The position numbers and the translations under genes are program-made. Below, one piece after another: positions 1 to 64,000 of a stretch of DNA of 64,000 bases; the first letter of the stretch is position 1; each line of letters begins with the position of its first letter. The notes under the pieces were generated by a model, which had not been told where the DNA came from, made no database searches, and was given only the letters and a program-made list of their open reading frames with translations. The stretch is from Octopus vulgaris (Eukaryota): positions 70,308,001 through 70,372,000 of the forward strand of contig OX597816.1 of the NCBI GenBank assembly GCA_951406725.2, in the 5' to 3' direction.

Positions 1-766
1 TAACAGCAGACAGTATTATTCACATTCAGCACTATTGACTATATAGAGCGTTATTCTTTTAATCTTGACTTCCTACGGAAACTTTCTGTACTGCATGAAA
101 GGGAGCGCAATGTCATTTGTAGACAAATATTTAGGCTATCATATTGGCTGTAATTGTAATTCCTTTTCGTTTTTGGACTAATTGTCATACGCAAAATAAA
201 AAGAAACCTATAAATTTGTTTTTGATTTTATTGTGCTCAGTTTGTCAAATATCAAAAACCTTAAAATACTTGCGGCGCTTATTCAATTATAAAGAGTAAA
301 TTGTATTATTGATATTAAACTTAATTCTATTGTTTTTGTCACACTTTACTAAAAAAAAACCTTGGTTTTCAGAATTTTCTTTCTTGAATACCAATATTGA
401 TTAGGAATCTTTAATCTTTATTATTTTTTTGTAAATGCACAAAGCACTTCACCTCGAAAAATTTGTATTTATGGAAAGGAAATTCAAATGCTTTATAAAT
501 AATTTATATACTTATTAAATAAATAAAAATAAACATGGATATCCATATCAATTCTTAAAATAATGAAAGTAAAATATATTCAATAATGAATATATTAGTA
601 TTGTATCATCGTGTCACGTTTTGAAAGTTTTGGAACCTATTATTTCAGCAGTTAATTAAGCAATAAAACGTAAACGTAAGTACAAAAGCAAATAAAATAT
701 ATATCCGTTCATTTCAAACACAAATGAAAAATATTTAATTATAAAAATATGTCATTTTATATTTTT

Positions 767-1174
767 AAACGCAGACGTTTTTTTTTTTTAAATCTAGAAT
801 TCAGCTGCAATGCTTCTAATTAGGTATTGATTGCCTGCTGTTCAGAATATTATACTAAGTGTTTTAAAACAACGAGCGTATTAAATTGATTTTAGGTACT
901 AAATTAGACATTCAGTATCTCAAGATACATACTGTATGTATGTATGTATCTTAAGATTAATATACATATCCATTCTTAAACGCAATTTTTTTTTCTTTTA
1001 ATCTAGAATTCAGCTGCAATGCTTCTAACCCTAATTAGTTCTGATTGTCTGCTGTTCAAGATATAATACTAAGTGTTTTAAAACAACGAACATAATAAAT
1101 TAATTTTAAGGTGCTACATTAGACATTGAATTTTTAAAATTTGCATTATCTTAAGATTAATAAACATATTCATT
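767..1174. repeat. Diverged direct tandem duplication, two units of about 200 bp
   Basis: AAACGCA..TCTAGAATTCAGCTGCAATGCTTCTAA..ACTAAGTGTTTTAAAACAACGA..ATCTTAAGATTAAT occurs at about 767-973 and again at about 978-1174. Confidence 0.85.
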
Positions 1175-1249
1175 ACACTTTTTTATGTAGATTCCGTTTA
1201 GTAGTTTAGAAGCTAAATACAAAAAAATTGCTGCTACACATATTTTTGT

Positions 1250-2455
1250 GCTTAATTAATAAATGGCTATTTACTTAATAGTTTAGAAGTTTATTGATGG
1301 AGTATACATTACATATTTATATTGCTTTAGAAATTTTACTGAACGATATTGCCCTCCGCGGTAGAATATATTTTTAGAGCTTCAGAGATATGATCGCTAG
1401 ATGGAAGATCCTCCGAAATTTCTTCTGGAGTTGATTAATTCATGATCTTCTGAATTAGAGTCCACATCAGTAACAACTTCACATATTTCCTACACTGCCA
1501 TTGTAGGTGTCAACTTTATTAGAAATCGGCGACCGATATTCATTCTCTCCTTTGTATGTAAAGTCTATGTTTTTACCAAGAGATTCATTTGTAATAAGTT
1601 CTAACTTCTTAACAGCAGTTTCTGCTCATGTTTTAGAACATCCATCTCTTTTAAAAGAATTCAGAATAGTCCTTTCTGAGATTTATTTCTATGAGACTAC
1701 TCGCATGTGCAATACAACAGGAAGAGAAATTTATCTGGCAATTGAGGTGGCATTAGATAAGCATTAAGGTAATTTAAATCTGATTCTTTCACGAATTTCT
1801 TTTCGATATAAACCTTTTCGATATATCACATTGTTCAATTAATAATGTAATTTTTTTTTAGCAAAAACAAGAAATTCTTCTATATTCTTTATTGTCAAAT
1901 TTTTTCTGCGCCGTACAAGTTGTCAACTAACACAACATTGTTTCCCTGAAATTCTAAATCCCACTTAAATAACATGCTGTTGTTAACAATAACTGTACTT
2001 CTCCATCCAGGACAGTAATGAAGAGGTAAACATCTGATATCCTTATGCTACCAAGGATTTTTAATTTTTCAGCCACAAATTTATATCTATGGCATGTTCA
2101 TTCTTAAACATTTAAATGCACGAGCATTATACGAATTAAATCCCTACTTTACTGTATTGTGAAATTTTGAGAATATTTAGCGATACATTTCTGTTCATTG
2201 TTTTAATACGCTCACCTTGTCATGGGTGTATTTATACACAGTACTTTCTCACATTTCCTCTTGTTAAACCATCCTTTTATTTGGTATGAAATCTTATTTA
2301 CTCATTTCTTTCCGGAACATTTGCTTTTTGACACACCAGTGATCTATTAATTAAATCATTTTTTTTTACAAATATTGGAAAATCAAATTTTCTATGTTGA
2401 CTCAAATTGATTTGCTTTATAACATATCGTATTCTCCTATGATTTTTCTCCATCA
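1250..2455 (-). pseudogene. Heavily decayed pogo/Tigger-like (CENP-B/DDE_1 type) transposase
   Basis: Broken minus-strand frames give FKWDLEFQGNNVVLVDN, TLLIEQCD, KGLYRKEIRERI and ISERTILNSFKRDG, in the order of the pogo LLVDN / QPCD / TIRNCF blocks, followed by an acidic tail. Many stops and frameshifts; termini not found. Confidence 0.5.
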
Positions 2456-3061
2456 CCGCTGATTTTTTTCTCTGTCAAAGCTGTTTTTAACCAAATACTA
2501 GCAAAATGGATGTAAATGCTTTAATGAATAGTCACAATGCGCCGGTTCATTTTGACTGACTTACCATAACACCGCAATATATCTGTACTTCATTTATGTC
2601 GATCATCATGATGAGCCGTCGTCCTTGAAACATCATCTTGTATTCAATAGTAAAAAATTATATAAAGCAATTTAAAATTCTGATTTCTTAATATGACATC
2701 TGTTACACGTCAGAATCAAAGCCACTACTGATGTTCCTACTTACCATCACTTCCGACCTTAAAAGAAGCTGATGAAGTGGAGGTGTATGGCTTTAAAAAT
2801 TATTCATTAATGAATACATTTTCCTTGAAAATTTTAAGAATTATATCCGAGGAGTTCATATTAACTCCACTGATCAGCATAACACACGAATGGTGTACCT
2901 TACACCGATTAACAGAACAAACATCTTATTTCTTATAGTCACGTGCTACAACTTAACACATCATTACTTCTACACCCGGTACGAATAAGCGAGTCCTCAC
3001 GAGCAGCATCACCATCTACATCATCACGGCAAATATCACGCAATATCCTTGAACACACACG

Positions 3062-3307
3062 CACAACACACACATACATACATACATACATACATACATA
3101 CATACATACATGCATGCATACATACATACATACATACATGCATGCATACATACATACATACATACATACATACATACATACATACATACATACATACGTA
3201 CGTACATACATACGTACATACATACATACATACATACATACATACATACATACATACATACATACATACATACATACATACATACATACATACATACATA
3301 CATACAC
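3062..3307. repeat. (TACA)n microsatellite
   Basis: Read directly; it accounts for the YVCM/HTYI pseudo-ORFs. Confidence 0.97.
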
Positions 3308-3424
3308 GCAGATTCGCACTTATGAGAAAATATTTCGACGAGATTCTTTCTCCACACGAGGAAGCCGGAAAGGGACGCGTGCACTACCGGCACCATAAAC
3401 TCTTTTCAGTTTTGGAATCAGATC

Positions 3425-3952
3425 AGTAATTGTGAGGGAGGGGGACAAGTAGATCAAGTTAACCCCAGTACTTGACTTGTACTTTATTTCATCGACCCCA
3501 AAAGGATGAAAAGCGAGCTTAATCTCGGTGATATTTTAATTCAAGACGTAAAAGCCGAGAGAAATGTTCAAATTCCACCGAGGTCAACTTTATTTTTCAT
3601 CGTTTTGGAGTCGAGGAAAAAGGGATCTTTTCACTGTTACCGGCAGAATTTGTATTCACCTCTATAGACGTTATTGATTGGTTGAAATTGCCGAAATGCA
3701 AGAAATTAAACAACAAATAGCTTACAAACTACAAAATTTTCTCAAGAACGCCAAGAGAAAAAGATGTTTTATGTAACACATTCTACCGGTATACGAAGTT
3801 TAAAAGTGTTTAGTTACAAAGAAATTATTTTTAAAATCTGCCGGTCAAAGCGAAAAGATCCGAAAAAAGTACTAGTTATACACTGGGGTTAATGTAATCG
3901 ACTAGCCCCTCCCCCAAAATTTCTGCCCTCGTGCCTATAGTAGAAGGATTAT
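3425..3952. mobile_element. Two degenerate SINE family A pieces with the A2 tail (minus about 3425-3560; plus about 3565-3952, interrupted by a MITE)
   Basis: Central motif CCGAGGTCAACTTT..TTCATC..GTCGA..AGTAC.AG and tail CCCCCAAAATTTC..GTGCCTATAGTAGAAGGATTATT. Confidence 0.7.
3623..3861. mobile_element. MITE with about 29-bp terminal inverted repeats (TIRs), GGATC termini, possibly Merlin-like
   Basis: GGATCTTTTCACTGTTACCGGCAGAATTT ... AAAATCTGCCGGTCAAAGCGAAAAGATCC, with similar GAAAAAG-type A-rich flanks on both sides. Splits a SINE. Confidence 0.75.
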
Positions 3953-4664
3953 TTAGTTCAAGGTTAATCCTGACTTAATGAAATCTGTTCCCGTTGTGAC
4001 CATCATGTTCTTATTCAGAGTCGATGCATCTAGAAAACATTATACAATGTGGCCTTCATTTGAAAGACGATAGGCTGTAATTCGAAAGAAATTTGATTAG
4101 TATTTCTAGCATTTGGAAGGACCAGGTGGAGACTACTTAAATAGTTCCTTTCCCAAATTATGTTATCAGAACTACATTGAGTGAAATACCCAATGGCGCC
4201 TTCTATATGTATGTTTAAGTGGGTTCTAACGTATTTAATGTAATGAACCAGGGAATTTTAATTGAAATTATATTCGTTGAGAGGAAACCGAGAGCGTAAA
4301 ACGTAGATTACTTGAAACAGCAGCCAATCAAAGGTGATTACGACAAAACTACGCATACAATTTAAAGATTATATCGGCAAAGAAGCTAGTCGAAGTTGTT
4401 TCAACATTTGTGTAATAAGTAAAACTTCATCTCGAGTAATTTGGAAACATAATAGTTAAAAATATTAGTACTCAGGGTATTACGTCAAGGCATGTATTTA
4501 TTTTACAGGTGTTGCCTACAAAATAACGAAACACTTAACACTTGAATGAAAGCAATACTGAATGAATGTATATGGGAAAGATAAAATTGTGCCTTCTCTC
4601 GAGAGTAATATAATACTCGAAACAATAAAAACGCAGTCATGTTGTTAGGGTTATTAGTATAAAC

Positions 4665-4771
4665 AATAATAATAATAATAATTATTATTATTATTATTAT
4701 TATTATAAATTATAAAAATGAATAAGAAGAAAAAGAAGAAGAATAGTGGCTGTTCACATTTCTTTTATTGA

Positions 4772-4839
<68 letters not shown>

Positions 4840-5062
4840 TTTTCAGTAAAAGAAATGTGAACTGTGACTATTATTATTATTATTATTATTAGTTGTAGTA
4901 GTAGTAGTAGTAGCAGCAGCAGCAGCAGTACTAGTAGTATTACTTCTACTACTACTATTACTACTACTAATACAATTACTATTACTGCTGATGCTACAAC
5001 TGTTACCGCTGTTGCTGCAACTACAACTACAAATACTAATAATGACAATATTATCATTATTA

Positions 5063-5097
<35 letters not shown>

Positions 5098-5205
5098 AAA
5101 TTATTATCAATATCATTATTGTCCTCATCATTATTATTATATTTTGTTCTTGACTTGGGTTTTGATGTTGTTCTTATGCTGTTGCTATTATTACCGTTAT
5201 TATAA
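4665..5205. repeat. Compound trinucleotide tract (AAT/ATT/GTA/CTA/GCA)
   Basis: Read directly; includes a (GTA)n to (CTA)n switch near 4805. Confidence 0.9.
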
Positions 5206-5545
5206 ATAATTTGCTTATCCATGTTAATTCTCTTGGTGTACTATTAAAAAAATATTCTTCCGAAAATATATAGCCTGTAAGAAAAATTAATAATTAGAAA
5301 TATCTGTTATAACTTTAGAAAAGAAAATACTATCAGACACCAAAGAAAGAATTATAAACAAGAAACTTCAAAGCAAATCGGAAAACGAATATTATTGCAT
5401 GGTTTCAGTTAACTTTGTAATCAACTGAAAAAAGAATTGTCTACGAGAAAAAGCAATTGCACTAATAAGAACGGTTACAGTAATATCATATATATATCCA
5501 TATTCACCCATATTCATATATATATATACATAATATTTATATATA

Positions 5546-6856
5546 TATATACATAAATGTGTAATGCTGTCTGTCTGTCCGTGTGTTTTGGGGTTACTCT
5601 AACTGCTCCCACACCGTCCAACCGATGTTAATAATTTTGGGCACATTCGTAGATCACATGCCCTGAAGTTCATATAAGGCCGGAAATTTTTGAAAACTCG
5701 ATAATCCTCAGTTGGCATCGCTTTTTGTGAGTTCAATCGAGCATTTGAATTGTAATTCCCATAACGATGTTATTTTTCCTGCAGCTTTTGCAATTTTTGT
5801 CCGATTTTGATGAAAATCGATTATGGCAGTAAGTTGATGTCAGTATATGGCGTTGGCAAAAATCTATAATTGCGCCTGAGCAGTGCTTTTATAAAATCAA
5901 TAGGGTATTTGCGTGCAAATACTCATAGGGATTATATTTTTGCCGTAACTTTTATATTTTTATCGGATTTTAATGAAATTTGAGACGTAGGTAAATTTTG
6001 TGGTGGGGGAAGGGGTAAAGGTGTTTATTTAATTCAAAATGGCTTGAGAAGGGCACAAGTGCAAATAAGCATTTCCTTAGAGACATTCTTATTGATTTTG
6101 TAGAAATTTTACACGTGATTACAGTTCATGTTCATAAGTTGATGCCAGCATGAAGAGTTGACAAAAAATTAATAATTGCGCGTGAGCGAGGGATTTTAAG
6201 AAATCAATAGGCTTTTTGTATGCAATTACCCATAGGATTAATATTTTATGCTGTAACATTTACAGAATTTATCCGATTTTGATGAAATTTGACATTTATG
6301 TAAAGTTTTGTGGTTGGAGTCATGTAGTAGAATAAAAATTAAAGTGGTGAAAGGCAGAAATCGTCAAAATTCACTCACAATAAAATAATGTACTTATTTT
6401 GAAGAAAATTGACCGATGAGTAAAATGAAGCACTTCGACATATGAAACATCGATTATTCATATAATGTATTGGGATTTAAAAATCAATGGGATATTTTCA
6501 TGTAAATGGTCACATGGATTCTATTTTATGACATACTCTTAACACTTTTCTTGAGATTTTGCTGAGATGGATCACGCTGATCAATTTTGTACAGAGGGTG
6601 GCACTAAGTGGAGAGAAATACACAAACATCGCTCTCAACCGGTCGAGGTACACCTAAAAGTTTGACTGCGTTTTCAGACGTTCCAGTATCTTGGAGTATG
6701 TCGAAAGCGTTAACCAGGTAAAATCCCTGCCGAACCAGATATAACATCTCAATGGGTAATAGTTGACACGGGGAACGTAGAAGATTTCAATTCCAGTTCA
6801 GAGGTGGGCTTAACTTCAACACGGAAAACACGAGCAACGCCAGGTCCAACAGCTAG
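5546..6856 (+). mobile_element. Non-autonomous Helitron-like element, copy 1, with internal diverged subrepeats of about 300 bp
   Basis: 5' TATATACATAAATGTGTAATG followed by short (CTGT)n; 3' CACGAGCAACGCCAGGTCCAACAGCTAG|T (CTAG end after a GC-rich subterminal block). AAATCAAT.GG..TTT..TG.AA blocks recur near 5894, 6201 and 6481. Confidence 0.7.
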
Positions 6857-7224
6857 TATATACATAAATGTGTAATGATATCTGACTGTGTGTGTGTTTG
6901 TGGCTACTCTAACTCCTCCCACACCGTCCAACCGATTTTAATGAATTTTGGCACATATGTAGATCACATGCCCTGAAGTTCAAATAAGGCCGGGATTTTT
7001 CAAAAACTCGATAATCCTCGGTTGGCATTGACTTTTGTGAGCTCAATGTGAATGGAAATTCACATAACGATGTTATTTTTCCTGCAAGTTTTGCATTTTT
7101 TGACTTGTAAAATTTTAACAAAATCGAAAGAATAGTCTCTAAGGAAATGCTTATTCAATATAAGGTCAGTGATGGGCTTAACTTCAACACGGAAAACATG
7201 AGTAACGCCGGGTCCAACAGCTAG
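6857..7224 (+). mobile_element. Non-autonomous Helitron-like element, copy 2 (internally deleted, head-to-tail with copy 1)
   Basis: Repeats the first ~235 bp and last ~60 bp of copy 1, ending GGTCCAACAGCTAG|T. Confidence 0.72.
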
Positions 7225-7227
7225 TAA

Positions 7228-7275
<48 letters not shown>

Positions 7276-7669
7276 GAATACATATAGACGAATACAAGTG
7301 GTGTAGACAACAAATAGATGTATTAGCTTAACGCTAGTGAAGTAAAAAAGTATTTTTCGAGCCTACGCTCTTCCACAGAAAGGAACACAAGGAGAGAAAA
7401 TAAAGAATGTGCAGTGGCTATATATATATATATTATAAAATGCCTCTAATGACATTATGTAATCGGTAGGTACAATACGTGAAATATGATGTTTTAGAGC
7501 CTAGCTACGAATGGCTATAAGTGGTTCCCCATTGAGCTGGTGGATATATATAAAAAGGAAATATTGAATAAGCAAAACGTGGTGTCATTTTAGAGCATGT
7601 AATTTATAATTCAAACATACTTGTAGAGTGGTTCGGGTAAATTAGGAATTAAGAAGCTGTACCTAAAGT

Positions 7670-7752
7670 CTCTTACAGATTTTTGCAGAATAGTTGTGCA
7701 TATCATGCATATCGTGCATATTTCATTTGGCAACTAAACCGTTCTCAGAGAG
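7670..7752 (-). ncRNA. Decayed type I hammerhead-like motif
   Basis: Minus strand: ctct-CTGAGAA-(cggtttagttg...caactattctg)-CAAAA-ATCT-GTA-agag. Stems I and II pair; the core carries several substitutions relative to CTGANGA/GAAAC-AGCT-GTA. Confidence 0.4.
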
Positions 7753-8238
7753 GAAGGATTAAGGGATATGCTTAATAAAGGATATTTGTGGTTACCAGTT
7801 CCATCGTCTCACAATTAAAGAATATTTCTAGGAATAGATATGGACAGTTACTAGTTCTATCCTCGAAGAGAGAGGGTGAGGTCAATTATGAGCGGAAGTC
7901 CTTTGGGGAATACAGGACTGTATAAAAGAAAGATTGATTCATGAATGCTTGGGAGAAAATAGAGGCGGGCTGTCTAGTATGAGGAAGACATATATAACTG
8001 AAGTGTTAGAGGGATATGTGTGTGTGTATGGGTGTGCAAACACAAATCTGTGTATTTACACACACTCATATATATACACACACAAAACTACATACTTACA
8101 TATGAACACAAGTGCATATATGTATGTGTGTGTGTGTACATCCAAACACAGACACATATATATATACAGAGGAACAGGGGATATTAAAAATAAGTAAGGA
8201 AGGGGACATTCACTGGTAAGGTATGAAGATCATATGTA

Positions 8239-8794
8239 TTGGGTTGTCCGGAAAGTTCATGCCGATTTACCTTTCGACTTATTTTAGAAAATGATTGAGT
8301 CCATAAAATAGGATTTGACTCCACCTCCATTTATAGCACAGTTTAAGCTATCTTTTTGTAGAAGAAGGTTTATGTTCTTATAACCTGTGTTAATTCTGTA
8401 ACACTTTATATAGAAGATATGAAAGTTCATTTGCGGCACTTGATGCTTTGGGGACCAGAAAAAAAATTGCTGCAGCTCGGCTGGGATGTGTTACCCCACC
8501 CTCCATATTCACCAGATATTGCTCCTTCGGATTTCGACTTATTCAGGTCTCTGCAGAATAGTCTTAACGGTAAAAATTTCAATTCCTTGGATGACGTAAA
8601 AAGATACCTTGATGAACTCTTTGCCATGAAACTACCTCAATTCTAGGAAGAGGGTATTTTCAAGTTAAAGGAAAGATGGAGACTCATTGTGCAACAAAAT
8701 GGTTCATATTTGGTTGATTAAAAATGTAATGGCAACAATTTATTGACCTTTTTCGTTCCTTTAAAAATCGGCACGAACTTTCCGGACAACCCAA
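8239..8794 (+). mobile_element. Internally deleted mariner element
   Basis: TIRs TTGGGTTGTCCGGAAAGTTCATGCCGATTT / AAATCGGCACGAACTTTCCGGACAACCCAA flanked by TA; transposase C-terminus WDVLPHPPYSPDIAPSDFDLF in ORF 8419-8646. Confidence 0.95.
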
Positions 8795-10087
8795 TATAAT
8801 GGCAAAATTTCAGTTGCAGTGTGAGTTAGTATGAGCAGACAGTCAAAGGGGATGGGGTAGTATTCGAGTTTTGTAAACAAGATACAGAAAGTCTTCAGTC
8901 AATAGCAGTGTAGCATAGTGTGTGGTGAGGAAGGAGTTACACTGAGTAGTTAGAGGAGGCTATAGAGTAGAGAGGTGAGGAGATCAAGGATTAACTTCAA
9001 CGTGTTATAATGGTGTCAGCTATAAAAAAATCTAAAGATATTATCGAAATATTATTGAAAGTTTAAGTTTTTTGGGAGTGAATAAAATATTAAGTTATCA
9101 CTGGATTCGAATAAAGTGAAGTATAACGTATTAAGATAAATACATTAAGGCAAATAAATACATTAAATAAACATATTAAAGTAAATATATTAATTTAACT
9201 AGTGTTTTATTTAAATAAGTGATATATAAAGTATAAGCTAGGTGAGGAGTGAAAATATTATAACTGGTTGCTATAGGAATTAAGTGTTATATAACGAGTT
9301 AACACAGGAGAATAAAATGAAATAAGATAAGGTAAATATACTAATTTAATTAAATTAGCTTCTGCCATCTTTCAACTACGTTTCAGTGAAAGTAATGTGC
9401 CAGAGAGTTATACAGAATAACTTGTCTTGCTACATTTAGATTTGTGGCAAAATAAAAATGTTTTAAAGAATAAGAACATTTCATCTTCTCGTTTGATTAA
9501 AATAATTATGACGTCATCTCTATCCTACTAGAATTTGGCTGCCATTTCAAGCAGCTGAAGCGACTACATAGTGAATCCCTTGTTGGGGCTGGAATGATCA
9601 GAAAACTTTTCACTCTTAAGCACATCATGTTTGAGATATGTACCTCCTTCTCATACCTTTTACGTTTTGGTTGTTTCAGTTATGCGGTTGTGCCCATGCT
9701 GGGGCAACGTCTTGAAGGTTTTAGTAAAAAAAATAGATCCCAATATTATTTCCAAGTCTGACACTCGTTTCTGACTATCTCTCTCGCCGAAACTCTAAGT
9801 TATGGGGATGTAAATAAACCAACACCAGTTGTCAGAGGGAAGTGGGTAACAGTCACACACAAATGCGGTATTTTCCAAGTAGTTGTTATCGCTGAAATAC
9901 CAGCATCAAATTGTGAAACCACGTGACCTTTCTCCACTAATTGCAGCCCATCCATCGGTAAGTACATTTGACTTTCTCCAACTGATTTCTTATTCAAATT
10001 TCCAGTGGCCGGCGATTAGTACCATCTAGTGCTTTGAAAATTGAAGTACCACAGAATTTGAATTAGACTATTTTGATCCATACACAG

Positions 10088-10420
<333 letters not shown>

Positions 10421-11912
10421 CAGCCTTGGCCAAAAGTATCAGGCCACCCCAATGTTTTGGGGTTCTGCTGTCTCAATATTAATGCAATTCGAGCACATGG
10501 TAGATTATGGTATATTTCACAATATACATTAGTTTTAATATTTGGTTGACACTCCTTTAGCATCAATTACCGCTTTTATACTGTACTGGACATATGCAAC
10601 CAATTATGAGTAAGACCAACGTTCAAAATTAACTTATGCTTCCTTGATTATTTCAGAGTTTTACGCTAAAATACGTTGTCGATATTGTTAATAAACAGTA
10701 AAATCCCTAAATCAAGGAAGTTGAGTGAGTGTGAACCAGATCGAAACGTAGCCGATTATGAAGATGGAATATCTCAAAGGCAAATCGCTCAGAAGATGAA
10801 ATGTTCTCGATGTGCAGTGGAAACGACTCTCAAGCGCTTCAGAGAGACAAAAGATGCGAAGACAATACAAAGAACAGGTATAAAAAAGGTTACATCACCT
10901 CGAGATGATAGATCCATCTTCCGTCAGTCGCTCAGAAACAGGAGAAAAATATCGTCAGAGCTCTGTGTGAACTTCAACAAGGCAAGTACTTCACAAATAT
11001 CAACCAGATCTGTTAGAAGTCTTTCTAGAGTACAGTTGTAAAGGCTGTAAAGCCAGGAAGAAGCCATGGGTTTCTGAAGAGAATATGGAAAAACGTTTTC
11101 AGTGGACCAAAAACCACTCAAATTGGACCAGTGAGCAATGGTCGAAAGTCATGTGGCCTGATGAATGTAACTATGAGGTAAGCTAGTACATGTATTCAAT
11201 CAACAAATAAACTTAATGTAACTGGTTTCTTGCCCAAAATATATTAAAAAAGTATCCAACATATATCATTTCCTGTTTTTACTCGGGTAAGCATTTAAGG
11301 CTGAATGTCTGGTACCAACCGTAAAATATGGGGGTGGTCCTATCATGGTGTGGGTCTGCACGTATGCCACAGGCCCGGAGAAATATTTTATGTCAAGGAA
11401 GGATGAATTCAGCTACCTATGTTTATATGTTATCGGATGTTTTAGAGCCATCAAGTGCTAAATTGCATCCAGGAGTGTCGAAAAACAGTGTTATTTTTCA
11501 ACAGGACAACGCTCAATGTCATACAGCAAAGAATACTCGTCAATGGTTTGAGACACAGGGTATTATTCCCATGGACTGGTCAGCTCAAAGCCTCGATCTA
11601 AATCCAATCCAACATCTATGGGGAACTCTTGATGAAGCTATCAGGAACACAGCAATTAAAAATAAAGAATATTTATACCAAAAGTTGAAAGAAGAATGGA
11701 GTAAAATTGCGCCTAGCACCTGCAAGAAACTAGTTGAATCAATACCTAACCGTATAAAAGCGGTAACTGATGGTAAAGGATGGTCAACTAGATATTAAAA
11801 CTAACGTATATTGTGAAATAGACCATAATCTACCATGTGCACGAGTTTCATTAACATTGAGACAGCAGAACCTCAAAACATTGAGGTGGCCTAATACTTT
11901 TGGTCAAGGCTA
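10421..11912 (+). mobile_element. Full-length Tc1-family transposon with long TIRs (about 160 bp) and a disrupted transposase
   Basis: TA|CAGCCTTGGCCAAAAGTATCAGGCCACC ... GGTGGCCTAATACTTTTGGTCAAGGCTA|TA; HTH GISQRQIAQKMKCSRCAV; catalytic blocks WPDE, FQQDNAQCH and SLDLNPIQHLW; ends KGWSTRY* at 11798. Confidence 0.95.
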
Positions 11913-11916
11913 TATA

Positions 11917-12058
11917 TAAGTGGCTTGCTTACCAAAGACACGGTTCTGGGTTCAATTTCACTGCGTGGCATCTTGTGCAACTGTCTTCTATTATAGCCTC
12001 GAGCCGACCAAAAGCCTTGTGAGTGGATTTGGTAGATGGAAACAGAAAGAAGCCTGTC

Positions 12059-12129
<71 letters not shown>

Positions 12130-12410
12130 TGTATGTATGTATTTATGCATGTAGGTATGTAGGTATGTATTTATGCATGTATGTTTGCGTTCCTGTGTTT
12201 GTCCTCCCTCCATCGCTTGATAACAGATGTTGTGTGTGTTTACGTCACCGTAACTTAGCAGTTCAACAAGAAAAGACCGATAGAATGAGTACTCGGCTTA
12301 CAATGAATAAGCTCTGAGGTCGATTTGTTCGATTAAAGGTGGTGCTCCAGCATGGCTGCAGTCAAATGACTGAAATAAATAAGAGAATAAAAGAATAAAA
12401 GAATAAAAGA
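11917..12410 (+). mobile_element. SINE family B (tRNA-derived, internal microsatellite), 5' clipped
   Basis: B-box GGTTCAATTTC, core GGATTTGGTAGATGGAAAC.GAAAGAAGCC, internal (TA)n, tail CAGCATGGCTGCAGTCAAATGACTGAAA then (GAATAAAA)n. Confidence 0.88.
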
Positions 12411-12988
12411 ATGTGTGTGTGTGTGTGTTTGTAGAAAATACGTAAATAACTCCCAACGGAAATTGAAACTGCATCACGACATCGCTTCCCTGGAAACACG
12501 TGGTATCCTTTATTATGTCTAATATACAGCTTGAGTTCAAATCTCCAAGAGGTTCGAGCAGTGTGTAATGAAACAGAATAATTCATTGAATCTCGAGCTA
12601 ATATTTATTTACGACGCCATTTCAGAGACGTTTCTGAACGTTAGCGAATGACAGTAATTGGGCAAAACGTGATTCGTAATTGCCATAACTGATAAATGAC
12701 ATCATCGTTGATATTCTGAAATATTCATTTCTCAGTACAATAGACAACTAGATTTGTTAAATAATATGAAGACCAATTTTGTATGTGTATGGATGTATGT
12801 GTATTAATCCGCTTTAACTTGCTGACTGACCTTTCACGGTTAGATAGTAAACTTTTTTTAGACAGCTCTATGAAGACCTGGGAACGTATTGTAAACGTTA
12901 TACATGAATATGTGCGTATGTATTTTCGTATATATTAACATATATATATGTATGTGCATATGCATGCGTGTATATATGTTTGTGTATG

Positions 12989-13023
<35 letters not shown>

Positions 13024-13027
<4 letters not shown>

Positions 13028-13192
13028 CTTTACTCCCCACAAGGGGCCAAGCACGGAGGGGACAAACAAGGACAGACAAACGGATTAAGTCGATTATATC
13101 AACCCCACTGTGTAACTGGTAATTATTTAATCGACCCCGAAACGATGAAAGGCAAAGTCGACCTCGGCGGAATTTGAACCCAGAACGTAACG
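13024..13192 (-). mobile_element. SINE family A, headless A1 unit
   Basis: Matches the body and tail of the copies at 15629 and 18117; lacks the A-box head. Confidence 0.85.
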
Positions 13193-14440
13193 TATGTTTG
13201 TATTTATGCGAGTGTGTGTATGTATGTGTACGTATATGGTTTCTATGTTGGATTATTCATGGAGAAGCATCAGAATTAATTGTTTATTGTAAGCAGCCTG
13301 CCTTTTACTGTGATATAGTAATTGTCTTTGAATATCACCCTTATATCGCCTGTTGAAGACACGAGAAAAGCTAAAGAGATAAGAATATCGAGTTAACTGC
13401 AGTAATCGGATTTAATTCTGTGAAGAAAATGAAAATTACATTATAAATTTTGCAATAACTTCGGACGCGGTTTGCACTAGTTTTAAAAGTACATCTCGCT
13501 AAATATATATATCAACGGCCAATCATACTTTGGTTAACGAGGCTTATTTCTTGAATCAAAACGATCGGTCGCCAATTATAGTGAAAAGGATGTACATCAC
13601 AACGTTCTGTTTACTTGTCTCTATTCAAATCCCAAGCCATTTATCGAAGTAAAAGAGGTCCTTATTTTGTTCTTAAAATGTTGGGTGATAATATGCTTGT
13701 GTATAAAAAGTCAGTCGCCACATGCCAAAGTTTTGTTAACATACCATGCCTTCGCAAAAGTTCTAGTTGCATATGTATTGGCCAACTGATACAGTCATCC
13801 TCTCAAATCTTCCACTCTTTGACCCAGCGGAATATACAGGATATGACAGTTCATAAGAGCAATGGGAAATGAAGTGCTTTGAACAAGAACACGTGCCTCT
13901 TGGTCTATGATCGTAACCCGGACACTCTAACCACTACACTACATGTCTTACACACACACATACATTATATTTTTGTATATTTATATTTATATTATTTTAG
14001 TTCCATTGCCTTAAATTTTAAGTCACCTTTATTATGTATTTATTGAGTCTTTTATTATGAATTTATTTTTCTTCATTCAACTTCACTCGTATTACCCTTT
14101 TAGGTTATATCAGCTTTTATTTGTGTATATGTGTATATTTTATACTGTTGGGTTTTACCTTTGGGTGCCCCATTGTTTTAATATATATTTCTATTCGATT
14201 TTTGGCAATTTGGAAATGATATAAAGTTGCTTTAACCTATTGAAGTGTTTATTCATTATACCACTTAATTTATTTTTCCTTTCGCCTCGGTACTGTGAAG
14301 ACTAAGATCCCTGTTGACTGGCCGCTGGTATTTATAGAGTGTTATACTCTTTCGTTATGTAAATTAGGGGCTCGTTCATAGAGTAACTGCTGCATTTGTT
14401 GAGTATATAAACAGTTTGGCTGATTGCCTTTCTTGTAGAC

Positions 14441-14481
14441 CCCTCTGATGAGATCCCAATAAGGTTCGAAAATCGATTAAG
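14441..14481 (+). ncRNA. Minimal type I hammerhead motif (Penelope-like), stem I degraded
   Basis: CTGATGA(14445)-gatcc/ggttc stem II-GAAA-A-TCGA-TTA; palindromic tetraloop in helix III; (TA)n about 75 nt downstream. Confidence 0.55.
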
Positions 14482-15628
14482 ATTGTTCGTCATTTTTTTT
14501 TCAGTCTGTGGAGAAATGGCTATACTTTGCCCTGTTTATAATTATACCATATGTTATATATATATATATATTTATATATATGTATTTGATAGACTTAGAG
14601 AAAGCTTTTCTTAATGTTTTCTAACAGGAGACCTGGTTTGGTTGCATGAAGCTGAGCAAACTCTTATAAAGTATCGCATTTTTAACTGACATTTGTTCGG
14701 ACAAGCGACCTGCTAAAAATAGCGCAGCCAAATATCCCTCCAGTGATTCCCTGCTATCTTATGAAAATGTATAAACCCGCTTTAGTATGTGATCATAGAT
14801 ACACTATGTCTTCTACTCTTCCACTCACACCCTGATAGTGTTTATAATAGTAAGCCTTTCTGTTATAGACACAACGCCTGAAATTTGGAGGAGAAGGTGG
14901 GATGAAAGCTACTCAATTACGACGGCCCCAGTGCTCAGTTGATACTTATTTTATCGAACCCGAAAACATGAAAACAAAGTTGACTATGGCGGCGTTTGAA
15001 GGTGTTTATAATAATAATAATCATGATCAAGACGGTGAGCTGGCAAAATCTTTACCGTGCTGGACAAAATAATGATTTTTACTATAAGCCCAGAGCTTGA
15101 CCGAAAAAATTAAAAAGTAAATATGAAAATCATCTAAAGTACTGTTTGTAATCAAAGCCGTGTTTGATATCAAATTTGCCTCTGTGCTTGTCAGCCATGA
15201 ACCGGAATATTTAATTTGCTACATAAATTGATAATCAAACAGGACAAGTTTGAATTCTTTTTAATGAGTAGATAGCTCTTTGTTTTATCGTTTATCTTTT
15301 ATTTGCTGTCGAGCTAGGGTATTGCTTTGAGTGGTGATTTGAACTCAGTATGTAAAAGGCAGTTAAATGCTGTAATACACCACTTACATACACAACACGA
15401 TATAATTCCTTAACATTGAAAAGAAATTTTGACGGAGGTTAAAATCGGATAAGTCGCCCCTAGTATGTTATTTGTATTTATCAACCTTGGATAAAAGAAT
15501 TATGAAATCGACTGTAACAGGATTTGAACTTGAAAATATGAATAATATTGTAAATCGCCGTCACATTTTATTCTATACAACATTGATCTTACAGACCACA
15601 AACAAGAGAAGAAACAATTTATTATATC

Positions 15629-15861
15629 TGTTTCTTTATTACCCACAAGGGGCTAAACATAGAGGGGACAAACAAGGACAGACAAGCGGATTTAGTCGAT
15701 TACATCGACCCCAGTGCATAACTGGTACTTAATTTATCGACTCCGAAAGGATGAAAGGCAAAGTCGACCTCGGCGGAATTTGAACTCAGAACATTACGGC
15801 AGACGAAATACGGCTACGCATTTCGCCCGGCGTGCTAACGGTTCTGCCAGTACACCGCTTT
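15629..15861 (-). mobile_element. SINE family A monomer (A1 tail) with 17-bp TSD
   Basis: A-box-like CTGGCAGAACCGTTAGCAC, B-box GAGTTCAAATTC, central CCGAGGTCGACTTTGCCTTTCATCCTTTCGG.GTCGATAAATTAAGTACCAG (resembles the Meta/Sauria-SINE domain as I recall it); TSD AAACAATTYATTATATC at 15612 and 15862. Confidence 0.92.
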
Positions 15862-17367
15862 AAACAATTCATTATATCAAGCCTAGGGTGTCGATGGTAA
15901 TGTTGGCTTCAGAAGGATGAAAGGCAAAGCATACCCCGGAATGATTTGAACTCAGAACGTAAATGGCTAAACACAAATATAAAATAAACGAGAAAACTTA
16001 CAGTACCCTTGTATTCTGCATAATATTGACAAATATACGTCAAAATACAATTCATTTTCAATTCTTTTCACTTCCCACAGCAATCAATAAAATTTTCGCC
16101 CAAAATATTCTTCGTTTTTAACTTGGTAATAGTCCAACATTTCTATTAATCATTTCATTTATTTGAAGAAGTCTGCATTATAAAAAAAAAAGAGAGAGCG
16201 AGAGAAATTATAACAAACAAAAGAAGTGTCTAAATGAGTATTTGTTTATTAGAAACATTTGCCAGAATACATGTTATGGCGACTATGAGCATTGTTCTTA
16301 TTTTCAATATAACTATCCTAGAATCCAATGGGGAATAGAGGGGGGGTATTTTTTTAATTATTTTTTTTCTTTTTCAATGCGATTTTGTTTGGTTTGGCAA
16401 TAATTTTGTACATTTACGTCATATGAATGAATATACAATAACTTTCCTTGTTGATTGGTAAAAATTCTTTAGATTTTCAATCAATCAAAATTAACCATCG
16501 CTTTCCTACTGCTGCGTAAATAAATTCCTTTCTTGTATTTCCTCAATAACGTTCAGTTTCTAATCTCCAGTCTTTAAGACATCTAATTCATCTCCCTAAC
16601 TTGTTAGATATTGTGTCTACTTTTCAGACAGTCTCTCGGCATTACAAGCTGCCAGCATTTCCGTCCACCTAATGTCACTATATTTCGGGGAGGGTAAATT
16701 TTATGTTCTGAAATTCAGTCACATCAATGCGGAATTAAATCTAGTAATTGTACGTAATTGTTTAGATGTGGGTCAGCAATGACCAAGATGGCTTACAGAT
16801 CAAATTTTCTCTAACCATGCTCTTACTATTTTAGTTGACTACTGCGAGTTATCGTCTTCTTGTTCATCACCATGTCAGGTTTAATCAAGCAGGTTTATGA
16901 TCACAGACATGTTAACTGCGACTATTTCGTCCTTTCCATGAAGAGTCCACATAAGGCTACATTATCCATAGTCTTCTAATGTGATTAGATTTCAGTTCTG
17001 TTTATAGCAAGCCATGTGACGTTCTTTAGTGTACCCTCTTTAGGTCATATATCGAATCAATATATTTAAATACATACACATACGCATAAACTCACACTCA
17101 CACACACATAGGCACAAAAACATACCATGTCTCTGGTGCACCGTCATAAAACTATGAAACATGTCTTCTTTCCTTGTGTACAGTGATGCAGTTACACTAG
17201 TTTTAAGTTTCACGGCAAAATATTTTAAAATTATAGTTTAAATTCTTAAACTTTTATTACGTTACAAACTCTGATGTACGCTGTGATGTGAATATGGAAT
17301 TATACCTTACGCACAAACTCACACATACACGCAAACGCATATGTAATATGACCTGTATAGAATCAAT

Positions 17368-17570
17368 TTTACTCTTCTTGCTCATTTTACTTGTTTCAGT
17401 CATTTTGACTGCGGCCATGCTGGAACACCGCCTTTAGTCGAGTAAATCTATCCCAGGACTTATTCTTTGTAAGCCTAGTACTTATTCTATCGGATCTCTT
17501 TTGCCGAACCGCTGGCTTACGGGGACGTAAACACACCAGTATCGGTAGTCAAGCGATGCTGGGGGGACAA

Positions 17571-17653
<83 letters not shown>

Positions 17654-17824
17654 CGTATATACGACGGGCTTCTTTCAGTTTCCGTCTACCAAATCCACTC
17701 ACAAGGCTTTGGTCGGCCCGAGGCTATAGTAGAAGACACTTGCCTAAGATGCCACGCAGTGCGACTGAACCCGGAATCATGTGGTTCGTAAGCAAGCTAC
17801 TAACCACACAGCCACTCCTACGCC
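17368..17824 (-). mobile_element. SINE family B, full length
   Basis: Reverse complement of 43515-43932: tRNA-like head, core, internal (TA)n(TG)n and CR1-like tail. Confidence 0.92.
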
Positions 17825-18116
17825 TATAATATAAACAAAGTTCTGCCTTAATCTAACAGACTTAACACATCAAAGGTGTTCAAACCGGCAATCGCGTTAC
17901 TTTCAAACACGCCTAAAACTACGTTATCCGGTGTGGAGGATCGTTTCCAACATCGGTTTGAATGAAATGTGAAGGCAATCGGGCTTCTATTTCCAGCATA
18001 TAAAGCGCATACAAGATGCAATGCTTTATTATAAGCTATGTTTTGTTACTAAGAATCATCTAAACATTTAGAACAGTTTAAAGCTAAACTTAAATGACTC
18101 ACAACTGAGTAATCTT

Positions 18117-18711
18117 ATTTCTTAATTCTTATTTCTTTATTGCCCACAAGGGGTTAAACATAGAGAGGACAAACAAGGCCAGACAAATGGATTAAGTCGA
18201 TTACATCGAGCCCAGTGCGTAACTGGTACTTCATTTATCGACCCCCGAAAGGATAAAAGGCAAAGTCGACCTCGGCGGAATTTGAACTCAGAACGTAGAG
18301 GCAGATGAAATACCTATTTCTTTACTACAATACAGGGAGGACAAACAAGGAGAGACAAACGGATTAAGTCGATTATATCGACTCCAGTACGTAACTGGTT
18401 CTTATTTAATCGACCCCGAAAGGATGAAAGGCAAAGTCGACCTCGGCGGAATTTGAACTCAGAATGTAAAGACAGACAAAATACCTATTTCTTTACTACC
18501 CAGAAGGAGCTAAACACAGAGAGGACAAACGAGGACAGACAAACGGATTAAGTCGATTATATCAACCCAGTGCGTAACTGGTACTTAATTTATCGACCCC
18601 TAAAGGATGAAAGGCAAAGTCGATCTCGGCGGAATTTGAACTCAGAACGTAGCGACAGACGAAATACCGCCAAGCATTTCGCCCGGCGTGCTAACGTTTC
18701 TGCCAGCTCAG
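18117..18711 (-). mobile_element. SINE family A trimer with 19-bp TSD
   Basis: One head plus three bodies of about 170-190 nt; TSD CTCACAACTGAGTAATCTT at 18098-18116 and 18712-18730. Confidence 0.93.
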
Positions 18712-18861
18712 CTCACAACTGAGTAATCTTGTCCTGTCATGGTCATCCGAGGAAAACGATGAAACACTCATTCATTCAATTCTTGTCTAATGTAAAGGAC
18801 TTTTTTTTAGTTCCCTTCACATTCTTGGGGACTTGTGAAAATAACTTGAAGAAAACCTGAA

Positions 18862-19190
18862 TGAACTGGTACTCCGTCGGTTACGACAATGACGAGTGTG
18901 CTAGTTGATCCGATCAATGGAGCAGCCTCCACCTGAAATTAACGTGCAACTGGCTGAGATCTCCACGGACACGCGTACCCTTAGCGTAGTTCTCAAGGAG
19001 ATTCAACGTGACACAGAGTATAAGGCTGGTCTTTTGAAATATAGTCAGAACCTATTTTTGCCAGCAGAGTAGGATGAAGCAGCATGTATTAAAGTGTTTT
19101 GTTCAATGACACAACGCATCACCGGGTATCGAACTCATAACCATACAATCGTGAGCCGAATACTCTAACCATTAAACCACGTGCCTTCAA
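18862..19190 (-). mobile_element. tRNA-derived SINE family D
   Basis: Minus strand TGAAGGCACGTGGTTTAATGGTTAGAGT..GAGTTCGATACC (A and B boxes); related head fragment at about 50660-50815. Confidence 0.7.
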
Positions 19191-19204
19191 AAACAAGAAT
19201 AAAA

Positions 19205-19530
19205 GCGTGGTCGTGTGGTTAAGAAGCTCGCTTTGCAACCACGCCGTTTCGGGTTCAGTACCATTGTGCATTGCCTTTGGCAAATGTCTTCAGCTTTAGC
19301 CCCGGGCTGGCTATGTAGAAGCTTATGTGTATGTGTGTGTGTGTGTCTGTATTTATCTCACCACCACCACTTGACACGCGATGTTGGTTTGGTTACGTCT
19401 CCTTATGTTAGTGTCTCGGCTTAAGACCTCAATAGAATAAGTACCATTTTTTTTTAATAAATACTGGGGGTCTATCTATCTTATGAAAACCACTCAAAGC
19501 AATACCCCAGCTTGACGGCAAATAAAAGAC
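19205..19530 (+). mobile_element. Degenerate SINE family B copy
   Basis: GTGTGGTTAAGAAGC..GGGTTCAGT..TTGGCAAATGTCTTC..(TG)n..ATAGAATAAGTACC. Confidence 0.6.
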
Positions 19531-19638
19531 GAGTGATAAAACAAAGCGCTACCTTCTCATTAAAAAGAATTCAAACTTGTCCCGTTTGATTATCAATTTA
19601 TGTAGCAATTTGTTTTAATAGTTGGGTAATCAACAACT

Positions 19639-19990
19639 GGAGGCGCAATGGCCCTGTGGTTAGGGCAGCGGACTCGCGGTTGGAGGATCGCGGTTTCGAT
19701 TAACAGACCGGGTATTGTGTGTGTTTATTGAGCGAAAACACCTAAAGCTCCACGAGGCTCCGGCAGGGGGGGTGGCGACCCTGTTGTACTCTTTCGCTCT
19801 AACTTTCACTCTTTCTTCCTGTTTCTTATCCCCGACTTCCTACGCAACCGCTGAGCCTGGATGCGCACTCATCCATCCATCGATGCTCTCGGTGTCGGGG
19901 ATTGACCTGCTTTCTCTTCTGCGGGTCTTACGAATAGCAAAGAACCACGTTTCGGACTTTTCCCACGACAAGGACTAAGACCGTTCGCTC
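19639..19990 (+). mobile_element. SINE family C (tRNA-Arg-like head) with a strongly structured alternative 3' module
   Basis: GGAGGCGCAATGGCCCTGTGGTTAGGGCAGCGGACTCGCGG..GGTTTCGATT head, shared with 43181 and 63961; diverges after about 19827. Confidence 0.8.
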
Positions 19991-20030
19991 AGCAGCAGCA
20001 GTAGTTGTAGTAGTGGTAGTAGTAGTAGTG

Positions 20031-20071
<41 letters not shown>

Positions 20072-20632
20072 CGTTGTTGTTGCTGTTGTTGTTGTAGCAC
20101 CAGCTGCTGCAGTAGCAGCGCCGACAGCAACAGTAGTAACAGCAATGATACCGGCGGCAGCAACATGTTTGTCCCTGATGTGAGTGTGTGTGCAGTCATA
20201 CAACAACGTGGATCTTACCGAAGCATTGTAAAGGACTAACAAATTTTTTATCAGCTACAAAGAAAAAACCCGTCTTTGTGGTGCAGATTTAACAACGTCA
20301 TTAAATGTTTGGCCGCCGTTAAGGTCTAATCATCACAGAATGCGTGACCTAATGTTTGTTTGAACTTTAATGGTTTAAATATGTAGTGTTCGTGACATGG
20401 AAAGCGAGTAAAGGCAATAAAACTGGAATATGTATATTAGGACTTGACTACGGGAGAATGTTAATCGAAATAATACGACGGAGGAAAAAATATTTAAATA
20501 ATCAAGGAATCTGATTTGGTCTAATATTTGACAATTTTTCATTAGCAAATATGTCCATTTTCTATTTCTCATTAGTGGTTTCTTTATATATATATTTGTT
20601 TGTTTGCTGTTACATTTATTAAAGTTGCTGTT

Positions 20633-20667
<35 letters not shown>

Positions 20668-22071
20668 TGTTGTTGTTGTTTTTGTTGTTGTTGTTGCAGC
20701 TGTTGTTGTTGCTGTTGTAGTTGTTGTTGCTGTTGCTGTTGTTGTTGTCACACATATGACTAGAATAATTTCCATACAACATCAGTTTTATTTGTTCTTT
20801 TATGATAATAGAAAGTCTTCACTTCGTTCAAGTCTGCAATCAATTCGGTCGTTTATGAGTTAACATTTTTATGCTGCCTAATCATTCCTGCCAATTTATA
20901 ATGTCTCAGAATTTCGACTGCTTGCTATCACTCAGTGCTGTATATTTTTGATGTTCTGGGAAATTTTGCAATTCTAGAAAATAGTTGTCTCTGTTTTGTA
21001 TCCTTTCTTAATAAAGACATTTTTATTATACAAAGAAAAAAAAACGTATATATCACTTATATTTTAAGCAGATATTCTCGTTTACAATAGTCTTTCTTCT
21101 TAAAGAGCTTTACAATTCTGTTTTGCAAAAGCGAATATATTGGAAACGGGCGAATTTTAGCAATTATACTAATATGCGTGAATAATAGTTATGCTTGATT
21201 CTTCCCGTTTTTTTTTCTTATTGCAATCAATTCTCATTATTATAAAGCAATATTACAAAAGGTGTATAGAAATCTATTACATATCAGAAATACTGGGATG
21301 ATACTTAGTGCAATGTCCATACGCAACCTTATCTAAATTGAACGTAAATGTCTATACGATTCTTCCAACCAAATTTGAAATCCAGTTTCTACTTTTACCT
21401 TGACATCACACATTGTTTAAAGTAGGAATGCACAAGCTTTTTAGACAAATGAGCCGCATCAGGCATGGATTATCATCAGGCGGGCCGCGCTCTACTAACA
21501 AGATTCAATGAAAACTTTTGGTGACGTGGCATTCATAAAGTCTCACGGGATGCAGTTTACCCATAACTTTAAGCTTCGATGGCAACGAAAATGCATGAAA
21601 ATACTAGTTTCTCCTTATTCAGTATAAACTGAAACCTGTATACCTACAGTAACTACTAATACTTTGTAGCTTTTGAGTAGACCACTCTACTGCAAACATC
21701 TGGAACAACTAAAGAGTCTGACAATAACACACTATCTCGACAGGTTGGGTCATAGTGCACTATGCATTGCATTGTTATAGTTTGTTAAAGGGTAGAGGCA
21801 GAGAGAGTTCTCCAGCCGTAAGCCAGACACGACAGGTACCCGTCTTCATGATTATTGCAAAACTAGTTTATTTGCTACGTGCAACAGCTAACTTGTATGT
21901 ATGCATGTATGTATGTATTTATGTATATATGTATGTACGTATGTATGTATTAATGTATGTATATATGTATTTATGTATGTATGTATTTATGTATGTATGT
22001 ATGTATGTATGTATGTATGTATGTATGTATGTATGTATGTATGTATGCATGTATGTAAGTATTTATGTATG

Positions 22072-22102
<31 letters not shown>

Positions 22103-22920
22103 ATATGTATGTATGTACATGTCAAATCATTCTCCTGAGTGATTTTGGTAACATGGAATCCAGTGCAACCTGTTGCATGGACTGGTCGTCGGCGAGTAAA
22201 CCGGCACCCAAAGTAGGCTAACCTGGCGATGAAGGTTGCTAGAAACTGAGCAGGCGTAAAAACAAGACCTGTCAAAACGGCTGAGGAATGTAATGTAGGT
22301 TCAATGACTATCTAGCAATAACAAAATCCCTCAGAAATTCCGGGTTTTGTCAGATATGTAGGAAGACCACTGAGAGTGAGGCAATCCTTAGCCCTTGTTA
22401 AATCATTTCTCTACGAGAAGGTCATTCTGATATAACACCAAATGTGCAAGGCATGACATTGAATATATCTAAGGATCTTTTGCTTGCGTATGAGATCAAG
22501 GCGCTCCCACATTCCTGAGCCTGCGACTCATATTCGCACCGGATATTTTGCCCTCGCTTGACTCCTGGGTAATGTCAATAAGATAGAGGAGGTATGAGGT
22601 TCTGTGCTAGTTTTACTGGATATAAAATATTAGGTCGTGCAATTGCCAGCAAGGCGACTATCCGAGGCCCGGCAAGCATGGAAGCCGCAGGCGCGAACCT
22701 GCAGGAAGTTGACTACCGGTGCAATAATCTCATGCACGCGCATTACTGGCAATTTGCCAGGGCAATTTTCAGTGATGGTCTTCCTCAGCCATTAGTGGAT
22801 AACCATCATTGATATATATATACATATCTAATGCATATCATTATAAATAAATATATGCATACTTACATATATCTATATATCTATATAGATAGATAGATTA
22901 ATAAATAGATAGATAGATAA

Positions 22921-22976
<56 letters not shown>

Positions 22977-23001
22977 GTAGATAGGTAGGTAGGTAGGTAG
23001 G

Positions 23002-23047
<46 letters not shown>

Positions 23048-23048
<1 letters not shown>

Positions 23049-24034
23049 GTTTCTTTATTGGCCACACAGGGCTGCACACAGATGGGACAAGTTACAAGGT
23101 AGAGCTTTTCTTTTGGGGGATGAAGAGAACAAAAAACAAAAGAAAAAAAAAGGGGTTGGCGTAGGTTTTCGATCAAAGGGATCGTAAAAGGGAAGAAAAG
23201 AACAAAAAAAATTTGAATAAAATAAAAGGAATAAAAGTAAAAAAAACAAAAGGAAAGAGAAATGAAAAAAGAGGAAAAAAGGGGAAAAAAGGGGGAAGAG
23301 GAAAAAAAAACGATCAATAGGGATCGTGTATCACAGTCTTATGATATATGGTGTAAAGGGGAAAGCAAGTAAGGTTTATCCGTGGGAAGAAAAGCCTACG
23401 AAAAAGACCACGGTAACCTTGGTCAATATTGTTATATGTTACCACATTTATTTGCAAGTGGGTAACCCTCTGTTTTCAATTTCTGGGTTCATAGGATTAT
23501 GCTCAAGGTGGCTTCGTCATTCATACGTGCCATTCTTGCTACATTCACCCATCTTTTTTTAAAACATTCACTAGACAAAACTTGCCTCTCTACTCTCACT
23601 TTCCTTTTCAAGTGGTACTTGAAGAAGTTGATGAGAGATTGACCAGAGAGGAAAGTGTTTGTCTCCAATCCTTTCAGACGCGTCCGCCAGATACATTCTT
23701 TCGCCATAGCCACAAGGATGATGAAAATAGCTCTTCCTTCCCGTTTGAAGGAAGGAGGCGTGACAATATTGACGATAGACTCAGCTGATAAACCGACTCG
23801 TCCCACACGTGACAGCAGTTGTTCGACATAAGCCCACAGGTCGGAAATTGTTGGACACTGCACGAGTGCGTGCAGAACGGTTTCGTCGCTCTGACCGCAT
23901 CTCGGGCAGGTCGGCCCCGTGTTTCTCGAGCCGTGTCTGTAGAGCTTATCCCGAACGGGTATCGCTTCTCGGTAGCACTGCCAGGCAGGGATCTCTGGAA
24001 GTTGTCCATGGGCCCTGGCCCGAAAGTCGTCCTG
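23048..24034 (-). mobile_element. 5'-truncated Tx1/L1-group LINE (ORF2 C-terminal zinc knuckle plus 3' UTR) inside (GATA)n
   Basis: GPGPMDNFQRSLAWQCY..VRDKLYRHG..CPRCGQSDETVLHALVQC (CCHC, zf-RVT type), stop at 23489; pyrimidine-rich 3' UTR ending GTGGCCAATAAAGAAACT|TATCTATC. Confidence 0.85.
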
Positions 24035-24061
24035 AGATAGATAGATAGATAGATAGATAGG

Positions 24062-24146
<85 letters not shown>

Positions 24147-24432
24147 TAAGGCAAACAATTCGTCAATGCAAGACGAAGACATTTGATTACAATCAACCCA
24201 ATCTACCCAAAACGTGTTATACATAAAGGATGGTAAATATAGTAGAAACTGGTGATGAGCTTTACTACTTTAGCCTATATCTACTGACTCAAAATGAAAA
24301 CTTCATTAGCTGGGGTTTTCTTTTTGTCTTTTTGCTTGTCTTTTTTAATAAGACAATGACACAACCACAATTCCAACTGGAATTTTGGTGGCATACCCGT
24401 TTGAACACTCAGAACGCATGCCTGTTAGTATC

Positions 24433-24493
<61 letters not shown>

Positions 24494-24542
24494 TACATAT
24501 ATACATATATACATATATATATATATATACATATATACATAC

Positions 24543-24592
<50 letters not shown>

Positions 24593-24616
24593 GTATAAAT
24601 ATATATATATATATAT

Positions 24617-25134
24617 CACAAAAAAGATAGATGGCATGTCAGACCTTGACTACTGGGGTAGACTAGAGAAGCTGAAATTGTATTCACTCCAACGACGCCG
24701 TGAACGCTACATTATCTGCATGATGTGGAAAATATTCCATCAGCACTGTCCGAATGATGTTGGCATCACCTTCAAAATGCATCCAAGGCTTGGACCACGT
24801 GCCATCCGTCCACAACAAAAATCTAAATCGCATCACATAACGACAATACGGCACAACTATTTCACCTCAATTGGACTCGCTCTCTTCAACATTACACCAG
24901 GACACGCCAAAAAAGAAACTGACCACACAAAATTCAAGAAGTCTTTGGACAAATTCCTTCAAACAGTACCGGACAAACCACCCACACCCGGATATGTCTC
25001 CGCAAACAATAACTCTCTGCTCGAATGGGCCTTGGTGCCCAAATCCTGAACTGAAAGACTTCGCCAGGTGGTGCTATTAAGTTAGACATGGCCTGGGCCA
25101 ATACTGGCCAAAAACCTTTCTAAGTTATTCTAAG

Positions 25135-25136
<2 letters not shown>
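24617..25136 (+). mobile_element. 5'-truncated CR1-group LINE 3' end inside (TA)n
   Basis: [36 protein letters not shown] (stop 25049); 3' hairpin GGCCA/TGGCC and (TTCTAAG)2 tail. Confidence 0.85.
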
Positions 25137-25232
<96 letters not shown>

Positions 25233-25347
25233 TATATTTTGATAAGCATAACAAATGCGCAACCGGTAAAAGAACATATAATTAAATTACAAATTATAAT
25301 TATATATTTTCTTCATTTCCTTTTTTATATATCACCACTCGTGTTCG

Positions 25348-25519
<172 letters not shown>

Positions 25520-25591
25520 GTATAAATATATATATATATACATATATATATATATGTATAAATATATATACATATATATATATATGTATAA

Positions 25592-25623
<32 letters not shown>

Positions 25624-25654
25624 GTATAAATATATATACATATATATATATATG

Positions 25655-25706
<52 letters not shown>

Positions 25707-25813
25707 CGGAGATGTACTCGCATATAATTTGATCTGAGATCGTGTGCTGAAACGAAAACAATTGCAGCGTGGGAGGTGTTTATAAGCCATTTAATACACG
25801 TATATATATATAT

Positions 25814-26003
25814 GTTACAGTTCTGTATTTAAGAGATGAGGAATTCTGTACATTATTTACATTATTTACATTTGACGGACATTTGTCCACATCTTGTTTG
25901 TTGTTAACATAACGTTTCGGCTGATACACCCTCCAGCCTACATCAGGTGTCCTGGGGAAATTTCTAACCTGGATTCTCATTCCTAAGGTATTTTTCGATG
26001 TTG

Positions 26004-26049
<46 letters not shown>

Positions 26050-26135
26050 ATTTACTGCTTAGGATTGAACTCGGAATCTTGGGGTTAGTAGCTCGCGCTC
26101 TTAACCACTATGCCATATACCCGCGGGCATATGGC
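25814..26135 (-). mobile_element. Composite element: tRNA-like Pol III head, (AAT)n, hammerhead-bearing Penelope-like tail
   Basis: Minus strand: A-box TGGCATAGTGG (26115-26105), B-box GAGTTCAATCC (26072-26062), hammerhead-like motif at 25950-25907, ending in (TA)n; 5' fold-back palindrome at 26112-26135. Confidence 0.6.
25907..25950 (-). ncRNA. Minimal hammerhead motif with one core substitution
   Basis: acac-CTGATGT-A-GGCTG..CAGCC-GAAACGTT-atgt; stem II is 5 bp and helix III is reduced to the AACGTT palindrome. Confidence 0.55.
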
Positions 26136-26288
26136 TTTGTGGCAGCTGTCCAAGTCTTTGTGAGTTTCTCTATTGCAGCAATTAAAATAGTAGGTACTTT
26201 TGCCAGATTATGCACTTTAACATCAGCCATGAATGAGGGATAGAGGAATAGAGTTCTACTTTTATTGTTTGCATCACCAAACCGATAT

Positions 26289-26319
<31 letters not shown>

Positions 26320-26888
26320 GCGTATGTATGTGTTTGTGTGTATCTGTGAATAAATTTGCACATTCATGCGTATATGCATCAGGCCACCACAAACTAAGAA
26401 ATGAACAGCTCTCTAGACAAGTTTTAGCATATAATTTTAATGAAGGACAAATTAAAATCACGAAAACAGAAGATAGAAAGGTTCTCGGTAAACGAAAAAG
26501 ATAAAAAAGATAAAGAAAACAAAATCCACAAAAATGCACAACAAATGTATATATCCTATCTTCAGCTGCCTAGCGGATATCATTATGGTTTGCCTGCAAA
26601 TTCTTGGAAGTAGGTCATAGCTTTGTGCATAAGCAACTGAAATATTGAATAGTGGAATAGCATGAACAAAACAAATGGCCTTTTGTTTCAATTTCTGTGT
26701 CTATAGAACTTATTTGCACTTTATAATAATGCTATCTGTACTTTAATGTACGTGATCTATCATGTAACCTCAGGTTATATGTATTTATCTATATGCACGT
26801 ATATTATATTCAATATTTTACCGCTTACTATATCCATTCATAACAATGTCTGCCTATCTATCTTAATCCTTTTATCAAAGTAGTTTTT

Positions 26889-26924
<36 letters not shown>

Positions 26925-26944
26925 TATTTACATTATTTCTTACC

Positions 26945-28625
26945 CTTACAACTGAGAACAGAATAATTGTTTCTAATAGTATAGGCATTACAAAGGGAAT
27001 ATTCCAGGGAGATAATCTTTCTGTACTTCGTTTCATTTTAGCACTGAGTCCATTATCGTTCCTACTACAGAAAACAAATGGTTACATGCTAGGATCTTCA
27101 ACTGGCAGAAACATCGATATAACTCATAATTTCTTTGTAGACGACCTGAAGTTTTATGCTAAAAGTGTTAACAATATCAAAAAGACAACTGGAATCAATA
27201 ATTTCAGCTAATATAGGCATCGAATTTGGCCAAAAGAAATGTTCATATTTGGTTGTAGAATGAGAAAAGTCAGTCCCTCAAGCCCAAAACCTGTGCATCA
27301 ACGTTCTTTCCATTTCCCCCCATGTCATACAAAGAATGTTACTGTGAATAAAGATAGAGTGACCCGAGAATATTACACAAGACTTAGGAAAATATGGTAG
27401 TCGGAACTGTCCTCTTACAACAAAACAATATCCCATAATGCATTTGCAGTACTAGTGCTGATCCCAACATTTGGGATACTTGATTGGTCTGTAGAGGAAA
27501 TCCACTCCATAGATATCAAAACCCGCAAAATCATGACAACAACTGGGAACTTCCACAGACACAGTGATGTTGACAGGCTCTACATAAGAAGAAATGAAGG
27601 TGGTAGAGGCTTGAGATCAGTATAGACAGCCTTCGAATGCCGTATGGTATCACTCAGGCAGCACTTGCTAAACAACGTCAGCAAAAATAAATATATAAAT
27701 GCAGTGCTGAAAAGTGAGATGAGCAATATTGTACGAATTGGCAGTGAAGTCCTCAAGAAACACTCTCTTCCTGATGATCTCCTATACAGCCTCAAAACAG
27801 CTGGGCTCTCTTACCACAGAGAAGACCTGAATGGAAAGCATTCAGCATACAAACAAAAAAAAAGGGCATGCTTGAGTATGTTGCCTGGAAGCTTGAAGCT
27901 TGAAATTGCCACAAAGTATCTAGTGAACAAGAGAGACACTGACGCTCTTTAAAACCAATGTGTAGGCTATCTCATGTTTCTGTGGAAGACATTACGCATG
28001 TGATTAGCAGCTGTCCTAAAATGTCGTCACACTACTACCTCCTTATGCGGCACGATGTTGTTGCTAAAATACCATGAGCAAAAAGACTGTCCTGAAATAC
28101 GCTTATGAAATCCCTCTGTTTTGGAATACATTCATAAACACCAACTCAAGAAATACTGGTGGAATATTCGCATCAAAACTTCTGTCAAATGTAAACATAA
28201 CAGGCTGGATACTGTTGTTTGGGACAGAGGGGCAAAATTATGTACCATCATGGAGATTAGCTGCCCCGCAGATATAAATATCTCTCTGAAAATCAAAGAA
28301 AAAGAGGATATCTATGGAGAACTGCTTCGAGACCTCCAGTTTCTATATCCAGACTATGAATTTATATTTATACCAATAATAATTGGAGCACTAGGTTTTG
28401 TTAGTAAATGCTTAAAGGAGAATCTGGATAAACTGGGCTTTTTAGAAAGAGAAACTGACAGGCTGATTCCTACGTTACAAGCGTAATCTGTGAGTGGAAC
28501 AATAAAAATATGCAAGACTTTTCTCAAGTTCCAAATGTGAATTTTTCTGTGTTACCTACATCCTAAAGACGGAGTCTTGTATCTTTGTTGGAAACCGGCT
28601 CCCTCCCCAATGGAAGATTTATAAT
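26945..28625 (+). mobile_element. Decayed, 5'-truncated LINE with restriction-like endonuclease (R4/Dong-like)
   Basis: RT motifs GIFQGD (about 26995) and FVDDLK (about 27135), RLYIRRNEGGRGL, zinc knuckle C..EDITHVISSC, RHD, and RLE block NRLDTVV..MEISCP..KEKEDIY..IIIGALG (ORF 28121-28486). Confidence 0.88.
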
Positions 28626-29149
28626 AATTAAAAAATAGAAGAGACATATATATATACATGCATCCTAAAACCTTGGAACTCCCGAAACAGGGCCCCACTA
28701 GTAGATATAGTTTAAAGTCATACACAGAACGTACCTATAATACACTTTCAGTTTCATTTTGGAGCAACAGTTTGGATACATACAAACCCGCTTGGTGTAC
28801 AGTATGTCTAAACTTGGTCTCTTGAGAGTAAAAGTGAATTTTCTTAATCATACATTATCTGAAACAATAAAAGTCTGTCCTTAAAATTTAAAAGATTATA
28901 CTCAGAAGAAGATGTTCGTCTTCTTCACAACCTTGCTAATAAACTTTTGGCCGTCAAAATTAGCTCTAAAATAACAAGAAGAAAACGAAAACTTGCATAC
29001 ATGTATATATTCACTTTTATGTGTTAAGATTAATATATGCGAAGAAAATAGATGGAAAACTAGTCGAGAAATCTCAAATTCCTCGCACTACAGTCGAATG
29101 AAATACATTAGTTTCCACTGGCTACTTTCCGATGCGAAAATATGATATA

Positions 29150-30031
29150 CGAGTTACAGGAAACGTTACTCGAAAGTAACAGGAAACGTTCTCTGTGTGA
29201 CAAACCCGCCACTTGCTGCAGCCCTCAGGCATCAGTCTGCCAACTGGCGGAGTACGCTGATGTCGTACTGCTACGTGATACGTCTTTCATTTGCAGTGCT
29301 TCTCCCTTGTATCTCGAATTTTACGATGACCAAACGAAGGAGCAGCATGCTTCAGTGAAATTCTGTTTTCTTCTGGGGAAAACGGGGTTGAAAGAGTTGT
29401 CATGCTTCAAACAGCTTACAAGGCTGCTGCTATGGGAAAAACACAAGTTTACGAGTGGTTTTCACGCTTTAGGAACGGTTACATGTCGCTTGAAGACCAA
29501 CCTCGTTGAGGGCGGTCGACGACCTTCTGAACGAATGAAGACATCACGAAAATTCACGAACCGATTTTCAGAAACCGTCACCGAACAATTGACAAACTTG
29601 TTGATATGATTGGTGTGTCCTGGAGCTCCTGCCAAAGAATTTTAAGCAAGGAATCACGAATGGAAAGATTTACAGCAAACTTTGTGCCTCGCTTGCTCAC
29701 AGAAGTGTGAGACAGATTTTGACCAAAAATGGAAAGAGCCCACTAACGCACCTTTCCAATTCACCCGATCTTGCTCCCTGCGACATTTTTTTGTTTGTTC
29801 CTCCAAATGAAAAAAGTCCCGAAAGGAAAACGTTTTGCAGATGTGGAAGAGGTGAAGAAAAAAACGACGGAGGTGTTAAAACCATCACTTTGCAAGGGTT
29901 GCAGAACTGCGCCTGAAAAACACATCTGGGCCGTAAATTGCTTCAAATAGGTGATAAAAGTGTAAACATATAAAACTAACTGAATAAAATAATATTGTAG
30001 AATTCCAGTTTCTTTTGAGTCCCCCCACTCG
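29150..30031 (+). mobile_element. Internally deleted mariner (irritans-like)
   Basis: TA|CGAG..ACTCGAAAGTAACAGGAA / TTCCAGTTTCTTTTGAGT..CTCG|TA; peptides EQHASVKFCF, VYEWFSRFRNG, FVPRLLT and SPDLAPCDIFLF. Confidence 0.88.
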
Positions 30032-30822
30032 TATTTAGCAGAAACATGTTTGCGACGTGGGATAATATATAACATGTAGCATATGGGTCTCATATTTACA
30101 TGCGTCTGATTTGATTGGACTTCGATTCCACTTGTTTACAGTTTGATATTCTATACGGCGATAATTTACTTCTGGTTAATGAGATCCTCTACACAGAGAT
30201 ACATTCTCTCTATATATGTATGGAACTCCTACTCGGTGATTTAAATTATCTACTTAAAGTTGTTCAGTGTTTTCGTTACAAACCTATTTGCTAGGGGCTA
30301 TTTATCTGAAAATTGCAATGCATTGAATCGATTTACAATACCTGATCCCTTGCCTTGATCTCGGCAAGAAAACGGTATATAAACAGGTGGGAGCAACTGA
30401 AGAAATAGGCCTGAAGTGGTCTGCATGATGACGTGCATAATGCGTACCTTACTTCATACATAGGTAACTCACCAAAACAATAAGACTCTGTGTCGATATA
30501 ATGTATATACACAATATTTCTATAAGATATATCGTATGATTTCATTGGATTTCGGTTCGATTTACATATATTCGAATACAAAGCATAATATTATTTACGA
30601 TAGATAGATGGATAGATACATACATGCATACATACAAACATACACACACACATACATACATACATACATACATACATACATACATACATACATACATACA
30701 TACATACATACATACATAAATACATACATACTTACATACATACATACATACAAACATACACACATACATAAATACATATATACATACAAACATACACACA
30801 TACATACATACATATATACATA

Positions 30823-31315
30823 TATTGGGAGAGGCTTAGGGAACTCAATTTGTACTCCTTGGAACGAAGACGAGAGAGATATGCAGTGATATACATATGG
30901 AAAATCCTGGAGGGACTAGCACCAAATTTTGGAATTGAGAGCTGTTCCAATCCCCGTACAGGACGTCACTGTGTGGTGCCAAAGGTCCCGTCTTCCACAT
31001 CCAGGGTAAGGAGCAGATACTGTAATAGCCTGGGGTTCAGGGGCCCTCAGCTTTTCAACAAACTGCCAAGAAAAGTAAGAGATCTACATGATGCGGATGT
31101 GGACATTTTCAAAAAACATCTAGACAAGCTGCTTTCCGGGATCCCAGATGAACCCACTGCAAGGTACGAAGGTAACCTAAGGGCAGCAGCTACAAACTCT
31201 CTCTTAGATCAGTGGCCAGCCACGGCAAACTGGACTTAGAGAGGGTAGCAACAAGGGCGGTGCCCCAGCATGGCCTCAGCCGGATGGCTGAAACAAGTAA
31301 AAGAGTAAAAGAGTA
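30823..31315 (+). mobile_element. 5'-truncated CR1-group LINE 3' end; probable partner of SINE family B
   Basis: YWERLRELNLYSLERRRERY..FKKHLDKLLSGIPDEP (stop 31239); tail GGCGGTGCCCCAGCATGGCCTCAGCCGGATGGCTGAAACAAGTAAAAGAGTAAAAGAGTA; flanked by (TACA)/(TA) repeats. Confidence 0.88.
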
Positions 31316-31435
31316 TATACATACATAAATACATATATACGTACGTACACACATACATACATACATACATACATACATACATACATACATACATACATAC
31401 ATACATACATACATACATAAGTATATGTGGAAAAT

Positions 31436-31488
<53 letters not shown>

Positions 31489-31726
31489 GGAGAGAGAGGG
31501 GGAGAGAGGGAGAGAGAGAGGGATATGAATGTACATACGTAGATGTATACATGTTCATGCATATATATGTTTCAGTCATTAGAATAAGACTATGACCGGG
31601 AAACGTCTCGGGGAATTTTAGTCGAAAGATTCAAGTCCTGTACATATATTATTTTTTTTAATATAAGCGTGGTACCTATTCAACCGGGCTCTTTGGCCAA
31701 CTCCTGAGTTATATGCATATATGAGT

Positions 31727-31762
<36 letters not shown>

Positions 31763-31766
<4 letters not shown>

Positions 31767-32347
31767 AAATTTAAAGGACTGACCATTAAAAGTGGACGGT
31801 CAACATGCTAGATATAGACGTCAAATCGCCATTTAAAAAAATATGTTCTCTAACCGGTGAATTGACTGCTGCTACTTATTAGCTGCAGGGTAGTTTTCCG
31901 ATCTCAGCGCGCCAAAGTGAAGGCATTTGAAAGATACACAAAAATATAATCGGTTGGACTCTATGCATGCGAGACTCCGGTCAAACGTTTTTGCATCTAG
32001 TCCTGCAAATTGTATTTCTATATGACAGACTATGCTGATGAGATTGCAGTTATCCATGTGGATATTAATAATCGAAACTGATCGGTCCATAGGTAATCAT
32101 TTTTATTTCGTATATTTTCATTTGTCTTGCTTATTTTTAATGCTTTGGTTTGTACTGAGTTTTTTTTATTTGAGAACATATTCTTTGTGGAAAATGGCGA
32201 TTTGACGTCTAAATCTAGCATGTTGACCGTCCACTTTTAGTGGTCAGTCCTTTAAATTTTGTATGTAAAAATATTTTAATCTTCGGATTCTTTTAATATG
32301 CTGGGCCACTGGTTTTAATTGATTAATACCAATTTCTACCCTTATTA

Positions 32348-32352
<5 letters not shown>
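31763..32352 (+). mobile_element. Non-coding Penelope-like/retrozyme-like unit with inverted 5' arm and hammerhead, between (TA)n tracts
   Basis: About 90-bp inverted repeat (about 31763-31850 versus 32172-32264), hammerhead at 32030-32092, (TA)n on both sides. Confidence 0.7.
32030..32092 (+). ncRNA. Type I hammerhead ribozyme with intact core
   Basis: CTATG | CTGATGA | GATTG..TATCCA-TG-TGGATA..TAATC | GAAA-C-T-GATC-G-GTC^ | CATAG. All conserved core nucleotides are present, stem I is a perfect 5 bp, and cleavage is predicted after C32087. Confidence 0.88.
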
Positions 32353-32384
<32 letters not shown>

Positions 32385-32464
32385 AATTAATATATGCAGC
32401 AAGGCGCAATGTGATGCCGTAAAGGAAAATATAAACGTTATTGAACATGACTAAGGGCATTAAA

Positions 32465-32900
32465 GGACCTACATGGCGAGAAATGTCGAAATGTGTGCCG
32501 AACATGTGCTGGAGTGCCCGCGGGCTATGGAGTCTGGTCTCACTGATGGCTATAATATGCAGATTTTGTGACTTGATGTCGTTTAACAAGTAAGCTTTGT
32601 TTCCAATCCACGTACATTTATACTGCCTATTTTGAGCATGTTCCTATCGAAAGTTGTGTTTTACACACGAAAGGAAAGTGAAAAAGAAAGAGAGAGAAAG
32701 AGAGAGTCACTTACTGTTCGAAAGTTCTTCACCCCACAGTCTTCTCCCAGAAGGTCTGTATACAGTTTTTTGGACAAATATTTTTGAAATCTCCCAACAG
32801 CATCAGGGTAGAAAGATTTTAGGATGCTGTGTTTGTTCTATGTTATGTGTATGATTTTAATGTGTTGTCGTGGTGTTGTGCGTGGGTGATTCATTGCGAG
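32465..32900 (-). pseudogene. Tx1/L1-group LINE internal fragment: upstream spacer plus start of the ORF2 AP endonuclease
   Basis: ATG at 32639: MLKIGSINVRGL, frameshift, then LLNDIKSQNLHIIAISETRL (APE motifs NVRGL and ET). Confidence 0.75.
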
Positions 32901-32999
32901 AAATAAGAGTTAAAATGTTCTTAATGCGGTAGGAAAAGCACATAAATGTATAAATGTATATACATGTGTATACTCATACACACAAACACTTATGCGCAT

Positions 33000-33071
<72 letters not shown>

Positions 33072-33329
33072 TAAATTAGAGATAAAACCACTATTAGGCA
33101 AATCAAACAGTGAAAAACATAAACTAAAACATAAAAATAAAAATAATTAATATAATGTACAAAATATATAAAATATAACATTTAAAATCTAAATTATTTA
33201 AATTTAAAATTTTTTGAATTTATATTTATAAACTTTTATATTTTTTTTATTTTTTAAATATTTTTTAAATTTCAAATTGATAAATTTTTAAACTTTTAAA
33301 CTTTAAACTTTTTTTAAATATAAATAACT

Positions 33330-33380
<51 letters not shown>

Positions 33381-34114
33381 TATATATACATTTATATATA
33401 CACCTACGTAAATATGTTTACATTAACATTCACTTCATCACCCCTAATGAAAAGTAATATTGATCGATTAAGATCAGTTAAAATTTGATTGGTTAGTCGA
33501 ATTATAAATATTGTTTCAAACCAAATGGCATTTCAAGTGAATTTGGATATGTCTAATGGTTTATTTAGATTCATTTTTAATAAAGGATTAAAATGTTATC
33601 ATTATTTTCAATTAAGCTATTCTGATGTAAGAGGGGAGAGAGTTATATAAAATATTCATATGAATTTATTTGAAATTTATATATAAGCGCATGAAAGTGC
33701 GCAATTATAAACAATTGGTCATAAAAGTAACTTTGAATGATGAAAAAGGTAATTAGTTAAATGGTAACCTATTGATTAGAATTGATTAGGATGTCATCTA
33801 TTAATGTACTCACATATAAATACGCAAATATATACATATTAGTGCTCACACACACACGCACGTAGAAGCATGCATATAAGCACATTCGTACGTATAAATG
33901 TAAGTTTAAATAGAAATAGAAAATGAATATACTCATACGCGCACATGTATCCATACATATATACGGGCAAGAAAATTCACATCCATATAGGCATCATAAA
34001 AACATAGATAGATATATAAGCACAGGCAGATATATAATATATACATACGTATCAACATAAGAGCATATACATATATACACACATATACACACACGTACAT
34101 ATAACTATATACAT

Positions 34115-34165
<51 letters not shown>

Positions 34166-34168
34166 TAT

Positions 34169-34237
<69 letters not shown>

Positions 34238-34241
<4 letters not shown>

Positions 34242-34350
34242 CCTGCTCGCTTAGCCAGCAAGGTGGCGTCATCTGAATACTAAAACAATGCGAAGCGCAT
34301 TGTGACCAGCGGTGTGTAGTAGCATTTGACTGCCTGGTCGGTCACGGTGA
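34238..34350 (-). mobile_element. Retroposon 3' stub of about 115 bp (family E, possibly an RTE-type tail) in (TA)n
   Basis: Reverse complement of 44809-44928 (GTGACCGACCAGGC..GCTGGTCACAATGCGCTT..GGCTAAGCGAGCAGGCCAA). Confidence 0.75.
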
Positions 34351-34551
34351 TATATATATACAGCATCACACAAGGACAGTCATGTGTACATACATATAAA
34401 TATATCAATGCAAGCATATACGTATATGGTTACATGTGCACATACACGCGCGCACACACATGGGCACATATGTGTCTATATTGGCAATCCATACACACAC
34501 AGTCATATGTATATACATGTATAATATATATAGATCTACATAAATACACTA

Positions 34552-34702
34552 TTGTGTCCGGGGAGAGTCATTTTCTTTTGTGCCTTATTATGTAACAAAC
34601 TCACCGGTAATATTTCCCCTTTTTTCTTATTTTTATTGTCCTAAAATTACCGGTGTGTTACATAATAAGGCACAAAAAGAAAATGACTCTCCCCAGACAC
34701 AA
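34552..34702. repeat. Fold-back inverted repeat, arms about 58 bp, loop about 34 bp
   Basis: TTGTGTCCGGGGAGAGTCATTTTCTTTTGTGCCTTATTATGTAACA..CACCGGTAAT versus its near-exact reverse complement. Confidence 0.92.
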
Positions 34703-35535
34703 CAGAATATGCTTCAACACACGAACTCATATAAAGAATCTTGCAAACCAAATCCAAAAACGGAATACATAAATACATCTATATTGAAATACATTGTAAA
34801 AGTATAAAATATATAGATATAAAGATGCGAATGCATATCAGGCATTTTAGTTGTGTTAATATTTAGTTGTGTTTAGAGGTGTTAATATGGCTATTAGTGA
34901 AAAGTAGTTTTCTAAAATATATTCAAACTGATGCTTGTATTAACAATTGTGTCTATTCAGAGGCTAGAATCAAAATCAAATAGCCATAAGATTTAGCAAT
35001 TGTGTATGCTTACATATTGGTAGAAGGTTACTCATAATGGGTGATATATATAAAAAGATAATAAACATAAGCGTAATGGAGGTATAATGCAATAATATAA
35101 AAAATATATAAGTTATAATTGAATTAAATAATCGACGTGAATATACTTATAAAAAAATTAGACGGTATAAAGATACAAAATATATCAACATCATTATAAA
35201 TATAAAAATATGTGTGCATATCAGACTTTGTATTATCGCTTGATAGCAAGTATGTGTATTTTTTTTAATATAAATATGTCTTTCTCAATTTTTATATATA
35301 AACTACGAATGTAATTTAATTCCTCACCTCATTCATATTGTACTTTATTCACAGAGAAATTTACACTTCAGTCTCTATTTAATTACTCTCGTCACCCTAA
35401 TTTTATTTGCATACTATTTCTTACTCATAAAAAAAAACCTATTGCCCCTTCGCCTAGACATATACCACCATTACTAATCATAAACGGGATGATTCAAATA
35501 ACTAGCACATAGAATATCTAAGGGTATATTCATTC

Positions 35536-35618
35536 TCACTCTGAAGAGATTGAACTCAGAAATATAATTTTAATATTCATTTAATTCCACTGAACTTAAT
35601 TGAAACAGCTGTAAGGGA
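35536..35618 (+). ncRNA. Minimal type I hammerhead motif (Penelope-like)
   Basis: tcact-CTGAAGA(35541)-gattga..tcag..ctga..ttaatt-GAAAC-AGCT-GTA^-aggga; stem I 4 of 5 paired; palindromic AGCT loop; (TA)n about 70 nt downstream. Confidence 0.7.
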
Positions 35619-35678
35619 TGATGATCGATATTTTACTGATAGTAAACTCTTATTAACTTCAATATCTCCATCTTCTTA

Positions 35679-35754
<76 letters not shown>

Positions 35755-35898
35755 TATATATATATATATATATATATAATTTCAACAATTGAGGGTAAAA
35801 TTAATTAATTATTAATCAATTTCACCAAGTGTTCAGTATGCAAAGGGACCATTTAAGGCGAATTCAAATTATATATACATACATACATATATATATAT

Positions 35899-35933
<35 letters not shown>

Positions 35934-36033
35934 CATATATATACATATATATATATATGTATATATATATGCATATGTATATATATATACATGTATATAT
36001 ATATATATTTATGTATGTATGTATGTATGTATG

Positions 36034-36086
<53 letters not shown>

Positions 36087-36931
36087 GGTTGTGTAATAAC
36101 TAGCCAAATGGCATAAGGTAATAGGTACATACAATGTGTACTCAAGTTGAATCAGTGTCTAAAACCCACCGTTAAGTGCCGGGATTGGCTTGTGTATCAC
36201 GCGTACACGCATGTTTAGGTATCTTCTTGTATCTCTGTATCTACAATTACTAAAAGCAATTGAACAATATGATGTTGAATCCGAAACTGGGTCGGCAATA
36301 CTGAAAAAAACTACCAAATACGTTTACTATTACGTAAAAAAGGTAGTCACATCGAAAATCTTCGATCGCTGCATGTGCTTGAGACCTGGAGCGCACACAC
36401 AAAAGTCTACATATATCTATCAAGTCCATAATAAACTGTTTGCATAAAATTTCACGTTAGATAATATTTATTTTGTAAGGAAATTTTCTTTGAGCTATTT
36501 TTATTGTATCAATAACTTACTTTTAAGTTACATATAAGTCTCTCCGTGTGTGTGTATACGTGTCTGTGTGCGTGTGCATGTGCGCGAGTAAGCATGTTAT
36601 ATTACCAGTAGGATATATATACATATATATATGAATGTATTTACACATACTGTACGTATAATTGTATCTGTATATCGAATAATATTTTAAAGACACACAG
36701 AGAAACATGCACACACGTTCATACAAACATGCAGATATATATGTATGTGTGTGTGTGTGTATGTTCATGCACATAATTATATATATATATAAGTATATAT
36801 ATGTATGTATATATGTATTTCTCTGTGTCTGTGTATGTATATGGACATATATATGTATACATATGCATTTGCTAGCACATACATATATGAGTGATATGAG
36901 TGTGTGCATATATATGTGTGTAAATATATAT

Positions 36932-36992
<61 letters not shown>

Positions 36993-36999
36993 TGTATGA

Positions 37000-37115
<116 letters not shown>

Positions 37116-37321
37116 ATTCTTCACGAGAGAAGACGCTATTTTCTGCAGTCGACACATCGTCTCGTATATTGCCATCCTTTTCCGGGAACGCGGGCGAGTG
37201 TATACTGTGTGTGGGAGTATGTGTGTGAGCTTTCCGTTTACTCTTTAACTTCTCTTGTTTGTTCAACTTCATATGCATAAATATATTATATATGTATTGA
37301 TTTGTCTATCTATCTATAGGT

Positions 37322-37362
<41 letters not shown>

Positions 37363-38200
37363 CTACATATGTGGAATACATGCCTATACTAATATATATT
37401 TATACCTACATAAGTCTACGTAAAATATATATATATATATACTTATATATACATGTATATGTATATGTAAGTAAGTAAGTATATATATATTTATATTAAT
37501 ATGGATCTATTCTCTTATCAACTTGCTTTGTAATCTAATTAGGCGATGCAATCTTCTTTATGTATCTATTTTTTAATTTTATTTCCTTGCTTCCCTTTCA
37601 ACATTTTCAAGTTTTATCAAATATTTCTGATTAAATTAGAGAAATAGTTTACCGGCCAAGTTTTATACAGCGAATATAACTAACAGGCGGATCATTTTTC
37701 TGTTGTTTTCAAGATAATCACAATGTCAAAGAAATCTTGTGTGTATACATGTAGCTACTTGCATCTGTGTACTTGTTGAAAATCATTAAATTATGTGCGT
37801 GTAGGTATGAATGTAATTTTTGTATGTGTATTCAGATATATACATACCTATATATATATATACACATATGCAAATATAGGCGTATATATATAGGCGTATA
37901 TATATAGGCGTATATATATAGGCTTATATATATACACAGATGTGTGTGTATGTACGTATGCATCTATATATATATATATACATTCATACATACAGATGCA
38001 CACTTCTATATAACAGTGTTTATTTGCGAATGCGTATATGTGCGCATGCGCCTAGATGTAGACAGATAGAAAGAGAGGCAGACAGATAGTCAGAGAGACA
38101 GACAAGCAGACAGGCAGAGAGACAGGCATACAGGCAGGTAGACAGTCAGACAAACAGACAGACTGACAGACATACAGATAGACAGATAGGCAGATAGATG

Positions 38201-38302
<102 letters not shown>

Positions 38303-38624
38303 AGTATAGATTTAGATTTGTGTATGTATTTTTGTGTTTGTGTGTTTGTATGGGTGTATGTGTTTGTGTATTAGCATGTGTTAGAAGCCAATTCCTTCGA
38401 TGCAGGAAGACTTGAAGCAATTAAAAGTAGAAGAGACGATACATATACATATTATATAAATATCCATATATGTGTGTATGTGTGAATATGTTTGTGTGCG
38501 TGTGTGTGTGTGCAATATGTGTATATATGTATATATACATGTATGTATGTACGTATGTATGTATGTATGTATGTATGTATGTATGTATGTATGTATGTAT
38601 GCATATATGTATGTATATTCACTT

Positions 38625-39038
38625 CGGCGAGCTGGCAGAAACGTTATCACGCCGGGTGAAATGTGTAGCCGTATTTCGACTGTCGATACGTTCCGAGTTC
38701 AAATTCCGCCGAGGTCGACTTTGCCTTTCATCCTTTCAGGGTCGATAAATTAAGTACCATTTACGCACTGGAATCGATGTAATCAACTTAATCCTTTTGT
38801 CTGTCCTTGTATGTTTCCTCTGTGTTTAGCCCCTTGTGGGTAGTAAAGAAATAGGTATTTCGTCTACCGCTACGTTCTGAGTTCAAATTTCGCCGAGGTT
38901 GATTTTGCCTTTCATCCTTTCAGGGTCGATAGATTTAAGTACCAGTTACGCACTGGGGTCGATGTAATCGACTTAATCCGTTTGTCTGTCCTTGTTTGTC
39001 CCCTCTGTGTTTAGCCCCTTATGGATAGTAAAGAAATA
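38625..39038 (+). mobile_element. SINE family A dimer
   Basis: Head plus two bodies; junction GGGTAGTAAAGAAATA|GGTATTTCGTCT at about 38853. Confidence 0.9.
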
Positions 39039-39368
39039 TATTATAAATTATTTCACGTCTTCTTGTATGGAAGGAGTTGGTTTCTAATAAAGATACATCA
39101 TTGAATGTAGATAACACAACCAGCATTACATGTTGAATTTGAGAAAAGTCTTGAATGTCTTTCATATTTTTCTACTATTCTGCTTACAGACTGTATCTGT
39201 AATTTTGTATTTCTGAATGTGGTTAGGAATATACAGAGATTCATGACAGACTTGTATACAATGGAATAGCAGTCCTTGAATATGAGGACCACCATACGAT
39301 GTCTTGTTTTACCACACTTCTTTGCGATGATGTGAAGTTTTGACTCGTTGTGTAATGAATGGAACGTA

Positions 39369-39582
39369 TTAACCCATTAGCATTCAGATTAATTCGTAAA
39401 AATGTAAAGTTTATTTATTCACATTGTTTTTATTTAATCATGCAATATCTAGTAGCTTCGAGATTTCGAAGAACGGTGGTTTATTTTTAGAATGACATTG
39501 TAGGGTAGGTGTGTGACGTTTGATCTAGTCGGTATGAACGTAACACATATGGAATAAATGGGTCTGATATAATTGGTTTAAA
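39369..39582. mobile_element. Possible piggyBac-type MITE fragment
   Basis: Starts TTAA|CCCATTAGCATT; no complete right TIR seen. Confidence 0.35.
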
Positions 39583-39761
39583 GGACTACCACTAGTAAAA
39601 GGAGTTATAGTACCATCAGTGATTTCATGGATATCTTACAGATTTGTGTCAAGCCAGTAAGAGTAGGTTCAAAGAGGTATGAGAAAGCTTGAGAAATGAA
39701 GAATAGCAGATGTTTGTCCCTCACAGTGACAACGCACGAAAGATGAAGAGCAATACATAAC

Positions 39762-40276
39762 TGGTGACGGTCTCGTTTAGAGAATGCGCGGGTTAAGACT
39801 ACGCGCTTTCATTGGTCGGTTAAAGATGAGACAGTGTCACGTGACAACTTTCTGGGGCTGCCTGCTGGAGCCAAGCAGCAGGTATTTAAAGGGAAACTTG
39901 ACAAGACAGTCAGTCGCCCGCTGACACTCGTTGACGCTACATCGAAGAGGCCAGGGGATAGAAGAAAGGAGGAGACGTGCACCCAACACCAGAACTGAAG
40001 ACACCTCCAAAAGCGGGGGGCACGTCAAAACGGTAGAGGAGTAGGGGCCGAGACCGGACGTGGTTCCTCCTGATGATGTCTTGAGGTAACTGGATCCTAT
40101 AAAGGAGCTTTTGTGGTAGCAGACCACGAAACACGGTTGAAATTCCTGAGAGGAAGTGAAAAAAAGGAAGAAAACCTGGACATCGTAAAGCATATACTGA
40201 GGCGTGGAGATTGGGGTAGACTAAAAATAAACAAATTCAGTACTGTAATATAAGCTGGTAATTGGGTCATATCTAC
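39762..40276 (+). mobile_element. GC-richer island resembling a solo LTR
   Basis: TG start, ATTGG, TATTTAAA followed by CAGTC, AATAAA near 40226, CA end; no TSD found. Confidence 0.3.
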
Positions 40277-40877
40277 ATAGAATAGAAGGTACGGGAATTT
40301 TTTACCTAAGGATTTCTGTTAAATGAGCGGAAATCGTCTTTTCATAAATCTGGCGGAAAATTATCTGAAATGATACATAAATCGGAACGGCTCTTGGGGA
40401 TATGGATCAAGAATAAGAATGAGTGTATTGCACCATACTGCACATGAGCGAAAAGTCAAATATTCATATAAAATATAGCACAAAGCTGAAGACAGAACTT
40501 CAAAATGGCTCTGTTCGTACATGGAGGTCTATAAAGAATAGGTATACTATAAACGTTGATCTACGATTGGATGAGTTTTCGCATCTGCAGCAGATTATGC
40601 TAATGATGATGACGAGCTATAGGAAAGAAGACTACTGCTCATCTTGTTAGCAATTGTCATTGCCCTACTGCCTATCACACAGCAGTAAACATCATGTATA
40701 ATGTGTATGAGCCGTACAACAGTGTTATCGAATTCTTTTACATTCCCCAATGTATTTCTCTTCAAATATTTTTATGTATACATACTGCATTCTTGTGTTT
40801 AAAAATTGATAATTTCATGTGCTAAAAGTGTTTCTGTTTAGCTTACCAATTTATCTTTCAATATATCTATCTATATG

Positions 40878-40959
<82 letters not shown>

Positions 40960-40997
40960 TATATATAAATATATATATATATGTATATATATATATG

Positions 40998-41063
<66 letters not shown>

Positions 41064-41086
41064 CATACATATATACATATACATAC

Positions 41087-41118
<32 letters not shown>

Positions 41119-41455
41119 ATATATGTATATGTATACATAAGTATATATGTGTGTGTGTGAGTGTGTGAGTGTGTGTATGTATGTGTATACATGCAAATAT
41201 ACACAGACACATAAGCGCGCGCGAATGTATATATATATTTAAACATAAGCCATGAACTAGAAAGTGATTAATCAACACCGTAATTGGGAAATGGAAAATT
41301 TCTTTTAATAATTTATCGCTACCCGTACAACACCAATGGTTTCATGAAAATATATTCGCAATTGTTCAACCCAATATTGAATAACAGCGAATTTATTTCC
41401 GTGAAGCCATTATTATTGTACTAACAGCACTCAACTATTAAAAGAAATATATAGG

Positions 41456-41539
<84 letters not shown>

Positions 41540-41977
41540 AAGATATTTTTATACAATATTTATAATATACAGAACTTAATATGCCAAACTATGTATTTTA
41601 GAGCAGCGCTATTACATAATATTGATAGCTATTACTATTTGTTCCCTGAATAAGACTTGGCGAAACACACATTTGATCAAAGATAATCACCCGTTTGTCA
41701 ATGCATGTGTATTTTTTTTTCCCATGCTTAGTATAACTTCCACTATATTCTGTATTACATAATTTCTTTTTTAAAACTGGAGATTTTGCTACCATTTTCT
41801 AACTGATCGAGACCTTACATAGAGAATTCTTTTCTATGTTCGCTTGTTTGTTTTTTTTGCTTTGGTTTTTTTTTTCTTCATTGCCGCTACCACCACCACC
41901 ACCGCCACATTCGCAATATTTCATTTCATACAAAACAGAAGATACTCAGTGTTATAAAATTAAGCAACAATATTACC

Positions 41978-42039
<62 letters not shown>

Positions 42040-43131
42040 TGATAATAATGATAATAACAATTAATATGTCAAAAAAAATAAGTAATACCAAATAGTGTGA
42101 AATAAAAGCTTCATTAGTTTGCTCTGATCGTTTATTTTAAACGGACGATTAGCTTGATCATATTGTCAGAATTATCTCGCCGTAAATCATTCTTACAATT
42201 ATGGATTTTGTCTAGACAGCATTAATGAACTGCGATAAAGTAAAATAATATCTAAAGATGGAATAACCCTCCACCCACTCCTCTAGCTTCTAAAAAAATA
42301 TAGTGTCTTTTCATCTTTAATTCTGGTCGTTTAGTATTCTGCCACTATCTGCCTAGACGCTAAGTAAAAAATATAGTTTCATATTGAGAAACTAGTCACA
42401 TACACTGTGTCGCCGTTGAAATTGCATATCTTCCGAGATTGCTGCAACAAAATTATTTTTCATCTTTCACTTGTATATTCTTTTAGTATCATAAATGCTT
42501 TACAGAAAGTTAAACATTTTTTTCTTTACTTCAAGTACATCATCAAATACAGCTACAGACAAAAATGAAGTTACAAAAAATTGCTTTGGAAAGACGAGTT
42601 CCCGAGTTCGCTCCAGATGTAGAACATCTTGAACCAGTGTCTAATACTGCAGAATCTTGTTAACCAATGCCTTGAGAGTGAAATTTAGAGGATCTGTTTT
42701 GTTTTGATGCACAGAGCCTGATTTTATCGAAGATTTTTACACCATGCGAATTATAAGAACCACAAAAAATTTAACATAAGAAAAGAATTTTAAATATTTT
42801 GAGGTTAAAGTTTTCGTAATTTTAGCCAATCACATCCATCGATTCATTTCAACTCTTTCTAATTATTATGGAAAACGTCATAGATTTTATTATTTTTGAA
42901 TTCGATCATCCACTATGACAACTAGCACAACACACACAAGAAACACAGATAATTTCCATAAATTAAAAAATATATGTTATATGGTGCTTGACTATACCCT
43001 TATTTTTTTCATATTGTTTGTGTACGTGTGTGTAATAAAATAACCCTAAGTCACGAACCTCCATGGACACACACACACACTAAAGGACACACTCAGCCAC
43101 GTACATGTGTATATGTGTGTGTGTGTATGTA

Positions 43132-43176
<45 letters not shown>

Positions 43177-43180
43177 GCGT

Positions 43181-43495
43181 GGAGACGCAATGGCCCAGTG
43201 GTTAGGGCAGCGGACTCGTGATCGGAGGATCGCGGTTTCGATTCTCAGACCGGGCGTTGTGTGTGTTTATTGGGCGAAAACACCTAAAGCTCCACGAGGC
43301 TCCGGCAGGGTGTGGAGCGACCCCTGTTGTACTCTTTCGCTCCAACTTTCTCTCACTCTTCTTTCCTGTTTCTTGAGTAACGCTACGATGGACTGGCGTC
43401 CCGTCCAGCTGGGGGGAACATATGCTCAACAGAAACTGGGAAACCGGGCCCATGAGTCCGGCTAGGCATGAAAAGGGCGAATAAACATAAATAAA
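43181..43495 (+). mobile_element. SINE family C (tRNA-Arg-like head)
   Basis: Head as at 19639; body GATGGACTGGCGTCCCGTCCAG..GAAACCGGG; A-rich end. Confidence 0.85.
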
Positions 43496-43514
43496 AAATA
43501 AAATTATACATATA

Positions 43515-43932
43515 GGCGCAGGAGTGGCTGTGTGGTAAGTAGCTTGTCTACCAACCACATGGTTCCGGGTTCAGTCCCACTGCGTGGCACCTTGGGCAAG
43601 TGTCTTCTACTATAGCCTCGGGCCGACCAAAGCCTTGTGAGTGGATTTAGTAGACGGAAACGGAAAGAAGCCCGTCGTATATATGTATATATTTATATAT
43701 ATATACGTGTGTGTGTTTGTGTCTGTGTTTGTCCCCTAGCATTGCTTGACAACCGATACTGGTGTGTTTATGTCCCCGTTACTTAGCGGTTCGGCAAAAG
43801 AGGCCATTAGAATAAGTACTGGGCTTACAAAAGAATAAGTCCCGGGGTCGAGTTGCTCGATTAAAGGCGGTGCTCCAGCATGGCCGCAGTCAAATGACTG
43901 AAACAAGTAAAAGAGTAAAAGAGTAAAGAGTA
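43515..43932 (+). mobile_element. SINE family B, full length
   Basis: GGCGCAGGAGTGGCTGTGTGGTAAG (A box), GGTTCAGTCC (B box), core, internal microsatellite, tail CAGTCAAATGACTGAAACAAGTAAAAGAGTAAAAGAGTA. Confidence 0.93.
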
Positions 43933-44199
43933 TATATATATATATATGTATGTATGTATGTGTGTGTGTGCTTGTGTATTATATGTGTGTCCATGTGTAT
44001 TTATAGTGAAAAACATTGTATATGGTTAGATGGTTTAAGATCTATCTTTCAGCATATTGCTGTAGGAAAATTTTTCTTTTGCCCTTATTTATAATTATAT
44101 ATATGGTGATTTTGACTGCTATTTCTAGACATACAAGGGTTTTGCAACCCTCTCCGTTATAATTGTGATTTATTCATAATTATGCACACTTATGAAATT

Positions 44200-44256
<57 letters not shown>

Positions 44257-44738
44257 CTGTGTGTGTGTGTAGTGTATTGGTCCGTAGTGGTAAGATCAAC
44301 CAAAGAGTATCCCATCTAGTAAGAGTTAAATATTTAATAAACACAGAGCCCGAGGATTGTGTGAATGCACCAGACGTGTTATAAACTGTCTGAGTTATTT
44401 TGCACAACATGAAACTATTAGTAAGTCATTAAAATATGTACTGTTATTATTTAAGGATGTGTATGTATGCATAATATGTATGTATGTACATATATATACT
44501 ATTTATGTACATACATATATGTACGTACGTACGTACGTTTGTATGTATGTATGTCTATACTTAATTTGTTCAGGTAGTTATGAAGTTAGATGTGATTTTT
44601 TTGCTTTCAGTACAACCCAAAAAGTGGAAGGTATGAAATATAATATTGCAATGCATTTATTTAGTTGATATTCGTTTCCTTTTCTGCCGTTTCAACTGTA
44701 GAACCATACGCACCCGCGCACAGACACACATATAAGAA

Positions 44739-44782
<44 letters not shown>

Positions 44783-44808
44783 TGTATGTATGTATGTATG
44801 TATATATA

Positions 44809-44928
44809 TCACGTGATCACGTGACCGACCAGGCCATCAGATGTTGCTACACATCGCTGGTCACAATGCGCTTGGCATTGTTTTAGCCTTCAGTGACGCC
44901 AACCCGTTGGCTAAGCGAGCAGGCCAAT
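44809..44928 (+). mobile_element. Family E retroposon stub in (TA)n
   Basis: Second copy of 34238-34350. Confidence 0.75.
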
Positions 44929-45097
44929 ATATATATATATATATATGCATACATATACATATATATATATATATATACATATAGAGAGAGAGAAAGAGCT
45001 ATATATATGCATGCATACATACATACATACATACATACATACATACATACATACATACATACATACATACATACATACATACATACATACATACATA

Positions 45098-45320
45098 CCT
45101 ATGCGACATGACATTTGTCACTAAAACAGTATACAACGCCATTCGGAAAAAAGGTTCTTCTGAAATGAATATAGAAAATCTTCCTGTTATTGGATATGTG
45201 CACAAATAGCAGCACAAAGAATAGCGTGGGCGCATTCCCATCAAAACAACTGTTTCGAAACCTCCAGCTTCTATATCCAGATGATAAAGATGGAGCTTTG
45301 TATCTTTGTTAGAAATCACC
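45098..45320 (+). pseudogene. Deleted fragment of the R4/Dong-like LINE
   Basis: PMRHD..VTKTVYNAIRKK and QLFRNLQLLYPD match MRHDVVAK and ELLRDLQFLYPD at 28040-28360, including at nucleotide level (CTCCAG.TTCTATATCCAGA). Confidence 0.65.
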
Positions 45321-45890
45321 TCGTTTTACAGAGGAAAATTTTAAACAGTTAAATACAAAAGCGACATAGCTGAAACTACAAAAAAATACATGCATACATC
45401 AATGTAGTTATTCCAGCAGTATATTGCTTTGAACCACTCTAAATACCTTATTTTCTAAAGGATATCAAGATTCTAGTTGACACTAACCTCTTTATATTAC
45501 TGGTACTTGAGTTATTGAATCTGAATATGGGATTCAATGCAAGATTACCAAGACGAAATAGGATAGAAGTTGAACTTAGAACCTTGATGTTTTTTGTTTG
45601 TAACATCACCAAAGTTCAAGAGGCAAATGTTCTGAAATATATATGTATGTTTCAGAACAGACATGTGTGTATATATGTATGTATGAGTGTATGTATGTAT
45701 GTACGTACGAATATACGTACATACACTCATACATACATACATACATATATATGTGTGTATGTGTGTATACACATATACACATTCTTACATATAAGCAAAT
45801 ATACGCACTCATACGCATACATATCACACAAATATGTGGAAACTTAAAGATAAACACAATAAAACACTCATAGGTGCATAAAACATTATA

Positions 45891-45993
<103 letters not shown>

Positions 45994-46499
45994 GAATATA
46001 TACATATATATATACCCTTATGCATATATACATACAGATATATATGCATGTATGTATGAATGTATATATGCATAGCCACACACACATACACACACACATG
46101 TAAACATATATATATATATATATATATATAAGGACTAATGCACACACTCACATACATCAGCATTGTTATATACACACATTCTAGTCTATTCATTCACGCA
46201 CACAAACGCGCACACACACACACACATACACACACACACATACAACAACGGCAAGACTCAAACGGAGTACTTATAAATATCTCATTCAGTATGACGATGC
46301 CAAACAGATCGATTCCAGCTCCAATCTGTCAGCAAAAGATTCAAAACAAAAGACTTTGTAGAAGTGCGATGTCTTATATAAAATGAGGGTTTGTCAAAAT
46401 CGCAGCAGGAGGACTTCCCTTTGTTTTGACAGATTTTGAATGGTGATGAAAACAAAAATCACATCTAAATTCATAACTATCAGAACTAAGGACGTCAAT

Positions 46500-46537
<38 letters not shown>

Positions 46538-46737
46538 GTATGTGTGTATGTTTATATATTTATATATATGTGTGTATATATAGATACATATATATATACA
46601 CATATATATATACACATATATATACATATATATACATACATATATATATATACATACACGCACATACACGCACACAAACATATAATATGCATTTATATAT
46701 ACAAATACATATGCGCGTTAACCACACACACACATAC

Positions 46738-46791
<54 letters not shown>

Positions 46792-46961
46792 TGTGTGTGT
46801 GTTTGTGTGACAGAGAGTGAGAGAGAGAGAGACAAACTCTGTGTTTAGCTATTTTCAATACTAGCACCTTGTTTTCTCTAAATATTTCAAGAATGAGAAA
46901 CTATTGATCAGTGCGATAATGAGAAAGCGGGCATTTAAGCAGATGGATAGATAGATAGATA

Positions 46962-47270
46962 AGTTTCTTTATTGGCCACACAGGGCTGCACACAGATGGG
47001 ACAAGTTACAAGGTAGAGCTTTTCTTTTGGGGGATGAAGAAAACAAAAAAAAAAAAAAACGGGTGGCGTAGGTTTTCGATCAAGAGGGATCGTAAAAGGG
47101 AAGAAAAGAACAAAAATAAATAAATAAATAAATAAAATAAAAAATAAAAAGAATAAAAAGAAAAAAAAGGAAAAGGAAAAGGAACAAGAGAAAAGAGAAA
47201 TGAAAAAAGAAGAAAAAAGGGGAAGAGGAAAAAAAAGAACGATCAATAGGAATCGTGTATCACAGTGTTA
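46962..47270 (-). mobile_element. Tx1-like LINE, 3' UTR-only copy in (GATA)n
   Basis: Highly similar to 23048-23340, with the same AAGAAACT|TATC junction. Confidence 0.9.
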
Positions 47271-47685
<415 letters not shown>

Positions 47686-48034
47686 AAAGAATGAGATAAT
47701 CAATATATATGGGGTTCTTGTTTTGGACGACAGTATTCTGTTACTGAGAGGCTCATCGCTTTTCTTGAACATTCTAGCTACCTGACCCGATTGGATTTTG
47801 TAGGTGTACTTCGTAAAACTCAGATAAATGGACCGAGTTAGGTAACCAGCCGCACTGACAATTGTCCAGGAATAGAGAAATGGAACGTTGAGAAAGTTAC
47901 AGCGGTAAACTGTGACTACAGCCCTATGTAACAAATATCTCCTCTATTTAAAGTCTAGTGTCCTTGTTAAGTTCTTTCATGTAATTACTCTATACGCAAT
48001 CGCACCTGCACTTTACAATATGACTGTACGTATG

Positions 48035-48245
48035 AGGGTGACGAAATTGCAGAGTCGTTAGCACGCCGATCAAAATGCTTTGCGGTATTTCGTCTGCCGT
48101 TACGTTCTGAGTTCAATTTCCGCTGAATTCGACTTTGCCTATCGGGATCGGTAAAATAAGTGCCATTAGAACCCAAAGATCGATGTAATTAACTCGTCCT
48201 CTCCCCCGAAATTGCAAGCCTCGTGCTAAAATTTGGAAAGAATAT
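48035..48245 (+). mobile_element. Degenerate SINE family A (A2 tail)
   Basis: GCAGAGTCGTTAGCACGCC..CGTTCTGAGTTCAA..CCCCCGAAATTGCAAGCCTCGTGC. Confidence 0.75.
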
Positions 48246-48337
48246 GCTTGTATGTAAGGATTTACGTGTGTTTTTATGTGAATATACGTACGTTTGTATG
48301 TCATTAGATTGCAGAGCTTCGAGGGAAATGGTTTTTA

Positions 48338-48620
48338 GTGTGTGTTCTATCTGTTTACATTCTAAGTTCAAATGCTGCTGTGTTCAGCTTTCTCCTTTAT
48401 CCTTTCTGCTTCCACAAAAGTATTGACTCAAAGATTTAAAGACATCAATTAAATCCTTCCCCTCAAAATTTCTGGGCTTCTTTTAGGCCGACCACCTTTA
48501 TCATTCCTGCATGTAGAGCAGTGATCTGACAAAATCGTTAAAGCGTCGAGAAAAGGCTTTGCAGCATTTAAGACGGCTCTTTACATTTTGCATTTAAAGC
48601 CCACCAAGCTAAAATTACCT
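48338..48620. repeat. Left arm of a local inverted duplication
   Basis: Reverse complement of about 50210-50630, including the repeat unit of the array below. Confidence 0.85.
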
Positions 48621-49410
48621 CTAACTCGTCCGGGGTCAATAAAATAATGTACCAGTTAAGTACTGGGGATAATGGTAACGACTAACCCATTTTCGCAGTT
48701 TCAAGCCTTGAACCTATTTTAGAGACATCCCTTCATGTTCAAATACAGAAAGACGATCCGAGATTAAAACGGGGTTTATATGAGCTTTAATTCTAAACAG
48801 ACAGATGTCGTAAATAACATTATCTTCGATGTAGTATTTGCTGTATAGTAAGAATATGTTGCAGTAGTATTGATCATGCAGTAAAGGCTAGATTTACAAG
48901 TCAAAAGCGTACGAGAAATCTGTATGTTAGTGAAGGTGACAGAAAATGGAGAGATCTGTCTGTTAGCAAAGGAGACACTAAGTGAAAGGGGGAATAAGTC
49001 TATTGGCACAGGAGACTCAGATTTATCATAGATTCCTGTATGCATGAAGCCATAGTTGGCACTGAAAGACTACAAAGGACATATATGTTGAACTTAGGTC
49101 AGCTGCACCACAAAAAAAAAAAGAATTATGGAAACCAGGCAAGGATTTGCTTAGTGCAGTTTGTATCAACACTTCCTACAAATGTCTTTTAGTATAAAAA
49201 TATAAACTTTACAGGTCAAAATACCATACTAGTTTATACTGCAGCAAAATTATACGTCTGTACTAAGATAGCGCAATATTAGTCAGAACACATATTTAGT
49301 TTAGGTTTCTCGTCTTCGCCGAAGATGATCTATACATATATACATATATACACGCACGCACACACACACACATACACACACATACACACACACATTTATT
49401 TGTGTGTGTG

Positions 49411-49450
<40 letters not shown>

Positions 49451-49471
49451 TGTGTGTGTGTGTGCGTGTGC

Positions 49472-49510
<39 letters not shown>

Positions 49511-49967
49511 TGTGTGTGTGTTGTGTGCGTGTGCGTGTGTGTGTGTGTGTGCGTGTGTGTGTGTGCGCGTGTGTGTGTGTTGATTTGCTCGGCTAAAGGC
49601 GATGCTCCAGCATGGCCACAGTCACATGACTGAAACAAGTAAAAGAGTAAAAGTGTTTGTGTGCGAGTGTATGTATGCACGCGCGTGTGTGTGTGCGTGC
49701 GTGTGTGTGTGTGGGTGTGTGTGTTTGTGTGTGTGTGTGTGTGCGTGTGTGCGTGCGTGTGTACGCGTAAGCTGATCTGTCAAACAAATTTGGCTGCCGT
49801 TATTTTAAGCAAACTGAACAGCCTTGTAGAAGCTCCAATATCGGCTCTGTCAGTCAAGCAAAGCCGAGCATGTAGAGTTTACTACCTTATCCAATATGGT
49901 TAGCTCACATTACTCCGTAAGGAGCGTAAGGCCGGTTTTGCCGCTTTCTCTTGTGTTTATATTTTTC

Positions 49968-50497
49968 CCGACGCTTTAACGATTTTGTCAGACCACTGCT
50001 CTACATGCAGGAATGATGAAGGTTCTCGGCCTAAAAGAAGCCCAGACACTAAAGGTAATTTTGGCTTGGTGGGCTTTGAGTACAAAATGTAAAGAGCCGT
50101 CTTAAATGCTGCAAAGCCTTTTTCCGACGCTCTAACGATTTTGTCAGACCACTGCTCTACATGCAGGAATGATGAAGGTTCTCGGCCTAAAAGAAGCCCA
50201 GACATTAAAGGTAATTTTGGCTTGGTGGGCTTTGAATACAAAATGTAAAGAGCCGTCTTAAATGCTGCAAAGCCTTTTTCCGACGCTCTAACGATTTTGT
50301 CAGACCACTGCTCTACATGCAGGAATGATGAAGGTTCTCGGCCTAAAAGAAGCCCAGACATTAAAGGTCTTTAAATACAAAATGTAAAGAGCCGTCTTAA
50401 ATGCTGCAAAGCCTTTTTCCGACGCTCTAACGATTTTGTCAGACCACTGCTCTACATGCAGGAATGATGAAGGTTCTCGGCCTAAAAGACGCCCAGA
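49968..50497. repeat. 156-bp tandem array of about 3.5 units
   Basis: CCGACGCT at 49968, 50124, 50280 and 50419 (last period 139 nt); units nearly identical. Confidence 0.95.
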
Positions 50498-51599
50498 AAT
50501 TTTGAGGGGAAGAATTTAATTGATGTCTTTAAATCTTTGAGTCAATACTTTTATGGAAGCAGAAAGGATAAATGAGAAAGCTGAACACAGCAGCATTTGA
50601 ACTTAGAACGTAAACAGATAGAACACACACCACAAATCATTTATATTCCGCCGGTCCGCGACAGAATTACTCGTTTTTACCAGCTGAATGAACCAAAGTA
50701 ACGTGAAATGAAGTGTTTTGCTCAAGAACACAATGTCCCGACTTTTTCAGAAATCGAAACTACAATCTTACGATCACATGTCCAACCGCTTAACCTCTAA
50801 GCCATGCGTCTCCACAAACCGTGTCCAATTTTGTTACAGTAAAATTCTGAACTGAAGTCAAGTGGTCAGTAGGCCATCGTCATGATACTTAACCCATGAT
50901 TTACTCTAGATTATGTCTAGGATTATTTCCAATAGATCTCTAGTTAGAGGAACTTAAAGTTTTGATATCACAACTCATCTTCCTCTTTCTGTTCCGTTTC
51001 ATTTCTCAAGTTTTATTTTATTTCTTTTTTTCTCTTTTAATTTCAAATATCTCTCATCTATTCTCTTTTGATCTGACTTTCTGTTCATACTAACCTTCAC
51101 TCTTTTGTTCTTTATGCCCTTCTTTTGCTCCTACATTGTATCACTTTCGTTCTATCAGCCTCTGCCCCCATTGATTCATCCAATATATCTCATTCCCTCC
51201 CGTCCTCTATTATGTTATTACATCTCCCACCTTTTTTTTTTTTCTCTATTACCTTTCCTTTCATACGAAATTTCATGCCCTCTTTCTCTTTCTATTTCTC
51301 TTTCTCTCTTCAAATTAGTCTAGCGATTACAGTTAAATTCTAGTTTGTGATTGATATAAAATATTGATTTGCAATAAGATCTATTCGGTGAGACAAGGAT
51401 ATGAGGAGTACTTCTCTTATGATGGGTAGTCAACAAACCGTATAAAATATCAAGGCAATCTCTTTTATTTCTCTGTTCACAAAGAGATAACAAATGTGTT
51501 TGCATCTGTTTAAAGTTCTACAACGAAATGTCTGGAAAAAAAACTGTAGTCTTAAATTTATGCAGTGCTGTGCATAAATATTTATATATTGTACACACA

Positions 51600-51640
<41 letters not shown>

Positions 51641-51768
51641 TTTGTGTGTGTGTTTGTGTGAGTGTGTGTGGATTAATTGGCTGAAAAGTTACAAGAGTGA
51701 CTCAAGAACCAAGAGTTTCGTGTAAGGCAGACTTTCTATTTCTCTTGTTTACTCTCGCCAATTGATAG

Positions 51769-51863
<95 letters not shown>

Positions 51864-51905
51864 CAGACAAACAGACAGACAGATAAACAGGCAGCCAGAC
51901 AGACT

Positions 51906-51973
<68 letters not shown>

Positions 51974-51974
<1 letters not shown>

Positions 51975-53142
51975 CTTTCTTTATTGGCCACACAGGGCTG
52001 GACACAGAGGGAACAATTACAAATATAGAGCTTTTCTTTTCGGAGATGGAAAAGGAAAAGGAATTAAAAAAAGGAAACAAATGTAAAATTTCGATCGAAA
52101 GGGATCGGAAGAAAAAAAGGCGATCAAAAGGGATCGAGTATCACAAAGAAAAATTTTTTTATTTCAAAGTAACAAGCAAGATTAGGTTCATCCGTGGAAA
52201 GAAAAGCCTACAGAAAAGACCACGGTAACCTCAGGCAGGGAGGAAATAAACACATGAGAGCAAAGTACTCTCTCTCTCTCTCTTTTACGATTTACAGGAT
52301 CATGCTCAAAATCGTTTCGTCATTCGCACGCACCATCTTTGCTACATTCACCCACCTTTTTTTTGAAACTTTCACGAGACAAAACCTGCCTCTCCATTCT
52401 CACCTTCCTTTTCAAGTGGTACTCGAAAAAGTTGATGAGCGATTGGCCAGAGAGGTAAGTGTTTGTCTCTAGTCCTTTCGCTCGAGTCCACCACACACAT
52501 TCTTTCACCATAGCTACCAGTACGATGAAGACTGCCTTGCCTTCCCGGTTGAGGGAAGGGGACGGTGCAATTATCACGATACACTCGGTCGTCAGGCGGA
52601 CTCGTCCCACACGTGACAGCAGCCGTTCGGCATAAGCCCACAGGTCCGAAATGGATGGACACTGCACGACCGCATGCAGAACGGTTTCGTCGCTCTGACC
52701 GCATCTCGGGCAAGTCGGTCCAGTGTGTTTCGAACCGTGCCTGTAGAGCTTATCCTGAACAGGTAATACTTCTCGATAGCACTGCCAGGCCAGAAATCTT
52801 TGGTGATTATCCATAGGTCCCGGCCCGAAAGTTGTCCTGAACAGGCGGGTCAGGTGTCTCTCGTCGACGCCCAGATTCTGCCCGAGAACGCCGTCGCACC
52901 TCCCCTCCACTTCTCCATTTGGAGGTCCGGACCGATCCAGACGCCGAGCAATTTAACCGGTCAGTCGGTCCAGTGCCTCACGATGGAGACGCTGTTGGAC
53001 GGCATGGGCTTGCTTCTCCAGGTGCCAAGTGCAAGTCCACTGACTTTTCCCGGTTAATTTTTGCTCCCGTTACCGCTTCGTATTCTTTTAGCGTCTCGCC
53101 GACCAGGTCGATGTGCTTGTGGCTCGACACTATGATGGTGAC
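51974..53142 (-). mobile_element. 5'-truncated, internally deleted Tx1-like LINE (second subfamily) in (GATA)n
   Basis: Begins [21 protein letters not shown] (just after the expected YADD), then KLLGVWIG, CPRCGQSDETVLHAVVQC; ends GTGGCCAATAAAGAAAGT|TATC. Confidence 0.88.
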
Positions 53143-53178
53143 AGATAGATAGATAGACAGAAAGATAGACAGATAGAC

Positions 53179-53267
<89 letters not shown>

Positions 53268-53284
53268 CAGACAGACAGATAGAC

Positions 53285-53340
<56 letters not shown>

Positions 53341-55685
53341 TGAGCTTGTACTGGACTCAAACTGGTCACAAGTAGTCACCTCTCCAACAAGAGGCGACAA
53401 CACCTTGGACCTGCTCTTCACCACAACTCCTGAAGCGGTTATCAATTGCACTACGGAGGAACCTCTAGGTGACTGATCATGCTATGATCATCGCCAATCT
53501 GGCTCTTGCGGGCAACAACAAAAACCGGAACCATCTCCAATCTGCTTCCTTCGATTGGAAGAGAGCAGATTGGAACCTGTACCACACTGAACTACAGCAC
53601 CCAAACTGGCGTGAATTCTACAACTCTGGAGATGTGAATACTATACTCCAGAGTATCCTGGACTCAATATGGGCAGCATGTGCAGCATCAGTGCCACGTA
53701 AACAGAAAAAGAAGAACCGCCCCAAAAGGGCAATTTGGGAAACTTCAGCGGTCCGACTTGCCAAGAAGGAACGTCGGACTGCTGAACGGGAATACAAGTT
53801 GCATAAATCAGACACCAACAGGAAGAAGCGGAATAAATCTTCCAACCATCTCAAACAAGTGACAAAAAAAGCAGTGCTTGAATTTGAACAGTGCATAGCA
53901 GCCAATCCTGACAGCAAGGTTTTCTGGAAATATGTGCATTCGAAGCAGAGACCTCACTCTCCAGTGGGCCCTATCGCAACCCTCACACAAACCAGATCAC
54001 TGACGACCCCAAGGAATGCGCAGAACTCATTGCCGAGTGCTATGCAAACATATTAACTGTTGAAAGTCAAAATGTACCATCTTCACCATCTCTAACAGCA
54101 AATTCCATAACAACTATGGAATTTACACCTGCAATGCTGCGACGTCACCTTCAAAATAAGCGCAACTATGCCTCCCCTGGTCTCGATGAAGTTACATACC
54201 TGCTTCTCAAACGTGGCAGGTACTTCCTTTTACACCAGCTTTCTATTTTCTTCCAGTACTGTCTCAACAATGGTGCTACTCCGGAGCAGTGGAAAACTGC
54301 CAGTGTCATTCCTCTGTTCAAAAAGGGCGACCGCACATCACCTGTCAACTATCGCCCAGTCAGTCTCACTAGCTGTATTGCAAAACTGATGGAATCGTGT
54401 GTCAGAGAAACACTCTGGAACTTCTGGAGCTCTCACAGTCTCATCCGACCCTCACAATATGGATTTGTCCCTAACTCCAGCTGCAGTGATCAGCTTGTCG
54501 AGTTCCTTGAGGACATTACTCAGATCACTGACAGTGGCTCATGGGTGGATGTTGTCTACCTTGACTTTGCTAAGGCTTTCAACTCTGTGCCACACAAAAG
54601 GCTTATGGTGAAACTCTCTGCAATGGGTGTGAGGGATGACCTTTTTAACTGGTTGAAATCCTTCATTCTCAGCCGAAAGGAGGTAGTCACAGTTCTAGGA
54701 CAGCATTCTACACCATATGAGATGTCATCGGGTGTACCACAGGGATCTGTCCTTGGTCCCCTCTTGTTTGTGGCATACATTAATGACATAGATGCCAATT
54801 TAAAGAATGCCACAGTATTGAAATATGCAGACGACATCAAGCTGTACCTTGAAATCAAGAGGACAGATCCTGATGTCTACAACTCTTTCCTGCAATCAGA
54901 CCTAGACACAATGCAGCAATGGATCACAGACTGGCAACTGAAACTGGCTGTGGACAAGTGTACCACCATGCATTTTGGGAGAAAAAACCCTGCGTCCACA
55001 TACTCCCTCCACAACACTGATATCAAGAAATCCTCTTGCGAGCGTGACCTAGGCATCACTGTCAGCAGTGATTTGCGTTGGACAAAGCATATCTCTAAAA
55101 TTGTCAAGAAGGCCGAGGGTGTCTTGGCATCACTCAGCAAGACTTTTGTTAGCCGCTCTCCAGCCATCTATTTAAAACTGTATACAGCTATGGTACGACC
55201 ACACTTGGAATTCGCATCATCAGTTTGGAACCCCTATCTTGCTCAGAACATTGACCTCCTGGAATCTGTCCAGAGACGTGCAACCAAACGCATACCCTCC
55301 ATCAGACACCTACCATATTCTGAGCGCCTTGTTTCCCTGGACATGGATTCACTGAAGCTCCGGCGTCTGGCGACGGACTTGGTAAACACCCACAAAGTTA
55401 TCAACCACCTCACCAACAACAACACTGAACACCTTTTTGATCTTCATGTGTCTAACACACGTGGACATGCCTACAAAGTCAGAAAATAACACAGCTCCCA
55501 TGACTTTCGGAAACATTTTTTCACGCTCAGAGTTGCTGAAGCATGGAATAAACTGCCTGCGTCAGTTGTTGACTGCCATGACACTGCATCCTTTAAGGCC
55601 CTCATGCTTTCCGAAATCCGCCGAAACTACACCTGATTATATATACACTTTAGATGAGTTATAGTGCACCTGAGCACTGTACACA

Positions 55686-55755
<70 letters not shown>
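53341..55755 (+). mobile_element. 5'-truncated CR1-clade LINE (endonuclease C-terminus, RT, (TTA)n tail)
   Basis: [47 protein letters not shown]; frameshifts near 53465 and 53990; premature TAA at 55487; natural stop about 55636. Confidence 0.95.
54116..55489 (+). CDS. Reverse transcriptase domain of the CR1 LINE (open 457-aa remnant of ORF2)
   Basis: Full set of non-LTR RT motifs in the ORF track; part of a disrupted ORF2, so probably not functional. Confidence 0.85.
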   Translation: MEFTPAMLRRHLQNKRNYASPGLDEVTYLLLKRGRYFLLHQLSIFFQYCLNNGATPEQWKTASVIPLFKKGDRTSPVNYRPVSLTSCIAKLMESCVRETLWNFWSSHSLIRPSQYGFVPNSSCSDQLVEFLEDITQITDSGSWVDVVYLDFAKAFNSVPHKRLMVKLSAMGVRDDLFNWLKSFILSRKEVVTVLGQHSTPYEMSSGVPQGSVLGPLLFVAYINDIDANLKNATVLKYADDIKLYLEIKRTDPDVYNSFLQSDLDTMQQWITDWQLKLAVDKCTTMHFGRKNPASTYSLHNTDIKKSSCERDLGITVSSDLRWTKHISKIVKKAEGVLASLSKTFVSRSPAIYLKLYTAMVRPHLEFASSVWNPYLAQNIDLLESVQRRATKRIPSIRHLPYSERLVSLDMDSLKLRRLATDLVNTHKVINHLTNNNTEHLFDLHVSNTRGHAYKVRK

Positions 55756-55757
<2 letters not shown>

Positions 55758-55821
55758 GATAGATAAATGGATAGATAGATAGATAGATAGCTAGATAGAT
55801 AGATAGATAGATAGATAGATC

Positions 55822-55912
<91 letters not shown>

Positions 55913-56620
55913 GTTCTGACATACTCACTAACACACAAACACACACACATACATGTACAATGCATACATACTTCATACATACGTGTGTACTTACATAATA
56001 TATACATGCAAACACGCTTCTGCACAGTTTCCAATAACGAAAATCCAACTCACCAAGCGTTGATTTCCTTGTGATGGCACTTAATTAGTTATTCGCAATG
56101 GGATCAGAAGTGATATTCTGTGTCCAGTGCTTGCCAGGCAGATGGTAATATTCTGTTAAGTCTCAGTTATTTGTAATAATTCATTTCATTTATCTTTTAT
56201 TTCTTCATAATAGACTATTTGGCGAATTTTAAGAGGGAAACCAGCTCAAAACACTTTACTCCTTAGCACTGCTTAATGACTCCAAGTAGTGGCTTTGATC
56301 AAATCGCAACAGTAGAAATACACGTATATTGGGGGAAACGAAGTATTTTTCTCTAATAAATTATCATTTCAATGATATTTTTGCATATTTATTTGTTACT
56401 TTTAGTTTTTATCATCTGTTGATTTTGTTTGTTTTCTCTTTTTTAGTTTTTTTTTTTTTGCTTTGTTTCTCTTTTTGCTTTGTTTCTCTTTTTGCTTTTC
56501 CTTGTTTGTTGTAATTATTGGAGTGTGTCGACTTTTTTTCCTTTCGTGGTAACAGGCTTGCTTATAACATTTAAATTGGTCTGTTTCTAAGTGTGTGAGG
56601 GGTCTATTTATGTATGTATG

Positions 56621-56681
<61 letters not shown>

Positions 56682-56752
56682 AGAGAGAGCGGGAGAAAGA
56701 GAGATACCATATATATTTATGTTTGCATGTGCACACATATATATATATTTAC

Positions 56753-56815
<63 letters not shown>

Positions 56816-57933
56816 CGTATGCGCGTATTTGTGTGTGTCTGTGTGCAAGCATGGATTACATCTCTTTCCATATATATATATGTGTGTATAACTATATTTA
56901 TATATATGTATGTATGTATATATATGTATAGGTGTGTATGTATGTATGTATTTATGTATGTATGTATGTAAGTCTGACCACATTCTTTCATATATGTGCG
57001 TGTATCTCTACGTATTTATTTGTACAATTCTGTGCATCCGCGGCAGACGATATACTATTTCTATTTTATCTGCAAAGTGAAGACATAGCGCTGAGGAGAC
57101 GGTGAACAGAAACAGGGTTGGTGGCGTGAGACCGCGTTGCTATTTATTTATTATCGTTGTTTCATAGTCGTACAATAAAATTAAATTCCCATTTCCTTTC
57201 AAGTATTATTTATTATTTGCTGAAATCACTGAATTAATCAGCAAATAGAAATGTGCTACATAGCAAATAATTTACTACTGATTTTTCTAATGATTTTCCT
57301 TGCTAGCTTTCACTTTACAAGGAAAATGAAATAACAATATAAAGAACATTTTGTTAAAAGAAAAATAATCAATGAAAATAATTCAAAAACGTCTGACTAA
57401 TTCATAATTTTTTTCCTTTTTTTTTTTGAGTAGAAAATTCTTTTTTTTTCCTGCATTTCTCTTCAAAACAAATTCGAATTTTTTTGTTTGTTTGTTTTCA
57501 GCTGTTCCTCTACATTTATTTTTTTTTCAATTCATTGAAAACATTTCTTTTTTATTTATTTCTTTATTTTTTTTCGAAGAATTGTTAAATCTCAAACTTG
57601 ATTGTTATTATTGTTGCTGTTTAGAGTCAGGTCAACCTTGATTGAGCAAACCTGTGATCAAAAGCATTCCAACCATGGCTATCAATGACTACCCCCTCGT
57701 CTTTGTATTTCAATCATACTGTATAGACGAATACATTGTTGAAGGGGTCCTTCTCTTTGTTTAAGTTGGGAGGACGAAAAGACTGACGGGATCTGGCTGC
57801 TATTTCTTTCATATCAAGTAAGAGGGTAACTGGGTTTTTCTTGTTTTGTTTTTTTCTAATTTTCTTGATTTCCTAACTTTTCTCCTTTACCATGAAAACG
57901 AAGATATATTCTTCGGCTTCTAACAAAACATAT

Positions 57934-58039
57934 AGAAGAAGAAGAAGAAGAAGAAGAAGAAGAAGAAGAAGAAGAAGAAGAAGAAGAAGAAGAAGAAGAA
58001 GAAGAAGAAGAAGAAGAAGAAGAAGAAGAAGAAGAAGAA
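57934..58039. repeat. (GAA)n microsatellite
   Basis: About 35 perfect units; sits at the tail of a minus-strand SINE. Confidence 0.97.
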
Positions 58040-58255
58040 CCGTTTCTGTTATAGGTTCAAAGCCTAAAATTTTGGGGAAAGGAACCAGTAGATACATCGA
58101 CCCCCAGTGTTTCACTGGTACTTAATTCATCGACCCCGAAAGGATGAAAAGCAAAGTCGACATCATTGGAATTTGAACTCTAAACCTGAAGACGCACGAA
58201 ATGCTGCTAGGCATTTCACCCGGCATACTAACGATTCTGCCAGCTCGCTGCCTTC
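58040..58255 (-). mobile_element. SINE family A (A2 tail)
   Basis: Head AGGCAGCGAGCTGGCAGAATCGTTAG on the minus strand plus central domain; another degenerate copy at about 59105-59315. Confidence 0.8.
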
Positions 58256-58258
58256 ATG

Positions 58259-58329
<71 letters not shown>

Positions 58330-59070
58330 TGTACTGCTCTGATGAAGTATCAGACAGTGGCTCTCATGGCTGCTGATCTTAACAGATTGGAAGTGTTATC
58401 ATGTTCATTGTTTAGTCCTGATATAAAAGATGGGCTACACCAAATATTCTGCTCAATACCACAGATTTGCTTATCAGGTGTTTGACCTTAACCAGTTGAC
58501 TATGTTCCTTAGTGGCTGAAGTTATCTTCATCTCTGATTATGAGCAGAAGTTGTAAAGGAGGATCATAGCCATGTGTTGAAAGTAATTCTTTGGGGTTTG
58601 GCTAATTCACCTCTGGAAAGATGGCTGTTTCGTTGAACATCCCTAAACAACCCTTATTCAGGGACCTTTTGAGCGGGAGGGATTACTTGACTAAAGGAAA
58701 ATTCTAACTGGGTCCCACCTGCAAGGTCATGTGCTGTTTATCTTGATATGAGATCACCATGTCGCGCACATAGGGTTGTGATGCATGTGCCTGGTGTACC
58801 CTTATCAGACGGGTAGTCATGATGGGTATACTGGACTTCGTATAATTTACCCCAGTGTCACTTTGATGGCATGCACTGCTCTCTCACTCAATAATAATAA
58901 TGATGATGATGATGATAATAATGACATTGTTTATCTTGATATGAGGTCACCATACATATGGTTGTGATGTATATGTCTGGTGCAACCTTATCAGACGGAC
59001 GGTCATGATAGGCTTCCTATATTCGGATCCCAGTATCAGTTTGATGGCAAGCGCTGCTCTCACTCAATAA
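58330..59070 (+). mobile_element. Non-coding retroposon 3' region ending in (AAT)n, with tandem re-copy of its last ~150 bp (family F)
   Basis: TGTTTATCTTGATATGAG.TCAC..CTTATCAGACGG..CTGCTCTC..ACTCAATAAT occurs at about 58735-58895 and 58928-59071; (AAT)n on the 5' flank. Confidence 0.6.
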
Positions 59071-59410
59071 TCTTTAATATTATTATTGTTGTTGTTGTTG
59101 TTTTTTCTACTATTGGTACAACGCCTGAAATTTTGCGGGGAGTAGGCAGTCGATTACTTCAATTCCAATACTCAACTGGTAATTATTGTATCTCTCCCAG
59201 ATGGATGAAAGGCAAAGTCGACCTCGGCAGAAACTGAGCTTAGAGCGTAAAGATTTGGAAGAAACACTGCAAATCATTTCTTCCGACGCTCTAACGAATC
59301 TGCCAGTTTGCCATATTAACAACAGCAACACCATGAGTAACAATATCAAGGATAATAATCATAACAATAATCTTCTTATATAATAATGACCGTAGTGTTT
59401 TTATGTTCTT

Positions 59411-59835
59411 GTCTCAAGCATTTGTCTTATGAAGAAAGGCTGAAGACGCTCGACCTTTATTCTCTAGAAAAACAACGACACCGTGCTGATCTCATTCTCG
59501 CTCACAACATCATAAACGGAAAGTATAACCTCTCGAAAGAGCTGTTCTTCACTCCTACTCCAGAGCGTCGGCTGCGGGGTCACTCCGAAAAGCTCTATCT
59601 GCGACGATTTCATCTCAATCGAAGGAGAGGGACTTTCTCCGTCCGGGTTGCGGATCCGTGGAATAAGCTGCCGGACGAGATAGTGAAGATGCCGACGACC
59701 GCTCGCTTCAAAGACTCTCTTGACCAGAAATGGCCTGAACTCTTTGCGTGAACACCCTCCCTGTACATAACTCCATGTCCCCCTACATGGCCTTGCTTTT
59801 GCTTTTTGAGCCAAAAAATTAACTTAACTTAACTT
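59411..59835 (+). mobile_element. 5'-truncated CR1-clade LINE 3' end with (TTAAC)n tail
   Basis: LSYEERLKTLDLYSLE..RLRGHSEKL..FSVRVADPWNKLP (stop 59751). Confidence 0.88.
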
Positions 59836-60507
59836 ATATATTTGTATTTATATATAATTGTCTAAAATCACGTAGTAGCAGTGGGTGAGAGACATAAATA
59901 TGGGAATATTTATATAAGAAAATCGACAAATAAATACACCTTTAAGAAATATAAAACTGCAATAGCGAAGTCAAAAAACAGAAATGGCTACCGAACCGAT
60001 TCAACTAAAAAGAGAATTAAAATTATGGTATAAATATACATAGAAACCATCACTCTTCATATACTGAAAAGAAAAATTATAATTAAAATTTAAGCGTAGA
60101 CCAGCACGTGTTGGTAGACAAGAGACAAAAAATAAATGAAGTAAGCACACAGCTAAGTGATGGGAGAGGAGAGACAATAGTAATTCAGTAAAGGAGAAGT
60201 AGTGAGAGTAATAGCCATGACTGACAGAGAGTGAGATATAGCAATAAGAGGAAGTGTTAAAGAGAGCGTCGTGTTCACCATACACACACACATATGCATA
60301 TATATTTATGTATATAAATCACAAGGGCAGAGCTTCACAAAAGTTGGCATCATCCTACCATCCTACCAGTATTCAATCATGGACAACTTTATGTTGCATT
60401 GAGTAGAAGTAGAAACAGTAATAATATTAAAACGTTGGTAATGGAAAATCCAAAACAAGGCGAACTCATTAGTAATCGAGTTTTCGCTAGAAACGTGGTG
60501 TTGGAGC

Positions 60508-60912
60508 TGGCAGAACCGTTAGCACGCCGGGCGAAATGCTTAGCGGTATTTCGTCTGCCACTACGTTCTGGCTTCAAATTCCGCCGAGGTCGACTTTGCC
60601 TTTCATTCTTTCGGGGTCGATTAAATAAGTACCTGTTACGCACTGGGGTCGATGTAATCAACTTCATCCGTTTGTCTGTCCTTGTTTGTCCCCTCTATGT
60701 GTAGCCCCTTGTGGGTAGTAAAGAAATAGGTATTTCGTCTGCCGCTACGTTCTGAGTTCAAATTCCGTCGAGGTCAACTTTGCCTTTCACCTTTCGTGGT
60801 CGATAAATTAAGTACCAGTTACGCACTGGGGGTCGACGTAATCGACTTTATCTCTTTGTCTGTCCTTGTTTGTCCCCTCTATGTTTAGCCCCTTGTGGGC
60901 AATAAAGAAATA
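60508..60912 (+). mobile_element. SINE family A dimer with 19-bp TSD
   Basis: TSD AGAAACGTGGTGTTGGAGC at 60489-60507 and 60913-60931; same internal junction as the other multimers. Confidence 0.92.
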
Positions 60913-61214
60913 AGAAACGTGGTGTTGGAGCAATTGTTAAGATAAAGTTTTATTTTTCGTATCATTTTCATGTCGTTATTTCTGACGGCACGGGTACACT
61001 AGTAACAATACTAATAGACATATTAAATCCAATTGTGCTAGAAGCAATAATAAAATCGCAAAACATCCACACAGACGAAGAATAAAGGAATGATGGTGAC
61101 GTAATTAAATCCACCGACAACATGATATTACGATCATACATATCAGCAGAAAGAGTAAGACTAACGATAACATCAAAGTTTTAATAAGGCTGTGATGTTC
61201 ATCGACCGCATCCG

Positions 61215-61430
61215 CTCATTCATCATCATCAGTAGTAACATCACAATCGTCATTATCATCATCATCATTATGATCCTTATCATCATCGTAACATCATGAT
61301 CTCCATTACATTCATGAATATCATAATCACAATATTCAGTATCTTCATCACAATCACCATCACCAGCATCATCACCATCAGCAGCAGCAGCAGCAGTAGT
61401 AGCAGTATCGCTAAGAGCAGCTGAAGCATG

Positions 61431-61464
<34 letters not shown>

Positions 61465-61795
61465 TCATCATCCCAATCATCATCGTTATCCTTACAATCA
61501 TCAACCCCATCCTCATCCCCATCCTCTTCTACCTCATCTTCACCTCATCCTTCTTATCCCCATCATCCTCATCCCCCCATCCTTATCCTCATCCTACCTA
61601 TCATCATCAGTAACAGCGATGCATCCCCTTTATCACCATCGCCGGCAACAGCAGCAGTGCTTCACCATTGCCATCATCTCCCATCATGTTCAGCAGCATC
61701 ATCAGCATCATTGTCATCATTAACATCACCACCACTTCGCTTCTACTATACCGTATCATTACGTCGTCGTCGTCAACAACAGTAGTAACAACAAT
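61215..61795. repeat. Degenerate (CAT)/(CAG)/(CAC) low-complexity tract
   Basis: Read directly; stops occur in the frames examined. Confidence 0.85.
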
Positions 61796-61918
61796 ATCTT
61801 TCAAAAGATCAACTATAAAAATTAAAATACCGCCATTTAATCCTGATAGTATCATTAGTGGAATTTTTAGATTAATTACATGAATATGTTGCAGGAAGAA
61901 TTGTGTGAACATCTAGAG

Positions 61919-62493
61919 CGGTGGTTCTCGGCCGTGTCGAGGCGGCGAGCTTGCAGAGTCGTTAGCACGCTGGACAAAATACTTAGCAGTATTTCGCCCG
62001 TCGCTACGTTCTGGGGTCAAATTCCCCCGAGGTCGATTTTGGTTTTCATCCTCTCGCGGTCGATAAATTAAGTACCAGTGAAACACTGAAGACGATATAA
62101 TTGACTAGTACCTTCCCCTCAAATTTCAAGCCTTGTGCCTTTAGTAGAAAGGTTCTCGACCGAGTCCATATGGCCTTTGAAGGTCCATATAAGATTTGAG
62201 GTGGGGTCCACACAGCAAATTAGTAAATTGCAAATCCACAATAGTATTTTGATGGCCCCTGAAAAAGTTTGCCTTAGATGTATGTATTGGTATGTATTGC
62301 AAGCAATAGGTAGGGTTTTTTTCTCTAACATTTTACATAGTTCAACCTACACACGTAAATGTGTAAAAGACGAAATAGGAATTTGAAAGAGGCATCTATA
62401 AAACTAGTTTTTAACATTGAATGGATATGGGGGTCCACCCGAATAAAATAGCAATCAAAGGGTCCACAGGTAAACAATGGTTGGGAATCTCTG
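61919..62493. mobile_element. hAT/Charlie-type MITE with perfect 8-bp TSD, carrying a nested SINE
   Basis: ATCTAGAG|CGGTGGTTCTC ... GGTTGGGAATCTCTG|ATCTAGAG; target fits the Charlie NTCTAGAN preference. Confidence 0.88.
61939..62150 (+). mobile_element. SINE family A (A2 tail) inserted in the MITE left TIR, 16-bp TSD
   Basis: TSD GGTTCTCGGCCGTGTC (61923) / GGTTCTCGACCGAGTC (62151). Confidence 0.85.
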
Positions 62494-62696
62494 ATCTAGA
62501 GCATTGATTAAATACCTAATTCTTGTTATTAATGCTGCAGTTATTACTGCAGCTAGACATCTTGTCGATGAAATAAGTACCAGTTGAATACTAGGGGATC
62601 GATGTAATCAACTTACACCGTCCCCCGAAAATTCTGGCTTTGTGCCAAAAATTGAAGCTAAAGGCAGTGTGCTCGCAGAATCTTTAGCACACCTTT

Positions 62697-63065
62697 AAGG
62701 CTGCGAGCTGGCAGAACTGTTAGCAAGCTGGTAGAAATGCTTAGCGGTATTTCGTCTGCCGCTACGTTCTGAGTTCAAATTCCGCCAAGGTCGACTTTGC
62801 CTTTCATCCTTTCAGGGTCGATTAAATAAGTACCAGTTGCGCACTGGGGTCGATGTAATCGATTTAATCCGTTTGTCTGTTCTTGTTTGTCCTCTCTGTG
62901 TTTAGCCCCTTGTGGGTAGTAAAGAAATATGTATTTCGTTCTGAGTTCAAATTCCGCCGAGGTCGACTATGCCTTTCACGGTCGATAAAAGCACTGGGGT
63001 CGATGTAATCAACTACCCCGCTTCCCCAAAATTTCAGGCATTGTGCCTATTGTAGAAGGTGTTAT
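62697..63065 (+). mobile_element. SINE family A chimeric dimer (A1 unit then deleted A2-tailed unit)
   Basis: Junction GGGTAGTAAAGAAATA|TGTATTTCG at about 62929; ends CCCCAAAATTTCAGGCATTGTGCCTATTGTAGAAGG. Further degenerate copies at about 62560-62660 and 63220-63425. Confidence 0.85.
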
Positions 63066-63514
63066 TACTGCTACTGTTATTACTAGAGTTATTACTACTA
63101 GTCTCCTAGTTCATATTATTACTGCTGTTCATCTAGTTGTTATTACTAGTAATGACATTACTTCTGTTACTAATGCTAGACACTTAGTTCTTGTTGTTCT
63201 TATTGTTACTTTTAAGACAGTCACTTGGCATAATCGGTAACACGCCTGGCAAAATGCTTAGCGACAAGTCTTTTGGTTTTATGTTGAGTTCAAATTCAGC
63301 TGAGGTCGGCTTAGCTTTTTCTCCCTTCGGAGTCGATCAATATGCATCTAGTTGAGCACTGGGGTTGATGCATTCGAGTAACCTCCGCCCTCAAAATTTC
63401 AGACATTATTCCTATCGCAGAAAAATTTATTGCTGTTGATGTTGCGGTTGTTGTTGTTGCTGTTGTTGTCTTCTTCATCATCATCTTTTTCTTCTTCCAA
63501 TCAGGACTCACAAA

Positions 63515-63961
63515 GAATAATCTCTAATTCGAGCCTATTCTACGCTACTAAGAATGCGTGTGGCAACTTGAAGATCCACCCACCACACGTGATAGACTGG
63601 CGGCTGCACGGGCGCGAAAGCTACGTTGTTATCCTCATTCCATAAACGGTGACTTTTTTAACGAGTGGAGAGCTGAAACATCCTGGGGTACAGAGGATTC
63701 GCAAACTACACTAGGGTCTGGAAGTTTTACCACACCACAGTGAGTTACACCATGGTTCCCCAGCTTTGTGGAAGAAGTAGGACGAAAGAGAGAAAATTGT
63801 GGTAAAAGAGTACAGCGGGATTCACCACCCACCCCCCGCCGGAGCATCGTGGAACTTAGGTGTTTTAGCTCAATAGACACTCACAATATCCGGACCGGGA
63901 ATCGAACCGCGTTCTTACGACCGCGAGTCCGCTGCCCTAATCATTTGGCCATTGCGCCTCC
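63515..63961 (-). mobile_element. SINE family C head with a third, different 3' body
   Basis: Minus strand GGAGGCGCAATGGCCAAATGATTAGGGCAGCGGACTCGCGG..GGTTCGATTCC; body after about 63770 matches neither other copy; 3' limit uncertain. Confidence 0.75.
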
Positions 63962-64000
63962 ACTACTGTTGTTGTTGTTTAGCTCTTGGACATTTCTGAT

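Follow-up and report, generated by a model that had tools for sequence, protein, structure and literature searches.

The window analysed here is a 64,000-nt stretch of the Octopus vulgaris genome (GCA_951406725.2, contig OX597816.1, positions 70,308,001 to 70,372,000), the minus strand of which carries a short composite repeat. Its 5' end is a 24-nt fold-back palindrome (26135-26112) formed by the start of the head and by an 11-nt arm, an inverted copy of the first bases of the head, with a 2-nt loop (26123..26135). This arm matches the inverted head exactly and is unlike the upstream sequence of the master element; the fold of the region 26050-26140 has a z-score of -2.96. The 74-nt head (26049..26122) is tRNA-derived as judged by comparison with tRNAs, with an A box at 26105..26115 and a B box at 26062..26070, but the acceptor stem is not kept. 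It is followed by an (AAT)n/(AAC)n linker (26000..26048; 26007-26047 by TRF) that differs in length among copies. The ATG at 25980 opens a stretch of 54 codons (25818..25980) that translates as the start of a Penelope open reading frame (ORF) and that, in this copy, is still in frame and open through a minimal type I hammerhead embedded in it (25906..25951). Further downstream, 9-nt repeats that start at 25871 (25848..25871) code in frame for Asn-Val-Asn, and the proximal 3'-end cluster of the family falls here. The distal 3' end of the family, a putative internal start of reverse transcription inside the ORF, is placed by copy ends at 25816..25818. An intron in the region of the 9-nt repeats was considered and dropped because the frame is open without it. 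All the parts listed in the preliminary description of this locus are present on one strand and in the order given there, but two of them change meaning: the (TA)n run is not part of the unit but flanking target DNA, given that the family ends at 25818, and the 9-nt repeats are not a SINE tail but coding repeats of the Penelope ORF start. No target-site duplication is visible at this copy.

The hammerhead of the window copy has a stem I of 5 bp, an extra base after A9, a stem II of 5 bp and a palindromic ACGT stem III, with a predicted cut between 25911 and 25910. It has two defects: A9 is changed to U (25940), which gives the core CTGATGT, and stem I contains a mismatch at 25910 (pair 1.1-2.1). 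According to the accessible part of the description of minimal type I hammerheads, against which the motif was read (PMC4209133), these have a core of CUGANGA and GAAA, an extra base between 9 and 10.1, a G10.1-C11.1 pair, palindromic 15.2-16.2 and a stem I of 4-5 bp. The family-majority hammerhead has all these features, whereas the window copy departs from them at A9 and at pair 1.1-2.1. The core substitution noted previously is real, and the consensus restores the core as anticipated: the family has CTGATGA or CTGAAGA, and A9 is retained in 69 of 77 arms that were not selected for the core. The U at position 9 is a private loss of the window copy, the ribozyme of which is probably dead. Neither the window nor any of 56 loci contains a tRNA according to ARAGORN, and Rfam yields neither a tRNA nor a hammerhead match for the window copy or for a near-consensus copy (L035), so that motifs and base pairing are the basis of both labels. 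The hammerhead is also absent from plain minimum free energy folds (z -0.12 and 0.16), which is expected of a dimer-type motif.

The family to which this copy belongs is abundant. Exact matches to a 34-nt core pattern number 2,349 in the genome, compared with none for the reversed control, and a looser hammerhead pattern has 8,476 matches against 78 for its control; about 90 of the first 100 listed matches to the loose pattern belong to the family. Since only 3 of the 77 arms not selected for the core fit the strict pattern and 10 fit the loose one, extrapolation from these match rates gives, as a rough figure, 60,000 arms. Other hammerhead families, which make up about 10 of the first 100 listed core matches, have the same core but different, paired stem II sequences. 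Three such loci (L278, L300 and L305; 1501-1527) lie in T-rich surroundings, and neither a tRNA head upstream of the hammerhead nor a match to a Penelope-like element (PLE) ORF was seen at them.

Head and tail form one linked family. In 40 head-anchored loci (from the first 56 matches listed, mostly leaving out places already sampled), the tail follows in register in 32, and seven of the remaining eight, in which a tail match is missing, run on into the AAT linker. ORF-bearing copies likewise have a fixed junction. The missing tails are the only point in favour of two independent repeats that happen to be adjacent, the situation that the preliminary description named as its refutation; with the junction fixed across loci, this explanation is negligible.

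The nature of the unit becomes apparent from what lies on either side of it in longer copies. In six tail-anchored loci (L045, L047-L050 and L053), a common stretch upstream of the head encodes the end of a PLE endonuclease. A search with the ORF end, in which the query itself carried about 18 nt of the head, yielded 30 loci (5 of these being duplicates of two insertions), and in 23 of the 30 the tRNA-like head follows directly, about 30 nt past the stop codon. On the other side, 30 N-terminal loci were compared, and 17 of them have a tail that runs straight on into the ORF. One locus (L200) is a full-length partial tandem, and another (L208) likewise shows a partial-tandem pseudo-LTR (pLTR). 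The unit order is thus tRNA-like head, (AAT)n, start codon ATG, hammerhead within the ORF, the ORF for reverse transcriptase (RT) and GIY-YIG nuclease, and the next head. A majority model built from 57 fragments contains a single open frame of 835 aa with DKG, RT core and C-terminal CCHH-type (GIY-YIG) nuclease motifs, DKG and CCHH being named after the accessible text of PMC8557442. No Zn finger-like linker of the kind found in Neptune or Nematis is seen by eye in this frame. Pfam RVT_1 is matched with an E value of 2.7e-6, below the curated cut-off; the nuclease domain is not matched in a decayed copy, and relatives (P0069, P0073 and P0096) carry PF01541. Because the unit consists of a 3' UTR and an ORF start, it is a pLTR by definition. 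We conclude that the SINE-like unit is almost certainly the pLTR of an autonomous Penelope/Poseidon-type element, and the stretch in the window is a decayed solo pLTR. The PLE with a matching pLTR that was to be sought for the tail has been found, and the whole unit, head included, belongs to it.

Several observations concern the wider distribution of the element. Three relatives (P0003, P0124 and P0135) keep a peptide homologous to the ORF start that is read through the hammerhead, P0003 at 55% identity, so that the ribozyme-in-ORF layout is older than this family. Loci L047-L050 (G000:C1, 7.93-9.05 Mb) represent one ORF-bearing inverted insertion that was segmentally duplicated several times. 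The pLTR family is also present in four other organisms (L091:1880-2700, runs X17-X20). Contigs of two of these (D and B) span the region from the ORF end to the head; in organism E, ORF-end contigs are deeper and have variants of their own, perhaps those of a younger subfamily, contig depth being an unreliable measure.

The insertions bear the marks of Penelope machinery. The strict core served as anchor for 99 loci, taken from the first 100 matches listed on contig C1, two of which fall in one locus. Copies end at -9 to +11 relative to the distal 3' site in 55 of these loci, in a proximal cluster 24-34 nt before it in 35 and elsewhere in 9, and an adjacent inverted arm is present in 67. Partial-tandem pLTRs, inverted 5'-truncated arms and an optional tail, here in the form of two 3' ends, are all features of PLEs, for which an optional tail of 30-40 bp and inverted copies are known (PMC8557442, accessible text). 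The two 3'-end clusters and the inverted arms fit this optional tail and the two internal RT starts of PAc (Poseidon_Ac), a PLE of the Penelope/Poseidon clade from Anolis carolinensis. This much of the earlier proposal, a SINE mobilised by PLE machinery, holds: given the inverted arms and a spacing of about 25-34 nt between the two 3' ends, insertion by Penelope machinery is well supported.

The SINE half of that proposal does not hold. The unit does possess a tRNA-related head with A and B boxes, but this head is not foreign to the autonomous partner, being part of the PLE's own pLTR, and the 3' end is not a poly(A) or a simple repeat but one of two fixed sites inside the ORF start. Nor do the short copies form a non-autonomous lineage of their own: in a comparison of 47 short with 53-59 ORF-linked copies, a small sample from which minor solo lineages could escape, every common variant is shared (7 sites, Fisher p 0.29-1.0) and both linked haplotypes occur in both sets. 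With the head in an autonomous pLTR, the tail equal to the ORF start and no private variants, we do not class the unit as a SINE. A true SINE derived from the pLTR, the solo copies of which would have Pol III transcripts of their own and depend on the PLE enzyme in trans for their mobility, is unlikely, even though it would account for the prevalence of short copies: an upstream ORF is found in only 8 of the 40 head-anchored loci, leaving about 80% without one, and a 26-mer just upstream of the head, spanning its junction with the 3' UTR, has 536 exact matches in the genome versus 2,931 for a 22-mer inside the head. The discrete 5' end, the A and B boxes and the lack of an internal terminator are in line with it as well, and non-autonomous pLTR derivatives are known, namely retrozymes (bioRxiv 10.64898/2026.07.22.740005) and non-autonomous Chlamys (PMC8557442), as far as the accessible parts of these sources go. 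Besides the shared variants and haplotypes, it is at odds with the ends of the solo copies, which fall at RT start sites and, by analogy with PAc, would lack the downstream ORF stretch needed as template; a shared flank-derived 3' extension was not observed among the copies inspected. Solo copies may still have been re-amplified to some degree in a SINE-like manner.

The head itself is 46/74 identical to the genomic tRNA-Arg(TCG) (z 8.1), the best of 25 tRNA sequences of 6 isotypes, and in the majority sequence both boxes are intact at tRNA spacing. The 5' ends of copies pile up at this head. Among the 99 listed loci, 38 stop before +12, 47 between +12 and -17, and 14, four of which come from one duplicated insertion, pass into the ORF; in other words, of the 61 listed copies that reach +12, 47 stop in the next 30 nt. 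Ends of 61 out of 74 head arms lie between -8 and +8 (13 extend further), with a peak of 14 at -7, an end that fold-back at any point of the palindrome would yield identically. The empty interval from -9 to -23 carries no information as too few copies survive to it. A purine that follows a pyrimidine a few bases before the tRNA +1 suits a Pol III start. RNase P trimming at the tRNA +1 was another candidate source of ends (12 arms are scored at 0) but was set aside, since many of these ends can be put down to CpG decay at -1.

The pile-up is compatible with a different origin. The same pLTR might contain a passive head, a captured fragment of a tRNA or SINE, within a Pol II RNA made from an internal promoter or by host read-through, the ends at the head resulting from RT stalling or fold-back at the palindrome, or from a chance Pol II start. 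We regard this as possible but doubtful. The known PLE promoter, according to the accessible text of PMC2377424, is LINE-like and internal to the pLTR, and the start in Drosophila virilis also lies in the pLTR, so that a 5' pile-up alone does not identify the polymerase. Furthermore, inverted arms account for 50 of the 74 head arms, and the hairpin at the head start (-13.4 kcal/mol) is the most stable 40-nt window of the pLTR region. Against a passive head, the boxes are intact at tRNA spacing, and non-inverted copies stop at the head as well (13 of 24 end between -7 and +8). The hairpin is not unusual for the element, since windows of the ORF reach -16.6 kcal/mol, with values of -10 or lower in 11 of 469, and copies pass hairpins of similar strength at the ORF end.

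A further argument comes from the depletion of T-runs, the terminators of Pol III. The majority unit of 2,685 nt contains no T4 run on the sense strand, compared with 2.9 expected from synonymous shuffles (P 0.03) and 4.9 expected when third bases are redrawn (P 0.004), and across 92 copies no T4 site is common to 10%. T-rich 5-mers, a statistic picked after the T4 result, occur 3 times versus 15.6 expected, with none of 1,500 shuffles as low. In z and density they lie below every one of the 33 control PLE ORFs with a length of 1,400 nt or more, the controls being single copies from other animals and the tested family a majority model. With the length limit set at 900 nt, 54 control PLE ORFs show no overall depletion (362 T4 versus 335 expected), and the two that lack T4 have a low expectation. 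Four LINE families of the same genome contain 1.7-7.4 T4 per kb (30 rows minus L264 and L275, which were in the wrong frame). A second octopus PLE ORF was not recovered as an in-genome control; the rows of one search, many of them at places already sampled, appear to represent the same family. Other homopolymers are partly depleted too, which counts in favour of a passive head: A-rich runs are reduced (A5, P 0.011-0.017; A-rich 5-mers, 155 versus 181 expected) and G4 runs are likewise absent, so that part of the T signal may reflect general avoidance of homopolymers. However, the depletion of T (80%) far exceeds that of A (15%) and covers the whole ORF. If selected, this pattern points to Pol III transcription of the full unit rather than of the pLTR only. 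One control, a metagenomic PLE ORF (L337:199-1614), also has no T4 in 1.4 kb (z -2.3), and neither A and B boxes nor a head were seen downstream of it. No A/B-box pair was found within at most 700 nt downstream of 80 control PLE matches, many of which have short flanks or lack the ORF end.

In the search across sequencing runs, no RNA data set was listed as carrying the unit. RNA reads were available from three RNA-seq runs of a related species (about 6% of the reads of each). Reads of the family are nearly equal on both strands, and their depth, about 1,000-fold on the pLTR and mostly below 15 along the ORF's 5' half, tracks genomic copy density; no common transcript start or strand bias is present in the three runs. 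Passive transcription of dispersed copies, or a library that does not preserve strand, would produce such a pattern, which is uninformative as to the promoter.

Taken as a whole, the model in which the solo pLTR is a run-off copy of a predicted Pol III transcript of the element, the identity of the pLTR included, has a probability that we put slightly above one half (about 0.55). Under this model, TFIIIC and Pol III would start at the head, some 6 nt ahead of the tRNA-like +1, and would read through the whole unit, free of T-runs as it is. The RT of the element would start internally near codon 45-54, as in PAc, and on most templates would arrive at the 5' end of the RNA once about 320 nt have been copied. 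If its last base is the G at -6, the cDNA would then fold back on a 4-bp palindrome and prime itself, which would yield the 24-nt palindrome of the window copy, and the product inserted would be a solo pLTR that carries an inverted arm and looks like a SINE. Starts on RNA longer than the unit, or on circular RNA as in the model outlined in the accessible part of PMC4209133, would give the copies, about 20%, that run into the ORF. Translation of the ORF may use the uncapped RNA with the help of the A-rich leader, or Pol II read-through. An uncapped RNA of 2.7 kb is a poor mRNA. The evolutionary scenario behind the model, in which an autonomous retrotransposon swapped its Pol II promoter for a captured tRNA promoter, purged terminators over 2.7 kb and shed run-off products as tens of thousands of SINE look-alikes, appears to us evenly balanced between right and wrong.

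Autonomous retrotransposons are held to be transcribed by Pol II, and a Pol III promoter is taken as the hallmark of a non-autonomous SINE. The octopus SINEs OR1 and OR2 of Ohshima and Okada (1994) are reportedly derived from tRNA, with tRNA-Arg said to be the source. They are classed as CORE-SINEs (PMC4824008, PMC4758252) and, going by the accessible descriptions, the octopus unit is set apart from them by the (AAT)n linker and the PLE ORF start behind the head. Among known elements, as portrayed in the accessible parts of the respective papers, PAc resembles the octopus family in its layout: it has a single ORF with RT and C-terminal GIY-YIG, a pLTR made of 3' UTR and ORF start, a hammerhead overlapping the ORF start, two internal RT starts that produce an optional tail of 30-40 bp, and AT-rich targets (PMC11167929). 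RT starts at +111-118 in PAc, with a minimum RNA extending to +172. The overlap of hammerhead and ORF start is therefore already known from PAc. Unlike in the octopus family, no tRNA-like head is described there, and the ATG, located 29 nt before the hammerhead in octopus, is at stem II in PAc. Penelope of D. virilis shares with the octopus family the promoter and start inside the pLTR, partial tandems and a downstream copy driven by the 3' UTR belonging to the copy upstream, but has a TATA-less LINE-like promoter and a 75-bp intron in place of A and B boxes and an open frame without an intron (PMC2377424).

Other relatives of the unit are non-coding or non-autonomous. A short repeat, dispersed or in tandem, in which a hammerhead comes after a Pol III promoter has its precedent in Sm-alpha/Sj-alpha of schistosomes, which are non-coding and SINE-like with canonical hammerheads (PMC6765202, accessible text), in contrast to the octopus unit, where the terminal repeat belongs to a coding element and a minimal hammerhead lies within the ORF. 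Non-LTR retrozymes are likewise short hammerhead repeats related to PLE pLTRs, but are described, in the parts accessible, as tandem non-autonomous units cut to monomer circles (PMC7761336; bioRxiv 10.64898/2026.07.22.740005), whereas the ends of the octopus unit are set by RT starts and the head and not by the ribozyme. The accessible text of the latter preprint mentions neither a tRNA nor a promoter. In O. vulgaris, Penelope-like elements are reported to occupy 6.83% of the genome, with no detail on this family in the accessible text (PMC13282606); the head motif has no match in one supplement of the O. vulgaris repeat paper, the TE library of which may include the family. In the literature searched, largely open-access papers, neither a tRNA-derived promoter in a PLE pLTR nor a PLE-mobilised octopus SINE was found, and no description of an autonomous retrotransposon copied from Pol III transcripts was encountered.

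If the model is correct, a Penelope element templated by Pol III would break the division between Pol II-transcribed autonomous elements and Pol III-transcribed SINEs. Its short copies would amount to a SINE that has no SINE master, and might show how Sm-alpha-like elements and tRNA-headed retrozymes arise. A single construct could then be used to probe both the translation of an uncapped, ribozyme-bearing PLE RNA that is cut past its start codon and the regeneration of pLTRs. A very abundant octopus repeat is a PLE end that annotation tools would name a SINE, which affects the tallies of SINEs and PLEs alike.

The window contains other repeats. Tandem repeats of 183-185 nt at 18162-18668, 38671-39038 and 60545-60912 belong to another abundant family, which presumably resembles the octopus OK SINE. 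A 156-nt tandem repeat in 3.6 copies that are 94% alike is located at 49963-50501, and a LINE reverse transcriptase is encoded on the plus strand at about 54326-55012, within an open frame of 525 aa (C3:70362326).
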